Shown here in pieces: positions 1 through 64,000 of a DNA stretch of 64,000 bases. The notes under the pieces are model-generated. The model ran no database searches and was not told the origin of the DNA. It saw only the letters and a list, made by a program, of their open reading frames with translations. Origin of the DNA: Eubacteriales bacterium (lineage in GTDB: Bacteria; Bacillota; Clostridia; Oscillospirales; CAG-272); NCBI GenBank assembly GCA_045632305.1, contig JAZQWL010000032.1, positions 39,393 to 103,392 on the forward strand, written 5' to 3'. Made by a program: the position numbers and the translations under genes. Positions within the stretch are counted from its first letter, which is position 1. Every line of letters starts with the position of its first letter.

Positions 1-1
1 C

Positions 2-496
2 TCCGCAGTCATCGTTCTTATGTGTGACCCGTCAAAGCTCTTGACGTTTATTCTCATTATTCTCTTCATCCAGATGATCGAGGGTAATGTAATTACTCCC
101 AAGATCCTCGGTGAATCCACAAATATCAGCTCTCTTGCGGTAATTATTACGATTTCCGTAATGGGTAGTCTTTTTGGAATCATTGGTATGATCATAGGCG
201 TACCCGTATTTGCTACGATCATAATCGTTACAAAGAGACATCTTGAAAAACGCCTCAAGGCAAAGGATCTTCCCACCGCAACTGAGGATTATATGGGTGA
301 AAACTCCATGTCCGATACAGACGTTATTCTTCACAAGCAGGAAGGAACGTGGATCAACAAGATCAAGCAATCAAGAGCGGAAACCAAGGCGCGCAGAATG
401 CAAAGAAAAGCTCCCGCACCCACTGATTCCGATACTGACAAGACATCCGAGGAAGAGCCCGCAACCGTAAATGAAACGAAAGAAAAACCCGAATAA
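2..496 (+). CDS. AI-2E family transporter (PerM-like permease), C-terminal fragment; the 5' end lies outside the window
   Basis: The frame is open back to base 2. The translation has NVITPKILG, then two hydrophobic helices and a charged tail, as in the C-termini of AI-2E/PerM permeases. Confidence 0.6.
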   Translation, partial: SAVIVLMCDPSKLLTFILIILFIQMIEGNVITPKILGESTNISSLAVIITISVMGSLFGIIGMIIGVPVFATIIIVTKRHLEKRLKAKDLPTATEDYMGENSMSDTDVILHKQEGTWINKIKQSRAETKARRMQRKAPAPTDSDTDKTSEEEPATVNETKEKPE

Positions 497-502
497 ATAG
501 AC

Positions 503-1477
503 ATGGGACTTATATTTTCAGACATCCCCGAGCTTCTCGGAACGAACACGGAGATCTCTCTGCGTAATCTTTCCGAGCTGGAGGAAAGATTGAATTTAAT
601 TATCGAAGAGCGAATTGCTCATATCGATGAACTATCCTGCGCAATAGTTACTGATGGCGAGGAAACCGATATTATCAAAAGCATCATTCTCTCCCTCAAA
701 CCGGAGGTCTTCTGCGACAGCGATAAGATTATAAATAAGAATCAAAAAAGCATAAACAGCATCTATTCCGCATTATCTTTAAAAGAGCGGCTTCTCATCT
801 GCGAAAGTATTTCAAACACTTATACACACGGAGAAAAAATCAACTGCGAAAGCTTTTTTGCATTTGAAAAAGTCGAAATTTCAAATAGCGCCAAGGATAA
901 GATAGCATATCTTAAAAGCTCTTATAACGATGCCGCATATCTCGAGTTTTCACGTCTTCTCGACTCACCTCGCGCATCGTACTACGACAGTATTGCAAAT
1001 GTGTGCGAAAGCGTTTACAACGGAACGTGCGAATATTGTATCCTTCCACTTGAAACCTCGATCGACGGTAAGCTTTCAAGCTTTTATGACCTGATTTTAA
1101 AATACGGCTTTAAAATATGCGCCGTTTACGATTTTCATCATCAGGAATCAGCAAAAATAACAAGATACGGACTTATTGGACGCAATTTAGATATCAAAGG
1201 CACAGATTTTAAAACAAAATCCAAAATTAAATTTCTTGAATTTGTGTTTTCTGAAGACTCTTATCCTTCAGTAGTCGACGTTCTTTCCGCGTCCGAATTT
1301 TGCTCGATGAAATTAAGAAGAATAGATACACTCAACACCTCTTCAAGCCGCGGCTCTAAAGCACCTCTCATTTGCCCGATTTTAAGGGTTGACTCCGCCG
1401 ATCTAAACACCTTCCTGATGTTTATGGCAATTGACTCTCCAAGTTTCAAGCCGCTTGGCATATATACGCAAATTTAA
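503..1477 (+). CDS. Prephenate dehydratase-like protein, divergent
   Basis: The segment KIAYLKSSYNDAAYLEF...NGTCEYCILPLETSIDGKLSSFYDLILKYGFKICAVYDF parallels the PDT-domain pattern (kIayLGP.GTfs...dyGvvPiENSieG). The GP.GT motif is not conserved, and no SD sequence precedes the ATG. Confidence 0.4.
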   Translation: MGLIFSDIPELLGTNTEISLRNLSELEERLNLIIEERIAHIDELSCAIVTDGEETDIIKSIILSLKPEVFCDSDKIINKNQKSINSIYSALSLKERLLICESISNTYTHGEKINCESFFAFEKVEISNSAKDKIAYLKSSYNDAAYLEFSRLLDSPRASYYDSIANVCESVYNGTCEYCILPLETSIDGKLSSFYDLILKYGFKICAVYDFHHQESAKITRYGLIGRNLDIKGTDFKTKSKIKFLEFVFSEDSYPSVVDVLSASEFCSMKLRRIDTLNTSSSRGSKAPLICPILRVDSADLNTFLMFMAIDSPSFKPLGIYTQI

Positions 1478-1507
1478 AAATACAATATAGAAAAGGAATT
1501 AACTAAA

Positions 1508-1765
1508 ATGGACAAGTACAGCTACAAGACAAAGGGCGTTTGCTCAAGACAGATCGACTTCACAGTAGAAGATGGAATTATCACAGAAGCCGCTTTCACA
1601 GGCGGTTGCAACGGTAACACTCAGGGCGTTTGCGCTCTTGTTCGTGGTATGACCGTTGAAGAAGCAATCAAGAGAATGGAGGGCATTCACTGCGGTCCTC
1701 GCCCCACATCCTGCCCCGACCAGTTCGCACAGGCGCTCAAGGAATATCTCGCAAACAAAAACTAA
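1508..1765 (+). CDS. Small TSCPD-domain protein (TIGR03905-like)
   Basis: 85 aa with GGCNGNTQG and the literal CGPRPTSCPDQ motif. An AGGAA SD precedes the ATG. Confidence 0.75.
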   Translation: MDKYSYKTKGVCSRQIDFTVEDGIITEAAFTGGCNGNTQGVCALVRGMTVEEAIKRMEGIHCGPRPTSCPDQFAQALKEYLANKN

Positions 1766-1796
1766 TATAATTTAAAGAAAGGCAAGCTTATTCAAT

Positions 1797-3512
1797 ATGG
1801 AAAAATATCTTGAAAATTATTACAGATGGTTAAATTCCCCTAAGCTTTCCGCAGAAGAAAAGACAGAGCTTGAAGCGATCAAGAATGATCCTGACGAAAT
1901 CAAGTTCCGCTTCTCATCTTATCTTTCTTTCGGTACTGCAGGTCTTCGCGGAACAATGAAGACGGGTATGAACGCCATGAACGTTCATACAGTTGCGCAT
2001 GCAACTCAGGGCTTGGCTTCCCTTATAATTGAATGCGGAAGACAGGCAGACGGTGTTGCTATCGCATACGACAGCAGAAATAACTCTCCCCTCTTCGCGC
2101 AGGTTGCTGCTGAAGTTTTAGCCGCCGCAGGCATCAAGGCATATCTCTTCGATGCGCTTCGCCCCACCCCCGAGCTTTCTTTTGCACTCCGTTACCTCGG
2201 ATGTGTTGCAGGTATCAACATTACCGCATCACACAATCCCAAGCAGTATAACGGTTATAAAGCATATTGGGAAGATGGCGCACAGCTTCCTCCCGAGCAT
2301 GCGGACACAGTTTCTGCATCTATTGCAAAGCTTGATATCTTCGAAGACGTAGTCAGAGCTGACTTTGAAAAAGCAAAGGCAGACGGACTTATCGTAATGA
2401 TAGGTGAAGATGTAGACAAGGCATATCTTGCTGAAGTTCTCGCACAGCAGGTTAATCCCGATGCGGTTAAGAACGTTTCCGACGAGCTTCGTATCGTTTA
2501 TACTCCCCTTCACGGCGCAGGACACAAGCTCGTTCCTGAAATCCTTAAGATGACAGGACTTAAGCATCTTTACCGCGTTGAAGAACAGTTTGAGATCAAC
2601 GGAGATTTCCCCACGGTTGAAAAGCCCAATCCCGAATACCGAGCAGTATTCGAAATTGGTATTAAAATTGCAAACGAAGTAGGTAGCGATCTTATCGTTG
2701 CAACTGTCCCCGACGCCGACAGAGTTGGCGTTATGGCAAGAGCAAAGGACGGTAGCTTCAAGACGATCTCCGGAAACCAGATGGGCGCTCTTCTTATAGA
2801 TTATATCATCACGGCATACGAGGAAACAAACACTATGCCCGAAGAACCATTCGCAGTTAAAACTATAGTTTCCACCGAGCTTGTTTCAAAGATCTGTGCT
2901 GCTCACAACGTAAAGCTTTACAACGTACTTACCGGCTTTAAGTTCATCGGTGAAGTTATCAAAAAGCATGAACAAATGGGACACGGCAACTATATCTTCG
3001 GCTTTGAAGAATCCTACGGCTATCTCAAGGGCACTTACGCAAGAGATAAGGATGCTGTTGTTGCTTCAATGCTTATCTGTGAAATGACTGCATATTACAG
3101 AGCCAAGAACATGACTCTTATTGATGCTCTCGAAGGTCTTTACGAAAGATACGGTCTCTTTAACGAATCCAATATCGAAATCTACATGGAAGGTCTTGAA
3201 GGCCCCGCAAAGATGGCGGCTCTTATGGACTCTATGAGAAATGAAATTCCTGCCGAGCTTGGCGGTTACAGAGTAGTAACCTTTGGCGACTACAAGGCGG
3301 AGGAATTTACTGATATGGCTACGGGCGAAAAGTCACCCACAGGACTTCCTAAGTCAAATGTTCTCTACTTCAAGCTCGAAAATAACGACGTTATTATCGT
3401 TCGTCCTTCGGGAACTGAGCCCAAGATCAAGTTCTACTTCCTCGCAAGTGGCAACGACAAGGCGGAAATTGAAGCAAAGATTGAAGGTTATAAAAAATCT
3501 CTTAAGGTTTAA
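1797..3512 (+). CDS. Phospho-sugar mutase (phosphoglucomutase/phosphomannomutase family)
   Basis: 571 aa with the active-site loop TASHNPKQYNGYK and alpha-D-phosphohexomutase architecture throughout. Confidence 0.85.
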   Translation: MEKYLENYYRWLNSPKLSAEEKTELEAIKNDPDEIKFRFSSYLSFGTAGLRGTMKTGMNAMNVHTVAHATQGLASLIIECGRQADGVAIAYDSRNNSPLFAQVAAEVLAAAGIKAYLFDALRPTPELSFALRYLGCVAGINITASHNPKQYNGYKAYWEDGAQLPPEHADTVSASIAKLDIFEDVVRADFEKAKADGLIVMIGEDVDKAYLAEVLAQQVNPDAVKNVSDELRIVYTPLHGAGHKLVPEILKMTGLKHLYRVEEQFEINGDFPTVEKPNPEYRAVFEIGIKIANEVGSDLIVATVPDADRVGVMARAKDGSFKTISGNQMGALLIDYIITAYEETNTMPEEPFAVKTIVSTELVSKICAAHNVKLYNVLTGFKFIGEVIKKHEQMGHGNYIFGFEESYGYLKGTYARDKDAVVASMLICEMTAYYRAKNMTLIDALEGLYERYGLFNESNIEIYMEGLEGPAKMAALMDSMRNEIPAELGGYRVVTFGDYKAEEFTDMATGEKSPTGLPKSNVLYFKLENNDVIIVRPSGTEPKIKFYFLASGNDKAEIEAKIEGYKKSLKV

Positions 3513-3549
3513 AAAATAAAGCGGAGTGCATTGCATTCCGCTTTTTTAT
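3513..3549. terminator. Bidirectional intrinsic terminator between the convergent mutase and typA genes
   Basis: Stem GCGGA(3521-3525)/TCCGC(3537-3541), flanked by an A-run upstream and a T-run downstream. Confidence 0.7.
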
Positions 3550-5390
3550 TATGTATTCTGTAAAGCTCTTCTCTTCTTCATCATTTCCTTCATACGAATT
3601 TCCGTATTGAGGATCTTCTTGCGAAGACGAATGGACTTGGGAGTTACCTCAATAAGCTCATCGTCAGTAATAAACTCGATCGCTTCTTCAAGACTGAATA
3701 CCACGGGAGGAGTCAAAAGGAGCTTTTCGTCAGCACCTGAGGAACGAATCGCTGTGAGGTGCTTTTCCTTACAGGGATTTACGGCAATATCATCATTCTT
3801 GGGGTTTTCACCTACGATCATACCCTCGTATACAGGTGTCTGAGGACCAACAAAGAGGTTACCTCTTTCCTGTGTGTTGTAAAGGCCGTATCTCGTTGTA
3901 ACGCCGTTTTCGGACGCTACAAGCGCACCCGTAAATCTCATGATGATACCACCCTTATAGGGCTGATAGCCATCAAATAGAGTGTTAAGAACGCCCTCAC
4001 CGTGAGTTGCGGACATAAATTCGCTTCTATAACCGAAAAGGCAACGAGAAGGAATACTGTATTCGATTCTCATGCGGCTACCTACGGGATTCATCTCAAG
4101 AAGATCGCCCTTTCTCTGTCCAAGCTTTTCAATAACGGGGCCAACGTAGTCAGCGGGAACGTCAAGTGTGACCTTCTCCATCGGCTCACACTGAACACCG
4201 TCAATTTCTTTCAAAATAACCTTGGGGTTGGAGCATGTAAGCTCATATCCCTCGCGGCGCATATTTTCAATGAGAATGGAAAGATGCATTTCACCTCTAC
4301 CAGAAACAACGAATTCATCAGTTGTATCACCGTCGCGAACACGGAGAGATACGTCACGGAGAAGCTCGCGGTAAAGTCTTTCGCGAAGCTGACGGGAGGT
4401 AACGAACTTACCTTCCTTACCCGCCAGGGGGCTATCGTTTACTGAGAAAGTCATCTCCACCGTGGGCTCTGTTACCTTTACAAATTCAAGGGGCTCAGGA
4501 TTTGTTATGCTTGTAACTGTATCACCAATAGAAATGTCACCGGCACCCGAGAAACAAACGATATCGCCCACCTTTGCAGTTTCAACGGGAACTCTGAGAA
4601 GTCCGTCGATCTGATAAAGAGATACGATCTTTGTTCTCTTGGGCTTTTCATCGGGTCTGTGGAAGTTGCAAATTGCAATGTCCTGATTTACCTTAACAGT
4701 ACCACGCTCAATTCTACCTATACCGATTCTGCCTACGTAATCGTTATAGTCAATAGATGAAACGAGGAGCTGAAGCTCACCCTCGGGCTCTCCCTCGGGC
4801 GCGGGAATATAGTCAAGAATCTTTTCAAAGAGGGGTGTAAGGTCCTTACCCTCTACGTCAGGATCCTCTGTAGCAGTACCGGCTCTACCCGAACAATAAA
4901 GCATCGGAGAATCAAGCTGCTCATCATTTGCGCCAAGGTCGATAAGAAGCTCAAGAATCTCATCCTCAACCTCACCGAGTCTTGCATCGGGCTTGTCGAT
5001 CTTATTAAAGCAAACAATAACTCTGTGATTGAGCTCAAGCGCACGCTTTAAAACAAATCTAGTCTGAGGCATAGGGCCTTCTGCAGCGTCAACAAGAAGA
5101 ATAACGCCGTTAACCATTTTAAGAACACGCTCAACCTCACCGCCGAAGTCTGCGTGACCGGGAGTGTCAATAATATTGATCTTTACGTCCTTGTAATGAA
5201 CTGCTGTATTCTTTGCAAGGATAGTAATTCCTCTTTCCCTTTCAATATCGCCTGAGTCCATAACGCAGGTTACGGTCTCCTGATTGTCTCTGTAAATACC
5301 GCCCTGCTTCAAAAGTCCGTCAACGAGAGTTGTCTTACCGTGGTCAACGTGAGCGATAATAGCAATGTTTCTTAAATCTTCTCTTACCAT
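3549..5390 (-). CDS. typA: Translational GTPase TypA/BipA
   Basis: 613 aa with N-terminal IAHVDHGKTTL, DTPGHADFGGE and NKID G-motifs and EF-G-like domain order. Confidence 0.95.
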   Translation of the reverse strand: MVREDLRNIAIIAHVDHGKTTLVDGLLKQGGIYRDNQETVTCVMDSGDIERERGITILAKNTAVHYKDVKINIIDTPGHADFGGEVERVLKMVNGVILLVDAAEGPMPQTRFVLKRALELNHRVIVCFNKIDKPDARLGEVEDEILELLIDLGANDEQLDSPMLYCSGRAGTATEDPDVEGKDLTPLFEKILDYIPAPEGEPEGELQLLVSSIDYNDYVGRIGIGRIERGTVKVNQDIAICNFHRPDEKPKRTKIVSLYQIDGLLRVPVETAKVGDIVCFSGAGDISIGDTVTSITNPEPLEFVKVTEPTVEMTFSVNDSPLAGKEGKFVTSRQLRERLYRELLRDVSLRVRDGDTTDEFVVSGRGEMHLSILIENMRREGYELTCSNPKVILKEIDGVQCEPMEKVTLDVPADYVGPVIEKLGQRKGDLLEMNPVGSRMRIEYSIPSRCLFGYRSEFMSATHGEGVLNTLFDGYQPYKGGIIMRFTGALVASENGVTTRYGLYNTQERGNLFVGPQTPVYEGMIVGENPKNDDIAVNPCKEKHLTAIRSSGADEKLLLTPPVVFSLEEAIEFITDDELIEVTPKSIRLRKKILNTEIRMKEMMKKRRALQNT

Positions 5391-5405
5391 TTAAATACCT
5401 CTGAA

Positions 5406-6338
5406 TTACTTCAAAAATCCGTTTATAATTTCCTCTTCTGCCTGCTTTTCATCAAGACCGAGAGTCATAAGCTTAATAAGCTGCTCGCCTGCAATCTTAC
5501 CGATCGCCGCCTCGTGAATAAGGGACGCGTCGATGTGATTAGCGGTGATTTCGGGAACCGCCTGAACAGAAGCGTTATCCATAATGATAGCATCGCATTC
5601 CGTGTGTCCCGAGCAAGCGTTGTTACCTCGGATATTAGAGAGGAAGAGCTGCTTTGAGTTGTCTTTTGCAACCGAACGGGAAACCACATGCGCGCCGCAA
5701 TTCTCACCGTCAAGATCAAGAACAAACTCGGTTCTTGCGTACTGATTGCCGTGTGTCATGATCTTTTCGTGAACAACGAGAGTAGAATTCTTTGCAAGCT
5801 TTGCCTCAGTCTTTCTATCCGTGGAATCAACACCCTTGATCTGTGTTGTTTCCATTTCCATGTAAGCACCTTCGTCGAGAACTACAACAGAAGTGGGGTT
5901 CATAAGATTCTTTCCGTTTCCATCACCCTCGCCGTAATGCTTTTCAACGTATTTTACCTTTGCATTCTTGCCAACGTAAAAGCTGTGAATACCGCTATGC
6001 TCACTGTCCTGAACGCCACAGTTGTGAATACCGCAGCCTGCGATAATAAGGACGTCAGCACCTTCTTCGATGTGGAAATCGTTATATACGAGCTCGCGAA
6101 TACCTGTTTCTGCCAAGATTACAGGAATGTGCACGCTCTCTTTTTTAGCGCCTGCCTTGATATAAATATCAATACCGGGCTTGTCTGTTTTCTTTTCAAT
6201 AATGATGTTCTCAGAAGAATTTTTACCGAACATTTCGCCATCAACTCGGAGTGAATAAGCACCCTCAGGAATCTCGTGGAGATCGGCAACCTGTCTGAGC
6301 ATCTCAAGTTTTATTTTATCAAGCTGTTTTTCTGCCAT
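5406..6338 (-). CDS. SufB/SufD-family Fe-S cluster assembly protein (short, about 310 aa)
   Basis: The C-terminal signature HEAAIGKIAGEQLIKLMTLGLDEKQAEEEIINGF is typical of SufB/SufD. The start was moved to the ATG at 6338 (MAEKQ), which is preceded by GAGGAAAA. Confidence 0.75.
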   Translation of the reverse strand: MAEKQLDKIKLEMLRQVADLHEIPEGAYSLRVDGEMFGKNSSENIIIEKKTDKPGIDIYIKAGAKKESVHIPVILAETGIRELVYNDFHIEEGADVLIIAGCGIHNCGVQDSEHSGIHSFYVGKNAKVKYVEKHYGEGDGNGKNLMNPTSVVVLDEGAYMEMETTQIKGVDSTDRKTEAKLAKNSTLVVHEKIMTHGNQYARTEFVLDLDGENCGAHVVSRSVAKDNSKQLFLSNIRGNNACSGHTECDAIIMDNASVQAVPEITANHIDASLIHEAAIGKIAGEQLIKLMTLGLDEKQAEEEIINGFLK

Positions 6339-6355
6339 TATATTTTCCTCAAAAA

Positions 6356-7081
6356 TCAATTTTCCTGTGTAAATCTGCAACCTGTCTGCGCTCTGAAAAG
6401 CTCGGGATAGATTTCATTCTTGTCACCGTAAGCCGCAACCTTTCCGTTTGCAATAACTACGATCTTATCGGCAATATCAAGAATTCTTTCCTGATGAGAG
6501 ATGATGAGAATGTTTCCCTTTGTCTTTTCGTGCATCTTCTCAAAAACCTGAATAAGGTTATTGAAGCTCCAAAGGTCAATTCCCGCCTCGGGCTCATCAA
6601 ACACGGAGAACTTTGTTCCACGCGCATTTATCATAGCAATTTCAATTCTCTTCAGCTCTCCGCCGGAGAGAGATCCGTTTACTTCTCTGTTGATATATTC
6701 CTTTGCGCAAAGTCCAACCTCGGAGAGATAAGAACATGCCTCACCAATAGAAATCTTCTTACCCGCCGCCAAAGAAATAAGATCCTTAACGCTGATGCCC
6801 TTAAACTTTACGGGCTGCTGAAACGCGTAGCTGATACCCGCTCTTGAACGTTCTGTAATATTCATATTTGTAATGTCGACACCGTCAAGTAAAATCTGTC
6901 CTTCATCGGGAGTGATTATACCCGCAATGAGCTTCGCAAGAGTGGATTTACCCGAGCCGTTGGGGCCTGTTATAGCCACAAATCGCTCGTTTATAGTGAG
7001 ATTTATATTATCAAGTATTTTAGTTGTCTTGCCGCTTACCTCGTCAGTAACCGAGTACGACAAATTCTTAATTTCAAGCAT
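6356..7081 (-). CDS. sufC: SufC-like ABC ATPase
   Basis: Walker A GPNGSGKST, signature LSGGELKR, Walker B FSVFDEPEAGID and the H-loop. It is immediately upstream of the SufB/D-like gene. Confidence 0.8.
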   Translation of the reverse strand: MLEIKNLSYSVTDEVSGKTTKILDNINLTINERFVAITGPNGSGKSTLAKLIAGIITPDEGQILLDGVDITNMNITERSRAGISYAFQQPVKFKGISVKDLISLAAGKKISIGEACSYLSEVGLCAKEYINREVNGSLSGGELKRIEIAMINARGTKFSVFDEPEAGIDLWSFNNLIQVFEKMHEKTKGNILIISHQERILDIADKIVVIANGKVAAYGDKNEIYPELFRAQTGCRFTQEN

Positions 7082-7173
7082 TTTTATATCCTTTCACTAA
7101 AAATCTATATGTTGATGTAAAAATTTACCCATTTCATTATATTCTATCATATTTTTAGCCATTTTACAAGAGT

Positions 7174-7196
7174 ATTTTACAACTTTTTTGTAAAAT
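7174..7196. promoter_or_regulatory. Perfect inverted repeat ATTTTACAA-N5-TTGTAAAAT upstream of the suf-like operon (candidate operator)
   Basis: Read directly from the sequence. A third ATTTTACAA copy lies at 7161-7169. The repeat sits 93-115 bp upstream of the sufC-like start. Confidence 0.3.
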
Positions 7197-7250
7197 AAAC
7201 GCGCAAAGAAAAAAATAAAAGCTCCGATTTCTCAGAGCTCTTATCTAAAA

Positions 7251-8156
7251 TCAATTTTCAAGATATCTTATAGCAGCCAAAGCCGCGATCGCGCCGTCAC
7301 TGCAAGCTGTACTTATCTGACGAATGGACTTTGTTCTGCAGTCACCGGCAACGAAAAGCCCCGCAGTCTTTGTAAGACAAGCTTCATCGGAAACAATGTA
7401 TCCGCGATCATTAATTTCAGTTACGTCGCGAAAAATTTCATTTTCGGGAACCTGACCGATCGCAATAAACATGCCGTCAATATCAAGTCTTGTCTTCTCC
7501 CCTGTTTTTTCATTCTTAAGGATAATTGCTTCAAGCTCCTCACTACCGACAAGAGCTTCTACAACCGTTCCGTAAATTATCTCAACGTTATCCTTGCTCT
7601 TCAATATGTTTGCAAGCTTTTCTTCACCGGTGAGAAAATCAAGATTCTGAACGATATAAAGCTTTGCGCAGGTGTCAGAAAGCATAACCGCCTCAACGAG
7701 GGCAGAATTTCCTCCACCGATCACAGCAACTGTTTTACCTGCGTAAAATGCTCCGTCGCAAACCGCGCAAAAGGAAATGCCGTTACCGATAAATTCCTCC
7801 TCGTTATCAAGTCCGAGCTGACGGTGCTTAGAGCCCGTAGCAATGATTACGCTTTTCGCAATATAATCTCCGTCCTCGCAAGAAACAGAGAGAACACCGT
7901 TGTTATCAACAATACCTGTAACCTCAGTCATTTCAATATCCGCGCCAAGTGAAACTGCCTGTTCAACCAGCTTTTCCGCAAGCTCGTTTCCGCTTATCTG
8001 ATTGAAGCCGGGATAATTTTCAATTTTAGGCGAATAAGTTATCTGTCCGCCGAACGTTCCGCGCTCAAGGACTAAAACCTTTTTATCAGCGCGTCGCGCA
8101 TATATTGCGGCAGTAAGTCCCGCAGGGCCTGCGCCGACAATTATAATATCATACAT
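7251..8156 (-). CDS. trxB: Thioredoxin-reductase-family flavoprotein (TrxB-like) lacking the NADPH HRR motif
   Basis: FAD motif GAGPAG, redox-active CAVC (nt 7758-7769) and a second dinucleotide motif GGGNSA. The position equivalent to E. coli HRRDGFR reads VQNLDFL (nt 7623-7655). Confidence 0.85.
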   Translation of the reverse strand: MYDIIIVGAGPAGLTAAIYARRADKKVLVLERGTFGGQITYSPKIENYPGFNQISGNELAEKLVEQAVSLGADIEMTEVTGIVDNNGVLSVSCEDGDYIAKSVIIATGSKHRQLGLDNEEEFIGNGISFCAVCDGAFYAGKTVAVIGGGNSALVEAVMLSDTCAKLYIVQNLDFLTGEEKLANILKSKDNVEIIYGTVVEALVGSEELEAIILKNEKTGEKTRLDIDGMFIAIGQVPENEIFRDVTEINDRGYIVSDEACLTKTAGLFVAGDCRTKSIRQISTACSDGAIAALAAIRYLEN

Positions 8157-8177
8157 AGCTATACTCCAATCCTAATC

Positions 8178-8202
8178 AAACCGCCGCATAAGCGGCGGTT
8201 TT
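8178..8202 (-). terminator. Hairpin between nrdD and trxB (weak terminator or attenuator)
   Basis: Stem AACCGCCGC/GCGGCGGTT with a 4-nt loop. In the minus sense it is followed only by TTTGATT, so termination is probably partial. Confidence 0.4.
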
Positions 8203-8212
8203 ACTTGGTTTA

Positions 8213-10621
8213 TTATTCTTTTACAGACTCAATGTACTTTTTGATGTTGGAAAGGTTTACCGCCTTTGCAACCTCAACTCCATTTTCAGCCACAACAAGT
8301 GTGGGCGCCTGCTTGATTCCGTATTTCTGAACGAGATCAACGTGCTCATCAGCATATACCTTAACGAAAGGAATACCCGCCTTTTCAAGGAACACGGCAG
8401 CCATCTTACAGTTGGGACATGTCTTTGTAGCAAACAGCATGATCTCTGTTCCTGCAGGTTCACATGCGCATTCGTCTACCTCGGGAACTGAAAGCGCAAT
8501 AGTTCTTACACCGTCAGAGCCGATATTGATCTCGGGATGAAGCTCAGTTGAACGCTCGATATTATACGTGCGTCTGTCCTTAAATTCCTGGCTCTTACCG
8601 TCATTCCACGCCTGAACGGGACGATAATAACCTGTAATACGGCTATAAACCTCGGTCTTTTTGCCACATTTAGGACAACTATACTCTTCACCTGCAATAT
8701 AACCGTGATCCGTACATACGCTGTATGTAGGAGACATTGTGTAGTAAGGAAGCTTGTAATTTTCCGCGATCTTGCGAACAAGGTTAGCAGCTGCCTGCCA
8801 TGAAGGAAGCTTTTCACCGAGGAACGCGTGGAAGACTGTACCCGATGTGTAAAGCGTCTGAAGCTCGTCCTGAATATCAAGAGCCGCGAAAATATCCTCT
8901 GTGAAGCTTACAGGCAAGTGAGAGGAGTTTGTATAATAAGGCGCGTTGGACTTTTCGGAAGCAGTGATAATATCGGGATACTTCTTTAAGTCATGCTTAG
9001 CGAAACGGAAGGATGTGGATTCTGCGGGAGTCGCCTCAAGGTTATAAAGGTCGCCGTACATTTCCTGATAGGCGGAGAGACGGTCTCTCATGTGATTGAG
9101 AACTTCCTTAGCAAATTCCTGTGTTTCCTTGTGTGTAAGGTCTGCGCGGAGCCACTTAGCGTTAAGGCCAACCTCGTTCATACCAACAAGACCGATAGTT
9201 GAGAAGTGGTTGTTGAACGTACCGAGATATCTCTTTGTATAAGGATAAAGACCGCTGTCAAGGAGCTTTGTAATAACCGTTCTCTTTGTCTTAAGCGAAC
9301 GAGCCGCAATGTCCATCAACTTATCAAGACGCTTATAGAAATCTTCGGGAGTTTCTGCAAGATAAGCAATTCTGGGAAGGTTTATAGTTACAACGCCAAC
9401 GGAACCCGTAGATTCACCCGAGCCGAAGAAACCGCCGGACTTCTTACGAAGCTCACGAAGATCAAGACGGAGACGGCAGCACATGGAACGAACGTCGGAG
9501 GGCTCCATATCGGAGTTGATGTAGTTTGAGAAATAAGGAGTACCGTACTTTGCTGTCATTTCAAAGAGAAGCTTGTTGTTCTCTGTTTCAGACCAGTCAA
9601 AGTCACGTGTAATAGAATAAGTAGGAATAGGATACTGGAAGCCACGGCCATTGGCGTCACCCTCGATCATGATCTCGATAAACGCCTTGTTTACCATGTC
9701 CATCTCTGCCTTACAATCCTTGTACTTGAAATCCATTTCCTTGCCGCCAACGATACAGTTGAGCTCAGCGAGGTCATTAGGAACTGTCCAGTCAAGAGTA
9801 ATATTTGTAAAGGGAGACTGTGTTCCCCAACGGGAAGGCGTATTTACACCGTAAATGAAGGACTGGATACACTGCTTCACTTCCTTATATGTAAGGTTAT
9901 CTGCCTTTACGAAGGGAGCGAGATACGTGTCAAATGAGGAGAATGCCTGCGCACCCGCCCATTCGTTCTGCATGATACCGAGGAAGTTAACCATCTGGTT
10001 ACAGAGAGTTGAAAGGTGAGCTGCGGGAGCAGACGTGATCTTACCGGTAACGCCGCCAAGCCCCTCCTGGATAAGCTGCTTTAAAGACCAACCTGCACAG
10101 TAACCTGTGAGCATGGAAAGGTCATGGATATGAATATCGGTATTTCTGTGAGCGTTAGCAACCTCGTCATCATAAACCTCACTTAACCAATAGTTAGCGG
10201 TAACCGCGCCGGAGTTGGAAAGAATAAGACCTCCTACAGAATAGGTTACGGTAGAATTTTCCTTAACTCTCCAGTCAAGCGCCTTGAGATAACCGTCAAC
10301 GATCTGCTTGTAGTCAACAGCGGTCGCATTGTAATTTCTGAGCTTCTCTCTTTGGCGACGGTAAAGAATAAACGCCTTTGCAACGTCTGCGTAACCTGCC
10401 TGAATAAGCACGGATTCAACACTGTCCTGAATATCTTCTACCTCTATAAGATTGTCTTTTATCTTGGGCTCAAAATCAGCTGTTACCTTGAGTGCTAAAA
10501 GATCGATAATACTGTCGTTATATTGCTTGTTCTGTGAATCGAAGGCAAGCTTGATCGCGTTCGAGATCTTACCGATCTCAAAATCAATTACCTTGCCGTT
10601 TCTCTTTTTAACCTTGTACAT
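8213..10621 (-). CDS. nrdD: Anaerobic ribonucleoside-triphosphate reductase NrdD with a fused C-terminal thioredoxin-fold (CPNC) domain
   Basis: N-terminal ATP-cone (KVKKRNGKVIDF), finger-loop-like SMCCRLRL, Zn ribbon CPKCG and glycyl-radical motif SRITGYYRPV. An extra 130 aa or so ends in FATKTCPNCKMAAVFLEKAGIPF...APTLVV. The start was set to the ATG at 10621, preceded by GGAGAATAAA. Confidence 0.9.
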   Translation of the reverse strand: MYKVKKRNGKVIDFEIGKISNAIKLAFDSQNKQYNDSIIDLLALKVTADFEPKIKDNLIEVEDIQDSVESVLIQAGYADVAKAFILYRRQREKLRNYNATAVDYKQIVDGYLKALDWRVKENSTVTYSVGGLILSNSGAVTANYWLSEVYDDEVANAHRNTDIHIHDLSMLTGYCAGWSLKQLIQEGLGGVTGKITSAPAAHLSTLCNQMVNFLGIMQNEWAGAQAFSSFDTYLAPFVKADNLTYKEVKQCIQSFIYGVNTPSRWGTQSPFTNITLDWTVPNDLAELNCIVGGKEMDFKYKDCKAEMDMVNKAFIEIMIEGDANGRGFQYPIPTYSITRDFDWSETENNKLLFEMTAKYGTPYFSNYINSDMEPSDVRSMCCRLRLDLRELRKKSGGFFGSGESTGSVGVVTINLPRIAYLAETPEDFYKRLDKLMDIAARSLKTKRTVITKLLDSGLYPYTKRYLGTFNNHFSTIGLVGMNEVGLNAKWLRADLTHKETQEFAKEVLNHMRDRLSAYQEMYGDLYNLEATPAESTSFRFAKHDLKKYPDIITASEKSNAPYYTNSSHLPVSFTEDIFAALDIQDELQTLYTSGTVFHAFLGEKLPSWQAAANLVRKIAENYKLPYYTMSPTYSVCTDHGYIAGEEYSCPKCGKKTEVYSRITGYYRPVQAWNDGKSQEFKDRRTYNIERSTELHPEINIGSDGVRTIALSVPEVDECACEPAGTEIMLFATKTCPNCKMAAVFLEKAGIPFVKVYADEHVDLVQKYGIKQAPTLVVAENGVEVAKAVNLSNIKKYIESVKE

Positions 10622-10731
10622 TTTATTCTCCTTATTTTGTTTTTTTATAACATTTTTTCTCATAAGACAAATATAAGCATACGACATTTAAAAAATGCAG
10701 TATACTCATCCACCGCAAGTGCGGTAGAATA

Positions 10732-10760
10732 AGTATACTACATTTAGTATTTTTTGTCAA
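10732..10760 (-). promoter_or_regulatory. Sigma-A type promoter for nrdD
   Basis: Minus strand reads TTGACA (10755-10760), a 17-nt spacer, then TATACT (10732-10737). Confidence 0.55.
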
Positions 10761-10767
10761 GAACATT

Positions 10768-10815
10768 ATACAAGATATTGTGCCGAAATTTTAAAATCGG
10801 CACAATATATAGTTT
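10768..10815 (-). promoter_or_regulatory. Two tandem NrdR boxes
   Basis: ATACAAGATATTGTGC (10768-10783) and GCACAATATATAGTTT (10800-10815) each match the 16-bp NrdR palindrome acaCwAtATaTwGtgt with 3 or fewer mismatches. They are spaced 32 bp centre to centre. Confidence 0.6.
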
Positions 10816-11509
10816 AAATTCCTCTTATTTGTGCATTTTCGACATATTGCTTCAAAACGTTACAAAATGAGACCATTTTTTCCTTCGTAACGACGTATAC
10901 GCCATCGCCCACGAGATTTCCCGAATCAACGAACGCCTGCAAATAAAATTTTTCCTCACCCGCAAGCCACTGACCGATCCGTTCAAAATCCTCCTCTGTA
11001 TGATAGGGAGAAACCACTGTCGTCCTGAACTCAAAATCGACCGCATTTTGCATAAGCATCTCTGCTGACCGCTTAACGGCTCCAAGATCAAAGGAATCAT
11101 CAACGCCTGCGGTCTCAGGATACTTCTCAAGGCAATTTTTGATATCCATTGCGACGTAATCTATCATTTTATTATTAATGAGATACTCAAGCATTTCGGG
11201 ATTCGTACCGTTGGTGTCCAATTTTACTTTGTAGCCGAGCGCCTTTATTTTGGAAATAAATTCGGGCAGATCCGTCATGAGCGTCGGCTCTCCGCCCGTA
11301 ATCACTACCCCGTCAAGAATACCAACACGCTTATTTAAAAATGAAAGGATCTCATCTTCATCAATAAAACAGTTCTTCTCTACCTTGTTTACAAGAGGCG
11401 CATTATGACAAAACGGACAGCGGAAATTACACCCGACAGTAAATATTGTAGCGGCAACCTTGCTGGGATAATCAAGCAAGGTGAGCTTTTGAATTCCACC
11501 AATCAACAT
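10814..11509 (-). CDS. nrdG: Anaerobic RNR activating enzyme (radical SAM)
   Basis: CNFRCPFCHN cluster motif, GGEPTL, 231 aa, located directly upstream of nrdD. Confidence 0.85.
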   Translation of the reverse strand: MLIGGIQKLTLLDYPSKVAATIFTVGCNFRCPFCHNAPLVNKVEKNCFIDEDEILSFLNKRVGILDGVVITGGEPTLMTDLPEFISKIKALGYKVKLDTNGTNPEMLEYLINNKMIDYVAMDIKNCLEKYPETAGVDDSFDLGAVKRSAEMLMQNAVDFEFRTTVVSPYHTEEDFERIGQWLAGEEKFYLQAFVDSGNLVGDGVYVVTKEKMVSFCNVLKQYVENAQIRGI

Positions 11510-11523
11510 ATATTGACTCTCTC

Positions 11524-12117
11524 TTAAACGTAATTTCTCTGAATCGCAACGACTTTACCGATAATCATAACCTCATCGCTGATGATCGGCTTCATTGTAT
11601 TATTCTCGGGCTGAAGTCTGTAATGACCGTTTTCTCTGTAAAATCTCTTCACTGTCGCTTCATCGTCGATCATAGCCACAACAATTTCACCGTTTTCTGC
11701 ATAACAGGTCTGCTCTGCGATTATAATATCACCGTCGAGTATTCCCGCTAAGATCATACTGTCACCGCGAACGCGGAGCGCAAAAAGATTATCGCTGCCG
11801 TTTCCGATATAACCAACGTAGCCCTCAAAATTTTCTGCTGCAAGAATGGGTGTTCCCGCAGTAACCACGCCAAGAAGAGGAATTGCGGAAACGTTTGGCT
11901 TGTCGTCGCCGTTGAGCTTTACCGCGCGGCTCTTTCCGTCCTCCTTGGAAATATAACCAAACATATCAAGTCGGTTCAAGTACATGTGAACAGTTGACGT
12001 ACTCTTATATCCGAGATCTCGGCATATATCACGAACGCTGGGAGCATATCCGTTTTCCTTTACGGACTTGACAATATAATCGTATACCTTTTGCTCCTTC
12101 GGCTTTAGCTTTTCCAT
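11524..12117 (-). CDS. lexA: LexA repressor
   Basis: Winged-HTH N-terminus (YAPSVRDICRDLGYKSTSTVHMYLNRL), an Ala-Gly cleavage site (VTAG), and catalytic Ser (GDSM) and Lys (VKR). The start was moved to MEKLK at 12117. Confidence 0.9.
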   Translation of the reverse strand: MEKLKPKEQKVYDYIVKSVKENGYAPSVRDICRDLGYKSTSTVHMYLNRLDMFGYISKEDGKSRAVKLNGDDKPNVSAIPLLGVVTAGTPILAAENFEGYVGYIGNGSDNLFALRVRGDSMILAGILDGDIIIAEQTCYAENGEIVVAMIDDEATVKRFYRENGHYRLQPENNTMKPIISDEVMIIGKVVAIQRNYV

Positions 12118-12380
12118 ATATCCTCCAAAACTAATCAAATTAATATTCAAGGTCTATATTTTATCATATATTTGTAACGCAAATTGTGATAATTTTCGAC
12201 TAAACTGTAAAATTATGATACATTTGTTTGTCATTGTCGACACTTTTTGTAAAAAATTTTAAACATTATCAAATTACCTATTGCAAAAATCTCAAAATTA
12301 TTGTAAAATATATAATGGGTAAATAAGGAAATATTTACCGTGAAAAGTATTAAATAATAAAAATATAAAGGAGTAACAGT

Positions 12381-14174
12381 ATGACACCCACAAACAACAA
12401 ATTTGTTCTTGACTGGATTTCCGACATGGCTGAAATGACACAGCCCGACTCGATCGTTTGGATCGACGGTAGCGAAGAACAGGCGGAAGCTCTCCGCGCT
12501 GAAGCATGCTCCACTGGTGAGATCATCAAGCTCAACCAGGAAAAGCTCCCCGGATGCTATCTCCACAGAACTGCTGTTAACGACGTAGCGCGCGTTGAAG
12601 GCAGAACATTTATCTGTACTTCCAAGAAGGAAGATGCAGGTAACATCAATAACTGGATGGATCCCGCAGAATGCAAGGCAAAGCTCACAAAACTTTACAA
12701 CGGCTCTATGAAGGGTCGTACAATGTACGTTATCCCCTACTCCATGAGTGTTGTAGGTTCTCCCTTTGCAAAGTACGGTATCGAACTTACGGACTCCATT
12801 TACGTTGTTCTCAACATGCTCATCATGACACGCGTTGGTAATGACGTTCTCGAAGCTCTCGGCGACTCCCCCGACTACATCAAGGGACTTCACGCAAGAG
12901 CTGATATCGACGAAGAAAACAGATACATCGTTCACTTCCCTGAAGAAAACACGATTTGGTCCGTTAACTCCGGTTACGGCGGAAACGTTCTTCTCGGTAA
13001 GAAGTGCTTCGCGCTCAGAATTGCGTCCTTCCTCGGACGTAAGGAAGGTTGGATGGCTGAACACATGCTCATTCTCGGTGTTGAATACCCCGACGGTGAA
13101 ACAAAGTACGTTTGCGCAGCATTCCCCTCCGCTTGCGGTAAGACAAACCTTGCTATGCTTATCCCCCCCGAGTTCTATGCAAAGAAGGGATATAAGGTAT
13201 TTTGCGTAGGCGACGATATCGCTTGGCTCAGAGTCGGTGAAGACGGACGTCTTTGGGCAGTTAACCCCGAAAACGGCTTCTTCGGCGTAGCGCCCGGTAC
13301 AAACGAAAAGTCCAACCCCAATGCCCTTCACACATGTATGAAGGACACAATCTTCACAAACGTTGTTCATAACACCGCCGACAATACAGTTTGGTGGGAA
13401 GGCCTTGACAACAATCCTCCCACACCCGGCAACGCAATCGACTGGAAGGGCAATCCTTGGGACTGCACAAAATTCGACAAGAAGGATAAGTCCACATGCG
13501 GCGCACATCCCAACTCCAGATTTACTGCAAAGGCGATCAACTGTCCTTGCATTTCCTCTGAGTTCCAGAATCCCGCAGGCGTCCCTATCTCTGCTATCAT
13601 CTTCGGTGGTAGAAGAGCTAAGACCGCTCCCCTCGTATACCAGTCCACATCCTGGCAGAACGGCGCGTTCATCGGCTCCATCATGGCTTCCGAAACAACA
13701 GCCGCAGCTGCAGGCGCAGTTGGCGTAGTTCGCCGTGACCCCATGGCTATGCGTCCCTTCGTTGGTTATGACATGGGTGACTACTGGGCACACTGGCTCA
13801 GCATGGGCACACGTATTCCCAATCCTCCCAAGATCTTCCACGTTAACTGGTTCAGAACTGATGCTGAAGGTCACTTCATCTGGCCCGGCTTCGGTGACAA
13901 CATGAGAGTTCTTATGTGGATCCTCGACAGATGCGAAGGCAAGGTTGATGCTAACATTACTCCTATCGGTTATATCCCCAACGCTGAGGACATCTGCATC
14001 GAAGGACTTGAAGGCATCACACTTGACACGATCCGTGATCTTCTCTCTGTTGACAAGGCATCTTGGCTTGAAGACGTTGCTAACATCAAGGACTTCTACG
14101 CTCAGGTTGGCGCAAGAGTTCCCGCAACAATGTACGACGAGCTTGCTGCTCTCGAAGCACGCCTCAAGGCATAA
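12381..14174 (+). CDS. pck: Phosphoenolpyruvate carboxykinase (GTP-type)
   Basis: 597 aa with the kinase-1a-like FPSACGKTN motif and the conserved blocks of GTP-dependent PEPCK. A strong AAGGAG SD precedes the start. Confidence 0.9.
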   Translation: MTPTNNKFVLDWISDMAEMTQPDSIVWIDGSEEQAEALRAEACSTGEIIKLNQEKLPGCYLHRTAVNDVARVEGRTFICTSKKEDAGNINNWMDPAECKAKLTKLYNGSMKGRTMYVIPYSMSVVGSPFAKYGIELTDSIYVVLNMLIMTRVGNDVLEALGDSPDYIKGLHARADIDEENRYIVHFPEENTIWSVNSGYGGNVLLGKKCFALRIASFLGRKEGWMAEHMLILGVEYPDGETKYVCAAFPSACGKTNLAMLIPPEFYAKKGYKVFCVGDDIAWLRVGEDGRLWAVNPENGFFGVAPGTNEKSNPNALHTCMKDTIFTNVVHNTADNTVWWEGLDNNPPTPGNAIDWKGNPWDCTKFDKKDKSTCGAHPNSRFTAKAINCPCISSEFQNPAGVPISAIIFGGRRAKTAPLVYQSTSWQNGAFIGSIMASETTAAAAGAVGVVRRDPMAMRPFVGYDMGDYWAHWLSMGTRIPNPPKIFHVNWFRTDAEGHFIWPGFGDNMRVLMWILDRCEGKVDANITPIGYIPNAEDICIEGLEGITLDTIRDLLSVDKASWLEDVANIKDFYAQVGARVPATMYDELAALEARLKA

Positions 14175-14186
14175 TTTAACAAAAAT

Positions 14187-14216
14187 AACCGCTCGGCAAA
14201 TGCCGGGCGGCTTTTT
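14187..14216. terminator. Intrinsic terminator shared by the convergent pck and tadA genes
   Basis: Stem CCGCTCGGCA/TGCCGGGCGG (one mismatch) followed by a T-run. Confidence 0.6.
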
Positions 14217-14693
14217 TTATTTGTTTTTCTTTTCTTCTCTTTTTTTAGCGAAAAATTCAGAAAGCAACGCGCGTCCTTCTTCCTCCATAACACCGCTAAC
14301 TATTTCGGGCTTATGGTTTAACGGATAATCATTAAAGTTAAACACACTTCCGCACGCGCCTGCCTTTGCATCCTTTGCGCCGAAGACCACGCGCTTGATT
14401 CGTGAATTCACAATCGCGCCCATACACATAGGACAGGGCTCAAGAGTAACGTAAAGCTCACAAGAATCGAGATGCCAGCCGCCCAATCTTTCACACGCGC
14501 TACGGATTGCCTGGATCTCGGCATGAGCCGTTGAATCACCGTGCGCCTCCCTTTCGTTGTGTCCTGTAGCAATTATCTCACCATTCTTGACAATAACCGC
14601 GCCTATTGGAACGTCTTGACTTTGCGCGGTTTTTGCCGCCTCGGAAAGTGCCGCAATCATATATTCTTCATATCTGCAATCCATTTGAACCAC
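14217..14693 (-). CDS. tadA: tRNA adenosine(34) deaminase
   Basis: CDA-fold zinc motifs HAEIQAI and PCPMCMGA. Confidence 0.9.
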   Translation of the reverse strand: MVQMDCRYEEYMIAALSEAAKTAQSQDVPIGAVIVKNGEIIATGHNEREAHGDSTAHAEIQAIRSACERLGGWHLDSCELYVTLEPCPMCMGAIVNSRIKRVVFGAKDAKAGACGSVFNFNDYPLNHKPEIVSGVMEEEGRALLSEFFAKKREEKKNK

Positions 14694-15741
14694 CCATTCT
14701 AATAAATATCGCCGTTCCTATAAGCAATATCATATTCCCAATTGAAAGCACCGCAAATATCACGTTGTACGGAGCTAAAAATCCCTTTACCGCATATTTT
14801 GGAGAAAGCTTATACGTCGACTCTTCACTGTTTTCGGTATATATCTTATCTACTCCGAAAAGCCCCTTTTCAATGGTGCTCGGAAGCATTTCACGTCTGA
14901 GATCATTTTCTCTCTTGCTTCTCAAACGCTTTTGGAAATGCAAAACGATCAACACAGCGCTGATAATAAGCCCTATCACCATGATTCCAAGGTAAATTCT
15001 TACATAAAGAAGCTCTGCCATGGGAGGTTCGCAAACGTATACGATCGCGTTCATCATCGTGCTTACAAGGTTATTGATAAAATGAAGAATTATGCCGCCC
15101 CATATGGATTTCGTTTCAATAACCATCAGCCCAAAGATTATACCGAAAGCCAACGTATTAATTATCTGAACAGGATTCTGATGCATAAGTGAAAACAACA
15201 CCGCGCTACCAAGTACTGCGGTCTTTTTACCGTAAGGCAAAAGCGCCGACAGTATCAATCCTCTGAAAAGAAATTCCTCACAGATTGCGGGCACAATAGC
15301 TATTCCTATCACGTCGAGAATAAAATTATGCGCATAATATGTTTCGGGTAAGGGTTGCGCTATTACATCACTGAAATTAATCGGCAAAAGTATAAGATTA
15401 TTTATCGCAGCCAAAAGAAAATTAATTCCAAGCGCCGCGGGGATAATAAGCCAAAGCTTTTTGGAAAGATGAAATTCTAGATGCATATCGGGAAATGAAT
15501 GCTTTCTTGAAATCAGCTTGAAGAAAAGCACGGGAAACGTAAACGAAAAGAAATACACCGCATAGCTTGCAAGTGAAAACAAAAGCTTTACGAGATCCGA
15601 CGGGTATGCGGAATACACCTTATCCTCAGCAAACATAATTCCAAAGGAAAGAATATTAAATAATACATAAAACACAAGCAGTGCCGCGCCTATACGGTTA
15701 CATAACGATCTGTACTGCTTATCCGTATCAGTCAGAAACAT
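14668..15741 (-). CDS. CPBP-family intramembrane glutamic endopeptidase (CAAX-protease-like)
   Basis: Polytopic membrane protein with the motifs EEFLFRG, FSLMHQ and HFINN. Confidence 0.8.
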   Translation of the reverse strand: MFLTDTDKQYRSLCNRIGAALLVFYVLFNILSFGIMFAEDKVYSAYPSDLVKLLFSLASYAVYFFSFTFPVLFFKLISRKHSFPDMHLEFHLSKKLWLIIPAALGINFLLAAINNLILLPINFSDVIAQPLPETYYAHNFILDVIGIAIVPAICEEFLFRGLILSALLPYGKKTAVLGSAVLFSLMHQNPVQIINTLAFGIIFGLMVIETKSIWGGIILHFINNLVSTMMNAIVYVCEPPMAELLYVRIYLGIMVIGLIISAVLIVLHFQKRLRSKRENDLRREMLPSTIEKGLFGVDKIYTENSEESTYKLSPKYAVKGFLAPYNVIFAVLSIGNMILLIGTAIFIRMGGSNGLQI

Positions 15742-15756
15742 AATTTTCCTCCAAAA

Positions 15757-16266
15757 TCAGTTAACTCGCTTTAAAATATACTCGATAGCACGCGGATGCA
15801 AAGCATCCTTCAGCGCGTCAAAATTTTCCCCACTTTCAATCACTTCTCTGACCATACTCGAGCTTATCGAATCAAATTCGGGATCTGCAGGAAGAAAAAA
15901 CACTTCGATTTTATCATTGTGCGCCATATTCCATCGAGCGTGAATAAGCTCGTATTCAAAATCACGGGAATTTCTTACACCGCGCACCACCGCGTGAGCA
16001 TCGAGCTTATCGCAAGCATCGATGAGCATTCCGTCAAAATATACCGCCTCTGCGTTTTCAATATGAGAAATAGAAAGCTTCACCACGTCAAGTCTTTCAT
16101 CTGGAGAAAGAAAATACGTCTTTGACTTTAACGTATCGTCATATTTTGACGAATCGTTGTTCATAACTACTACGAACACCTTATCAAACATTTTGCTCGC
16201 GCGCTCAATTATATTGACGTGTCCGAGAGTTATAGGGTCAAAGCTGCCCGGAACAAAAGCGTTCAT
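15757..16266 (-). CDS. coaD: Pantetheine-phosphate adenylyltransferase
   Basis: PGSFDPITLGHVNIIERA nucleotidyltransferase motif; 169 aa. Confidence 0.9.
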   Translation of the reverse strand: MNAFVPGSFDPITLGHVNIIERASKMFDKVFVVVMNNDSSKYDDTLKSKTYFLSPDERLDVVKLSISHIENAEAVYFDGMLIDACDKLDAHAVVRGVRNSRDFEYELIHARWNMAHNDKIEVFFLPADPEFDSISSSMVREVIESGENFDALKDALHPRAIEYILKRVN

Positions 16267-16267
16267 G

Positions 16268-16828
16268 TCATTCTCCCTTCAATTTCAAAAGTGTTATATG
16301 CGCCACGCCGTATTTAGCGCGTTTAATTACCTCGAACTGCTCCGACAAAGCCGGCGCGTTTTCAAAAACATTTTCCTCCGCGCTTTCGCACACAATAATC
16401 GAGGTCGGCTTCAGCAAATTCTTTTTCAACATTAATTCAAGCGCAGACGAGACCGCGCGAAGCGCGTAAGGCGGATCAATAAAAACAATGTCATACTGAG
16501 AGCGTGCGCGGGAGAGAAAAACCGAAACGTCGGAATTTACCACCGTTGCACCGTCAAGTAATTTTGTTTTTGAAATGTTTTTATTTATGATCTGAACGGC
16601 TTCCCTTGAATTGTCTACAAAGGTAGCGCTCTTGGCATATCTCGACAATGCCTCAAGTCCCATCTGTCCCGAGCCCGCATAAAGATCAAGCACGTCTCTG
16701 CCCTCTATATCGAAGCTGAGCATTGAAAAAACCGCTTCCTTGGCTCTTTCGCTTGTGGGTCTGGTATTTTCCCCCTCGAGAGTCAAAAGCTTCACACCGC
16801 GGGATTTTCCAGTGATTATTCGCATCAT
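16268..16828 (-). CDS. rsmD: 16S rRNA (guanine966-N2)-methyltransferase
   Basis: RIITGKSRG...RPTSERAKEAVFSML...DLYAGSG...FIDPPY motifs. The start is placed at the MMR codons. Confidence 0.85.
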   Translation of the reverse strand: MMRIITGKSRGVKLLTLEGENTRPTSERAKEAVFSMLSFDIEGRDVLDLYAGSGQMGLEALSRYAKSATFVDNSREAVQIINKNISKTKLLDGATVVNSDVSVFLSRARSQYDIVFIDPPYALRAVSSALELMLKKNLLKPTSIIVCESAEENVFENAPALSEQFEVIKRAKYGVAHITLLKLKGE

Positions 16829-16829
16829 A

Positions 16830-18671
16830 TCAGTCTTTTCCTTTAAAGTAATCAATTATATTTTGAGCATCCGCACGGAAAATACCCTTAACCGAAAGAA
16901 GATCATCAAAGGATGCCTCCTTTACCTTCTGCAAGCCGCCAAAATGAGAAAGCAAGCTCTTCGCCTTAGTGTCTCCGATACCTGAGATCTTGGTAAGTGA
17001 TGATTTCTTGAGTGTCTTGCGCTTAGCGTTCTGCATTCGTGATACGGTAAAGCGGTGAACCTCTTCCTGTATGTTATATATAAAGGTAAACACCGCGTTT
17101 TCCTTTGCAATACTTATCTCTTCCTTATCAGTACAAAGAGCGCGCGTCTTGTGAAAATCATCCTTTACCATGCCGAAAACGGGTATATCCACCCCCATTT
17201 GATCGAGCATGGTGCGAACCGAAGAAACATGTCCTCTTCCGCCGTCAAGCAAAATAAGATCGGGATACTCGGAATATGAGCCCTCCCCGTCATCAAGATG
17301 TGAAACTCTTCTCGAAATTGCCTCACACATAGACGCATAGTCATCAGGAGTGTCGCTTACGCTCTTTATGTTGAAATATCTGTAGTCGGATTTCTTAAAT
17401 TTTGTGTTTTCAGTAACTATCATGCCCGCAGTAATATGCTCCGAGCCGATATTTGAAATATCATACGCCTCTATTCTTTCAGGATAGGTCTCAAGGCACA
17501 GAAGCTCGCAAAGGCGGACAAGAACGCTCTCGTCCTTCTCGTTCTGAATTTTATAATTCTTCGCCTTTTCCTCTGCATTATCGCGCACCATGTCGCACAA
17601 AGTCTTGAGCGCGCCGCGTTCGGGAGTTCTGACAATAACCTTATGTCCCGCAACAGAAGCAAGATATTCCGAAACTACCGCTCTGTCATCCTCGTCCATT
17701 TCAAAGGACAACAGTATCTCGCGAGGAATATATTGACGTATCTTGTAATGCTCGCAAATAAAAGAGCTTATATTCTCGCTATCAAGAATTCTATCCTGAC
17801 CGAAAACGTATTCGCTTCTGTCGGAAAGCTTACCGTCACGTATATAAAATACCGAAACGGCAGAAGAAAGATCGTCACAATAAAGTCCGATAACGTCATG
17901 CTCTGTATCAGGCGCAGCTACGACCTTCTGCTTTTCTGTCAGACGGTCAAGTGAAATAAGTACGTCACGGCACTTTGCCGCAAGCTCAAACTTTTCTTCT
18001 TCCGCATACGCGAGCATTTTCTCGGTAATTTCCTTTTTTACTGCACCCGTATTGCCCTTCAAAATGTCTGCTGCAAGCTTGATCTTAGCATTGTATTCTT
18101 CCTTCGTCACGCCTCCCGTGCAAGGCCCCATGCATCTGTTCATCTGATAGTAAATGCAGGGTCTGCTCTTCCCGATATCCCTCGGAAACTTGAGCTTGCA
18201 GGTAGGCAATCCAAGTGCCGACGAAAGCATATTTATGATTGAAAATACAGTCGACGTTCCCGAATAAGGGCCGAAATATTTCCCCTTATCGTCGGATCTC
18301 GTTCTTGTCATCATAAGCCGAGGGTATTCTTCGTTTGTAATTTTAATATAAGGATATTTTTTTGCATCCTTCAGTTTGATGTTATACTTGGGAGTGTACT
18401 GTTTTATGAAAGTATTTTCGAGTGTGAGCGCTTCCATTTCAGTATCACAGACATAATATTCAAAGTCGCAAACGGCAGAGACCATATTGAAGGTTTTTAC
18501 ATCCTTCTGGCTATTGCGAAAATACTGCGTAACACGGTTTTTTAGCTTTTTCGCCTTTCCAACGTATATTACGCCGCCCGACGCACCGCGCATAATATAT
18601 ACACCCGGACGCATAGGCAAGGTGTTCGCCTTTTCAAGCAAACGCTTCATATCGTTTTCGTTTCTTGGCAT
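16830..18671 (-). CDS. uvrC: Excinuclease ABC subunit C
   Basis: GIY-YIG N-terminus (GVYIMR...VIYVGKAKKLKNRV), UvrBC domain and C-terminal HhH. The start was moved to MPRNEN. Confidence 0.95.
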   Translation of the reverse strand: MPRNENDMKRLLEKANTLPMRPGVYIMRGASGGVIYVGKAKKLKNRVTQYFRNSQKDVKTFNMVSAVCDFEYYVCDTEMEALTLENTFIKQYTPKYNIKLKDAKKYPYIKITNEEYPRLMMTRTRSDDKGKYFGPYSGTSTVFSIINMLSSALGLPTCKLKFPRDIGKSRPCIYYQMNRCMGPCTGGVTKEEYNAKIKLAADILKGNTGAVKKEITEKMLAYAEEEKFELAAKCRDVLISLDRLTEKQKVVAAPDTEHDVIGLYCDDLSSAVSVFYIRDGKLSDRSEYVFGQDRILDSENISSFICEHYKIRQYIPREILLSFEMDEDDRAVVSEYLASVAGHKVIVRTPERGALKTLCDMVRDNAEEKAKNYKIQNEKDESVLVRLCELLCLETYPERIEAYDISNIGSEHITAGMIVTENTKFKKSDYRYFNIKSVSDTPDDYASMCEAISRRVSHLDDGEGSYSEYPDLILLDGGRGHVSSVRTMLDQMGVDIPVFGMVKDDFHKTRALCTDKEEISIAKENAVFTFIYNIQEEVHRFTVSRMQNAKRKTLKKSSLTKISGIGDTKAKSLLSHFGGLQKVKEASFDDLLSVKGIFRADAQNIIDYFKGKD

Positions 18672-18765
18672 ACCGATCGCTCCTTTCTTAGAATTCAAAC
18701 AAAAAAACAGCACGGAGATGCTACACAAGCAACCTGTCTCCGTGCCGAATTTGAAGGGTTAATAA

Positions 18766-19029
18766 TTATTCATTAAAACCGGCGTTTATGAGTGAAACAA
18801 GACCGTTAACAGCAGCTTCCTCATCATAGCCCTCAGCGATAAGTGTAATTGTCATACCCTTAGCTATACCGAGAGAAAGAACACCAAGCAAACTCTTTGC
18901 ATTAACTTTGCGTCCGTCCTTCTCAACCATAATGGTAGACTTATAGCAATTTGCCTTCTGAATAAAGAAAGTTGCAGGTCTTGCGTGAAGACCGCTTGCA
19001 TTTGTAATTACAACATCACAAGATTTCAT
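18766..19029 (-). CDS. ptsH: HPr-family phosphocarrier protein
   Basis: 87 aa with the His-15 context SGLHARPA and the Ser-46 context KSLLGV. The start was moved to MKSCDV. Confidence 0.85.
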   Translation of the reverse strand: MKSCDVVITNASGLHARPATFFIQKANCYKSTIMVEKDGRKVNAKSLLGVLSLGIAKGMTITLIAEGYDEEAAVNGLVSLINAGFNE

Positions 19030-19205
19030 ATATACACCTCTAAAACTAAAAATTAGATAAATAATCACATTATGATACACTATAAGTATATCAAAAAAGA
19101 AATATAAAATCAAGCGTCAATGTATAGTATATTTGATATAACGAGTAATGTTTTTTTGTAAAAAATGCACAAAAATTATTTGTTTTTCAGAATATGCGAG
19201 CCAAA

Positions 19206-19727
19206 TCAATAATTATTGATGGGCTCAATGCTTACAACAGAGACAGCAAACTCTGCGGTTTTCGTATGAACGGTGAAAATTGCGCCTTCAATTATGTTTT
19301 CATCACCTATAACGTAATAATTTCCCTTCGCCGCCTTCTTAGCGTTTCCGTTCATTTTAATTACACCCGTAAACTTCACAAATTTAAGATTACGGACAGA
19401 TCCGTCACCTGCCGCGGCGGGCTCCTCAGTCTGCTCCGAGGTGATTATCTCAATCGGCGCTTCCTTGCCCTCGGGAATACCGATATAACCCAATAGCTCA
19501 CCGTTACGAAGATATACCGCGTCTCCATCCTTGATGTAATTTACAATACTGTCATATTCCCCGTCGCATGCAAACGTGAGAACATACTCATTATTATAAC
19601 TGTTTTTATCCTCTGTAATACCCTTGTAAATTCTGAACACGAAAGTTCCTATCAGACAAAGTACAAGCAATACGAGGAATATATCGAAGGCATTTATCTT
19701 TACTCGGCTTTTTTTATTGTTTTCCAT
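19206..19727 (-). CDS. Membrane-anchored hypothetical protein
   Basis: Single N-terminal TM (IFLVLLVLCLIGTFVF) followed by a soluble domain. It resembles the next gene in layout. Confidence 0.5.
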   Translation of the reverse strand: MENNKKSRVKINAFDIFLVLLVLCLIGTFVFRIYKGITEDKNSYNNEYVLTFACDGEYDSIVNYIKDGDAVYLRNGELLGYIGIPEGKEAPIEIITSEQTEEPAAAGDGSVRNLKFVKFTGVIKMNGNAKKAAKGNYYVIGDENIIEGAIFTVHTKTAEFAVSVVSIEPINNY

Positions 19728-19744
19728 AATAAACTACCTCCAAA

Positions 19745-20338
19745 TCATTTGAATTTCAACACGCTAAGATCAACGATATCGCACAAAATCGCCATATTCT
19801 TGACACGTACGTTCATAGATCTGCCAACGGCGATCTTTTCATCGTCGATGCTATAGCCCTCATCGTCTCGGTACTGCGCGTCAGCGTGGATCTTTACGAG
19901 AACATAGCTTGTCTCTTCGGCAGAAGCAACCTCCACCTTATCATCCACCTCGATAATATTACCAAGATACACTGCAGAGCCATATCTGTCAATGTAAACG
20001 TTGTCTCCCTTGACAATACCTTCCGCCTGACTCTTATCTACAAGCAAAACGTACTCTACGGTTGCATTGTCGTAAGCGTCATCGAATTTAATAATAAGGA
20101 AATACGCGCCGACAACCAGAGCCGCAACCACAAGTATAAGAAGAATGGAAATGAAAATGTCGAGTCCTATCGGGAATTTACTCTTCTTGGTAAACACCGA
20201 GCTTACGTTACCGCGTACCTTACTGTATTTCTCGACAAAGTCATTATTGACCTTTGTAAATGCAGAATCGGAGGATTTTTCTCTGTCTGCCTGCTTTAAT
20301 CTTTCCTGAGATTCATCTTTGTTTTTTCTGTTTGACAT
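19745..20338 (-). CDS. Membrane-anchored hypothetical protein (same architecture as its neighbour)
   Basis: Charged N-terminus, one TM (ISILLILVVAALVVGAYFLI), then a soluble domain. Confidence 0.5.
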   Translation of the reverse strand: MSNRKNKDESQERLKQADREKSSDSAFTKVNNDFVEKYSKVRGNVSSVFTKKSKFPIGLDIFISILLILVVAALVVGAYFLIIKFDDAYDNATVEYVLLVDKSQAEGIVKGDNVYIDRYGSAVYLGNIIEVDDKVEVASAEETSYVLVKIHADAQYRDDEGYSIDDEKIAVGRSMNVRVKNMAILCDIVDLSVLKFK

Positions 20339-20340
20339 TT

Positions 20341-22356
20341 TTAACCCCTCTCTATGACATCTACTTCATTTTCGGTATCCTTCAATTTCGAATCCGAGAG
20401 ATACTGACCTGATTCCGAGCTGTATATCTGCGAGGATATAAGACCCGCGAAAAGCCAGAGCAAGAATCTCATCTGTACTTCATCAAAAATGCAGCTTACC
20501 GAACCGAGAATCAACGCTGTCATATAACCGCTTATCATTCCGAGCAACACCGTTTTCGAGCGGCGATTCTTTGGATTTATTACGTATTTCATACCGTGCT
20601 TCAGTAAAAGAACCGAGAACGCCACAAAAATCACAAGTCCAACAATTCCCGCCTCGCAAATCAATTGTACGTATGCAGTTGCGGGCGTCTCCGCATTTTC
20701 ACTTACAGGAGTTACATAAGGCGCCATAGCATTTCTGTACGCCTCACTTCCGCTTCCAATACCGAAAATATTGCCATCGGAAAGCATACGCCACGTATCC
20801 TTTACAATGTGAGATCGATATGCTGAAAGCTCGTCACTATCAGGGAAAAGCATCTCCACGGCCTCTCCGAATGTAGGAAGGTCGTTCACACCGAAATAGC
20901 CGGCAACTATTGGTATAATCATAAATACAAGTGATAAGCAAAGCAACACGATTATAATATTAGTCACCGACCGTGAGCTATGCAAAACAAGGTAAAGCGC
21001 AACTCCGATAAGAAGCGCGATCATAATTTCAAGAGTTCCGAAAAACGCAATACTGAGAACAACGGGAACGAAGCACAGAAGAAGCGCAACTACCGAATAT
21101 ATTCTCTTTTTATTGAAGCATTCGGCAATAAGAAGCGGTGAGAGCATTGCCGCCCACAAGCCGGGTATCTTGAGATTCTTGGTAGCTTCAAGCCCCGTGT
21201 GATCGAGAATTGAGCGGTAATCTGTTTCAAGCGACTGCTCAACGCCCTCGGAAATATTCATGAAATAAAGATTCAAGAACTGAAGGAATGCTATTATTAC
21301 AAGCGACGCCATGAGGATCTTTATACAGATCTTTCGTACGTCATCATTTTTCGTAAGATTTCCACCGAGGAAAAACGCTCCCCAAATAATAATTACGTTA
21401 TATACGGAATGAGTGAGAGCGGTACTTCCACCGGGAGAAAACATACCCGCTATTATCATGGAAATTCCAAGCAAAACCACCATAACACCCATAGCGGACA
21501 TATGAAAGGTTCTCTTTCCGCGTATGAGCTTAACGGTATAGGAAATTCCGGTAAGCAATACAAGCGCAAACAAGAGAAGATCAACATGCTCAATATACTG
21601 CAAAAACGGTAATATGAGGCAGGAAATAATCACACCGCCTTCGGGATACGAAAAAATAAGCACAACCGCAACAAAAACTATAAGCGCGGTCATAATGTAG
21701 ATGGGATTTACAAAATAAGTCAGCGCGCCAGCTGCCATTCCAAGGAAAGCAGAAAGAAGCATAAATGCTACGCCGCCTATTTTTTTCTGGTTCCAGAGCT
21801 TTTCCTCGGGGATACAGAAAAATCCCTTAGCAAGCTTCGACGCGGCTTTACCGCCGGCGAAAAGCTGAATTACAGATTTAGTTGACGATAAGAACGGTAT
21901 TGAGCAAACCACGAGAATGAGACCTACGATAAGTCCAATCTCTCCATCATAGGATGCATTGGGAATAACGTAAATAGCAATGAAATGCGTAATTACCGTG
22001 GCAATTCCGAATGTGGCAAAAAACATGCCGTAGACGCCTACGCTCATGGTTGTCAGCACTGTCACCAATGAACGTCCAAAACGTGCAAAAAATCCGTTTT
22101 CAAATACGTACGACAGCTTTTTGATAAATCCGTTCCGCTTGCGAAGCTTGGCCTTCATCGACACAAAGCTCTTTCTTATAAAACTGTTTTTAAAGGTCTC
22201 ACCGCTACTTGAAATAGCGCGACCAACCCACGACTTCATAAACAAAGCCGAAATGAAGCTGATAAGTCTTGTCAAATACGTAGCAAAAAAAGATCTTGAG
22301 CGTTTCTTTTTCTTGCCCTGACTTTGATTGACAGTCACTGCCTCACCTCCAAACAA
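20341..22356 (-). CDS. Large polytopic membrane protein, O-antigen-ligase/polymerase-like
   Basis: 671 aa with 12 or more predicted TM helices and a loop pattern resembling the Wzy_C/O-antigen ligase family. The assignment rests on architecture only. Confidence 0.45.
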   Translation of the reverse strand: MFGGEAVTVNQSQGKKKKRSRSFFATYLTRLISFISALFMKSWVGRAISSSGETFKNSFIRKSFVSMKAKLRKRNGFIKKLSYVFENGFFARFGRSLVTVLTTMSVGVYGMFFATFGIATVITHFIAIYVIPNASYDGEIGLIVGLILVVCSIPFLSSTKSVIQLFAGGKAASKLAKGFFCIPEEKLWNQKKIGGVAFMLLSAFLGMAAGALTYFVNPIYIMTALIVFVAVVLIFSYPEGGVIISCLILPFLQYIEHVDLLLFALVLLTGISYTVKLIRGKRTFHMSAMGVMVVLLGISMIIAGMFSPGGSTALTHSVYNVIIIWGAFFLGGNLTKNDDVRKICIKILMASLVIIAFLQFLNLYFMNISEGVEQSLETDYRSILDHTGLEATKNLKIPGLWAAMLSPLLIAECFNKKRIYSVVALLLCFVPVVLSIAFFGTLEIMIALLIGVALYLVLHSSRSVTNIIIVLLCLSLVFMIIPIVAGYFGVNDLPTFGEAVEMLFPDSDELSAYRSHIVKDTWRMLSDGNIFGIGSGSEAYRNAMAPYVTPVSENAETPATAYVQLICEAGIVGLVIFVAFSVLLLKHGMKYVINPKNRRSKTVLLGMISGYMTALILGSVSCIFDEVQMRFLLWLFAGLISSQIYSSESGQYLSDSKLKDTENEVDVIERG

Positions 22357-22368
22357 AATTAATTTAAA

Positions 22369-23076
22369 TTAATCACCGAGAAGATCGGGGCGCTTCGCCC
22401 TTGTGTCCTTCAACGCCTCTTCTTCCCTCCACTTATCAATATTTGCATGATGCCCCGATATAAGAACGTCGGGAACCTTTACACCGTGAAACTCATACGG
22501 TCTTGTATACTGCGGATATTCAAGCATGCCCGAAGAAATGCTTTCCTTTTCATAGCACTCGGGATCGGACAAAACACCGTCCACAAGACGCGAAACGCAG
22601 TCAGTTAAAATGCACGCAGGGATCTCGCCGCCCGTAAGCACGTAATCGCCGATCGAAATTTCCTCATCAACAATCTCATCAATAATTCTTCTGTCAACGC
22701 CCTCATAATGACCGCAGAGAATAATCAGATTGTCATACAAAGAAAGCTCCTCTGCCTTCTTCTGATTGAGAACTGTTCCCGCGGGAGACATATATATAAC
22801 TCTTCTTTTAAGCTCGGGCGTCCCCTCATTCGCCTGATTATCAAGTATCGCCTCATAGCAATCGTATATCGGCGGAGCCATCATAAGCATACCCTTACCG
22901 CCGCCGTACGGCGTATCGTCAACGCGTCTATGCTTATCCTTTGAATAATCGCGAATATTATGTAATCTTATGTCTATCTTACCGCTTTTTCTCGCTCTGC
23001 CGATCACGCTCTCGGAAAGAACGTAATCACAAAGATCGGGAAAGAGCGTCATTATATCAAATCTCATAAATCTCAA
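22369..23076 (-). CDS. trmD: tRNA (guanine37-N1)-methyltransferase
   Basis: FDIMTLFPD, YGGGKGMLM and GHYEGVDRR motifs. Confidence 0.95.
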   Translation of the reverse strand: MRFMRFDIMTLFPDLCDYVLSESVIGRARKSGKIDIRLHNIRDYSKDKHRRVDDTPYGGGKGMLMMAPPIYDCYEAILDNQANEGTPELKRRVIYMSPAGTVLNQKKAEELSLYDNLIILCGHYEGVDRRIIDEIVDEEISIGDYVLTGGEIPACILTDCVSRLVDGVLSDPECYEKESISSGMLEYPQYTRPYEFHGVKVPDVLISGHHANIDKWREEEALKDTRAKRPDLLGD

Positions 23077-23582
23077 TCCTTTATAAGTCCGGGAATCGTT
23101 TCGATGTACACACCGCTGTCAATATCAACCCTCTTTACGAACTCATCCACCACGGGAATAAGCTTTTCTCCCCACGGTGTGGATACAACGTAAATATCGT
23201 GCGCTCCGCGATTGATAACTTCCTTTACATTTCCGTACTTCTCACCGCTCGTATTGTCAATAACGGGCAAGCCCTCAATGTCCGCTATGAAATAAGTACC
23301 ATCGTCAAGCTCGAAATCCTCTCTCGAAGCGTAGACCGTAGTTCCCTTCAATGCAGCGGCAGCGTCAATATCGGAAATACCCTCAATTCCCATAATTACA
23401 AACTGCTTGAAAACAGATGCTCGTGTGATCTCCTTTTCAATATATTTATCACCCTTCTTCATGAAAACTCTCTCAAGAGACGCCAGCACCTCGGGAGAAT
23501 CACAAAGTGACTGAAGCTTAATTTCACCTCTTACACCATGGGTGTTTACAATTATTCCACATTCAAGATAATCTTTTCTCAT
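23073..23582 (-). CDS. rimM: 16S rRNA processing protein RimM
   Basis: GIIVNTHGVRGEIKL N-terminal motif and a PRC-barrel C-terminus. ATGA overlap with trmD. Confidence 0.9.
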   Translation of the reverse strand: MRKDYLECGIIVNTHGVRGEIKLQSLCDSPEVLASLERVFMKKGDKYIEKEITRASVFKQFVIMGIEGISDIDAAAALKGTTVYASREDFELDDGTYFIADIEGLPVIDNTSGEKYGNVKEVINRGAHDIYVVSTPWGEKLIPVVDEFVKRVDIDSGVYIETIPGLIKD

Positions 23583-23795
23583 AATTCACCTATAATTAAT
23601 TAAATATAAATATACATATTACATTATATCACAATAGTTTTGAAAATTCAAGCAAATTTGCATAATTTTATTTATTCGAAAAGAAAAAATCAACAAACCC
23701 GATCAATTTCAAAAAATTTACAATTACTTAACTAATGCAATGTTCTTTTGTTGTATAATAATCATTAGTGAAAATTATTATTGGAGGAAATATAA

Positions 23796-24116
23796 ATGAT
23801 CAACACTCTTATCACAAATACAACAGGTGGCGGCCTCGGCAGCATGCTCATGCTTATTTTGCCGATCGCATTATTGGTAATTCTCTTTGTGGTTTCCAGC
23901 CGTTCTCAGAAAAAAAAGGACAAGGAAATCGCAGACATGAGAAACAATCTTTCCATCGGTGACGAGGTAACAACTATCGGTGGCATCATCGGAAAGATCG
24001 TTAGCATCAAGGAAGAAACCTGCGTTATCGTTACATCCCGCGACAACACAAAGATCAGAATTCTCAAGAGCGCTATCAGCCACGTTGACGTAAAGGCAGA
24101 AGATTCTATCGACTGA
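23796..24116 (+). CDS. yajC: Preprotein translocase subunit YajC
   Basis: One TM, then QKKKDKE...GDEVTTIGGIIGKIVSI, as in YajC. Confidence 0.85.
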   Translation: MINTLITNTTGGGLGSMLMLILPIALLVILFVVSSRSQKKKDKEIADMRNNLSIGDEVTTIGGIIGKIVSIKEETCVIVTSRDNTKIRILKSAISHVDVKAEDSID

Positions 24117-24196
24117 TAATTTTCTGTAATATTAAAAGCTCCACGGACATATATTTTACTACGAAAGTAAATTATATCCGTGGAGTTTTTATATTC

Positions 24197-24664
24197 ATGA
24201 ACAAAAAGAACACTCAATTAAGTCAATACACGCCCAAAGCTTTTGAAAAAAAGCAAACAGACGGTGCAAGCTATCTCTTTTCCGCAATTATCGGATTTGC
24301 TATCTTCATGCTCTCGTTTATTGTTTTAAGCGTACTTGGGGCTATCATTATTTACAAAAATCCCGATCCAAACGTCCTTGTTCCCTTTGTTTCTACTATA
24401 TCAATGACTGTATCAGCCATCATTGGCGGTCTTATTACAGCTAAAAAATCCAAGGCGTCCCGATTTACCGCGTCTGTTCTGTTCCTCGCAACAGTAACGC
24501 TTGCCGTACTTATCGGAAGCGTGATAAATTTGAAATTCCGTGAAAGCACACCATTCTGGCAATCTCTTTTACTTAAGATGCCCGTTGTCCTCGGCGGCTT
24601 TTTCGGTTCTGTCATAGGTTCGGGAAGGAAAAAACAAAAATCGTTATATTCAAAATACAAATAG
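24197..24664 (+). CDS. Small integral membrane protein
   Basis: 155 aa with four hydrophobic helices and no recognisable motif. Confidence 0.5.
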   Translation: MNKKNTQLSQYTPKAFEKKQTDGASYLFSAIIGFAIFMLSFIVLSVLGAIIIYKNPDPNVLVPFVSTISMTVSAIIGGLITAKKSKASRFTASVLFLATVTLAVLIGSVINLKFRESTPFWQSLLLKMPVVLGGFFGSVIGSGRKKQKSLYSKYK

Positions 24665-24684
24665 GAGCTGTAGAATTACAGCTC

Positions 24685-26133
24685 CTATTTTTTTACTTTT
24701 ATTGTTTCCGCACCGATAACGTTTACACCTGACTCTCTGCATGCATCAACAAAGGAAATAACCTCACGAGTTATCTCCTCGCCGGGACACACGATTGGAA
24801 TACCGGGCGGATAACACATTATATAGTCAAGAGAAACGCAATTTTCACAGTGGGGGAATTCACGTATTTCAAAATCGCAACGTGCCACATCGGAAACCGT
24901 CATTTTAATACTTGGTTCAGGATATAAAAGCGTGTCGTTGCAAGCTTTATCCTTGACGCACCACTTATCAAAATTACAAAGTAATTCGGCAAGCTTGCGA
25001 ATCTTATCGGCATCATCCATAATTGACGTCATCAAAATAAGGTAATCTCGCGAGACCATCTCTGGCTCAAAACCGTTAAGACGTAAAAATTTAGCCAAAA
25101 TTTCGGCAGTAATTTTGTTTCCCGCAAAATCTACCAAGCTTCCGCAGAAAACATTTATCTTCCCTCTGTCAAAGGCAAAACAAGTTTTTTCTGTTGTCGC
25201 AGCTGCATATCCGATAACGGATATATTTTCAAGTGAAGCAATCCTGTTTTCAAATTCAGAAAGCATCTCGGTATATTCAAAGAAAAGCTCTCCACCGTGA
25301 TTTTTAACTATCGAAAGACACTTATCTATCGATGCGAGCAAAATATACGACGGACTGCTTGTCATAAAAATCGAAAGATAATGGCGTATCTTTTGATCAA
25401 GCTCGTCAGCCGCCCGAGAAAAGCTCAGGCAAAGCGCGGTCTGAGTAAGCGAAGGCAGAGTTTTATGCAAGCTAACAATGGCAATATCTGCATATCTGAT
25501 ATACGAATCGGGAATATACTCATTCTGTGTAAATCCAAGATGCGCGCCATGAGCACAATCAATAACTAAAAGCGCATTATGGGCATGCACCACATCCGCA
25601 ATTTCCTGAATGTTGGATATTACGCCCTCATAGGTTGGAGATGTCAGGACAACCACCGAAGCTTCGGGCTCTTTATTGAATGCATCTTCAACGTCGGCGG
25701 CGCTTACACTGCCAAATATACCGTATTCTTCAATGATTTCAGGGTAAATGTAGGTTGGCTCAAGCGAAAAAATCTCGATCGCGCTATACACACTTCTGTG
25801 CGACGCTCTTGATACGATGATCTTATTATTTTTAGCACATGCACCTATTGCGGAAATGATTCCCGCGGTCGAGCCGTTAACTAACGGGTATGCGCGCTTT
25901 GCTCCGTAAAGAGAAGCCGCGCTCTCTCCAAGCTCCTTAAGAATGCCCTCGGGCGCGTGAAGATTATCATATCCATCGATCTCCGTTATATCAAATTCGT
26001 AAGGAAGTCCGAGCTCATTGCCGTATTTCTGCATTTTAACGCTTCTTTTGTGCCCCGGCATGTGCATTGGATACTTCCCTTTTCCCTTTATTTCATAAAG
26101 CTTTTCCGTCAAATTAAAGTCCATATGTTTCAC
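24685..26133 (-). CDS. PLP-dependent Orn/Lys/Arg decarboxylase-family protein
   Basis: 482 aa with a fold-type-I pattern and the PLP-lysine context SLHKTLPS. Confidence 0.75.
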   Translation of the reverse strand: MKHMDFNLTEKLYEIKGKGKYPMHMPGHKRSVKMQKYGNELGLPYEFDITEIDGYDNLHAPEGILKELGESAASLYGAKRAYPLVNGSTAGIISAIGACAKNNKIIVSRASHRSVYSAIEIFSLEPTYIYPEIIEEYGIFGSVSAADVEDAFNKEPEASVVVLTSPTYEGVISNIQEIADVVHAHNALLVIDCAHGAHLGFTQNEYIPDSYIRYADIAIVSLHKTLPSLTQTALCLSFSRAADELDQKIRHYLSIFMTSSPSYILLASIDKCLSIVKNHGGELFFEYTEMLSEFENRIASLENISVIGYAAATTEKTCFAFDRGKINVFCGSLVDFAGNKITAEILAKFLRLNGFEPEMVSRDYLILMTSIMDDADKIRKLAELLCNFDKWCVKDKACNDTLLYPEPSIKMTVSDVARCDFEIREFPHCENCVSLDYIMCYPPGIPIVCPGEEITREVISFVDACRESGVNVIGAETIKVKK

Positions 26134-26134
26134 C

Positions 26135-26929
26135 TCACTTGACAGAATTGTAAAAATTCAAGGAGTCAAACCCTTGACCTAAATGCTCGAGAAGATACTT
26201 TTCACAAACCGACGCAAACGAATCAAGCTCTCGCTCATCCGTCAATTCAAATGCAAAAATCTTCAAAAAGCTAGACATCGCAACGTAACGAAGCGCCGCC
26301 AAAACCGAACCGGAAATCGGACACATGTCACTGACGTAATGCGTATATTCAAATTCATTAGATATCTTCGGAATTTTTTTGTTACGCTTATTCAAGCATT
26401 CGGGACAAATAAGCCGTCCTCCCGCAACGTCAAGATACATAAGCTCTCCCTCAAACTCCTTACAATAAGGACAAGCCGAAATTTCGGGCATATAACCCGA
26501 CATACACATAGCGCGGAATTCAAAAACTCCCTTGATCAGCTTAAGTGATTTCTTACCCTGGCAGATCAGGTGCAAGGAATTGAGCAGCATTCTCATTATC
26601 TCGTTGCCCTCGTAGTTTTCATCGGTAAGCTCGTTTGCAAGATCGCAAAGATAAGTACCAAGGGCAAGCGCAGCTATATCACGCGTAAGACCGTAAAAGC
26701 TCTCAATGATCGATCCGCTCTTGAGCCAATATGCGTCGTTTTTCTTATAAATTTCAAAATTGGCATAGGTAAAAAGCCCCGTCAGCGATGTGAGCTTGCT
26801 TGTCGGCGATTTCACACCCTTAGCCATAACGGGGATCCTTCCTTTTTCCGCTGTGATGATCCACAGCAGTTTATCGCTGTTGCCGTAGTTTGTAACCTTT
26901 GTAACTACGCCGTTTGTCGCGAATACCAT
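26135..26929 (-). CDS. recO: DNA repair protein RecO
   Basis: OB-fold N-terminus, a central Cys4 zinc motif (CPYC...CPEC), and position next to era. Confidence 0.85.
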   Translation of the reverse strand: MVFATNGVVTKVTNYGNSDKLLWIITAEKGRIPVMAKGVKSPTSKLTSLTGLFTYANFEIYKKNDAYWLKSGSIIESFYGLTRDIAALALGTYLCDLANELTDENYEGNEIMRMLLNSLHLICQGKKSLKLIKGVFEFRAMCMSGYMPEISACPYCKEFEGELMYLDVAGGRLICPECLNKRNKKIPKISNEFEYTHYVSDMCPISGSVLAALRYVAMSSFLKIFAFELTDERELDSFASVCEKYLLEHLGQGFDSLNFYNSVK

Positions 26930-26947
26930 AAAAAATCCTCAAAAATA

Positions 26948-27832
26948 TTATTCTTCGAAATAACCGAAATCAGTAATTCCTCTCTGGCTGTCTCTCCAGT
27001 TTTCCTTGACCTTTACCCAGAGATTGAGATAAACCTTCGCTCCGAAGATCTTCTCAAGATCTGCTCTCGCATAAGAGCCAACTCTCTTAAGCTCCTCGCC
27101 CTTCTTACCTACGATAATTCCCTTATGGGACGCCTTTTCGCAGTAGATCTCTGCTCTGATGCTGATAAGAGAATTCTCATCCTTGAAATCCTCAATAACT
27201 ACGGCAATACCGTGAGGCACTTCCTTGTCAAGTGTACGAAGGAGCTTTTCACGAATAACCTCTGCAGCTACCTGACGCTCGGACTGGTCGGTTACGATGT
27301 CCTCGGGGAAGAAAAAGTCGGATTCCGCAAGGAACTGCTCGCACTCACCTATTACCTCATCAACGCCCTTTCCGTTCTTTGCGGAGATCGGAATTACTGC
27401 GTCAAAATTGTGCTTCTGCGCAAATGCAGAGATGGTTTCCGCAATCTGCTCGCGACGGTAAAGGTCGCACTTATTAAGAACGAGAATGGAAGGAAGCTCT
27501 GCCTTCTTGGCGTAATTCATTACGTTTTCTTCAATTTCAGAAATCGGCTTTCCCGCGTCGACCACAAGAATAACTGCATCAGCATCGCCCATAGTGGAAT
27601 TTGCGGTCTTAACCATGTAGTCGCCAAGCGTATTTCTCGGCTTGAACATACCGGGAGTATCAAGGAAAACGAACTGATTCTCTTCAACGGTATGAATACC
27701 GATAATTCTGTTTCTCGTTGTCTGGGGCTTCGAGGATACGATTGCCACCTTCTCGCCGAGAATTGCGTTCATAAGTGTGGATTTACCTACGTTAGGTCTG
27801 CCTACAATTGCTATAAAACAAGTCTTTCTCAT
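26948..27832 (-). CDS. era: GTPase Era
   Basis: GRPNVGKST, DTPG and NKCD G-motifs plus a C-terminal KH domain. Confidence 0.95.
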   Translation of the reverse strand: MRKTCFIAIVGRPNVGKSTLMNAILGEKVAIVSSKPQTTRNRIIGIHTVEENQFVFLDTPGMFKPRNTLGDYMVKTANSTMGDADAVILVVDAGKPISEIEENVMNYAKKAELPSILVLNKCDLYRREQIAETISAFAQKHNFDAVIPISAKNGKGVDEVIGECEQFLAESDFFFPEDIVTDQSERQVAAEVIREKLLRTLDKEVPHGIAVVIEDFKDENSLISIRAEIYCEKASHKGIIVGKKGEELKRVGSYARADLEKIFGAKVYLNLWVKVKENWRDSQRGITDFGYFEE

Positions 27833-27853
27833 ATTTTTTCCTTCTGTCTGGGG

Positions 27854-28747
27854 TTATTTATCTAAAATATTATCGTTAATAAACGCTTCTGTTTCCTTTA
27901 TATTTGAAATATCCACGAAATTCTTGGATCTTATGTTATCAACAAGAAGAACCTTATCGGGCTCTCCGAAAACCTTCTCTCCGTATACCCATACAGAGTA
28001 ATTCGCATCCTCGAGCTGATATACCCTGATGATTACGACACTCTGCTTATCAGGAGAAGCTTCAGTTCTTTCCGTATACTTGTAATCGGAAAAATCCGAC
28101 CATCTGAGATACACGGAATTTTTTGAAAGCTCACGGACGTCTGCAAGAGTGATATACTTTGTCGGGGTTTTGTTTGCACCCGCCAAATAAAGCTGAATAT
28201 TATCAACCGTAAGGTCAATAGTATACGAGGTGTTGTCAAGATCGCAAAGCACCACTGAATCGGGGTACGTCTTGTCCGATTTCGGGCCTGTTGCCATCAA
28301 AACGTAATTTGTACCCGAAACCGCGTACATATACTCGCGGGTCTGTCGGTGACTCTGATCAACGTGAATATATTTTTCAAGGTCATCCCATCGTATGTAC
28401 TGCTTTTTACTTGATATGGCAATTACGTCATCGAGCGTCATCTCCACCTCGCCTCTGACTACCGTTCTTTCATCAAGCCAGTGTACAAGAGGAATTACCG
28501 TCACCGCGCCAAGAAAAACCGCCATACAGATTATAAACGTAATAAGCTTTACGTGACTTTGGAAAAATCCCTCGTCTCTCATGCTTTCAACGTTATCGTC
28601 AAGTATATTTTTTTCCCTCTTCTTTTTTCGGGGCTTGTCCTCTTTTAAATTAGACACTTCGGTATGCTCTACTGCCGAAGAAACCTGCTTTTCCTTTTTT
28701 TTCTGCGCCTCAATCTCACGAAGCGCTCGCTTTTCACTCGGTTTCAC
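27854..28747 (-). CDS. Membrane-anchored hypothetical protein
   Basis: Lys-rich N-terminus, one TM (LITFIICMAVFLGAVTVIPLV), then a roughly 200-aa extracytoplasmic domain. Confidence 0.5.
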   Translation of the reverse strand: MKPSEKRALREIEAQKKKEKQVSSAVEHTEVSNLKEDKPRKKKREKNILDDNVESMRDEGFFQSHVKLITFIICMAVFLGAVTVIPLVHWLDERTVVRGEVEMTLDDVIAISSKKQYIRWDDLEKYIHVDQSHRQTREYMYAVSGTNYVLMATGPKSDKTYPDSVVLCDLDNTSYTIDLTVDNIQLYLAGANKTPTKYITLADVRELSKNSVYLRWSDFSDYKYTERTEASPDKQSVVIIRVYQLEDANYSVWVYGEKVFGEPDKVLLVDNIRSKNFVDISNIKETEAFINDNILDK

Positions 28748-28758
28748 TCAAAAACTCC

Positions 28759-29253
28759 TTATTTTACAGAAAGTCCGATCATATCCATAATTATATTCTG
28801 CTTTTCTCTCATTTCACGGTCATCCTCTTTTGAAAGCTCATGATCGTATCCGAGAAGGTGAAGCATGGAATGAGCAGTCAGGAATGCAACCTCACGCTCG
28901 AAGCTGTGACCGAATTCGTTTGCCTGCTCTTCTGCCTTCTCAAGAGAAATAACGATATCGCCGAGCATATTCATCATCTCATCAACGGGCGGCTCTTCAT
29001 ATTCACCGTCAAAATCAAAGAGAGGGAATGACAAAACGTCCGTAGGACGGTCGATCTCGCGGAACTTTTTATTTAACTCGTGAATACCCGCATTATCGGT
29101 AAAAGTAACCGAAACCTCGCAGGCGTTACCGTAATTTTCAAGATCGAGAGACGCCTCAATAGTTTCACGAATAAGCATTTTGAGCTTATACGTGAGAGGG
29201 ATCTTCTCCTGCTGATTTTCAAAATATATCTTGAGCTTCATCTTTCTTTTCAT
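28759..29253 (-). CDS. ybeY: rRNA maturation endoribonuclease YbeY
   Basis: HSMLHLLGYDH zinc motif. Confidence 0.9.
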   Translation of the reverse strand: MKRKMKLKIYFENQQEKIPLTYKLKMLIRETIEASLDLENYGNACEVSVTFTDNAGIHELNKKFREIDRPTDVLSFPLFDFDGEYEEPPVDEMMNMLGDIVISLEKAEEQANEFGHSFEREVAFLTAHSMLHLLGYDHELSKEDDREMREKQNIIMDMIGLSVK

Positions 29254-30290
29254 TTTTCGTTTTTCCTTTCGCTGTAACCTCTATAATTTTCTTTTCTGTT
29301 CTGTTCATTTCTTTGAGCTATGCTCTTTTCGTATTTTTCATAAGCCAGAATGATCTGCTGAACGAGCTTGTGACGAACAACGTCGCGCTCTGTAAACGAG
29401 TGGATCGCAATATCATCAATATCGGAAAGAATCTTTACCGCAGCCGCAAGTCCGCTCTTCTGTCCGTAAGGCAGATCGGTCTGTGTTAAGTCACCGGTTA
29501 CAACCGCCTTTGAATTAAAGCCCAAACGAGTCAGGAACATCTTCATCTGCTCGGGAGTACAGTTCTGCGCTTCATCGAGAATAATAAAGGAATCGTCAAG
29601 TGTACGTCCGCGCATGTAAGCCAAAGGAGCCACCTCAATTACTCCCTTTTCAACCTGTCTTTGATAGTTCTCCGCACCCATCATCTCGTAAAGAGAATCG
29701 TAAAGCGGACGAAGATAGGGGTCTATTTTACTCTGAAGGTCACCGGGCAAAAATCCGAGTTTTTCACCCGCCTCGATAGCGGGGCGCGTGAGAATAATTC
29801 TTGAAACCTGCTTTTCACGGAGTGCCTTGACAGCCATAGCAACCGCGAGGAAGGTCTTACCCGTTCCCGCAGGGCCCGTTCCAATAACAATCGTGTTTTT
29901 CTTTATCGCATTGACGTACATTTTCTGACCGACGGTTTTCGCCTTGATCGGCTTACCCTTCATCGTAACGCAGATCGTATCGTCCGATAACTCATCGAGT
30001 GTGGACGCCTCTCCGCTCTTTACCGTTTCGACAACGTACATCACGCTCGAATCGGTTATATTCTCATTGTATTTCGACATTTTCACAAGATAAGAAACCG
30101 CATCCGACGCGAGCTTGACGTTTGCGTCATCGTCTCCGCTAACGGAGATGGCATCCTCTCCCGATTCGCAAATTCTGTTGTTTATGCGAACCGAAAACGC
30201 CTTTTCAACAATTTTAATATTAGCGTCACAGCTACCGAAAACCGCCGCTATAACATTTGCATTTTCAACCTTAATAATTTTCGTGCTCAT
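29250..30290 (-). CDS. phoH: PhoH-family ATPase
   Basis: Walker A GPAGTGKT and DEAQN box. The start was moved to MSTKIIKV. Confidence 0.9.
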   Translation of the reverse strand: MSTKIIKVENANVIAAVFGSCDANIKIVEKAFSVRINNRICESGEDAISVSGDDDANVKLASDAVSYLVKMSKYNENITDSSVMYVVETVKSGEASTLDELSDDTICVTMKGKPIKAKTVGQKMYVNAIKKNTIVIGTGPAGTGKTFLAVAMAVKALREKQVSRIILTRPAIEAGEKLGFLPGDLQSKIDPYLRPLYDSLYEMMGAENYQRQVEKGVIEVAPLAYMRGRTLDDSFIILDEAQNCTPEQMKMFLTRLGFNSKAVVTGDLTQTDLPYGQKSGLAAAVKILSDIDDIAIHSFTERDVVRHKLVQQIILAYEKYEKSIAQRNEQNRKENYRGYSERKNEK

Positions 30291-30303
30291 TTGTTCTCCA
30301 TAT

Positions 30304-31488
30304 CTAATTCTGTAAATCAACGAAAAATTCACTCACCTTAGCTATATCCTCGATGTAAACTACGACGCAGTGAATACTGAAGCAATCATCGGTTATTCGC
30401 GGAGTAACAGTCTTTTTTATCAAAAATTCTGCCCCGCTTTGGCTGATAATTTTCTCAAGCTCCAAGTACGCCAACGCCTCCGCTTCAGCGACCGTGCGCT
30501 CGAATCTTACCATTTCGTATTCATGAAAGCTTACCGTGGAGATGCTTATCGGCATAACTGTTTTGTCCATAAGGGCATAACTATCCACATTATATATTGT
30601 ATCATAAAGATATACATCTTTTCCACACTTTTTTGAAATATTAAATGTTTTTCCAAAAAAATTTAAATATTTTTCATAATTTACAACTCCTGTGTACTGT
30701 TTTTTCTCATATTTGAGTGGTATTTCAATATAATATTCCTCAACGGTTTTCGCCATGACCGCACCGCTCGCTCTGGTATAGCGAAAGCCCTCCGTTTGAC
30801 TGTCATACACGCCACCGATCAAAATGTCCCCCTTGTTGACAGTTTCCCCACTCTTCACCATGACGTTACCCTCATAAACGCGAACGTCCTCGATAATACC
30901 GCTCTTTTTCGCAACGATGTTGACAAAGCCAACACCGCTCGGCTTTTCCTCCGTCTTTTTGTTTTCCCGTATTTCAACGCTCGCAATATTTCCCGATAAA
31001 TTAATTGCAATAAAGCTGATCTCATCGCTCTCGATCAGAATTTTATTCTGTATTTCATCGACGTCAAGCCCCCTTATCCTTTTGCCCGCAGAAACTCCGT
31101 GCTCTTCGAGAATTTCTTCAATCCTACCCGTGGTAACTGTAGAGTTACCCGCGATCCGTACGTCCCAGATAATACCGCTGAAATATACAACGAGCGCGAT
31201 CCCCAAAATCATGCCTGCCATAAGACCTGTACGGTGGCGAAATCCATACAAAAAATGCGGTAATCCGCCTGACGCGATTTTTTCAAATTCCACGCCTTGC
31301 GCAACCGCGATGCTTCTGAATTTTTTGAAATCGTAATATTTGAACGTAAAATAGATGCATCCGAATTCGTCAAGCGCAACATCCGTGTAAGGAATGTGAT
31401 GCTCCATGCAAATATTGAGCGCACAATTCTTGTATTCGTCCTGACATTTTATCCTTACGTAACCGACAAGTCCGTATACAAGACGCAT
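30304..31488 (-). CDS. yqfD: Sporulation protein YqfD
   Basis: 394 aa with one central TM and conserved yqfC-yqfD-phoH-ybeY synteny. Confidence 0.8.
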   Translation of the reverse strand: MRLVYGLVGYVRIKCQDEYKNCALNICMEHHIPYTDVALDEFGCIYFTFKYYDFKKFRSIAVAQGVEFEKIASGGLPHFLYGFRHRTGLMAGMILGIALVVYFSGIIWDVRIAGNSTVTTGRIEEILEEHGVSAGKRIRGLDVDEIQNKILIESDEISFIAINLSGNIASVEIRENKKTEEKPSGVGFVNIVAKKSGIIEDVRVYEGNVMVKSGETVNKGDILIGGVYDSQTEGFRYTRASGAVMAKTVEEYYIEIPLKYEKKQYTGVVNYEKYLNFFGKTFNISKKCGKDVYLYDTIYNVDSYALMDKTVMPISISTVSFHEYEMVRFERTVAEAEALAYLELEKIISQSGAEFLIKKTVTPRITDDCFSIHCVVVYIEDIAKVSEFFVDLQN

Positions 31489-31489
31489 A

Positions 31490-31795
31490 TTACCCCTCCC
31501 GCTTTAAGAACTCTATATTTCCGATCTCACCCGATATTTCGACGCCGTGAAGATGATATGCCGCGCAATTCAGGCATCTGCCCAAAACGCAAATATCAAA
31601 ATTTTTACATTCGAATATCATCTCTTCAAATGTGTATTTGATAATTCTTCTGCATCCGTAAAGGACAAGCCGACTGTTACCGAACATCTCAAGCGAAAAA
31701 TCAAATTCTTTTGTACGTAGACTGTCATTATCGCATTTTTTTATATATTCAAATATTCCCGATCTGATGTGATCTCTCCTGCCTTGCTTTTTCAT
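31490..31795 (-). CDS. yqfC: Sporulation protein YqfC
   Basis: About 100 aa; the pattern FGNSRLVLYGCRRIIKYTFEEMIF...GEIGNIEF and synteny with yqfD. Confidence 0.7.
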   Translation of the reverse strand: MKKQGRRDHIRSGIFEYIKKCDNDSLRTKEFDFSLEMFGNSRLVLYGCRRIIKYTFEEMIFECKNFDICVLGRCLNCAAYHLHGVEISGEIGNIEFLKREG

Positions 31796-31881
31796 AAAAA
31801 TCCGCCCTCCGCAATATAGTAGTTACAAACCATATTCAAATATATGATTTCAAAAAATTTTTATAACACGGAGAGTATGAT

Positions 31882-32877
31882 TTGACGGACGCACGCACAG
31901 TAAAAATATACGCCAATAAAATAAAGCTGCGTAGTATCTGCCTTGCTTTATCGGGACTTGCGGCTTTCACAATTTTCTTTATCGAAGCGCCCGTGATAAT
32001 CGAAAGAATGAGGAGCGGACTCTCGCTCTGCGCTACGGTGATAATCCCCTCTCTTTTTCCATATATGGCGCTCTCGGAGTTGCTTGTTTTTTCGGGAGTA
32101 AACAAATTATTTGAAGGATTGTTTGGCGGTGTTTTCGAAAAAATCTTCAGGATACCTAAATGCGCCACATCGGCTTTTATTCTCGGTGTGCTGTGCGGCT
32201 TTCCTGTAGGCGCTAAGGTTTCATATTCCCTTTATAAACAAGGAAAAATTAATAATGATGACCTCTTTCATTTATTAATATTCTGCAATATACAAAGCTC
32301 GGCGTTTATAATAAATACTGTCGGAATTTCACTACTCGGATCGAAAAATGCAGGGGCTTTTCTTTATCTCTCTATTCTGATATCCATTATTATAGTCGGT
32401 ATGCTATACCCGAAATTTTTTAAGCAAAAAGGAAGCTTTCAAAATTTGGGATCTCATGATCAAAATGAAAAAAGACAAGGGCTTGGCGCAACGCTTACAA
32501 GTTCGGTAAAATCCTCGGTTTTAAGCATTCTCGTCGTCTGCGGCTTTGTACTGTTTTTCTACGTGATCTGCGGAATAATTATAGATTTAGGAGAAAAGCT
32601 CGGTATTCCGTCCGTTGTATCCCTGCTTATATGCTCTATACTTGAAATCAGTTGCGGATGTGTTGAGGTTGCAAGCGCGCTTCCTCAAAATGCAGCTTTT
32701 CTTGCATGCGCCATGATTCTGGGCTTTTCGGGAATATCGCTCCACTTTCAAATTGCCTCAATGTGTCCCGACGCAGAAATCAAATACGGCAGGTTTTTTA
32801 CATTCAAGATTTTAACTGCTATCATCTCGGGAATCTGCGCTTTTGCCCTCAATTTTATTTTCAATATTTTTGTATAA
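31882..32877 (+). CDS. Nucleoside-recognition-domain membrane protein (YlbJ-like sporulation membrane protein)
   Basis: 331-aa polytopic protein. The TTG start lies 6 nt after GGAGAG. The call rests on architecture and context. Confidence 0.55.
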   Translation: MTDARTVKIYANKIKLRSICLALSGLAAFTIFFIEAPVIIERMRSGLSLCATVIIPSLFPYMALSELLVFSGVNKLFEGLFGGVFEKIFRIPKCATSAFILGVLCGFPVGAKVSYSLYKQGKINNDDLFHLLIFCNIQSSAFIINTVGISLLGSKNAGAFLYLSILISIIIVGMLYPKFFKQKGSFQNLGSHDQNEKRQGLGATLTSSVKSSVLSILVVCGFVLFFYVICGIIIDLGEKLGIPSVVSLLICSILEISCGCVEVASALPQNAAFLACAMILGFSGISLHFQIASMCPDAEIKYGRFFTFKILTAIISGICAFALNFIFNIFV

Positions 32878-32882
32878 AGGTC

Positions 32883-32911
32883 TTGACAAACCACGCCATA
32901 TTTGATATAAT
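32883..32911 (+). promoter_or_regulatory. Consensus sigma-A promoter for tRNA-Thr
   Basis: TTGACA (32883-32888), a 17-nt spacer, TATAAT (32906-32911), about 22 nt upstream of the tRNA. Confidence 0.8.
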
Positions 32912-32933
32912 AACAAGGTCGACAATTCGACTT

Positions 32934-33009
32934 GCTGATATGGCTCAGTCGGTAGAGCACGTCATTGGTAATGACGAGGTCATGGGTTCGATTCCCATTA
33001 TCAGCTCCA
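32934..33009 (+). tRNA. tRNA-Thr (anticodon GGU), CCA encoded
   Basis: Acceptor stem GCTGATA/TATCAGC, D-loop AGTCGGTAGAG, anticodon stem CGTCA/TGACG with loop TTGGTAA, T-arm GGGTTCGATTCCC, discriminator T, then CCA. Confidence 0.9.
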
Positions 33010-33021
33010 ACAAATAATTAT

Positions 33022-33050
33022 GAAAAGTCCTTGCAGAGCAAGGACTTTTC
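33022..33050 (+). terminator. Intrinsic terminator of the tRNA gene
   Basis: Stem AAAAGTCCTTGC/GCAAGGACTTTT with a 2-nt loop (an AGAG tetraloop if the closing pair is open), followed by a T-containing tail. Confidence 0.75.
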
Positions 33051-33158
33051 ATTGTTTATATTCCTTATTGTTTCAGAAATAACTATTCGTCAATTTGCAT
33101 AAATTCTCTTAAATTTTTACAGAATAGTTTCAAATATAGTATCTTTTGCAAAAAACAA

Positions 33159-33201
33159 GCGTCGCAGCTGAGCATTTCACTCATGGCTGCGGCGCTTTTT
33201 T
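33159..33201. terminator. Bidirectional terminator closing the phage late operon
   Basis: 10-bp stem GCGTCGCAGC/GCTGCGGCGC (one G-U pair) with T-runs on both strands. Confidence 0.7.
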
Positions 33202-33210
33202 ATCTTTTTT

Positions 33211-33228
33211 TATATACGTACGTATATA
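33211..33228. repeat. Perfect 18-bp palindrome TATATACGTACGTATATA
   Basis: Read directly from the sequence. It lies between the last phage stop codon (33239) and the terminator, and the adjacent CTTACGTATAT repeats part of it. Confidence 0.9.
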
Positions 33229-33238
33229 CTTACGTATA

Positions 33239-34183
33239 TTATTCTCCAACCGCTTCCTTCTCGATATCGGCGGTCTTCGCTTTATTATTATGATATTCCA
33301 AGAACAAATGAATTACAGACGTCTGATTATGTTTAAAATTGGTTTCAGTTACCGTTATGTCACAATATCCGGAATCATCCCCCATGATTATCGCCGACAT
33401 AATAGGCATCATGCGAACGAACCACTGTATAATGGTCGTAAGAGAAAAGTCCAGAATAAGATTTACAACGATCGCACTGCCGAGGATTACCCAGAGTCCG
33501 CGCGTGATAAAATCCCTGCGCTTATCTTTGCGCTCTCGCTCGCGGCCACTCTGAGAGAGAAGCTTCTCTCGATCCGCTTCACCATTCTCATTCATGATCA
33601 GTCCGGGAGTAAGTCTGATTGGCTTCGCTTCATTACACTTTATTATGGCTCTCCTCATATCCAACGGTAAGTTCAAACGCATAATGTCACGATTTCTCAT
33701 TCGCCTATACTTTTCTATATACTCGTCATATTCCATATCAACGTCCGAGAGGACAGAAGTGCGGTATTCACGCAGTTCCCTCTTCTTGTAGACTCTGCAG
33801 AACTCGGGCACCTCAGAAGCAATACCGAGATCTATAATCTTACCTCTTGAGGTGCGATAAGTCTGAAGCGAGTCACAAAAATCAACGTCTATTCTGCCAC
33901 GAGACTTACCTCGGTTATATCTGTTTCTGTAAATAACCGTTGTAATAACGTACAAGAACAGCGTAAGCGCCGTGAACTTTTTAAAATTACTGAACGATAA
34001 AGTAAAATCCGTATATGAAAGAACCATTGCGATAAGCACAAGGCCTATCAGCATCAGATCGTTCAACGTGAACTTATTGGGGTTCGCAGTGTCCTTCTCA
34101 AGAGATTTTCGAAGCTGACGCCTCTTCTCTGATCTCGAGATCTGCCCTTCCTTTGCATCCTGATATGTATGAATCTTATCCAT
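33239..34183 (-). CDS. Phage membrane protein, 314 aa (2 TM + basic cytoplasmic domain + 2 TM), unknown function
   Basis: Strong SD (AGGAGAAG). TM pairs at LMLIGLVLIAMVL/ALTLFLYVITTVIY and GLWVILGSAIVVNLIL/VRMMPIMSAIIMG, with an Arg/Lys-rich central region. Confidence 0.7.
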   Translation of the reverse strand: MDKIHTYQDAKEGQISRSEKRRQLRKSLEKDTANPNKFTLNDLMLIGLVLIAMVLSYTDFTLSFSNFKKFTALTLFLYVITTVIYRNRYNRGKSRGRIDVDFCDSLQTYRTSRGKIIDLGIASEVPEFCRVYKKRELREYRTSVLSDVDMEYDEYIEKYRRMRNRDIMRLNLPLDMRRAIIKCNEAKPIRLTPGLIMNENGEADREKLLSQSGRERERKDKRRDFITRGLWVILGSAIVVNLILDFSLTTIIQWFVRMMPIMSAIIMGDDSGYCDITVTETNFKHNQTSVIHLFLEYHNNKAKTADIEKEAVGE

Positions 34184-34186
34184 ATC

Positions 34187-34597
34187 TTACTTCTCCTGTG
34201 TTTCTTTTTCCGGTTCTGCTTCGGGTTCCTCGATAATATCTTCCTTATTTTCAATTATGCAACCGAGCTTATATATTCCAGCGCCGGCGGCGTTTGCGAT
34301 CGTGCCGAAGAAACAAACTATCACCATCTGGTCTATGATATTACGTAAGCAAATAAGCAAAGCCAACATGATCACCCAGACAACCAAGACCGAGGGAGAT
34401 TTAAAATGCTCCTTCAGCTGCTTCAAAAAAGGAAGGCAGCATATAATAGAAAGGAAGAGGAAAAGTCCAGAGACCGTCGCTTCGGAGCTTTTCTCGATCC
34501 ACACCGGGAACTGTGTCAACGTGGCCACGAGGGGAACGGCAACGTCTACCGTTACCGCTCCCGCCTTGATAATCTTGCCTTTGGTCTTATTGGTCAT
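34187..34597 (-). CDS. Phage 4-TM small membrane protein with acidic C-tail (holin-like candidate)
   Basis: 136 aa with four hydrophobic helices and an EEPEAEPEKETQEK tail. SD is GGAGGTG. There is a 3-nt gap to each neighbour. Confidence 0.6.
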   Translation of the reverse strand: MTNKTKGKIIKAGAVTVDVAVPLVATLTQFPVWIEKSSEATVSGLFLFLSIICCLPFLKQLKEHFKSPSVLVVWVIMLALLICLRNIIDQMVIVCFFGTIANAAGAGIYKLGCIIENKEDIIEEPEAEPEKETQEK

Positions 34598-34600
34598 ACC

Positions 34601-35443
34601 TTACACCTCCGAGCTCTCGGTGCTTTCTCCTTCGTCGGGTGTTATCTCTGCACCGTCTTCAGAAGTAGCAGGAAGTGCGCCAAGATTTGTGCGAACTGCC
34701 TCAACGATAGCAATAAGCTGCTTGTCATCCTCAAGGGATTTGAGACAATTAGCGTATTTAATATTCACAAGATCCTTCACACCCTGCGGCAAATTTTTTG
34801 AATTCTGATAAACCAGCACCAGGATCTCAAGCGTCGCTATATTTACAGCGAGATTTGCGCCGGCGATTCTGTTTCTTTCATCCTCCGTCTTTCCGTAGGC
34901 ATTATAGGATTCCATCATAGACGAATATCCGGCCCGGAGCTCATTGTATCCGTCTATCATTCCGTTAACGGCACCCGTCATAAGAGTCTGTCCTTCATGC
35001 ATCTGCGCTGCCTTCTTAGCGGCCTTCATCTGAGATCCCTTGATCATCAAGCTGACAACAAGAAGAATGATTGAACTGCCTCCTGTTACAGATTCTGCGC
35101 GATATGTATTAATAAACTCCCATATTCTGCTAAACACAGTGTGCACCACCGTTTCTTCGTCCGCGGAAGTGTCCACAGATTCGCCCTGAGTCTCTTCCGT
35201 AACGTTGCCGGGCAAAGCTTCACCTGTTTCAATCACGCCCGTCTGAGCAGATTCTGAGGGCTCTGTAACCGTTGTGTTTTCTGTGAGATCTTCGCTAGTA
35301 GAAGAATCCGCAGATTCATAGTCCAAGCTCGTATCGGAGATAACGGGTTCGGCTGTCGCCTCTTCCGCGCTCACAACAGTGGGCGTCATACTAATGACAA
35401 TGACGATAATCAAGGCAATTATTGCAAAAAATATCTTTTTCAT
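34601..35443 (-). CDS. Phage type-I membrane protein: signal peptide, acidic ectodomain, TM, helical cytoplasmic domain
   Basis: Signal peptide MKKIFFAIIALIIVIVISMTPTVVSA/EE, a Ser/Thr/Glu-rich stretch of about 100 aa, TM GGSSIILLVVSLMI, then heptad-like helices. Confidence 0.65.
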   Translation of the reverse strand: MKKIFFAIIALIIVIVISMTPTVVSAEEATAEPVISDTSLDYESADSSTSEDLTENTTVTEPSESAQTGVIETGEALPGNVTEETQGESVDTSADEETVVHTVFSRIWEFINTYRAESVTGGSSIILLVVSLMIKGSQMKAAKKAAQMHEGQTLMTGAVNGMIDGYNELRAGYSSMMESYNAYGKTEDERNRIAGANLAVNIATLEILVLVYQNSKNLPQGVKDLVNIKYANCLKSLEDDKQLIAIVEAVRTNLGALPATSEDGAEITPDEGESTESSEV

Positions 35444-35454
35444 AAATTTTCTCC

Positions 35455-35910
35455 TTATACAAGATCATATCCTTCGTAAAGACTCTCGAGCTTGTCCTCA
35501 AGCGCCTTGATTCTCTCCTCAAGCTTTTCATTGAGAATTCTGATCTCCTCGTTTTCAAGCTTAAGCTCCATAAATCTTTGCGGCAATTTTGCATCATTGG
35601 GGCCCATCAAGACAAGACCGTCCTCCCATGGATCCGCCACAAGCTCCTCACAGATCCACTTTTCGGGACGAGAAGATCCATCGAGGAGCGCAATCGTGAC
35701 AACCACGGGGCCCTTAAGCTTGTTCGCAGGTATAGTACACATGCCGTCCTCGAGCAAGCGGTATATCGAATTACCGTTAAATTCAAATATCGCGGTAGCA
35801 CCGCTCGGTGCGCCCGTGAACGAAACGCAAATCTCTCCGCTCTCGAGAGATGGCTGCCTTGTAAGCAGCACCGCCGTCCCGTTATTTAAGACTCTGTACT
35901 CTCTATCCAT
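35455..35910 (-). CDS. Phage protein, beta-rich N-domain plus C-terminal coiled coil
   Basis: 151 aa; the C-terminus ELKLENEEIRILNEKLEERIKALEDKLESL is a heptad coil. SD is AAGGAG. Confidence 0.65.
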   Translation of the reverse strand: MDREYRVLNNGTAVLLTRQPSLESGEICVSFTGAPSGATAIFEFNGNSIYRLLEDGMCTIPANKLKGPVVVTIALLDGSSRPEKWICEELVADPWEDGLVLMGPNDAKLPQRFMELKLENEEIRILNEKLEERIKALEDKLESLYEGYDLV

Positions 35911-35921
35911 AACAAAGCTCC

Positions 35922-36050
35922 TTATGAATATTCGACACCGGTGATCTCAAGGAAATCTGCTTCGGATATTTTTCCTTTTTTAACGGCGTTTTTTACCATC
36001 TGAAGAGTCCAAAATCCCGACTCAAAATACTTTTTAATTTTAAGCTTCAT
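35922..36050 (-). CDS. XkdX-family small phage protein (42 aa, below the ORF-track cutoff)
   Basis: Hand translation gives MKLKIKKYFESGFWTLQMVKNAVKKGKISEADFLEITGVEYS, matching the XkdX pattern (..Y...G.WT.eqVk.aV.KG.It.e.y.eITGe.Y). SD GGAGGA. It overlaps the upstream ORF by 11 nt. Confidence 0.7.
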   Translation of the reverse strand: MKLKIKKYFESGFWTLQMVKNAVKKGKISEADFLEITGVEYS

Positions 36051-36201
36051 TTTTGTCCTCCTCTTCTGCACCTGAAAGATCTATATCGCACATCATTGCG
36101 ATATAATCATTCTCAGCTCTCAAGCGTAAAATCTCCGCCTTAAGGCGCTCGATCTCCCTCTGCTCAGCTATACTTTTACGTATTTTATTGATTTTCAACA
36201 T
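36040..36201 (-). CDS. Small coiled-coil phage protein (53 aa)
   Basis: Start MLKINKIRK is preceded by GGAGGA. EIERLKAEILRLRAEND is a heptad segment. Confidence 0.5.
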   Translation of the reverse strand: MLKINKIRKSIAEQREIERLKAEILRLRAENDYIAMMCDIDLSGAEEEDKNEA

Positions 36202-36215
36202 AACTTGTCCTCCAA

Positions 36216-37307
36216 TCAACATATTACACATACGGGCAAATACCCATATGCCGTAGCGGAAGCGACTGCCTCTGAAATCCCGCCATCAGCAGTAGTTACA
36301 AAAATCTGATGTTTGGTTCCAGGGCACACGCTTCTAAAGAAATGACCCGCGGGCACGGATTTTTTACTTATTCTGTACGAAATATATGCATCATGTCCGT
36401 CACCTCTCGAAATTGCCCCTTGGTTGTCGGTTGCTAATCGCCAATATTCGAATGCCTCTCCTTCGCCTGACACATCGAATTCGACATTCATTTGTTCAAG
36501 AGAAGGGATGAAAAATTTGTCGTATGTAATATCAACGTCGCCGTCAATCACCGTGCACACCTGAACCTTTTTAATGCAACTCAAGAAATCATCCTCAAAG
36601 CCACATAAAAATCCACTTCCAGCTCCGACACCCATGCCCGGCATATTAGACGGGCCGACATCGCCCTCATGCTGGGGCGTCCACCAGCCACTATCGGTAA
36701 CATCGCTATTCAAATACTGACGAATTGCCGAAACACTCCACTTATTATATCCGCTCGACGTTATTTCGCAACTCTCGTCACGTATAGATGTCCGCACAAG
36801 CGTGAAACTCCCCGAAGGGACAACATCACCAACGTTGTAATCGACTCCTTCAACGAACAACCGCCTACCAGTCGCACCGCTTGCGTAATAATAGAATCCA
36901 CTTTCATACGTCATTCCGGGCATCACATATGATCCCTCTCCGGCATCAAATGGAATGATGGCTGCAGGCATATAATGACACTGCAGATACATGCCGGGTA
37001 CCGTTGAACCGTCTTCGAGTTTTACGTTTCCAAAATGAACGACGTCGAACGGCATCTTGTAATAAGATTCATTGTCCATATTCGTCCACTTTACTACTAT
37101 CTGATCTCCGATATCGAACATACTTGCCGCCTTGCCTTCCTGCACCGCTTTCTGTATGTCAGCCCAGCTCATAGCACCCTCGTCAGATGAGTCCGAATTG
37201 GCCCCCCCGGCGGAGATGCCCTTGAGTATTTCATTTTGCTTATTGATCGCCTCAAGGATCTTCTGTCCAGTTTCGTCAAGAAGCATAGGTTTTGTTATTG
37301 TGCTCAT
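36216..37307 (-). CDS. Tail fibre / receptor-binding protein candidate
   Basis: 363 aa. It has a fibre-anchor-like N-terminus (ILEAINKQNEILKGI) and a Gly/aromatic-rich beta C-domain, and it is the last large structural gene before XkdX. Confidence 0.55.
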   Translation of the reverse strand: MSTITKPMLLDETGQKILEAINKQNEILKGISAGGANSDSSDEGAMSWADIQKAVQEGKAASMFDIGDQIVVKWTNMDNESYYKMPFDVVHFGNVKLEDGSTVPGMYLQCHYMPAAIIPFDAGEGSYVMPGMTYESGFYYYASGATGRRLFVEGVDYNVGDVVPSGSFTLVRTSIRDESCEITSSGYNKWSVSAIRQYLNSDVTDSGWWTPQHEGDVGPSNMPGMGVGAGSGFLCGFEDDFLSCIKKVQVCTVIDGDVDITYDKFFIPSLEQMNVEFDVSGEGEAFEYWRLATDNQGAISRGDGHDAYISYRISKKSVPAGHFFRSVCPGTKHQIFVTTADGGISEAVASATAYGYLPVCVIC

Positions 37308-37319
37308 ATAAGCACCTCC

Positions 37320-37895
37320 TTAATTTTCAAGTGTAACGCAGAGCGCTCCATCCACAACAGTGAGCCCTGTTCCGGCAAGCCCCGCGTTAATCTTTGTATT
37401 AGACGTAAACAGAGGTTTTTCGTCTGCGTTGTAGGCGGTTATCACAAGTGATTGAATATCTTCTCTGAAGGAGACCTCAAGTCTTGATATGTCCTTGCCG
37501 CCAAGATCTGATATATCCCGGGAGATGGAATTAATCATCACCTGCAACGGGACAAGTTCATTCGATGCAGCGGAAGGATAAACCTTCAGAGCGCCCTCCG
37601 CAAATTTGCCGTTTCCAAGAGAAGCTATAAGATCGCACAGATTACTTATTCCGAATTCATCCATGCTCACTCGAATATATGCCGCGGCATCATCGCTCGA
37701 CAACGTGTTCTGGAGCTCATTGATTCGCTCAGCAAGATATGTCGCAAGCTTGTCAAACCAAAGCTTCAGCTGATCAGACGAGAGCCCGCCCTCCCCGTAG
37801 CGGCTTGTACTGTTGGGCTTATCTGCCAGAGCTTGTACGCCAAGCTTTGCTATCTGCGCCCTCGTTATATTGTTTAATTTTTTAGTATCACTCAT
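37320..37895 (-). CDS. Tail fibre/needle-like structural protein
   Basis: 191 aa. The N-terminal segment GVQALADKPN...GGLSSDQLKLWFDKLATYL is of a type I recall from Firmicute phage fibre proteins; that is a recollection, not a search result. Confidence 0.45.
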   Translation of the reverse strand: MSDTKKLNNITRAQIAKLGVQALADKPNSTSRYGEGGLSSDQLKLWFDKLATYLAERINELQNTLSSDDAAAYIRVSMDEFGISNLCDLIASLGNGKFAEGALKVYPSAASNELVPLQVMINSISRDISDLGGKDISRLEVSFREDIQSLVITAYNADEKPLFTSNTKINAGLAGTGLTVVDGALCVTLEN

Positions 37896-37898
37896 AGC

Positions 37899-40568
37899 TT
37901 ACTCCTTATATCTTCCTGCGATCTTGTAACGGTATGCGAGATTATAGATGGCGAACGGCTTCATAAACTCATCGGAATATATGAAATACTGCTTTTCTAC
38001 CCATTTCTTTTCCTTTTCGCGTACCGTCGAAAGCCCATGATCCTGGGTATTAAAGGTAAGATCCGCAAAATCAAACGCACCGAATGAAAATCTTCCCGTA
38101 TTTACACGGGAAATCTGCTCATACGGCTTTTTGTTTGTCCTGACCTTTATCTTCAGCGCCGACGAATCAAGCGTTTTCGTCTTAATAACCGTCGATTTCT
38201 TGACGGTGCTCTTGGTAAGATGCGGTATGTCGCAATCGTCCATTTTTGTGGCGCATCCCGAAAAGATCGTGCGGCCGTTAAAGGTATAATACTCGGCAGG
38301 AATCTCACCGTTTTCGCCGCGCTTATCGAAATTGAAGACAAACATACCTCGTCCTGATGCAAAATACAAGTTGTCGTCAATGGCCTTCAAAAAATGCGCA
38401 GGATCGAACACTCCTCCAACCTTAGCTCCTGTCGGTTCACAATAAAGCGCTTCGTATCCAATAAGCTCGCCCGATAAATAGTCGTATACCTCGTGAACAT
38501 TATAAATGACACGCTCTCTTACAATTTCGCCGTTCTCTTCATATTCCACAAACGCTTCATATACATCCGCATGGAAAGACGGTCCATACTGCGTGTTGAT
38601 CTCTTTGTTAACGACCTTTCCTCTCAAATCAAGAGTCTCGTACAGCTCATAATCAAACACCGCATTGGCGATTCTTATTGGAATAGACAGGGGTTTTCCA
38701 TTCGGCTCCTCACAAGCGCAGCTGCCAATCGGCAACTTGCACGTGGCACATACAGAAACGTTCTTGCCCTTAAGATACTCAGGCATTCTCGAAGAATAAA
38801 CATACTCCGCCGCCTGATTTAAATACTCCCCGATTTCCTCAAGGTAATACCACTCATATTGCATAACGCCGCTCTCGTGAACATATCGCTGGCGGCTGTC
38901 TGCCATAAATATCTTACCGTCAATCAAAAGAAGAAGATATCCATTCCACACCTGCAGCTGAGCGCCTGAAAGATCTAAATTTGTAAGCTTAGCATCAACA
39001 AGACTTGAACGGTGCTCAATTGCCCTCTCGTTTCTCGTGGAGAGCTGACCGATTCCCTCAAGGCCGAGCTTCGAGATGAACACGGGATCATCAAGGAAAT
39101 TAGCGCAAGTGCCTACGCATCCAATGCCCGGAAGCCCGGAGGCGGCGGGGTAATGCTTAGGTTGAATATCGTTTCCTGTTAACTGCGGTGTGTGATAATA
39201 AATGGCGCCCCCTTCCTGAGAATCGGCCTTAAGAACCACCAAGGTGTTTGCCACTGGGAGCATGCCTGTTACTGGAACAATTCCCGTACCATCCTGGCTA
39301 TAATTAAGCATTCCAAAATACGTAGGATCAATATATCCTGTTTCGGAATTATTCTCACAATAAAAAATGTGATTAGGTCTGTCCGGGTTTCCTGAAAAAA
39401 ACACTCTGTTGTCAAACACACATGCGAGTGTACAACGAGTAATGTGCGTTGACAAATCAACCTCCTCAAACACACCTGTAGCCCCACGCACCTCGGTTTT
39501 AAAAGTCTTTTTTCCTGTAATTACTACGCCGGCATGACCCTCGGGAAACCCTTCATCCTCGGGCTTTTTGGGAGCCGTGGTAAATGTCACAGATCCTTCG
39601 GCAAGATCAACCGTATATTCCGATGTCTGGATCATTTTCCCATACACCTCTACAGGATAAATTCTTTCCAGCCCTTTTTCATTGAGATAATACTTCAAGG
39701 TTGCTCCGTCAGCAACAAATGTATTCTTAAACTTGGGCTGAAGAATATTTCTTTGCTCGTATTCCTCTCCGGCATCCGATATTTCCGTCTCTCCAGGAAC
39801 AATTTTCCTATAAGTTGTAGGAATATATGCTATATCAAGTACATTTTGAACAGAGACACCGTTATACACCAGATAGTTTTTCCCGTCGAGCAAATACAGC
39901 TTATTATTAAATACAAACGACGTTGATTTCTGTTCGTTCATATCGTCGAAAAGTGGACTATTCAACCAACCTTCATGATATGACAGCCCGATTGTGTCCC
40001 CTTCCGACAGATCTCCTGCGGAAATCACTAAATTCTTAGTAGATGTATTATACGACCAGGTGCCAGATACAAGCATTTCACCGTCAGACTTTTGAACTGC
40101 GAGAACATTATGTACACCCTCGTCAAGCACAATTTCAAACGTCTTAGTCCCGTTTGTGTTTGCACTCTCCCGAGGAAGATTTAGACTCTTCTGAAGTTCT
40201 ACCCCCATTGTTTTCGGGTAGTTGTCCCAAAGATAAAGCTTGTTGCCCATGTGAATAAGAACAGATGTTTTTAATTTTCCACGCCAATCCAACTTAACTT
40301 CGTGAACACCGTAAATAGGATTGGTTGCGAGGTTTCCAGAATACCTGGGAAACTCTACAACCTTTCTGAACCCGGGTATCGTCTCTATTGCCTGACCCTG
40401 CGCCGACTGATAATCCTTATACATGTTGACAAGGTATGCAAATCGGCGCTTGTCGACCTGGGTGTGATCACTCGAAAAGTCTACCCCTCGGAAATTTCCG
40501 TAATAAGCATTGTACTGATCGCCGTCGCCTATAAGATTTTTCTTTTCTCTTCCCATAGATATCACCAC
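37899..40568 (-). CDS. Large tail hub / nozzle-like protein (T7 gp12-like by position)
   Basis: 889 aa, beta-rich, second gene after the major capsid. Alternative ATG at 40556 after GGTGGTGA. Contains a VCATCKLPIGSCACE knuckle. Confidence 0.5.
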   Translation of the reverse strand: MVISMGREKKNLIGDGDQYNAYYGNFRGVDFSSDHTQVDKRRFAYLVNMYKDYQSAQGQAIETIPGFRKVVEFPRYSGNLATNPIYGVHEVKLDWRGKLKTSVLIHMGNKLYLWDNYPKTMGVELQKSLNLPRESANTNGTKTFEIVLDEGVHNVLAVQKSDGEMLVSGTWSYNTSTKNLVISAGDLSEGDTIGLSYHEGWLNSPLFDDMNEQKSTSFVFNNKLYLLDGKNYLVYNGVSVQNVLDIAYIPTTYRKIVPGETEISDAGEEYEQRNILQPKFKNTFVADGATLKYYLNEKGLERIYPVEVYGKMIQTSEYTVDLAEGSVTFTTAPKKPEDEGFPEGHAGVVITGKKTFKTEVRGATGVFEEVDLSTHITRCTLACVFDNRVFFSGNPDRPNHIFYCENNSETGYIDPTYFGMLNYSQDGTGIVPVTGMLPVANTLVVLKADSQEGGAIYYHTPQLTGNDIQPKHYPAASGLPGIGCVGTCANFLDDPVFISKLGLEGIGQLSTRNERAIEHRSSLVDAKLTNLDLSGAQLQVWNGYLLLLIDGKIFMADSRQRYVHESGVMQYEWYYLEEIGEYLNQAAEYVYSSRMPEYLKGKNVSVCATCKLPIGSCACEEPNGKPLSIPIRIANAVFDYELYETLDLRGKVVNKEINTQYGPSFHADVYEAFVEYEENGEIVRERVIYNVHEVYDYLSGELIGYEALYCEPTGAKVGGVFDPAHFLKAIDDNLYFASGRGMFVFNFDKRGENGEIPAEYYTFNGRTIFSGCATKMDDCDIPHLTKSTVKKSTVIKTKTLDSSALKIKVRTNKKPYEQISRVNTGRFSFGAFDFADLTFNTQDHGLSTVREKEKKWVEKQYFIYSDEFMKPFAIYNLAYRYKIAGRYKE

Positions 40569-41482
40569 CCGTCGGAGATTCTGTACGTCACAGGCGCAAG
40601 CTTCTTGATCCTACGTTCGATCTCGACCGCACGCTCCCCGTAAAGAGAGAGATAATAGCTCGCCATCGAGGGCTCGTCCTCAAGCCACACAAAAGAGGCA
40701 ATCAGAAGCGGAAGCAATGTGCAAAGCTCCTCGTCAAGATCTATCACCGTATCGTCACTCGCAGCATCATTTTCAGCATTTAACGACGCGGGCTTTCGCC
40801 TATAATGCACCTTATAGCAACCGCGCATTGAATACGGCAAAAGAATGATACTGCCGTTCTCAACGTCGTATTTGCCGCAAAGTCGCTTATTATTTTCATC
40901 CTCCGAAATGGGAGGAGAATCGAGAGAAAGGAAATCAGGAACGAGAGCCGCAACGTCATATCTCGTATATGGTTCAAATGCCGGGATGTCCTCCTCGCGG
41001 CTCGAATAAAGATCTCTGTAGATCGCAACGTTCTTTACCGAATAGAGATATTCACCGGCAAAAACAAGCCGCACGCGGCCGCTGACAAACTCTCCATCCT
41101 TCTTTATAAACCCTCTGTAAGGGATAAATCTGCGATTAGACGAAAGCTCGATAGCGCCGATGGTTATCCATTCACCGTTCTGAGGATCATCGTCCCAAAG
41201 CTCAATGTATACGATACCGTCCCCGTCCGCCTCAAAATAAAATGCCCTTGCGTCTGCGGCATCAAATATAAGATCTTCCGAACGCTCGATCGGTGAGAAG
41301 GTGTTCGCCATAACGAGATTCACCATTGGCTTATGATTAATAACGTACGTGCTCATAGCAGGGCGTATCGCGCTTACCTGCATGATCGCCCTGTTTGCCG
41401 CAAAATAAAATCTTTCGTCATCTTCGAGGTTGCTCTCAAAGCCGAGCTGAGAGACCTGGTTATAAAGTTCAGATACTCTCAT
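40562..41482 (-). CDS. Head-tail adaptor / tail tubular-A-like protein
   Basis: 306 aa, immediately downstream of the major capsid gene, with SD AGGAGGG. The call rests on position only. Confidence 0.4.
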   Translation of the reverse strand: MRVSELYNQVSQLGFESNLEDDERFYFAANRAIMQVSAIRPAMSTYVINHKPMVNLVMANTFSPIERSEDLIFDAADARAFYFEADGDGIVYIELWDDDPQNGEWITIGAIELSSNRRFIPYRGFIKKDGEFVSGRVRLVFAGEYLYSVKNVAIYRDLYSSREEDIPAFEPYTRYDVAALVPDFLSLDSPPISEDENNKRLCGKYDVENGSIILLPYSMRGCYKVHYRRKPASLNAENDAASDDTVIDLDEELCTLLPLLIASFVWLEDEPSMASYYLSLYGERAVEIERRIKKLAPVTYRISDGW

Positions 41483-41495
41483 ACCGCCCTCCTAT

Positions 41496-42542
41496 TTAAG
41501 CGATCGCGTCTGCGTTTGCTACAGCGCTCTCAGAATTAACTGCGCGAAGGATATGCTTCCAGGTTGTGAAGCCGACGCCGAAACGGCAGTAACCATTCCA
41601 GTAATAATTTCTGTTGTGGTCGTCAACGCCGCTTGTAATATCAAGCTTTACACGGTTGAAGAACATGTTACCAAGGAGGTTCTCGTTTGCCTCGGAGGAC
41701 ATAACCATGATCTCGTCCTTGTCGGATTCCCAGTAATCAAGAACTACGAGAGTCCAGTTACCGTACTGGGTATTGATGTCATTGTAATTGGAGCCCGCAA
41801 CTCTCTCGGTACCGATAACCGCCTTAGCCATAAGCTCAAGATCGGGACGGTTACAAGGAATAACGAGCGTGTCTGCAGTATAACCGAGAACATCGCCGTT
41901 TTCATCCTTGAAGTTACGAAGCTTGTTTGCAAGAAGCGCAAGCGTCTTCTGGAATGTATCAACGTCAGCAGTAATATCACCGTAGAAGTAATTGGACTGT
42001 GTCTGGCCCGCCATCTTGTCCGTGAAATATGTATGCTTGTTGTGGAAGAGAGGAAGCTTGTCGCCGGTTGTAAGATCTACCGTAGACTTATTGAATGTAA
42101 AGCTTGCACCCGTCGCGTTGATAAGCGCCTGCGCTGCGAGCTTGATCTTCGTCTTGTAGTACGCTCTCACGAACTTCTTGGGCTTGTTCTTCATGTTTGC
42201 ACCGATACCGAACTTTGCGTCCTCTGCCATTTCGCGTGTAATCTTGAATTCCTTTGCGAATGTAATGTGAGAGATTGTCTTGTCGTATGTCTTCTGAACT
42301 GTGTCGTCTTCAGCGTTCTCGCCCTCACCCTTTGTCATGAAGGTATCGAAGTCGGATTCGCCCATGATCGTTTCTGCGTAACGGTTAGACTTTTCAACGT
42401 TGAAGAGAACGTCAAGAATAGTCTTTTCCTTCTCGCAAAGATTAGATTCGTTTTCGATGAGCGCCTTGATGGGATGCTCAAACTTGCCAAACATCGGGTC
42501 GTTCTTGCCCGACATCTTGCTGTAGATAATGTTTTCTGCCAT
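41496..42542 (-). CDS. Major capsid protein (HK97-fold candidate)
   Basis: 348 aa, directly after the scaffold-like gene, with strong SD AAGGAG. Size and composition are typical of major capsid proteins. Confidence 0.7.
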   Translation of the reverse strand: MAENIIYSKMSGKNDPMFGKFEHPIKALIENESNLCEKEKTILDVLFNVEKSNRYAETIMGESDFDTFMTKGEGENAEDDTVQKTYDKTISHITFAKEFKITREMAEDAKFGIGANMKNKPKKFVRAYYKTKIKLAAQALINATGASFTFNKSTVDLTTGDKLPLFHNKHTYFTDKMAGQTQSNYFYGDITADVDTFQKTLALLANKLRNFKDENGDVLGYTADTLVIPCNRPDLELMAKAVIGTERVAGSNYNDINTQYGNWTLVVLDYWESDKDEIMVMSSEANENLLGNMFFNRVKLDITSGVDDHNRNYYWNGYCRFGVGFTTWKHILRAVNSESAVANADAIA

Positions 42543-42563
42543 TTCACTTTTCTCCTTTTACTT

Positions 42564-43475
42564 TTAATTGGCTGTTTTTTTATACAAGGCCTGTATTTCC
42601 TTGTCGCTTTTATCAGGGAAGATCTCTCTCCAATACGTCAGATCCGCCTTGCTCATGTTTACGGAATTATCCTTTGAGCCCTTCGGAACTGTAGAACGGA
42701 GATGACTCTTCGACTCATGCTGCGCTTTTTTCTTTACCGCGGTTGCTACGGTGTTTCTTATGCCATCGGGATTTGCCGCGGCATAAGCTTCTTTTGCGGA
42801 AAAGCCGGCATCACGTGCACGCGCAAATTTTACAAGCACGTCGCGCGGAAGCTCGCGTACGTCGCTATATTGCTTTGTCTCCGGGTATGCCGCATGAAGC
42901 TCTGCTATGTCTGCGCGCGCAGTATCCTCAAAGGCCTGTCTTTTTACGCGCTCCTGTTCTGCTTCCTCTGCCTTCTTTTTGGCATAATCCTCGAGAGAAG
43001 ACCCCTCTGCCTCTGCAGCGATCGACATCAATCCCTCGACAACATCGTCGTCCTTGACATTGACGCCCATCTTGGCAAGCGTTTCCTTGCCCTGGGCCTT
43101 AATTCTTCTCAATTCCGCCTCAAGCTGAGCTATACGAACGTCCTTGGAATCAGAAGTATCCTTCGGTTCCTCGGGCTCCTCCCCGTCCGTATTTTCGGCG
43201 TCGGTGTCAGACTCGTCTACATCACTGTCCTCGTCTTCATCCTCGCCCCCGCTCGATTCTTCCCCGCCGTCGGATTCTCCGTCATCATCGTTGTCCCCGA
43301 ACTCTTCGGTAAGGTAATCATCCTCACCTTCATCGAAAACAACGTCGGGGATTATAATGTTCCCGTCCTCGTCGTACTCGAACTCGTCCTCCTCTTCAGA
43401 CTCATCATCAGTCTGACTGTCGGCGTCTTCAAGATCGTCGAGATCTTCATCGAGCATTGCTGCTTCAATTTCCAT
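42564..43475 (-). CDS. Scaffolding protein candidate with about 110-aa polyacidic N-terminal tract
   Basis: Start MEIEAAML at 43475 after GGAGGAAAG. An Asp/Glu-rich tract is followed by the coiled coil IAQLEAELRRIKAQ. The gene lies upstream of the capsid gene. Confidence 0.6.
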   Translation of the reverse strand: MEIEAAMLDEDLDDLEDADSQTDDESEEEDEFEYDEDGNIIIPDVVFDEGEDDYLTEEFGDNDDDGESDGGEESSGGEDEDEDSDVDESDTDAENTDGEEPEEPKDTSDSKDVRIAQLEAELRRIKAQGKETLAKMGVNVKDDDVVEGLMSIAAEAEGSSLEDYAKKKAEEAEQERVKRQAFEDTARADIAELHAAYPETKQYSDVRELPRDVLVKFARARDAGFSAKEAYAAANPDGIRNTVATAVKKKAQHESKSHLRSTVPKGSKDNSVNMSKADLTYWREIFPDKSDKEIQALYKKTAN

Positions 43476-43529
43476 TTTTCTTTCCTCCGTTTTTTTCTCT
43501 GTACCTTGTGCTATACGCACAATAGTTTT

Positions 43530-43649
43530 TTACTTACCGCCTCTGAGGTCGTCACCCTTGACCACATCTGCCTTAGGCGAATTCTTTACGCTGTTAGGCG
43601 CCTTGATAACGCCGCCTTCATTGGTGGCGAATCTGTTATTCTTCGACAT
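43530..43649 (-). CDS. 39-aa ORF with strong SD (MSKNNRFATNEGGVIKAPNSVKNSPKADVVKGDDLRGGK)
   Basis: Hand-translated. GGAGGT lies 7 nt upstream of the ATG, and the ORF sits between a terminator and the scaffold gene. Confidence 0.45.
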   Translation of the reverse strand: MSKNNRFATNEGGVIKAPNSVKNSPKADVVKGDDLRGGK

Positions 43650-43675
43650 AGCCCCTACCTCCTTCTGCAAGATTT

Positions 43676-43729
43676 ATATAAAAAACAGAGCCACGCACAC
43701 GGAAACTGTCTTCCGATAACGTGGCTCTG
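43676..43729 (-). terminator. Strong intrinsic terminator after the Com-like gene
   Basis: 10-bp stem CAGAGCCACG/CGTGGCTCTG (43686-43695 / 43720-43729), followed on the minus strand by TTTTTT. Confidence 0.75.
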
Positions 43730-43753
43730 TCTCTTGGACTCTGGCCTGATGCT

Positions 43754-43939
43754 TTATTTTTCACTTGAACGTTCTCCGTTGGCAACAACCTCCCACAGCA
43801 TGCTGCATCTTCGGCACTTAAAGGTAAGCCCAACAATAAAACTTTCCTTCCTTACGCCTACGCCGCGCACGCGCTCGTTACAATGTGGGCAGATGAGCTT
43901 CGTTATATTCGCCCCCTCTGCGGGAATTATCTTAAGCAT
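43754..43939 (-). CDS. Zinc-ribbon protein, Mu Com-like (61 aa)
   Basis: MLKIIPAEGANITKLICPHCNERV...LTFKCRRCSMLWEVV has two CxxC pairs spaced as in Com-type zinc fingers. SD GGAGGA lies 7 nt upstream of the ATG at 43939. Confidence 0.55.
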   Translation of the reverse strand: MLKIIPAEGANITKLICPHCNERVRGVGVRKESFIVGLTFKCRRCSMLWEVVANGERSSEK

Positions 43940-44081
43940 TGTTAGATCCTCCAAAATAAAGATTTCCTCTACAAGATATATAATAACATAGTTAAAACCT
44001 CAAATTGTCGCAACTTATTGCAGTTTTTTGTAATATTTGTGCATTTTAATGAACAACTCAAATAATTTTGCAACAAATGAA

Positions 44082-44115
44082 ATGCCGAGGTACCCCGTTT
44101 GAGATCTCTCGGCAT
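44082..44115 (-). terminator. Hairpin 6 nt after the giant-ORF stop
   Basis: Stem ATGCCGAG/CTCGGCAT (44082-44089 / 44108-44115); in the minus sense it is followed by TTCATTTGTT. Confidence 0.5.
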
Positions 44116-44120
44116 AAATA

Positions 44121-52586: not shown

Positions 52587-54437
52587 TTACCCCGTGATTC
52601 CAAAGAGCTTGCAAATACGATTATATCCCGAGCTTGATTCCCCCGGAACTCCTGCAAGCTTATGAATATTGCCCTCATTCGTCTTGTAGTAAAGCTTACC
52701 GTTGTATGCAAATATAGTCTTATTAGATATATCGGCAGCCGCACTATAAATATCAGGATTGTCCGACTTTGAAATTTGGCCGTCATATTCAACCTTGTAG
52801 CGCTTTATTTCTCCTCCATCATTCATTTCAAAGATAATATTTCTGCCGTCGTTTTCGTTTCTTTCTCCCGAAGCAAGTTCGAGCCCGCTATAAGTAGCCG
52901 CCGAATATTTCTTATCGAAGGCCGCCTGAGCAGCGTCCTTATTTTCCTTTGACAACCATTTATTTGATTTAATATCTTCCAATTCTTCCAGAGCATCGCT
53001 GCGTGACATTTCAGATCCGTCTTCTCTAAGGAACGTGGCGCTAAACACATCATTATACTTTTCTTTTAACTGCTTAAGCTGTGTTCCTGAAATTCTGCCA
53101 CTAACGTGTGCACGATTAACTTCGCTAATATCGAACTGATCTGTACCCAAAAGCGCGTAAAATACTTGATAGTTCTCTTCCTGCACGGCGCTCTTTCCTG
53201 CCTTGGCCACATCTGTAGCTGCAGATATGATCGATTCTCTTTGATCATAAGTGAGATTAGTGTTTTTCATAAGCGCGTTCAACTCATCAATAGTATAATC
53301 TCCTGACTTAGCATATCCAAGCAAGACATCAAACTCAGCGGTACCCTGACTCGCCTTACTTTCTTCTTTTGCAGAATGAGAAGAATTTATGACTGAGGTT
53401 ATCTGCTCAGGAGTAAGGCCCCTTCCTTCTCCAATGCTGCGAAGCTCTTCGTCGCTGTATTTACCGCTTTTCGCCAATTTAAGCACAGTCTCATACGCTT
53501 CCTGGTTTGCCTTGATATCTTTCTCGCTCTTCGACGTCTCATAAGTGTTTGTAATTTCCGCAATCTGAGTGTCATCAAGCCCCGCTTCTTTCGCCATTCT
53601 CGTAAGAACCTCAGGGCTGTACGTTCCCGAAGCTGCCGCCTCTATAAGCGTCTTATAAGTAATATCCTTGTTCTCTTCAAATTTGAGCATTCCCTCGAGA
53701 TAAGTTGTCTTAGCATCCATAAGCGCGCTGTCTCTTGCTACCTTGGCGTCAAAGATTCCCTTGTTTGCTGTTTCCTTAGCTGTAGCGTTCGCTCTCATCT
53801 CCGCCTCTCTGGCTTCTCTCTTTGCGGTTGCCGCCTGAGCGTTAGCTCCTTGCACCTCGGCTCTCTGTGTTGCATACGCTCTCGAAGTCAGATAATCAGC
53901 GTATCCGGAACCCGAAAGCCCCATGCTTCGCAACGCCTCTGCCTGCTTGCCGTATGTAGCTTTGTTGAAATCGTAGCTTGCCTGCCCGTCAATAACACCG
54001 CGCTGTCGCTCGGTTTCCGCCCTCTGCTCAGCAGCTTCTCTTTCCTTTGCGTTAAAAGATTCTGCATTGTCAAGATATCCGTTCCAGAACCGCTCATAGG
54101 ATTGGTAATTACTATTAATAATTCCCTTCTGTTCATCGTATCCTTCGGTTACGTAATCACCATATGTTTTAGAGGGTTCACTACTGCCGGTTTCACCGCT
54201 ACCAGTTTCACCGGTTTCACTGCCCGATCCCGTGTCGGACCCTCCGGTTAAATCCTCGGAAGAAACCTCTTCAGAAGGGGTTGAGGGTGTTCCAGAGCCC
54301 GCTGACACAAGTATGTCCTTGGGATTGCCCGGTGCAGTTGTCACCGTAGACGCGCCACCAACCACCGAGGCGCTTTCATTCCCATCATAACGATTAATTA
54401 CTACGCCGTCTATTTTTTCTTTTTTCGCTCTTCCCAT
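52587..54437 (-). CDS. Portal-adjacent virion protein with internal about 50-aa repeats (616 aa)
   Basis: One-nt overlap with the portal stop (TAATG). Contains a Gly/Ser/Glu/Thr low-complexity tract and three to four repeats of the A(K/A)SG.Y(S/T)..EL type. Confidence 0.7.
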   Translation of the reverse strand: MGRAKKEKIDGVVINRYDGNESASVVGGASTVTTAPGNPKDILVSAGSGTPSTPSEEVSSEDLTGGSDTGSGSETGETGSGETGSSEPSKTYGDYVTEGYDEQKGIINSNYQSYERFWNGYLDNAESFNAKEREAAEQRAETERQRGVIDGQASYDFNKATYGKQAEALRSMGLSGSGYADYLTSRAYATQRAEVQGANAQAATAKREAREAEMRANATAKETANKGIFDAKVARDSALMDAKTTYLEGMLKFEENKDITYKTLIEAAASGTYSPEVLTRMAKEAGLDDTQIAEITNTYETSKSEKDIKANQEAYETVLKLAKSGKYSDEELRSIGEGRGLTPEQITSVINSSHSAKEESKASQGTAEFDVLLGYAKSGDYTIDELNALMKNTNLTYDQRESIISAATDVAKAGKSAVQEENYQVFYALLGTDQFDISEVNRAHVSGRISGTQLKQLKEKYNDVFSATFLREDGSEMSRSDALEELEDIKSNKWLSKENKDAAQAAFDKKYSAATYSGLELASGERNENDGRNIIFEMNDGGEIKRYKVEYDGQISKSDNPDIYSAAADISNKTIFAYNGKLYYKTNEGNIHKLAGVPGESSSGYNRICKLFGITG

Positions 54438-56443
54438 TATGCTTTACCTCCGTCAATAATGTTCTGCAAGTACGACTCGTACTTCGCACGCTTGTCTATC
54501 TCTCCCTGGAGATATCCTTCATATTCCTGGTGCTTCGAATTCTCCTGCTGAAGAGCCGCAATCTGCTCCTGTTGCTGTTCAAGCTGTTGCTGTCTTCTGA
54601 TCTCTTCACGAAGACGCTCGACGTTGTCACGAGCGAACGGATAATGCGCCCGCTCCATGTTAAGCCAGAAGATAAGCTGTGTCTGCGGCATCTTGGGATC
54701 ACCGTAAGCGCCGCCCGCAAAATTCTGTCTATTCTCCTGCCAGAGCATTTCTCTTGAAGAATCAAGATCGGCAGAAGCATCGCACGAGAACAGGAACTCG
54801 TCGTTATAATAATATTCTCCCGCCTCATCGCGCTCTATGAAATCATAACGATTGAACATAGTGTTTTGCATCGTGCCGAAAGCATCTTTATACGCCGCAG
54901 GGCGCGGCTCGTCCGCATAAGCGAGATAATACTGGAAAATGATCTTATCTATCTCCGCATACGCCGCATTCTTCATCTGGCGCTTTGAATTAAGTCTGCC
55001 CGCTGCCTGCTGGATCTGAAGCTGCTTCGCCTTACCGGATTGCGCCGAGCTGTCATACTGCCCCTGGAAGGACGCAGATATGCCGAGAATTCTCTTCGCC
55101 TGATCATAAAGGCGCTCTGCTTCAGATACGTCCTGCCCCACGTTGACCGCGAGATCGACTCTTCCGTAAAGGTTATATGTGCTCGAATCCGCGCGGAAAA
55201 CCTTTTCAAACAGCGAGTTGTCGAGCTCCATATCGAAATCCTTCGGGACAATAGGGTACACGCCCGAGCTCATTACCTTTTTTATGATCCTGGATTCTAC
55301 CTTGTTTATCGCCTGCTGCTGCGGGCGAATGAACTCGCAATCAGATTGTCCGAGAAGACTGTCCTCTTGAGATGTATTCTTTCGAATAACCACCGGGAAG
55401 ACCGACGGGCGGTAATACGGTAATCGTGTCGGCTCGACCTTCGGTACCTCAATGTCAACCATAAGCGGCACGGGGTAATTATTCACGTCATATTCAAACG
55501 CAGGAGATCCGTCGGCTTCCGTTGCCTGACGTCTCTGCGACTGCATCACTACCTGACCGTCCTCGACAACCTCACTCTCTGCAGGTATGACCGTGCCGTC
55601 TGCAAGGGCAATATCTCGCTCAAGCTCCTCGTAATCCTGGCTCTTAAGCTCGTAGTCGCTGTCTTTGTTTCCCTCACACGTACAAATCTCGCGGCGCTTG
55701 CCGCACTTTTTGCAGACGTAAACCTTTCTTGCGTAGTAATCGTCAATGTCGAGAAGCTCGGTGTCACCGCTCCAGATGTACTGACAGATCTTTCCTTCGT
55801 CATTTTTGTAATAGCACACGTAAAGCGTCGCCGTCTTATCGTCCGCGTTCTCATCGGACTCTGCCTCATCTGCGATCTCAAGCGAAACATTATATTTTCT
55901 TACGATATCCTCTTTAGTTGTCTCAAACTGGATGAAGCAGTACTCCATGTCGGATATTTCGTAAATATTCGGCTGACCCGTAAATCTCGAGGGCGAAAGA
56001 CATGTAACCTTGATGTCACCCACCGAATTATGTGTGACAATGGATTCATCCCACTCTATAAGCCACACACTGCCACCGTAAATGGGTGTGAATCGCTCGT
56101 CCATGTCGTTGTGCTTCTCAAAAGGAAGCTCGTTTCTCTTGTTGCGCAGAAGCGTTTCAATCGCCTTTGCCCCACGCTCGTTCTTCTCACTCCACATCTT
56201 GGGAGAAACGGACGGATTCGGTATGTATCCCGTTACCTGCGACTCAATAAGCTCGTAAGTAACGTTTCTGACGTGGAGAGCTTCCGCTTCCTCGCCGTTT
56301 GCACCGACTATCTTATTGCTTCCCTTGTACTGCTCCATATGCTTGACAAGACTATTATGAAGCTCCTCTGTTGCACTCCTTGCTTCTCTGTACAGATCCT
56401 GGAAGAAGGAAAGCTTACTTGTTCCCTCTGTGTCAATTCTCAT
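54437..56443 (-). CDS. Portal protein
   Basis: 668 aa, ATGA-coupled to terL, with a glutamine-rich C-terminal coiled coil. The call rests on position and size. Confidence 0.75.
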   Translation of the reverse strand: MRIDTEGTSKLSFFQDLYREARSATEELHNSLVKHMEQYKGSNKIVGANGEEAEALHVRNVTYELIESQVTGYIPNPSVSPKMWSEKNERGAKAIETLLRNKRNELPFEKHNDMDERFTPIYGGSVWLIEWDESIVTHNSVGDIKVTCLSPSRFTGQPNIYEISDMEYCFIQFETTKEDIVRKYNVSLEIADEAESDENADDKTATLYVCYYKNDEGKICQYIWSGDTELLDIDDYYARKVYVCKKCGKRREICTCEGNKDSDYELKSQDYEELERDIALADGTVIPAESEVVEDGQVVMQSQRRQATEADGSPAFEYDVNNYPVPLMVDIEVPKVEPTRLPYYRPSVFPVVIRKNTSQEDSLLGQSDCEFIRPQQQAINKVESRIIKKVMSSGVYPIVPKDFDMELDNSLFEKVFRADSSTYNLYGRVDLAVNVGQDVSEAERLYDQAKRILGISASFQGQYDSSAQSGKAKQLQIQQAAGRLNSKRQMKNAAYAEIDKIIFQYYLAYADEPRPAAYKDAFGTMQNTMFNRYDFIERDEAGEYYYNDEFLFSCDASADLDSSREMLWQENRQNFAGGAYGDPKMPQTQLIFWLNMERAHYPFARDNVERLREEIRRQQQLEQQQEQIAALQQENSKHQEYEGYLQGEIDKRAKYESYLQNIIDGGKA

Positions 56444-57972
56444 AATTCTGGTTCTCCGTATCTTTTTATCATTTCTTGCCGTTCTCTCTCGCTTGCGTGC
56501 CTATAGTCCTCAAGCAGATCGGGACGGTATTTTACCTTTTTCTTTTTCGGCTCCTCGGGAGGATGCGTCCAATAAATAGCGAAATATCGCAATGCGTCGG
56601 GCGCATGCGTCAGCTCATGAGGATCCTTTTTACAATCGTCGGGACGCCGCTCATCCACAAGAAGCTGAGGAAGCGTCCTAATTAAATGCTTGCACGTGCG
56701 GAATATCTTCAACCGCGCAAAGTCCGTTCCGTCAGGTGCTCTGCGCTTCTTCAGTAATTCCTTAATAGCCAGCCAACCTGCCGCACGGTCGTTGTTCGAC
56801 TTCACAAGATCCAGACCGTTTTCGTAGAATAAAAGCGCCCTGCTCTTTCCGGACTCCAGGGAAGAGTTCCACATATCGGGAGGAGCGAGTCTCACTCTCG
56901 GAGGATACCAGGCGGAAACCCGCTGATCATCTCCCTCACACAGCTCCGCTTCCTTTACCCTTGCCGCGGCGTCTGATATGATAAGCCCACTTTCATATAT
57001 CTCATGAAATACGTAAGCGACGTTCTCGTTGTCAATAGCGACCTTGTAATGCGCAAACATATCAAGACCGTAGTCCATAGTGTTATAGACCGTCCAATCC
57101 TTCGGGATTGGAAACGGATCGCAGGTGTGCAAATTATAGTCAAACTCCGAAAAATAGCTTCCACCAAGCGCGGAAAGCGCCTCTTCGGCTGTTCTCGGAT
57201 ACTCCTGCTTGACCTTTACGCCGAGATCTCTCGCAGTTCTCTCGTACCATTCCATATCTCTTCTCGGGTCCGTAAATACCGATAGGAATATCTTGTGAAA
57301 GTCGTTCACTTCAAGCCACAAACGCTCGAACAGTGTTCCCTTCATGATCGTTGACAATCCGATAACCTTACCGCCAGTAGGACGGTTAATGGTAGGATAT
57401 GCCGACGTCCATATTTCCTCGGCGTATTGCTGGAACGCCCACTCGTCAAGTAGTACGATATTACCCGTGAATGAACGGCCCGCAGAGGGCGACGCCGGGA
57501 ACGCCTTAAATACTGAAATTTTGCGCTTATCACGACCGTAAATGTATATCGCGGAGGTTGTCGACTCCCACGCGATTCCACCGCCCGCCAACAGCTCAGG
57601 CATGTTCTCAAGAACTACCGATACGCGTCGGACAAGCTCCTTGGCATCCTCTTCCGTCTTCGATATCGCAACGACCGTGTGTCCGAGATTGAATATAAGA
57701 TCGTGCGTGCAAAAATACAGCGCGATCCACGTAATTCCAAGCTGACGTGCCTTCAATATCAAATTGAGTCTGAATGTGCCGAAATCAAGTAGCGCCTGGT
57801 TCTGCGCGGGCCAGCCGTGAAACGGTATAATGATCTCAGGAGAGTCCTTATCCTCGATAACGCAATAGTTATTTGCCCAATAGACGATATCTCCGCGGCA
57901 ATACTCGAATTCGGCCTCTCGGATACTCTGAAGATAGCTGCCAAGATCGGGCCCCTTATCCTTCTTCGCCAT
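56440..57972 (-). CDS. terL: Terminase large subunit
   Basis: Walker-B-like IVLLDEWAF and a C-terminal RNaseH-like nuclease region. The start at 57972 follows GGAGGGAG. Confidence 0.85.
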   Translation of the reverse strand: MAKKDKGPDLGSYLQSIREAEFEYCRGDIVYWANNYCVIEDKDSPEIIIPFHGWPAQNQALLDFGTFRLNLILKARQLGITWIALYFCTHDLIFNLGHTVVAISKTEEDAKELVRRVSVVLENMPELLAGGGIAWESTTSAIYIYGRDKRKISVFKAFPASPSAGRSFTGNIVLLDEWAFQQYAEEIWTSAYPTINRPTGGKVIGLSTIMKGTLFERLWLEVNDFHKIFLSVFTDPRRDMEWYERTARDLGVKVKQEYPRTAEEALSALGGSYFSEFDYNLHTCDPFPIPKDWTVYNTMDYGLDMFAHYKVAIDNENVAYVFHEIYESGLIISDAAARVKEAELCEGDDQRVSAWYPPRVRLAPPDMWNSSLESGKSRALLFYENGLDLVKSNNDRAAGWLAIKELLKKRRAPDGTDFARLKIFRTCKHLIRTLPQLLVDERRPDDCKKDPHELTHAPDALRYFAIYWTHPPEEPKKKKVKYRPDLLEDYRHASERERQEMIKRYGEPEL

Positions 57973-58669
57973 TATCTCCCTCCGCAGATACCGCGGCAAT
58001 GCGTGCGCCAACTCTCTTTATAAGCGCGAGATCTCGCTCTGATATGCCACTGACGTTTGATTCAATGACCTGTCGCTCCTCCTTGCCGTAATCGTTAGTA
58101 AGCACGAATTTTGCCATATTTGCGTTAAGCTTGCCGGAGAGCGCGCCCGCCTCCATAAGACCGCCCGCCCATTCCTTGGCCCTCTGATATGCCTTGGCAA
58201 AGCGCTCGTGCTTATATTTTCCGTCCTCGGTTACTCCTGCCCACGTCTTCAGCGCCGAAACCGATACACCGATAGACATAGCAAACGTTCCCATCGTCGG
58301 AAATTCTCCCATGATCTCTATCGGAGTCTCCGATATAAGATTGCCGTCCTTATCAAATTCTCTGCGATATTCCACCTTCGTTAATGGCCGTGAAAAGAAC
58401 GCTATCAGATCATCGGCATATTTATCCTGGTATTTGTCCGAAAAATCATTCCCCTTCGCAAACGTTCCGTCGGGATTTCTCTTGCGATCGGATGCCGCAT
58501 TCTTCTTTTTTTCACCGCACTTGACGCCCGAATTTTCACCTTTTACGGCGCTTGATTTCTTTGTGGAGGAATTCTTCTCCTTCGGCGCTTTTAAGCTCTC
58601 ACGGGCATTCTCGCCGCCCTCCTGCGCATTCTGCGCGGCATTTTTAATATCTGTTTCCTTGTTGATCAT
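57956..58669 (-). CDS. terS: Terminase small subunit
   Basis: Lys/Ser-rich N-terminal tail, then an HTH-like TMGTFAMSIGVSVSALKTWAG and KFVLTNDYG. It overlaps terL by 17 nt. Confidence 0.7.
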   Translation of the reverse strand: MINKETDIKNAAQNAQEGGENARESLKAPKEKNSSTKKSSAVKGENSGVKCGEKKKNAASDRKRNPDGTFAKGNDFSDKYQDKYADDLIAFFSRPLTKVEYRREFDKDGNLISETPIEIMGEFPTMGTFAMSIGVSVSALKTWAGVTEDGKYKHERFAKAYQRAKEWAGGLMEAGALSGKLNANMAKFVLTNDYGKEERQVIESNVSGISERDLALIKRVGARIAAVSAEGDNGEEG

Positions 58670-58693
58670 ATTGACTCCTTTTTCTCTCCGTTT

Positions 58694-58741
58694 AAAAACA
58701 AAAAGGAGCCATATCGTCCCGCTCTTGGAACGTTATGGCTC
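58694..58741 (-). terminator. Intrinsic-terminator-like hairpin about 16 nt upstream of the terS RBS
   Basis: Stem GAGCCATA/TATGGCTC (58706-58713 / 58734-58741) with additional inner pairing; in the minus sense it is followed by CTTTTTGTTTTT. Confidence 0.6.
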
Positions 58742-58808
58742 TCACCTCTGTGGGTATATGGCACTTTATTATGTATATTTTTAACCAGGCGGCCTGCCTG
58801 CTATTTTT

Positions 58809-58817
58809 ATAATATCA
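58809..58817 (-). promoter_or_regulatory. Extended -10 element (TGATATTAT), candidate late promoter
   Basis: The minus strand reads gTGaTATTAT. It lies in the only long non-coding gap (58670-58978) of the phage region. Confidence 0.35.
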
Positions 58818-58978
58818 CAAACAAACCGCCGTTTTGTCACAACTTATTTAAAAATTCCACGTTTTCGCGCGCGTGTGCCCGCGCCCGCGTATATCGAAGC
58901 CAATTCGGTTATCGGCTTACTATAGAATAGGCACCGCTCTGACTTGATATTTATTTATGTAACCGCTCTTCTCATGAG

Positions 58979-59335
58979 CTATATAAGTGATAACCGCTCG
59001 GCAATATCATAGAGAAATTTTCTCTTTCGCATGTAGTATGCATTTTTTGATATCATTACCATCGCGGGAGAATGCTCGTATCCGCGCTTTTCACAAATAT
59101 CCTCAAGCACGATCTTGCGAAGTACCTCCTCAATCGGTTCAAGCGCCTCGTCAACTATCCTGTTAAGCTTCCTGCATGTCTGAAGCGCCGCAAGCTCATA
59201 TATCTCACTGCACTCCTTCCGCTCGAGATTTTTCATAACCGCCGCTCTGCGCGGATAGTCCGCACACACCGCTCTCACCACGTCAACGACCGTACGCGGC
59301 AGCTCATACGCCTGATATATCTTCGTTTTCGGCAT
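58979..59335 (-). CDS. Late-gene transcriptional regulator candidate (RinA/ArpU/sigma-region-4-like)
   Basis: 118 aa, the last gene before the terS gap. The C-terminal HTH-like segment ISKNAYYMRKRKFLYDIAERLSL resembles sigma70 region 4 and RinA-type activators. Confidence 0.5.
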   Translation of the reverse strand: MPKTKIYQAYELPRTVVDVVRAVCADYPRRAAVMKNLERKECSEIYELAALQTCRKLNRIVDEALEPIEEVLRKIVLEDICEKRGYEHSPAMVMISKNAYYMRKRKFLYDIAERLSLI

Positions 59336-59645
59336 TTTTCTTAACCTCCTTAAATCTGTCCTTGCTTGCGCAAACGTTATAATCCAGTACCATTGACACG
59401 AGAATCGGCTCTCTGCGCATCAACTTCTCGATAAGTGTTTTTCTGAGCTCATTTAACCTCTCTCCCTCTGCAGGATGTCTGTTGCGCTCGAAATCAATAT
59501 TAGATCCGTCCGATACGTAGAACGTCGGCTTCTTTATAATTCCCCTCGGCGTATTGACATACATACATTCAATGCATATCGGTGTGCTGCGGTTCGAGCA
59601 TTCCTTACAGCTGTATGTCTTAATCTCCGCTCTGTCGTCGCTCAT
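59304..59645 (-). CDS. Small Cys-rich phage protein
   Basis: SD GGAGGAAAAG; the motif is CKECSNRSTPICIEC. Confidence 0.55.
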   Translation of the reverse strand: MSDDRAEIKTYSCKECSNRSTPICIECMYVNTPRGIIKKPTFYVSDGSNIDFERNRHPAEGERLNELRKTLIEKLMRREPILVSMVLDYNVCASKDRFKEVKKNAENEDISGV

Positions 59646-60105
59646 TTAACTTTTCCTCCATATACTTCTTTTTGATAAATTGCAAGTATTCTTTTATGTC
59701 CTCGATGGCTTTTTTCCTGTGACGGAACTCCTCTACGCCATTAAGTCCAAATGCACCGCTCGCCCTGATCTCAACCTCCTGCGCCCAAATAGAAGTATCA
59801 AGCATCCGTTCGATGTCTTTGAATATCTCCTTCACCAGCTCATCGTTTACTTCATTGTAATGCATCTTGTAAGAATCAACGGTGCCGCTCATAGTGCCTA
59901 AAGCAAACTTAAGAGCATGAATTTCAGACTTTGCCTCGGCAATCTCGCGCACATACCCCATCACAACACTCGTCGACTCGACATCAGCTGTAGGAGCATT
60001 TTTAATACATCTTATTATTTCCTTCTTCGAAAACCTTCCTCGGTTGCAAATAGCATCAAGCTCAATCGCTCGAATCAGATCGTCTGCGTCAATATATCGT
60101 GGCAT
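59620..60105 (-). CDS. Hypothetical phage protein (161 aa)
   Basis: SD AAGGAGAG; the N-terminus is MPRYIDADDLI. Confidence 0.55.
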   Translation of the reverse strand: MPRYIDADDLIRAIELDAICNRGRFSKKEIIRCIKNAPTADVESTSVVMGYVREIAEAKSEIHALKFALGTMSGTVDSYKMHYNEVNDELVKEIFKDIERMLDTSIWAQEVEIRASGAFGLNGVEEFRHRKKAIEDIKEYLQFIKKKYMEEKLNERRQSGD

Positions 60106-60117
60106 ATCGCTCTCCTT

Positions 60118-60471
60118 TCAAACTCCCGAATAAGCCGGCTTCAACGCTTGCCCGCAATACTTGCAAAAATTCGGCTGTTCTTTTACTGTAAGTTCCTTTT
60201 TTCCAAAAAGCCCTTTTATCTCAACCTTAACCCAAAGAGATTTATCACAACTCGGGCAAAGCATTCCTCTTTTCCAGTTATACGAAGGGTGCTTCGGCGC
60301 CGCCTTGTTTTCCTCATCTCCAACATTCTCAATCCTGACGGCCTTCAAGTCGATTTGATTACGGTAGCCGTCTATTTCTTCCTCAAGTGCGGCAATTTGT
60401 GCCGTCGGATCGGTTATTCCCGCTCTTCGAAGACGATCAACCGCTTTTGTATAAAAATAATTTGTTTTCAT
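60118..60471 (-). CDS. Zinc-ribbon phage protein (117 aa)
   Basis: N-terminal coil followed by the CPSC...CKYC pairs. Confidence 0.55.
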   Translation of the reverse strand: MKTNYFYTKAVDRLRRAGITDPTAQIAALEEEIDGYRNQIDLKAVRIENVGDEENKAAPKHPSYNWKRGMLCPSCDKSLWVKVEIKGLFGKKELTVKEQPNFCKYCGQALKPAYSGV

Positions 60472-60701
60472 TTATCCATCTCCATCACTGTAGCAATAAT
60501 CTTTTCAATCGTTTTTGGCGTTCCATATATTGTATTTCCGATTAAAAGCAATTTTCCATGATCCGGGACGTTTTTATAGCCGTACCGCTTACGCCACTTT
60601 TTATTTATTCTTCTCTTGCGGTGAGATCTTCTCTGAACCTTTTTTGTAATTAAATCCGACCCGCAGAGGACATATCCCATATAAGTTCCGTAATATTCCA
60701 T
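60468..60701 (-). CDS. Small, very basic phage protein
   Basis: Contains KKVQRRSHRKRRINKKWRKRYGYK. The start is uncertain (ATG at 60701 or 60722). Confidence 0.4.
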   Translation of the reverse strand: MEYYGTYMGYVLCGSDLITKKVQRRSHRKRRINKKWRKRYGYKNVPDHGKLLLIGNTIYGTPKTIEKIIATVMEMDK

Positions 60702-60702
60702 C

Positions 60703-61230
60703 TTAATGCTCGCCGTCCCCATACTTCTCGTAATCTTGCAACATAATTTCCGCAACGCGTTTTCTCGACACTCCATTTACCGGTGTTTTAATTTGGGAAA
60801 AACAAGATTTTCTAAAATCATAGCTATTATCTTTGAACGCTTGAAAACAAAATATGCAATACCTCATGTCGTCCTTATATTTGTGGTCAATACACTCAGC
60901 TTCTTGCATCATTTTATCGAAGCTATCGAACTTATACGTATCATAGAGCATATCCCCGCATAGTACGCCCATACGATAGAAGAATCCTTTAGAGCAAATT
61001 AGTTCCTCAACACTCTTAAGTTTCATTTTTCTCTCCCCAAGTTGTTTTTTTATTTCCGCGTCCACCTCTCCGAACATATAAGTATAGGAGAATTTGACAT
61101 CGAACGGCTTGCCGCACTTGATGCAGTAATTTTTCAACCGAACCGTATCCGTGTTGTGATTGATCTCAACAATATCGAGATTCTTATCCGCGTATTTGTG
61201 TCTGCAAAATAACTGTTTGATTTTGCTCAT
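60703..61230 (-). CDS. Cys-rich phage protein (175 aa)
   Basis: Start MSKIKQLFC follows GAGGGTGA. ATGA overlap with the upstream ORF. Contains CRHK...CIKCGK and further Cys pairs. Confidence 0.55.
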   Translation of the reverse strand: MSKIKQLFCRHKYADKNLDIVEINHNTDTVRLKNYCIKCGKPFDVKFSYTYMFGEVDAEIKKQLGERKMKLKSVEELICSKGFFYRMGVLCGDMLYDTYKFDSFDKMMQEAECIDHKYKDDMRYCIFCFQAFKDNSYDFRKSCFSQIKTPVNGVSRKRVAEIMLQDYEKYGDGEH

Positions 61231-61445
61231 CTCTTCACCCTCTCTCTTGGATTGACCGCAAGCACTAATATCCTGCTGCCGTGCGCGCAAACGCTTTCTA
61301 TATGCATTTTGTTAATAGGATTATCGCGCGAGATCCCTTTTACAGGGCCCTCGTAAATTGTCATTTTGTCGACCGGCGCCTCGTAATCGTCAATTACAAT
61401 TACGTCATCCTTGTCCATTACATGAATTAACTGCGATACTTTCAT
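61227..61445 (-). CDS. Hypothetical phage protein (72 aa)
   Basis: Tightly packed within the gene array; no recognisable motif. Confidence 0.45.
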   Translation of the reverse strand: MKVSQLIHVMDKDDVIVIDDYEAPVDKMTIYEGPVKGISRDNPINKMHIESVCAHGSRILVLAVNPRERVKR

Positions 61446-61458
61446 ATGTAACCGCTCC

Positions 61459-61671
61459 TCACTTTCTTTTTCTTTTCATATTCCAAATAGATATCAGCTT
61501 AACCACAAGAAGGATCACCGGCACCCAGAACGGCGACATCGCCAATATCCAGCTTATCTCGATAACCTCAAAGATCTTGAGAAACACGAGCACAATCCCC
61601 AGGATCTCGCAGGAAATCAGTATTCCAAAATTTCCACTATTCTTCATGTGCACCGTCACCTTCATCGTCAT
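61459..61671 (-). CDS. Small two-TM phage membrane protein
   Basis: 70 aa with two hydrophobic helices and a KRKRK tail. Confidence 0.45.
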   Translation of the reverse strand: MTMKVTVHMKNSGNFGILISCEILGIVLVFLKIFEVIEISWILAMSPFWVPVILLVVKLISIWNMKRKRK

Positions 61672-61819
61672 TTTTATCCTTGTTTTCCAAATGTTTTAAA
61701 ATCTTAAAAAGAAGAAAACTAATATCATTATTGTATTCCAAATGTTTTAAAATCTTACAAAGATAAAAACCAATAAATGCAAGTTGTAATGAAATACAGC
61801 CCAGTACAAATATTAGCAT
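61637..61819 (-). CDS. Small TM phage protein with an internal 17-codon duplication
   Basis: MLIFVLGCISLQLAFIGFYL is a TM helix, followed by KILKHLE twice, encoded by the 22-nt direct repeats at 61685-61706 and 61736-61757. Confidence 0.4.
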   Translation of the reverse strand: MLIFVLGCISLQLAFIGFYLCKILKHLEYNNDISFLLFKILKHLENKDKNDDEGDGAHEE

Positions 61820-61983
61820 TTCGCACCGCCTTCCCACAATACACCGTCTATGAATTTTCTGCCGCACTTTTCGCACTTGACACATACCGCCCCGTAACTA
61901 TCATCGTTACAACAGTTTTTTGAAGGTTCATAATCAACGAATGTGTTTGGATATCGTCTTGGAAATTTAAGTATTTCTGCCAT
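61813..61983 (-). CDS. Small Cys-rich phage protein (56 aa)
   Basis: MAEILKFP...CCNDDSYGAVCVKCEKCGRKF. Confidence 0.45.
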   Translation of the reverse strand: MAEILKFPRRYPNTFVDYEPSKNCCNDDSYGAVCVKCEKCGRKFIDGVLWEGGAKC

Positions 61984-61985
61984 TC

Positions 61986-64000: not shown

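Follow-up and report, generated by a model that had tools for sequence, protein, structure and literature searches.

The NrdD3 enzyme of Methanosarcina barkeri, a class III RNR, reportedly works with an NrdH-like redoxin and a ferredoxin:disulfide reductase, according to work of Wei et al. from 2015. As is proposed for the locus described here, it has its own small redoxin and, from a nearby gene, its own non-NADPH disulfide reductase. It differs from our locus in that the redoxin is separate and the reductase belongs to the Fe-S enzymes and not to the flavoproteins. Thiol-dependent NrdD2 is defined in PMC4493059 and PMC9669993 by a third active-site Cys beside the thiyl Cys, by an active-site Glu, the proton source that marks the formate-independent type of NrdD, and by NTP reduction with a thioredoxin system in the absence of formate. 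The NrdD2 enzymes of N. bacilliformis and T. maritima (4COI/4U3E; Wei 2014, as relayed in PMC4493059, PMC4390871 and PMC9669993) share with our locus the glycyl radical and the NrdG activase, and are alike also in the extra Cys of the finger loop, the active-site Glu, the bottom-face Cys and thioredoxin as the proposed reductant. In those two organisms the thioredoxin is described there as separate and general, whereas here a redoxin lies in the polypeptide itself and a reductase gene is adjacent.

Redoxins dedicated to RNRs are also known from the other classes. The NrdH/TrxR system of class Ib RNR is similar to our locus, as NrdH, whose gene accompanies those of the RNR, is a small redoxin of the Grx fold that receives its electrons from TrxR (PMC6187632); however, NrdH is free-standing and serves NrdEF, and the domain described below has CPNC and not the NrdH motif. 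A covalent joining of a CxxC redoxin to an RNR component, as in our case, was described for the Grx::ATP-cone::NrdB protein of Facklamia ignava, the only organism for which a fused redoxin was demonstrated to act as RNR reductant (PMC6187632). The F. ignava fusion is of class I, N-terminal, on the radical-generating subunit and with a GSH-linked Grx, while ours is of class III, C-terminal, on the catalytic subunit, with a Trx-like CPNC domain and a TrxR-like partner gene. One "Glutaredoxin:NrdD" was listed in 2018, from Lachnospiraceae bacterium TWA4 (WP_082039398.1, subclass NrdDd; PMC6187632, Table S1), as an entry without stated domain order. A C-terminal CPNC tail is present in all 120 Lachnospiraceae homologues retrieved, so the TWA4 protein very probably has the architecture found here. 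In the literature on the Grx:NrdD fusion we found no biochemical study.

The window, that is, the whole stretch of 64,000 nucleotides which was analysed, carries such a fusion on its minus strand. The gene and the features of its catalytic part are:

8213..10621, minus strand: nrdD::trx fusion gene, 802 aa, consisting of ATP-cone, class III RNR core, linker and thioredoxin-fold domain
10346..10615, minus strand: ATP-cone (aa 3-92), the allosteric on/off domain (PF03477, E 8.8e-20; pLDDT 76-87 in the full-length model)
10088..10105, minus strand: GYCAGW with Cys175, the conserved "bottom-face" active-site Cys, aligning with T. maritima NrdD Cys125 and invariant in 53 homologues
9470..9487, minus strand: finger loop S-M380-C381-C382-R-L, corresponding in the alignment to SCCR of T. 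maritima and M-G-C416-R of P. copri (PMC11226230)
9020..9046, minus strand: YNLEATPAE with Glu529, aligning with T. maritima E495, replaced by Leu in the formate-type P. copri enzyme and conserved in related loci
8666..8716, minus strand: putative Zn-ribbon-like C636-x2-H639 ... C649-x2-C652 of the glycyl-radical domain, in invariant columns matching the CxxC region of NrdDs with solved structures
8615..8644, minus strand: glycyl-radical motif SRITG664YYRPV, aligned with solved NrdDs

The mechanical ORF spans 8213..10687 on the minus strand (824 aa), and the true start is the ATG at 10621, with AAGGAG 7 nt upstream. The resulting 802-aa product is identical to that on an NCBI contig. A first-pass annotation of this DNA had proposed that one ORF runs through the NrdD core and an extension beyond the usual end of class III RNRs. 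Both points were confirmed: the frame is open from SRITGYYRPV (aa 660-669; nt 8615-8644) to the stop codon at 8213-8215, and solved NrdDs finish, by alignment, 5-7 residues past the position of residue 686 of the 802-aa protein, leaving 114-116 extra residues in the fusion protein. The usual NrdD end corresponds to RRTYNI (aa 683-688). The linker, put at about 55 aa in that annotation, has this length if counted from the Gly motif, but is about 36 aa long if counted from RRTYNI.

The core scored 1134.7 bits with NF006126 (cut-off 548) and 520.4 bits with TIGR02487 (cut-off 326.35), and Pfam NRDD (PF13597) matched aa 143-708 of the 824-aa ORF with E 1.9e-190. By these curated models, the Gly motif, the thiyl Cys and the presence of nrdG, it is identified as the catalytic subunit of a class III RNR, although its sequence relation to TmNrdD is distant (phmmer E 1e-39). 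By alignment, Cys382 would be the thiyl-radical Cys and Cys381 the extra Cys corresponding to the NrdD2 disulfide partner, next to Met380; the pair C381-C382 aligns with C329-C330 of T. maritima, where P. copri has G-C. The motif SMCCRL was found in all related loci covering the region and in ten named or closest Lachnospiraceae proteins. Judged by these residues (C381, Glu529 and Cys175), the core bears the signature of a thiol-dependent NrdD2. The earlier suggestion that the SMCCRLRL loop is compatible with the formate-independent subtype is supported by C381-C382 and further strengthened by E529, the equivalent of Tm E495, but the Met of formate chemistry is kept. This Met is missing from the N. 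bacilliformis and T. maritima enzymes (SCCR instead of MCCR). It is retained in 83% of CC-type NrdDs; strictly thioredoxin-only clades have the Glu and no finger-loop Met, and NrdD3, with QCCR/A, has neither Glu nor Met (PMC9669993). With S-M380-C-C-R our enzyme falls outside the strictly thioredoxin-only clades, and since M-C-C-R retains the Met of formate chemistry (PMC9669993), formate could still be used. It belongs to the larger "Met + CC" group, in which either reductant could be usable in principle.

The features beyond the core are:

8450..8557, minus strand: flexible linker, aa 689-724, about 36 aa (pLDDT 50-60 and without secondary structure in AF2)
8459-8473, minus strand: Cys pair of the linker, E-C718-A-C720-E
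8216..8449, minus strand: thioredoxin-fold domain, aa 725-802, about 77 aa (Pfam, AF2, Foldseek)
8408-8419, minus strand: redox motif C735-P-N-C738
8291-8311, minus strand: presumed cis-Pro773 in QAPTLVV, the cis conformation being presumed

The tail had been described as a thioredoxin/glutaredoxin-like domain with CPNC at 8408-8419, and this description, position included, proved correct. Pfam Thioredoxin (PF00085) gave 28.2 bits with the full protein and 32.1 with the tail alone (cut-off 23.5), and Pfam Glutaredoxin (PF00462) gave 26.4 bits with the full protein, at aa 749-815 of the 824-aa ORF, and 29.5 with the tail alone (cut-off 22.9). The AF2 model of the tail has the topology β1-α1-β2-α2-β3-β4-α3 at pLDDT 88-94 (elements E58-64, H69-81, E86-89, H94-100, E107-112, E115-121 and H123-134). 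Foldseek with this model returned 353 PDB matches at E<1e-3, many with a probability of 1.0, and the top ones were all thioredoxins. On models and sequence together, with the CxxC at the start of α1 and a Pro ahead of β3, the tail is classed as a domain of the thioredoxin-fold superfamily. The full-length AF2 model, made from an MSA of sequences 79-98% identical, had a mean pLDDT of 54.6 and is confident for the ATP-cone and the Trx domain only. Narrower assignments failed. With TIGR01068 for canonical TrxA the tail reached 29-33 bits against a cut-off of 96.8, with TIGR02194 for NrdH 22.4-25.2 bits against 85.75, and the curated cut-off for YruB was missed as well, so the specificity for a partner cannot be read from family membership. 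The motif is TCPNC rather than WCGPC, and four strands and three helices are predicted, as compared with the five-stranded TrxA with its extra N-terminal β-α. In 78 diverse tails CPxC was invariant in its two Cys and its Pro, and QAPTLVV in its Ala-Pro, even though the tails of homologues share only 40-75% identity, which indicates selection on the dithiol redox site and puts the feature well outside what chance would produce. The linker varied among homologues in length and sequence, extending 10-58 aa past the core end, with 47-97 aa between the Gly motif and CPNC; a Cys pair was present in 75 of 195 unique linkers.

Two neighbouring genes lie on the same strand:

10814..11509, minus strand: nrdG, radical-SAM activase of class III RNR, 231 aa (TIGR02495 NrdG2, 217 bits, cut-off 131; Pfam Radical_SAM)
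7251..8156, minus strand: gene of a low-Mr thioredoxin-reductase-like flavoprotein (trxB-like), 301 aa, beginning 56 nt past the nrdD stop
7758-7769, minus strand: its redox motif C130-A-V-C133
7701-7718, minus strand: its GGGNSA
7623-7652, minus strand: its VQNLDFLTGE, in place of HRRxxxR

The spacer between nrdD and the trxB-like gene is one nucleotide shorter than the 57 nt given previously. The claim of an adjoining trxB-like gene holds for the general type of protein: CAVC and GGGNSA are present, the TIGR01292 score (331.9 bits) is slightly below the cut-off of 343.45, the best PDB match is 7JYP (E 9e-72), which shares the VQNLxxLT motif, and nearly all of the 55 best PDB matches are thioredoxin reductases, the exceptions being a few lower-ranking AhpF and ferredoxin-NADP reductases. 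As regards the cofactor it is less secure, since in the PDB alignment the NADPH motif HRRxxxR is absent and VQNLDFLTGE stands in its place. HRRxxxR binds the 2'-phosphate of NADPH and serves as the criterion in PMC10880999 and PMC5627308, and the T. maritima enzyme, TmTR, prefers NADH (PMC5627308). Without this motif the electron donor is uncertain, and the name "TrxB" in the NADPH sense is not established. The product was also compared with the characterised FFTRs (6GNA-6GND), for which the criteria are closest similarity to these proteins and the loss of both NAD(P)H motifs. An FFTR identity was rejected, since GGGNSA is kept and the 131 bits of 6GNA fall short of 7JYP (245) and of the L. 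lactis TrxR (236). It was likewise rejected for the "GDANTA" type of partner reductase at one related locus (L045), where canonical TrxRs were the best PDB matches.

The fusion was followed in other genomes by a scan for the tail domain with a 6-sequence alignment. The thioredoxin domain was matched in more than 580 species-representative genomes, and it directly followed an NrdD core in 80/80 species-level loci examined. The 240 full-length homologues listed likewise retain the fusion; among them are proteins from cultured isolates and from contigs of up to 4.1 Mb. Cultured Lachnospiraceae carrying it include Faecalicatena contorta and Extibacter muris, and the fusion has also spread into Bacilli and Lentisphaerae. 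Upstream, 51 of the 80 related loci had an nrdG in the same orientation. Downstream, a TrxR-like gene followed immediately in 62 of 80 species (78%), while 14 of the 80 had no TrxR gene within 5 kb of the fused nrdD. These downstream reductases span at least three NAD(P)H-motif classes, so that what has been conserved is the presence of some flavin disulfide reductase beside the fused nrdD. The rarity implied in the first-pass annotation is contradicted by these counts: by sequence comparison the protein is a redoxin-RNR fusion that recurs in independent genomes, is common in gut Clostridia and is found in hundreds of gut species, and one NrdD-redoxin fusion had already been listed in 2018 (PMC6187632, Table S1). 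The public annotation "ribonucleoside triphosphate reductase" conceals the extra redoxin domain. When the Trx domain was searched against representatives of 50%-identity clusters, 761 matches were obtained, mostly short fragments; this set is unsuitable for counting fusions, because unfused or other proteins stand there for the clusters that contain the full-length fused NrdDs. Two apparent stand-alone redoxin genes beside nrdD (P0005 at L001, P0115 at L002) are in fact fused genes whose core is interrupted by a stop or deletion, and therefore do not speak for a split ancestor.

What the data show directly is the domain architecture and fold of the protein, its catalytic residues, and the conservation of both fusion and gene order. 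The reading that we consider reasonably likely is that of a thiol-dependent, NrdD2-type class III RNR with a dedicated redoxin fused at its C-terminus, which would re-reduce the enzyme and be recharged by the neighbouring flavoprotein. NrdG would install the glycyl radical on G664. Each NTP reduction would then leave a disulfide between Cys381 and Cys175, the proton coming from Glu529, and the tethered CPNC domain could swing on the disordered linker of about 36 aa to re-reduce this disulfide, be it within the same subunit or across the NrdD dimer. The oxidised CPNC would in turn receive electrons from the CAVC/FAD flavoprotein, whose gene begins 56 nt downstream. As the reductase does not have the motif for the 2'-phosphate of NADPH, NADH or possibly a low-potential carrier would be a likelier donor than NADPH. 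We infer this chain from flavoprotein to tethered CPNC to NrdD disulfide, its electron-transfer steps, the identity of the disulfide and the donor included; the "self-contained chain" proposed at first derives from the fusion and from synteny in 62 of 80 species. A precedent for a redoxin-driven class III RNR is given by the NrdD of N. bacilliformis, which turns over with thioredoxin (Wei 2014, as relayed in PMC4390871 and PMC9669993), and a precedent for a fused redoxin by the Grx on NrdB, a working RNR reductant (PMC6187632). Against this reading count the retained Met380, with which the residues for formate-dependent chemistry are present too, the 14 of 80 species without a nearby TrxR gene, and the statement that redoxins do not fit into the active sites of class I and II enzymes (PMC4390871), which bears on access to the buried class III active site.

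The retained Met380 (PMC9669993) could also be explained if formate were the reductant, acting via Met380 and Cys175, and the tethered redoxin were a maintenance or activation factor rather than the turnover reductant. The redoxin would then keep the Zn-ribbon or other Cys of the glycyl-radical domain reduced, for example after transient O2 in the gut, and so let NrdG install the radical. The domain is joined directly behind the glycyl-radical/Zn-ribbon domain, and thioredoxin activates the formate-dependent class III RNR of E. coli (Padovani 2001, as cited in a passage of PMC4390871). However, Cys381 and Glu529 take no part in formate chemistry and yet occur throughout the fused clade without exception, and occasional repair does not obviously need a covalent redoxin at 1:1 and a dedicated reductase gene. 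We regard this explanation as unlikely.

The missing reductase gene in some species would also fit a tail that is a general thioredoxin for other targets or oxidative stress, fused for co-expression, with the downstream TrxR as a housekeeping reductase. General thioredoxins are indeed the closest structural matches, and stand-alone relatives of 71 aa occur in phage replication modules. Nevertheless, a redoxin tethered 1:1 to a low-abundance enzyme would be a poor general reductant, all 80 of 80 species-level matches to this redoxin subfamily were fused to NrdD, and several other Trx systems are usual in Clostridia (PMC10880999), which makes a general role quite improbable. Recharging by a low-molecular-weight thiol instead of the neighbouring flavoprotein, as for a glutaredoxin- or NrdH-like tail, is very improbable. 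Such a tail would fit the Pfam Glutaredoxin score above cut-off, the weak similarity to NrdH and YruB and the minimal topology of four strands and three helices, which is of the Grx/NrdH type; but a TrxR-like gene adjoins in 78% of species, NrdH itself is TrxR-reduced (PMC6187632), and on inspection by eye no Grx signature for GSH binding was recognised. Finally, an assembly, frameshift or annotation artefact joining nrdD to a separate nrdH-like gene is refuted for practical purposes: three related MAG loci do have breaks inside nrdD (a stop in L001, a deletion/frameshift in L002, a 340-aa segment in L003), but these lie within the NrdD core and never at the core/tail junction, with the tail still in frame with the Gly-radical motif, and an unbroken ORF is seen in the window, in 78 of 81 independently assembled loci and in the 240 full-length homologues listed.

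Apart from the window itself, the dedicated-redoxin reading has a wider and decidedly tentative form. The fused clade might be nature's own indication that class III RNRs of the "Met + Cys-Cys + Glu" type, which are the most numerous, depend on protein thiols in vivo, with the tethered redoxin often fed by a non-NADPH TrxR variant. In about 40% of members a shuttle Cys pair like that of class I and II ([E/A]CxCE, 8-10 residues before the Trx domain) might relay electrons into the buried active site; a shuttle Cys element is stated to be absent from class III RNRs (PMC4390871). The reductant of the common MCCR-type anaerobic RNRs has so far been inferred from few residues, and a natural fusion would name the physiological redoxin and, by synteny, its reductase. 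The three genes nrdG, nrdD::trx and trxB-like form a fully defined system for thiol- versus formate-dependent chemistry. It also bears on how a redoxin gains access to a glycyl-radical active site and on whether NADH, NADPH or ferredoxin supplies the electrons for DNA precursors in gut Clostridia, which are abundant. With the cultured hosts F. contorta and E. muris, experiments are practical.

Candidate control elements flank the fused gene:

10732..10815, minus strand: nrdG-nrdD intergenic control region with a promoter and two NrdR-box-like palindromes
8178..8201: G+C-rich hairpin of 10 bp within the 56 nt between nrdD and the trxB-like gene, without U-tract on the coding (minus) strand

A promoter scan found a sigma-70-like promoter, TTGACA-17-TATACT, at 10760..10732, and the NrdR-box-like palindromes are located at 10768-10783 and 10800-10815, 32 bp apart. 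With up to 3 mismatches, the pattern ACACWATATATWGTGT had 5 matches in the window, compared with 0.62 expected, and two of them are those in the nrdG-nrdD gap. The pattern follows the NrdR consensus, and the candidate boxes are a lead only. As the coding strand has no U-tract, the spacer hairpin is probably an attenuating or stabilising stem and not a full terminator.

The class III ribonucleotide reductase gene of the window, nrdD::trx, consists of the parts listed here, residue numbers of its product being counted from the ATG at 10621.

Features of nrdD::trx and of its product NrdD::Trx
8213..10687, minus strand: mechanical open reading frame, 824 codons
residues 3-92, minus strand: ATP-cone
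minus strand: class III reductase core (PF13597, E 1.9e-190; NF006126, 1134.7 bits against a cut-off of 548)
8615-8644, minus strand: glycyl-radical motif SRITG664YYRPV
minus strand: short C-terminal helix usual for NrdD, ending at RRTYNI688
8459-8473, minus strand: linker cysteine pair E-C718-A-C720-E
8408-8419, minus strand: CPNC motif

The ATG at 10621, with AAGGAG upstream, was chosen as the start and gives an 802-aa product; an identical 802-aa protein was found by database look-up on an NCBI contig, and the close homologues are all about 800 aa long. Beyond RRTYNI688 the frame continues for another 114 residues without a stop codon. Since the NrdDs of solved structure from P. copri (8P23) and T. 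maritima (4COI/4U3E) stop 5-7 residues past the position aligned to residue 686, the extension is real, and unusual compared with the characterised enzymes. The first-pass annotation had placed CPNC at these same coordinates, in a tail separated from the glycyl-radical motif by no in-frame stop, and both points agree with the reading frame; the trxB-like gene that it placed downstream does adjoin nrdD, across a spacer of 56 nt and not 57.

The tail was also said to be a thioredoxin fold, and this holds. Two Pfam families match residues 727-793 above their cut-offs: Thioredoxin with 28.2 bits (23.5 needed) and Glutaredoxin with 26.4 bits (22.9 needed). AlphaFold2, given the last 135 residues and an alignment of 78 tails (40-75% identical), returned a β1-α1-β2-α2-β3-β4-α3 model with pLDDT 88-94, preceded by about 40 unstructured residues (pLDDT 50-60). 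Foldseek found 353 PDB matches to this model at E<1e-3, the top ones all bona fide thioredoxins (TM 0.57-0.76, normalised to target; 23-33% identity). The predicted domain is a minimal thioredoxin fold of four strands and three helices with Grx/NrdH topology. In the profile search it fell below the curated cut-offs for TrxA, NrdH and YruB, and it is therefore assigned, by sequence, to a redoxin subfamily of its own. In the aligned tails, C-P-x-C never varies at its two Cys and its Pro, nor does QAPTLVV at its Ala-Pro.

The catalytic core carries the signature of the thiol-dependent subtype NrdD2, for which a third Cys and a Glu are the published definition (PMC4493059). In phmmer alignments the finger loop S-M380-C381-C382-R corresponds to S-C329-C330-R of T. 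maritima and to M-G-C416-R of the formate-dependent P. copri enzyme (PMC11226230), Cys175 to T. maritima Cys125, and Glu529 (YNLEATPAE) to T. maritima Glu495, a column occupied by Leu in P. copri. Cys381 beside Cys382, together with Glu529, upholds the thiol-reduced subtype first suggested from the sequence and likens the predicted chemistry to that of the N. bacilliformis and T. maritima NrdD2 enzymes. Met380 is retained, and the equivalent Met supports formate chemistry in E. coli; this Met is kept in 83% of double-Cys NrdDs, whose reductant was left open by the authors (PMC9669993).

The most economical reading, which we somewhat favour, is a self-contained electron chain. The FAD/CAVC reductase encoded downstream would pass electrons to the tethered CPNC. 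By analogy with NrdD2, CPNC would reduce a C381-C175 disulfide in the active site, and the electrons would then reach the NTP with Glu529 as the proton source. With its 36 aa the linker can bridge over 100 Å, and reach should not be limiting, be it within one subunit or between the two of the dimer. In the main rival reading, which we hold less likely, the domain would serve in activation or repair, keeping the adjacent Cys/His Zn-ribbon reduced, with formate as the reductant. Thioredoxin acting likewise on the E. coli enzyme is a precedent (Padovani 2001, as relayed in PMC4390871), but the universal retention of Cys381 and Glu529 speaks against this reading. A dual role is possible and compatible with that retention.

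Cysteine is enriched in the linker, which is disordered and rich in Glu and Ala: it makes up 3.8% of the residues there, against 1.5% in the core. Among 195 distinct linkers, a sample biased towards close relatives, 75 had a vicinal Cys pair, typically [E/A]-C-x-C-E placed 8-10 residues ahead of β1, and 68 had no Cys; the pair is missing in many close relatives. The pair may act as an optional shuttle dithiol, comparable to the one at the C-terminus of class I/II reductases, or as a metal site, or it may mean nothing; reviews describe class III enzymes as being without such a C-terminal shuttle pair (PMC4390871).

The first-pass annotation had proposed a survey of how widespread the fusion is. 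When one genome of each GTDB species was scanned, the peptide TKTCPNC[KQ] matched at least 580 loci, and in 80 of the 80 kept the redoxin directly followed the NrdD core on the same strand. The fusion is common and not an artefact. Of 81 loci parsed from a set of 82, the glycyl-radical motif and CPNC lay in a single uninterrupted frame in 78; the other three were one locus with a variant Gly motif and two that are cut off at a contig edge but still show the NrdD tail. SMCCRL was present in every locus covering the region, as was YNLEATPAE save in one. The 120 top-ranking homologues of the whole protein all measured 796-950 aa, with 79-98% identity. A second search seeded with a Lachnospiraceae member added 120 proteins, each with the CPNC tail, including those of the cultured Faecalicatena contorta, Extibacter muris and Clostridium sp. 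AF15-17LB. Most hosts are uncultured Clostridia of gut and rumen (Oscillospiraceae, Ruminococcaceae, Acutalibacteraceae, Christensenellales, Lachnospiraceae), joined by Erysipelotrichaceae, further Bacilli and a small number of Lentisphaerae/Victivallales. Nearest to the window among the matches listed is L003, a MAG labelled Eubacteriales bacterium (core 98% identical). Three Victivallales/Lentisphaerae MAGs (L036, L041, L069) carry NrdD::Trx outside the Firmicutes. Because the core is 82% identical there, and 77-98% across Clostridia and Bacilli, recent horizontal spread of the fused gene is suggested.

A TrxR-like gene lies directly downstream in 62 of the 80 species loci (median gap between BLAST hits 37 nt) and 1.5-2.9 kb away in three; none was found within 5 kb in 14. 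When motifs were counted over 66 related loci (L003-L082) and the window, these reductases fell into at least three classes at the NADPH 2'-phosphate binding site: VQNLxxLTGE (38, the window's included), canonical IHRRxxFRGE (15), and others such as GDANTA...TLFDKLFGD (14). The electron donor therefore probably differs between lineages. NADPH-type enzymes are defined by GxGxxA and HRRxxxR, and HRR is reported to be missing from NADH-preferring or NAD(P)H-independent enzymes (PMC10880999, PMC5627308). The window reductase retains CAVC and GGGNSA. Its donor is uncertain, since VQNLDFLTGE (7623-7652, minus strand; residues 169-178) replaces the NADPH-specific HRRxxxR, the VQNL motif being shared with its best PDB match, 7JYP, and since it is not notably close to the ferredoxin-dependent FFTRs (131 bits to 6GNA against 245 to 7JYP); NADH is our best guess.

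The minus-strand gene order is lexA, nrdG, nrdD::trx, trxB-like, sufC-like ATPase, SufBD-core protein, typA, with the following neighbours and control elements.

Neighbouring genes and candidate control elements
11524..12150, minus strand: lexA, ending 14 nt ahead of the nrdG start
10800-10815 and 10768-10783, nrdG-nrdD intergenic region: pair of NrdR-box-like 16-mers, 32 bp apart, overlapping a promoter-like site
8178-8201, nrdD-trxB spacer: perfect 10-bp G+C-rich hairpin AAACCGCCGC-ATAA-GCGGCGGTTT, without U-tract
6356..7081, minus strand: sufC-like ABC ATPase, directly after the trxB-like gene
5406..6380, minus strand: SufBD-core protein

The two 16-mers, candidate NrdR boxes, also form the two halves of an extended inverted repeat, ATATTGTGCCGA...TCGGCACAATAT. 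A strong sigma-70-like promoter lies between nrdG and nrdD. The arrangement suggests control by NrdR and a promoter of its own for nrdD::trx. The hairpin is T-rich on the non-coding strand only and so is not a classic terminator in the operon direction. Through the adjacent lexA, anaerobic dNTP supply may be linked to the SOS regulon. The order from lexA to the ABC ATPase recurs in the related locus L001. Fe-S assembly genes (5406-7081, minus strand) adjoin the radical-SAM/reductase cluster, and in L001 the TrxR-like gene is likewise followed by an ABC ATPase.

As a concept, the fused reductant has a counterpart in Facklamia ignava, whose Grx::NrdB was shown to be functional (PMC6187632). The RefSeq survey of that paper lists one 'Glutaredoxin:NrdD' from Lachnospiraceae bacterium TWA4, as NrdDd and without further comment; this protein very probably shares the architecture of the window's NrdD::Trx. 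No description of the C-terminal fusion as a clade, of its NrdD2 signature, of the linked reductase or of its spread was found in the literature searched, and public records label the proteins only 'ribonucleoside triphosphate reductase'. The fusion is real, well supported and a useful experimental handle, though in principle unsurprising.

Two seemingly free-standing redoxin genes beside nrdD in MAGs proved to be fused genes broken within the core, not between core and tail. In L001 (5400-6300) a stop replaces the Tyr preceding the CPxC of the Zn-ribbon, and in L002 (4700-5520) about 70 aa are deleted and the frame is shifted; L003 is also interrupted in the core, near residue 460. These copies are pseudogenes or else products of misassembly, in which gene callers report a spurious small 'thioredoxin' ORF. 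Nine of 12 matches on IMG/VR viral contigs were of the fused form. The other three were a free 71-aa redoxin of the same CPNC subfamily (L089:3998-4204, L090:1904-2119, L091:1855-2061) in a phage replication module with a DnaB-like helicase, a gp32-like protein and a DHH phosphoesterase, and no window-like nrdD was found within 4 kb of it. Four cluster representatives (P0257, P0268, P0324, P0351) join an N-terminal piece of a TrxR-like flavoprotein straight to the CPNC domain, through either chimeric assembly or a true rearrangement at the nrdD::trx-trxB junction. The fused protein P0274 (1041 aa) appears to carry an intein-like insertion directly past TPSRWG in the core. The 309-aa fragment P0241 has many tandem units of about 20 aa (ACDGTRILGTAKAEP) ahead of the CPNC domain, an extreme expansion of the linker.

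Follow-up and report, generated by a model that had tools for sequence, protein, structure and literature searches.

A Com-like zinc ribbon and a duplicated terminator element: a possible late-gene switch in a Firmicute prophage

The stretch of DNA analysed here (64,000 nucleotides, hereafter the window) contains a prophage from a spore-forming Firmicute, in which a gene for a 61-aa zinc-ribbon protein lies directly upstream of an intrinsic terminator that forms part of a conserved RNA element, a second copy of which occupies the leader of the small terminase gene (terS). This arrangement resembles the site of the phage Mu protein Com and therefore suggests an undescribed phage late-gene switch, in which a Com-like zinc ribbon would bind a new RNA motif in both late leaders and convert termination into read-through, a proposal that we make tentatively and rate at somewhat less than an even chance. 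We base it on the anatomy, duplication, conservation and covariation of the element, its linkage to the zinc-ribbon gene and its match to the published Com target.

Late genes of Firmicute phages are mostly controlled by promoter activators (RinA, ArpU, LtrC), and we know of no description, for these phages, of terminator-based late control with a dedicated RNA element. The module is compact—a 61-aa protein and a 65-nt RNA that occurs twice per genome—and is conserved across dozens of phages from gut metagenomes. If the switch operates as proposed, the protein would be the first Com-type regulator of transcription termination and would represent a new class of protein-dependent antitermination in prophages of gut Clostridia. 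Should RNA binding be borne out, the Com paradigm would widen from translational unmasking to transcription antitermination, the element would constitute a new RNA family, absent from Rfam, and it would become clear how terminase and capsid operons are kept silent until a threshold is reached.

Two late leaders with a shared terminator element

All genes at the zinc-ribbon locus lie on the minus strand, as do two full matches to a late promoter (AATAAGTTGYGACAA box plus extended −10), the only ones in the window. Copy 1 (58809..58848; box AAATAAGTTGTGACAA, extended −10 TGATATTAT) lies upstream of terS and is conserved in relatives L063–L082. Copy 2 (43980..44019; box AATAAGTTGCGACAA at 44019..44005, extended −10 TGTTATTAT at 43988..43980), with a transcription start predicted near 43973, precedes the zinc-ribbon gene and is kept in about 30 distinct relatives. 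An earlier, sequence-only reading of this DNA had picked out TTGCGA-17-TATGTT here, and that string is found at 44013..43985 (minus strand), but conservation among relatives points to TGTTATTAT, not TATGTT, as the −10 element, which places the TTGCGAC box 22 nt upstream of the hexamer. As the zinc-ribbon gene is headed by copy 2 of the terS-operon promoter, it would start a second late operon. In our reading the late genes form two transcription units, each opening with a late promoter and a leader that ends in a conserved RNA element.

The first unit would comprise terS (57956..58669), terL (58011..56440), the portal gene (56443..54437), a 616-aa ORF and, last, a gene for a polyvalent MuF-type head protein of 2819 aa (44121..52580; Pfam MuF_C 55 bits, ART-PolyVal 52 bits), the homologue of which in L001 carries PBECR3; all are on the minus strand. 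A minus-strand hairpin 3′ of this giant ORF (44082..44115, followed by UUCAUUUG; dG −19.7 kcal/mol, z −4.0) probably marks the end of the unit; close relatives have a hairpin of different sequence there, some with a clean T-run, and many other relatives have no hairpin. The second unit would run from the zinc-ribbon gene through a 39-aa micro-ORF (43530..43649), a gene for a scaffold-like acidic protein of 303 aa (42564..43475, identified by its position between micro-ORF and major capsid protein, with conserved synteny) and the major capsid gene (41496..42542; PF25209, phrog_371) to the tail genes.

The covariance model R1 finds the RNA element exactly twice in the 64-kb window, once per late-operon leader and both times on the minus strand: copy 1 at 58701..58764 (56.9 bits) in the terS leader, and copy 2 at 43683..43747 (57 bits) 3′ of the zinc-ribbon gene. 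It opens with a single-stranded GCCA, continues with a 3-bp covarying mini-hairpin (P1) whose loop contains CC-N2-4-GAG, and ends in an intrinsic terminator, the base of which, AGCC:GGCU, is invariant. In copy 2, GCCA (43745..43742) is followed by P1 (GUC-CAAGA-GAC, 43739..43729), a terminator stem from GAGCC (43727) to 43686 and a U6 run (43685..43680) that extends 3 nt beyond the covariance-model match. The hairpin at 43735..43680 (core 43729..43686 plus U6) has a dG of −34.6 kcal/mol (z −8.2), a stability reached by none of 200 shuffles, and was overlooked by a simple terminator scan because its stem is two-tiered. Copy 1 has GCCA, P1 (ACC-CACAGA-GGU, 58755..58744), the terminator GAGCCAUA...UAUGGCUC and a U-run (U5GU5), with a dG of −26.5 kcal/mol and P1 present in the predicted minimum-free-energy structure; its leader contains no ORF, and hence no zinc-ribbon ORF. 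Terminator copy 1 is followed directly by terS and copy 2 by the micro-ORF. Judged by sequence, both copies are predicted intrinsic terminators, each with a stable GC-rich stem-loop and a U-run.

Across 36 distinct instances of the element, GCCA, CC, GAG, AGAGCC and GGCU are all invariant or nearly so, and P1 covaries around them: one pair is AU in 15, GC in 10, GU in 6 and UG in 1, another is UA in 25, CG in 8 and GC in 1, and the loop-closing C-G is retained in 34. Paired cells make up 92% of P1 against 30–48% in slid controls, its covariation score was matched by none of 500 shuffles, and RNAalifold predicts the identical hairpin unprompted. This noncoding sequence stays conserved even though synonymous sites are saturated. 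Searches of Rfam 15 returned no match at E ≤ 1 in 41000–46000, noise only in 58500–59100 (E ≥ 0.15, far under gathering scores) and, at gathering level, a single tRNA and nothing else in the whole window. P1 comprises 3 bp only, and its covariation is partly clade-structured.

Past the terminator, the micro-ORF has a strong Shine-Dalgarno sequence (AGAAGGAGG, 43666..43658) and an ATG at 43649; its pattern ATN[KE]GG[VM]IK[AS]P...KG.DLR.GK is conserved in all relatives, among which synonymous changes dominate, indicating purifying selection, and it matches no family in Pfam, PHROGs or NCBIfam. Since the gap between U-tract and Shine-Dalgarno (12–35 nt in relatives) leaves no room for a promoter, capsid-gene transcription must cross the terminator. 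A bypass promoter inside the terminator is unlikely: −10-like hexamers occur in the A/T-rich stretch past the U-tract with no conserved −35, and the covarying upper stem overlaps the position. A sigma-54 reading of GTGCCA through its reverse complement (TGGCAC) was dropped, as the window reads GGCCA and lacks the downstream GC element.

The position of the micro-ORF start also bears on translational activation of the Com-mom kind, proposed in the sequence-only reading, in which the protein would bind the stem-loop and unmask the start codon. A small zinc ribbon encoded 5′ of a hairpin and a Shine-Dalgarno-led ORF would suit such a scheme, as would a weak predicted long-range pairing of GGCC (43745..43742) with GGCU beside the AUG. 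However, Shine-Dalgarno and AUG lie outside the hairpin, 15–37 nt past the U-tract, so that unmasking is unsupported; the hairpin with its U-tract has every feature of an intrinsic terminator; the flanking pairing amounts to 4 bp, with an extension that relatives do not conserve; and the element recurs before terS at a different spacing, with no zinc-ribbon ORF. Neither a mom-like gene nor a gene overlap such as that of com and mom was found at the zinc-ribbon locus. We therefore consider translational activation decidedly improbable.

The zinc-ribbon gene and its linkage to the element

The zinc-ribbon gene (43754..43939, minus strand) is the first cistron of late operon 2 and lies within its terminated leader, its ATG at 43939 preceded by GGAGG. 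In the 61-aa product (MLKIIPAEGANITKLICPHCNERVRGVGVRKESFIVGLTFKCRRCSMLWEVVANGERSSEK; CPHC-X21-CRRC) the cysteines occupy positions 17, 20, 42 and 45 with a spacing of CX2C-X21-CX2C; all four are invariant in the 51 sequences of the family, and AlphaFold2 models the protein as a four-stranded zinc ribbon (pLDDT 88). Codon changes among seven relatives fall mostly at third positions (up to 36 of 57 differ, against 5–9 at positions one and two), which identifies the ORF as a real gene.

Relatives were collected through protein-anchored loci, as an exact 28-nt pattern of the motif shared by close relatives proved too strict: it was absent from IMG/VR and JGI metagenomes and matched once in GTDB genomes, in a MAG labelled ‘uncultured Clostridium sp.’. 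At the nucleotide level the region matched none of 50,697 GenBank phages. A TerS-anchored locus search found no relatives; one anchored on TerL supplied those for the terS region.

Among relatives with enough sequence, the zinc-ribbon gene is syntenic and universal, being present in all 36 capsid-anchored loci with enough upstream DNA; those capsid-anchored loci examined for the element carry it too. In IMG/VR zinc-ribbon loci the element lies 9–35 nt past the stop codon (40 of 40), and 19 of 19 close TerL loci with sequence there have the copy in the terS leader. Some 60 distant TerL loci (41–48% identity) have no element and, by contig name, no detectable zinc-ribbon gene. In L145, the homologue of which is 30% identical, the triad of gene, terminator and micro-ORF is retained, and the element is reduced to GCC-AAU-GAGCC (that is, CC-N3-GAG), now incorporating the first bases of the terminator. 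The distance from zinc-ribbon stop codon to stem ranges among relatives from 0 to more than 45 nt, and ribosome-coupled attenuation, suggested by the nearness of stop and terminator, was for that reason rejected as a general mechanism.

The universal presence of the gene contradicts the earlier interpretation of the locus as a moron-like cassette, in which an accessory gene, equipped with a promoter and terminator of its own and inserted among the late genes, would break up a continuous operon and act autonomously, for example in a lysogen. The features from which that interpretation was built do exist (the 61-aa CPHC...CRRC ORF, two hairpins, a T-run and a promoter-like sequence), and a promoter–gene–terminator layout between hairpins, inside a late region, is shared with lambdoid morons. 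Lambdoid morons, however, vary in presence and often differ in composition, whereas here the gene is at the same place in every relative examined, evolves at core-gene pace and resembles its neighbours in GC content (0.48–0.50 against 0.45–0.55), AT-rich sequence being limited to the promoter spacer. The promoter and terminator expected of a moron are both there, but as copies of other parts of the genome: the promoter duplicates that of terS, and the strong terminator, seen earlier as the gene's own insulator, is the 3′ part of the element repeated before terS. A moron is thus scarcely credible, and this corrects an annotation error in which promoter–gene–terminator units in late regions are taken for morons.

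Affinity to Com

The RNA recognised by Mu Com is a short hairpin with a variable stem, a C-G closing pair and CC(N)2-3GAG in the loop, next to an inhibitory hairpin, which Com melts (PMC6483171). The zinc-ribbon locus resembles com-mom in both partners: a four-Cys zinc ribbon of about 60 aa is encoded just 5′ of the putative target, and that target, a short CC-N-GAG hairpin, shares the variable stem and the C-G closing pair and immediately precedes a larger inhibitory hairpin (PMC6483171). Judged from the alignments, both window copies contain a candidate Com-type RNA site, as do the 36 distinct instances, with covariation. Because CC-N2-4-GAG mini-hairpins arise by chance (3.75e-4 per nt), the match, found post hoc and with a chance of about 1e-3 to 1e-2 for its position, is suggestive. 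There are differences, too: the inhibitory hairpin is here an intrinsic terminator, whereas in Mu it hides a start codon; each genome has two targets, in the packaging and capsid leaders, against one at a DNA-modification gene in Mu; and the host is a Firmicute, not a proteobacterium.

For the protein, the likeness to Mu Com claimed in the sequence-only reading holds for size but not for Cys spacing (X21 against X16). It has the size and layout of Com-type proteins (roughly 60 aa, one CX2C...CX2C zinc ribbon), together with a conserved N-terminal extension in which it differs from Com. The Com-family profile search suggested in that reading came back empty for the window protein, which has no match to PF10122 (Zn_ribbon_Com; gathering score 22.9 bits) even at E ≤ 10. 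Six of ten syntenic orthologues score 14–19 bits, under the cut-off, and seven of the 51 members of the wider family match at E < 0.01 (best E 4.5e-6). A custom Com HMM gave the window protein 3.5 bits, and hhalign aligned the family with Com at a probability of 79% over 43 columns with a gap of 5–6 residues, a signal driven by the Cys core, with no homology established beyond it. The C-terminal EHPTE...CGKRE motif of Com is absent from the family in profile–profile comparison.

Generic zinc-ribbon families in Pfam score equal to or above Com, and PHROGs and NCBIfam held nothing specific. Searching the PDB with the zinc-ribbon profile returned chance C2H2 and ribbon matches only, Foldseek comparison of two models with BFVD gave generic zinc ribbons and no Com, and no solved Com structure was found for comparison. 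The sequence affinity of the family to Com is thus marginal; together with it, the CC-N2-4-GAG hairpin and its C-G closing pair favour the Com-like reading.

Read-through at the late terminators and its rivals

Lying in the leader 5′ of the terminator, the zinc-ribbon gene would be expressed from a short terminated transcript. Our judgement is evenly balanced on whether a Com-like RNA-binding protein made from this transcript controls read-through at both late terminators. Much as Mu Com does, the protein would bind the CC-N-GAG hairpin, together with the neighbouring GAG in the 5′ arm of the terminator, and thereby block or melt the terminator base; RNA polymerase would then continue into both operons, with their packaging and capsid genes, giving a feed-forward timer or threshold for structural-gene expression. 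In this scheme we infer binding to the element, suppression rather than enhancement of termination, and a role in timing.

Parts of this scheme have precedents. At lambda pR′-tR′, as at both operons here, a strong promoter-proximal terminator stands between late promoter and late genes, separated from the promoter by a short leader. Whereas lambda Q attaches to promoter DNA and travels with RNA polymerase, and tR′ can do without a conserved sequence, here a conserved covarying sequence lies in the RNA, at and overlapping the terminator; the module occurs in two copies, and one of the leaders encodes the candidate factor. No Q family was found among neighbouring small ORFs (Pfam, PHROGs, NCBIfam); the prophage extends past the window. 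As in the RAT sites of BglG, SacY and LicT, and in HutP, a conserved RNA site within a leader overlaps the terminator 5′ arm, and a bound protein would keep the terminator from forming. The differences are that the candidate is a zinc ribbon and not a CAT/PRD protein or HutP hexamer, that no alternative antiterminator helix is evident and that the setting is phage late-gene control.

The same anatomy would serve a protein that binds the element and strengthens termination, whether as negative feedback or as a lock against leaky late promoters in the lysogen. RNA-binding attenuation proteins that promote termination, such as TRAP and PyrR, exist, and a leaky promoter would yield the zinc-ribbon protein first because the terminated transcript encodes it. 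Yet both terminators are so stable by themselves (−34.6 and −26.5 kcal/mol) that they need no help, the capsid, scaffold and terminase proteins are needed in bulk with no other promoter downstream, and the known action of Com is to open a neighbouring hairpin. Strengthened termination is accordingly an improbable alternative to read-through.

Alternatively, the modules may be real but run by another factor—the product of a 118-aa ORF, an elongation factor of the host or an antiterminator that loads at the promoter and acts processively—or be constitutive attenuators, with the zinc ribbon serving, for example, in head assembly or in late activation by binding DNA at the TTGYGAC box. In favour of this, two conserved cis elements occur together with two or more uncharacterised proteins; Com-family proteins carry the NCBI name ‘DNA-binding transcriptional regulator’; the zinc-ribbon gene is surrounded by head genes; and its product has no specific structural neighbour. 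P2 Ogr and P4 Delta are likewise small phage zinc-binding proteins, which act at multiple late promoters with a conserved box in common upstream; they are needed for late-operon expression and contact RNA polymerase at the promoter, with no link to a terminator. The zinc-ribbon protein has no Pfam match to Ogr_Delta; an Ogr/Delta-like role is retained as a rival.

Against control by another factor, the gene is always immediately 5′ of the element, even in the 30%-identical relative, and the element contains Com-type recognition words. The 118-aa ORF (58979..59335, minus strand; phrog_11237, of unknown function) lies immediately 5′ of late promoter copy 1, the classic position for an activator of the terS promoter, which would leave the RNA element as an orphan site for the zinc ribbon. 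We thus think control by another factor rather unlikely, and keep read-through driven by the zinc ribbon as the preferred explanation. The 118-aa ORF, kept at the same position in L063–L082, is a candidate late activator by position only; no source gives it a name, with nothing specific in PHROGs or NCBIfam. As a second co-occurring candidate factor it is a counterpoint to the proposed switch, as are the sub-threshold Com score in Pfam, the lack of a specific fold neighbour and a remote homologue in another early-region contig (L143) with no element within 9 kb of sequence.

A structural role for the zinc ribbon is further opposed by homologues in early or replication regions, distant from head genes. 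On one such contig, that of L018, with an early-gene context, a related terminator (AGGCCAGAC...GAGAGCCACA...TGTGGCTCTTT; 26 bits) lies directly 3′ of a Cro-like gene; if the switch exists, remote homologues may act likewise at early terminators.

Layout of the locus and its late promoters

Window positions 1 to ~32,000 hold host genes (phosphoglucomutase, BipA, NrdD, UvrC and the sporulation protein YqfD), followed by a tRNA gene (32934..33006, plus strand), the likely integration site, and by a minus-strand phage module that continues past the window's right end and is a prophage of a spore-forming Firmicute. The sole genome match to the motif of the close relatives was a MAG labelled "uncultured Clostridium sp.".

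All genes at the locus lie on the minus strand. TerS, TerL, portal and a 616-aa ORF precede a giant ORF (2819 aa, 52580..44121) encoding a polyvalent head protein of the MuF type that includes an ADP-ribosyltransferase domain (MuF_C plus ART-PolyVal); its homologue at the related locus L001 has 2999 aa and carries PBECR3 instead, so toxin/effector domains vary among relatives. There follow a hairpin (44115..44082; −19.7 kcal/mol, z −4.0), an AT-rich spacer, the 61-aa zinc-ribbon ORF (43939..43754; GGAGG Shine-Dalgarno, motif CPHC-X21-CRRC), a two-tier hairpin of very high stability (43735..43686; −34.6 kcal/mol, z −8.2) with a U6 run directly 3′ (43685..43680), a 39-aa micro-ORF preceded by AGAAGGAGG (43649..43530), an acidic scaffold-like ORF (303 aa, 43475..42564) and the major capsid gene (42542..41496). 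The sequence-only reading had picked out a real and interesting locus, and its description was borne out in every detail once the ORFs and both hairpins had been located and folded. A small hairpin, UUGUGC-GUAUA-GCACAA (−8.9 kcal/mol; 43506-43522, minus-strand transcript), lies between micro-ORF and scaffold gene; in relatives this spot is taken by a hairpin whose sequence differs.

A box, AATAAAT-TGCGAC-(A/T)AA, is common to all relatives upstream of the zinc-ribbon gene, with an extended −10, TGnTAnnAT, 13-14 nt downstream. The TATGTT first proposed as −10 overlaps this conserved element, but the conserved hexamer is TATTAT, with invariant A2 and T6 and TG in front, and we therefore take TGTTATTAT (43988..43980) as the −10. 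In a scan of the window, the box and the extended −10 occur together at exactly two sites, one upstream of the zinc-ribbon gene and one upstream of terS (58841..58809). As this second copy heads terS, the zinc-ribbon gene opens a late transcription unit of its own, the second; the first plausibly ends at the lineage-specific hairpin behind the giant ORF (its sequence differs in close relatives, and many others lack one). The terS promoter (AAATAAGTTGTGACAA...TGATATTAT), with its RNA element and terminator, occupies 58700-58848 on the minus strand, and its leader begins with a 5′ hairpin, CAGGC-aggcc-GCCUG. At the distant locus L145 (60-180), promoter (GGACAATTTGA...TGATATAAT) and zinc-ribbon start are separated by a ~110-nt, strongly self-complementary leader (GGGGTGGAG...CTCCACCCC); the window's leader is ~35 nt.

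Two conserved small genes and a duplicated RNA element

Only six close clusters of the zinc-ribbon protein (75-100% identity) were found in an index of 5.8 billion proteins, and all their contigs keep the order giant ORF, zinc ribbon, 39-aa ORF, scaffold, capsid. Third codon positions take the overwhelming share of substitutions in zinc ribbon and micro-ORF alike. A profile search of 1.8 billion representatives extended the family to ~50 clusters (53-94 aa), in which only the four cysteines are invariant and one glycine nearly so. Both small ORFs were present in 36 of 36 capsid-anchored IMG/VR loci with enough upstream DNA (41 loci in total; capsids 63-82% identical, with a single outlier at 25%), and the arrangement is retained by homologues at 49-54% (L012, L015) and ~30% identity (L144, L145). 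Judged by these alignments, both small ORFs are real genes and not accessory ones. Morons are variable in presence and often deviant in composition; the zinc-ribbon gene had been framed as one, yet among relatives it is neither variable in presence nor deviant in GC, which equals that of its neighbours, leaving that label scarcely credible.

The micro-ORF (43530-43649, minus strand) matched no known family, name or structure. It belongs to a lysine-rich, conserved 39-45-aa family (ATN[KE]GG[VM]IK[AS]P...KG.DLR.GK) that is always the first gene past the terminator, ahead of the scaffold gene.

In intergenic alignments, the lower stem of the two-tier hairpin and a block just 5′ of it are invariant, yet the genes on either side are nearly saturated at synonymous sites. 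Across ~30 distinct loci the order is GCCA; a 2-3-nt linker; the mini-helix P1, [a][b]C-C(N)2-4GA-G[b′][a′]; 1-2 nt; and a terminator in which GAGCC and GGCUC flank an upper stem and loop that vary, followed by a U-run. A second copy, GUGCCAUAUACCCACAGAGGUGAGAGCCAUAACGUUCCAAGAGCGGGACGAUAUGGCUCCUUUUUGUUUUU (58764..58700), lies downstream of the second promoter in the window's terS leader, which is free of ORFs. That copy recurs in 19 of 19 TerL-anchored relatives with sequence available (TerL at least 74% identical), most of which also match the promoter pattern, and is absent from ~60 loci at 41-48% TerL identity.

Base pairing is well supported by 36 distinct instances: the first P1 pair is AU (15), GC (10), GU (6) or UG (1), the second UA (25), CG (8) or GC (1), and the closing pair C-G in 34; the terminator base AGCC:GGCU does not vary, and its adjoining pair alternates between C-G (19) and A-U (16). 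Paired cells amount to 92%, compared with 30-48% after shifting the partner by 1-3 columns, and none of 500 shuffles reached the covariation score. RNAalifold, unprompted, arrived at this P1 and terminator too. Searched with a covariance model made from those instances, the window gave exactly two matches, at 57.0 and 56.9 bits; the next best were only antisense matches of the same hairpins. The element had no match in Rfam 15 and is new; by this comparative evidence, what had been read as a strong terminator belongs to an RNA element that is conserved and present in duplicate.

Gene and element travel together. Scanning IMG/VR with a zinc-ribbon protein pattern yielded 40 loci, all with a model match (42-67 bits) starting 9-35 nt past the zinc-ribbon stop codon, and none of the 40 contigs falls in the distant-TerL group that lacks the motif. 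L145 (~30% identity) lacks P1, its element being GCGCC-AAU-GAGCCAUG...UGUGGCUCUUUUU; there a CC-N3-GAG unit arises from the 5′ GCC together with the GAG that belongs to the terminator, which suggests that P1 of the main family keeps the outer GCCA and GAGCC side by side.

Likeness to Com and candidate control by read-through

The protein had been likened to the Com activator of phage Mu, a good guess at its kind: by sequence the protein is not Com, and by target design it resembles Com. The window protein did not match PF10122 and scored 3.5 bits against an HMM of 17 Com sequences. Six of ten syntenic orthologues reached 14-19 bits against PF10122 (cut-off 22.9), among many generic zinc-ribbon families that scored just as well, and 7 of 51 wider-family members matched at E<0.01 (best 4.5e-6). 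Alignment to Com by hhalign gave 79% probability over the cysteine core with a 5-6-residue gap and left Com's conserved C-terminus unmatched; the cysteine spacing is X21 here and X16 in Com. An AlphaFold2 model (pLDDT 88, four strands) had no specific neighbour in BFVD, and no Com structure has been solved. By these measures the zinc ribbon is not Com.

Com's target hairpin carries CC(N)2-3GAG in its loop, has a variable 3-4-bp stem with a loop-closing pair that is "invariably C-G", and adjoins a translation-inhibition hairpin that Com binding is thought to melt (PMC6483171); we confirmed the site at the mom start in the Mu genome. P1 shares this design (CC-N-GAG loop, variable stem, C-G closing), and the only invariant words of the whole element are CC and GAG units (GCC-A, CC, GAG, A-GAG-CC). 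The resemblance is striking. Such mini-hairpins occur by chance at 3.75e-4 per nt in the window, with a prior of roughly 1e-3 to 1e-2 for one abutting a given terminator, and the comparison is post hoc and concerns a short motif. Within the zinc-ribbon mRNA, I-P-A-E-G codons (UUCCCGCAGAGGG; 43914-43926, minus strand) match the CC-N4-GAG mini-hairpin pattern too, and all six close relatives retain the Pro-x-Glu codons as CCN-NNN-GAG, either by chance or, possibly, as an autoregulation site.

Com-mom-type unmasking of the micro-ORF, as first envisaged, fares poorly against the relatives: the hairpin includes neither its Shine-Dalgarno nor its AUG, and terS too is preceded by the element, making translational control very unlikely. 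In relatives only 12-35 nt separate the U-run from that Shine-Dalgarno, a space in which no promoter fits, and transcription of micro-ORF, scaffold, capsid and downstream genes must therefore cross the terminator, as must that of terS and terL. The zinc-ribbon gene lies upstream, so a ~290-nt terminated transcript would suffice to make the protein. The most economical model would have it bind, in each of the two leaders, the CC-N-GAG hairpin along with the GAG next to it at the base of the terminator, and suppress termination, imposing a feed-forward delay or threshold between late promoter firing and synthesis of packaging and capsid proteins. Com's logic, a protein opening a neighbouring hairpin, would here have moved from a ribosome-binding-site trap to a terminator. 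Layout, conservation and gene-element linkage are established by the comparisons; binding, the sign of the effect and a part in timing are inferred. We regard it as an even call that a Com-like zinc ribbon, made from a terminated leader, controls read-through of both late terminators; that it reinforces termination seems improbable. The duplicated module of late promoter, leader and terminator carries a new conserved RNA element, and one of its leaders contains a Com-like gene; the two parts of the proposed switch, a 61-aa protein and a 65-nt RNA, are directly testable.

Another factor might control the leaders while the zinc ribbon acts elsewhere, for example in assembly, or as an activator that binds DNA at the TTGYGAC box. 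We consider this possible if somewhat unlikely; a role for the zinc ribbon is read from sequence, and a candidate factor co-occurs. A 118-aa ORF (58979-59335, minus strand) directly upstream of the terS promoter has a homologue there in 17 of 17 relatives with sequence at that point (TerL at least 74% identical) and is conserved at this position in relatives at 41-48% identity. Its only family match is phrog_11237 (function unknown), and its location recalls that of the RinA/ArpU-type late activators in Firmicute phages. A virion-structural role is argued against by remote homologues in early/replication regions, beside DUF551 and HTH genes (L018) or ParB (L143); a third and weakest homologue (P0055, at L020) adjoins a primase-type zinc-ribbon gene. 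No element was found in the 9 kb available at L143. L018 has a related terminator, AGGCCAGAC-32 nt-GAGAGCCACA...TGTGGCTCTTT (26 bits), immediately behind a Cro-like gene. In this unrelated phage contig (L018 4929-5010) the zinc-ribbon homologue P0015 closes an operon that includes a DUF551 gene, and the terminator after the Cro-like HTH gene shares the words GGCCAGA...GAGAGCCACA/TGTGGCTCTTT; this hints that some members of the family act early, in an N-like manner.

In some relatives the zinc-ribbon ORF itself reaches the element: its stop codon falls within the P1 loop at L048 (872-940), and it overlaps GCCA at L012 (3649-3660), where translating ribosomes would, in both cases, occlude the site.
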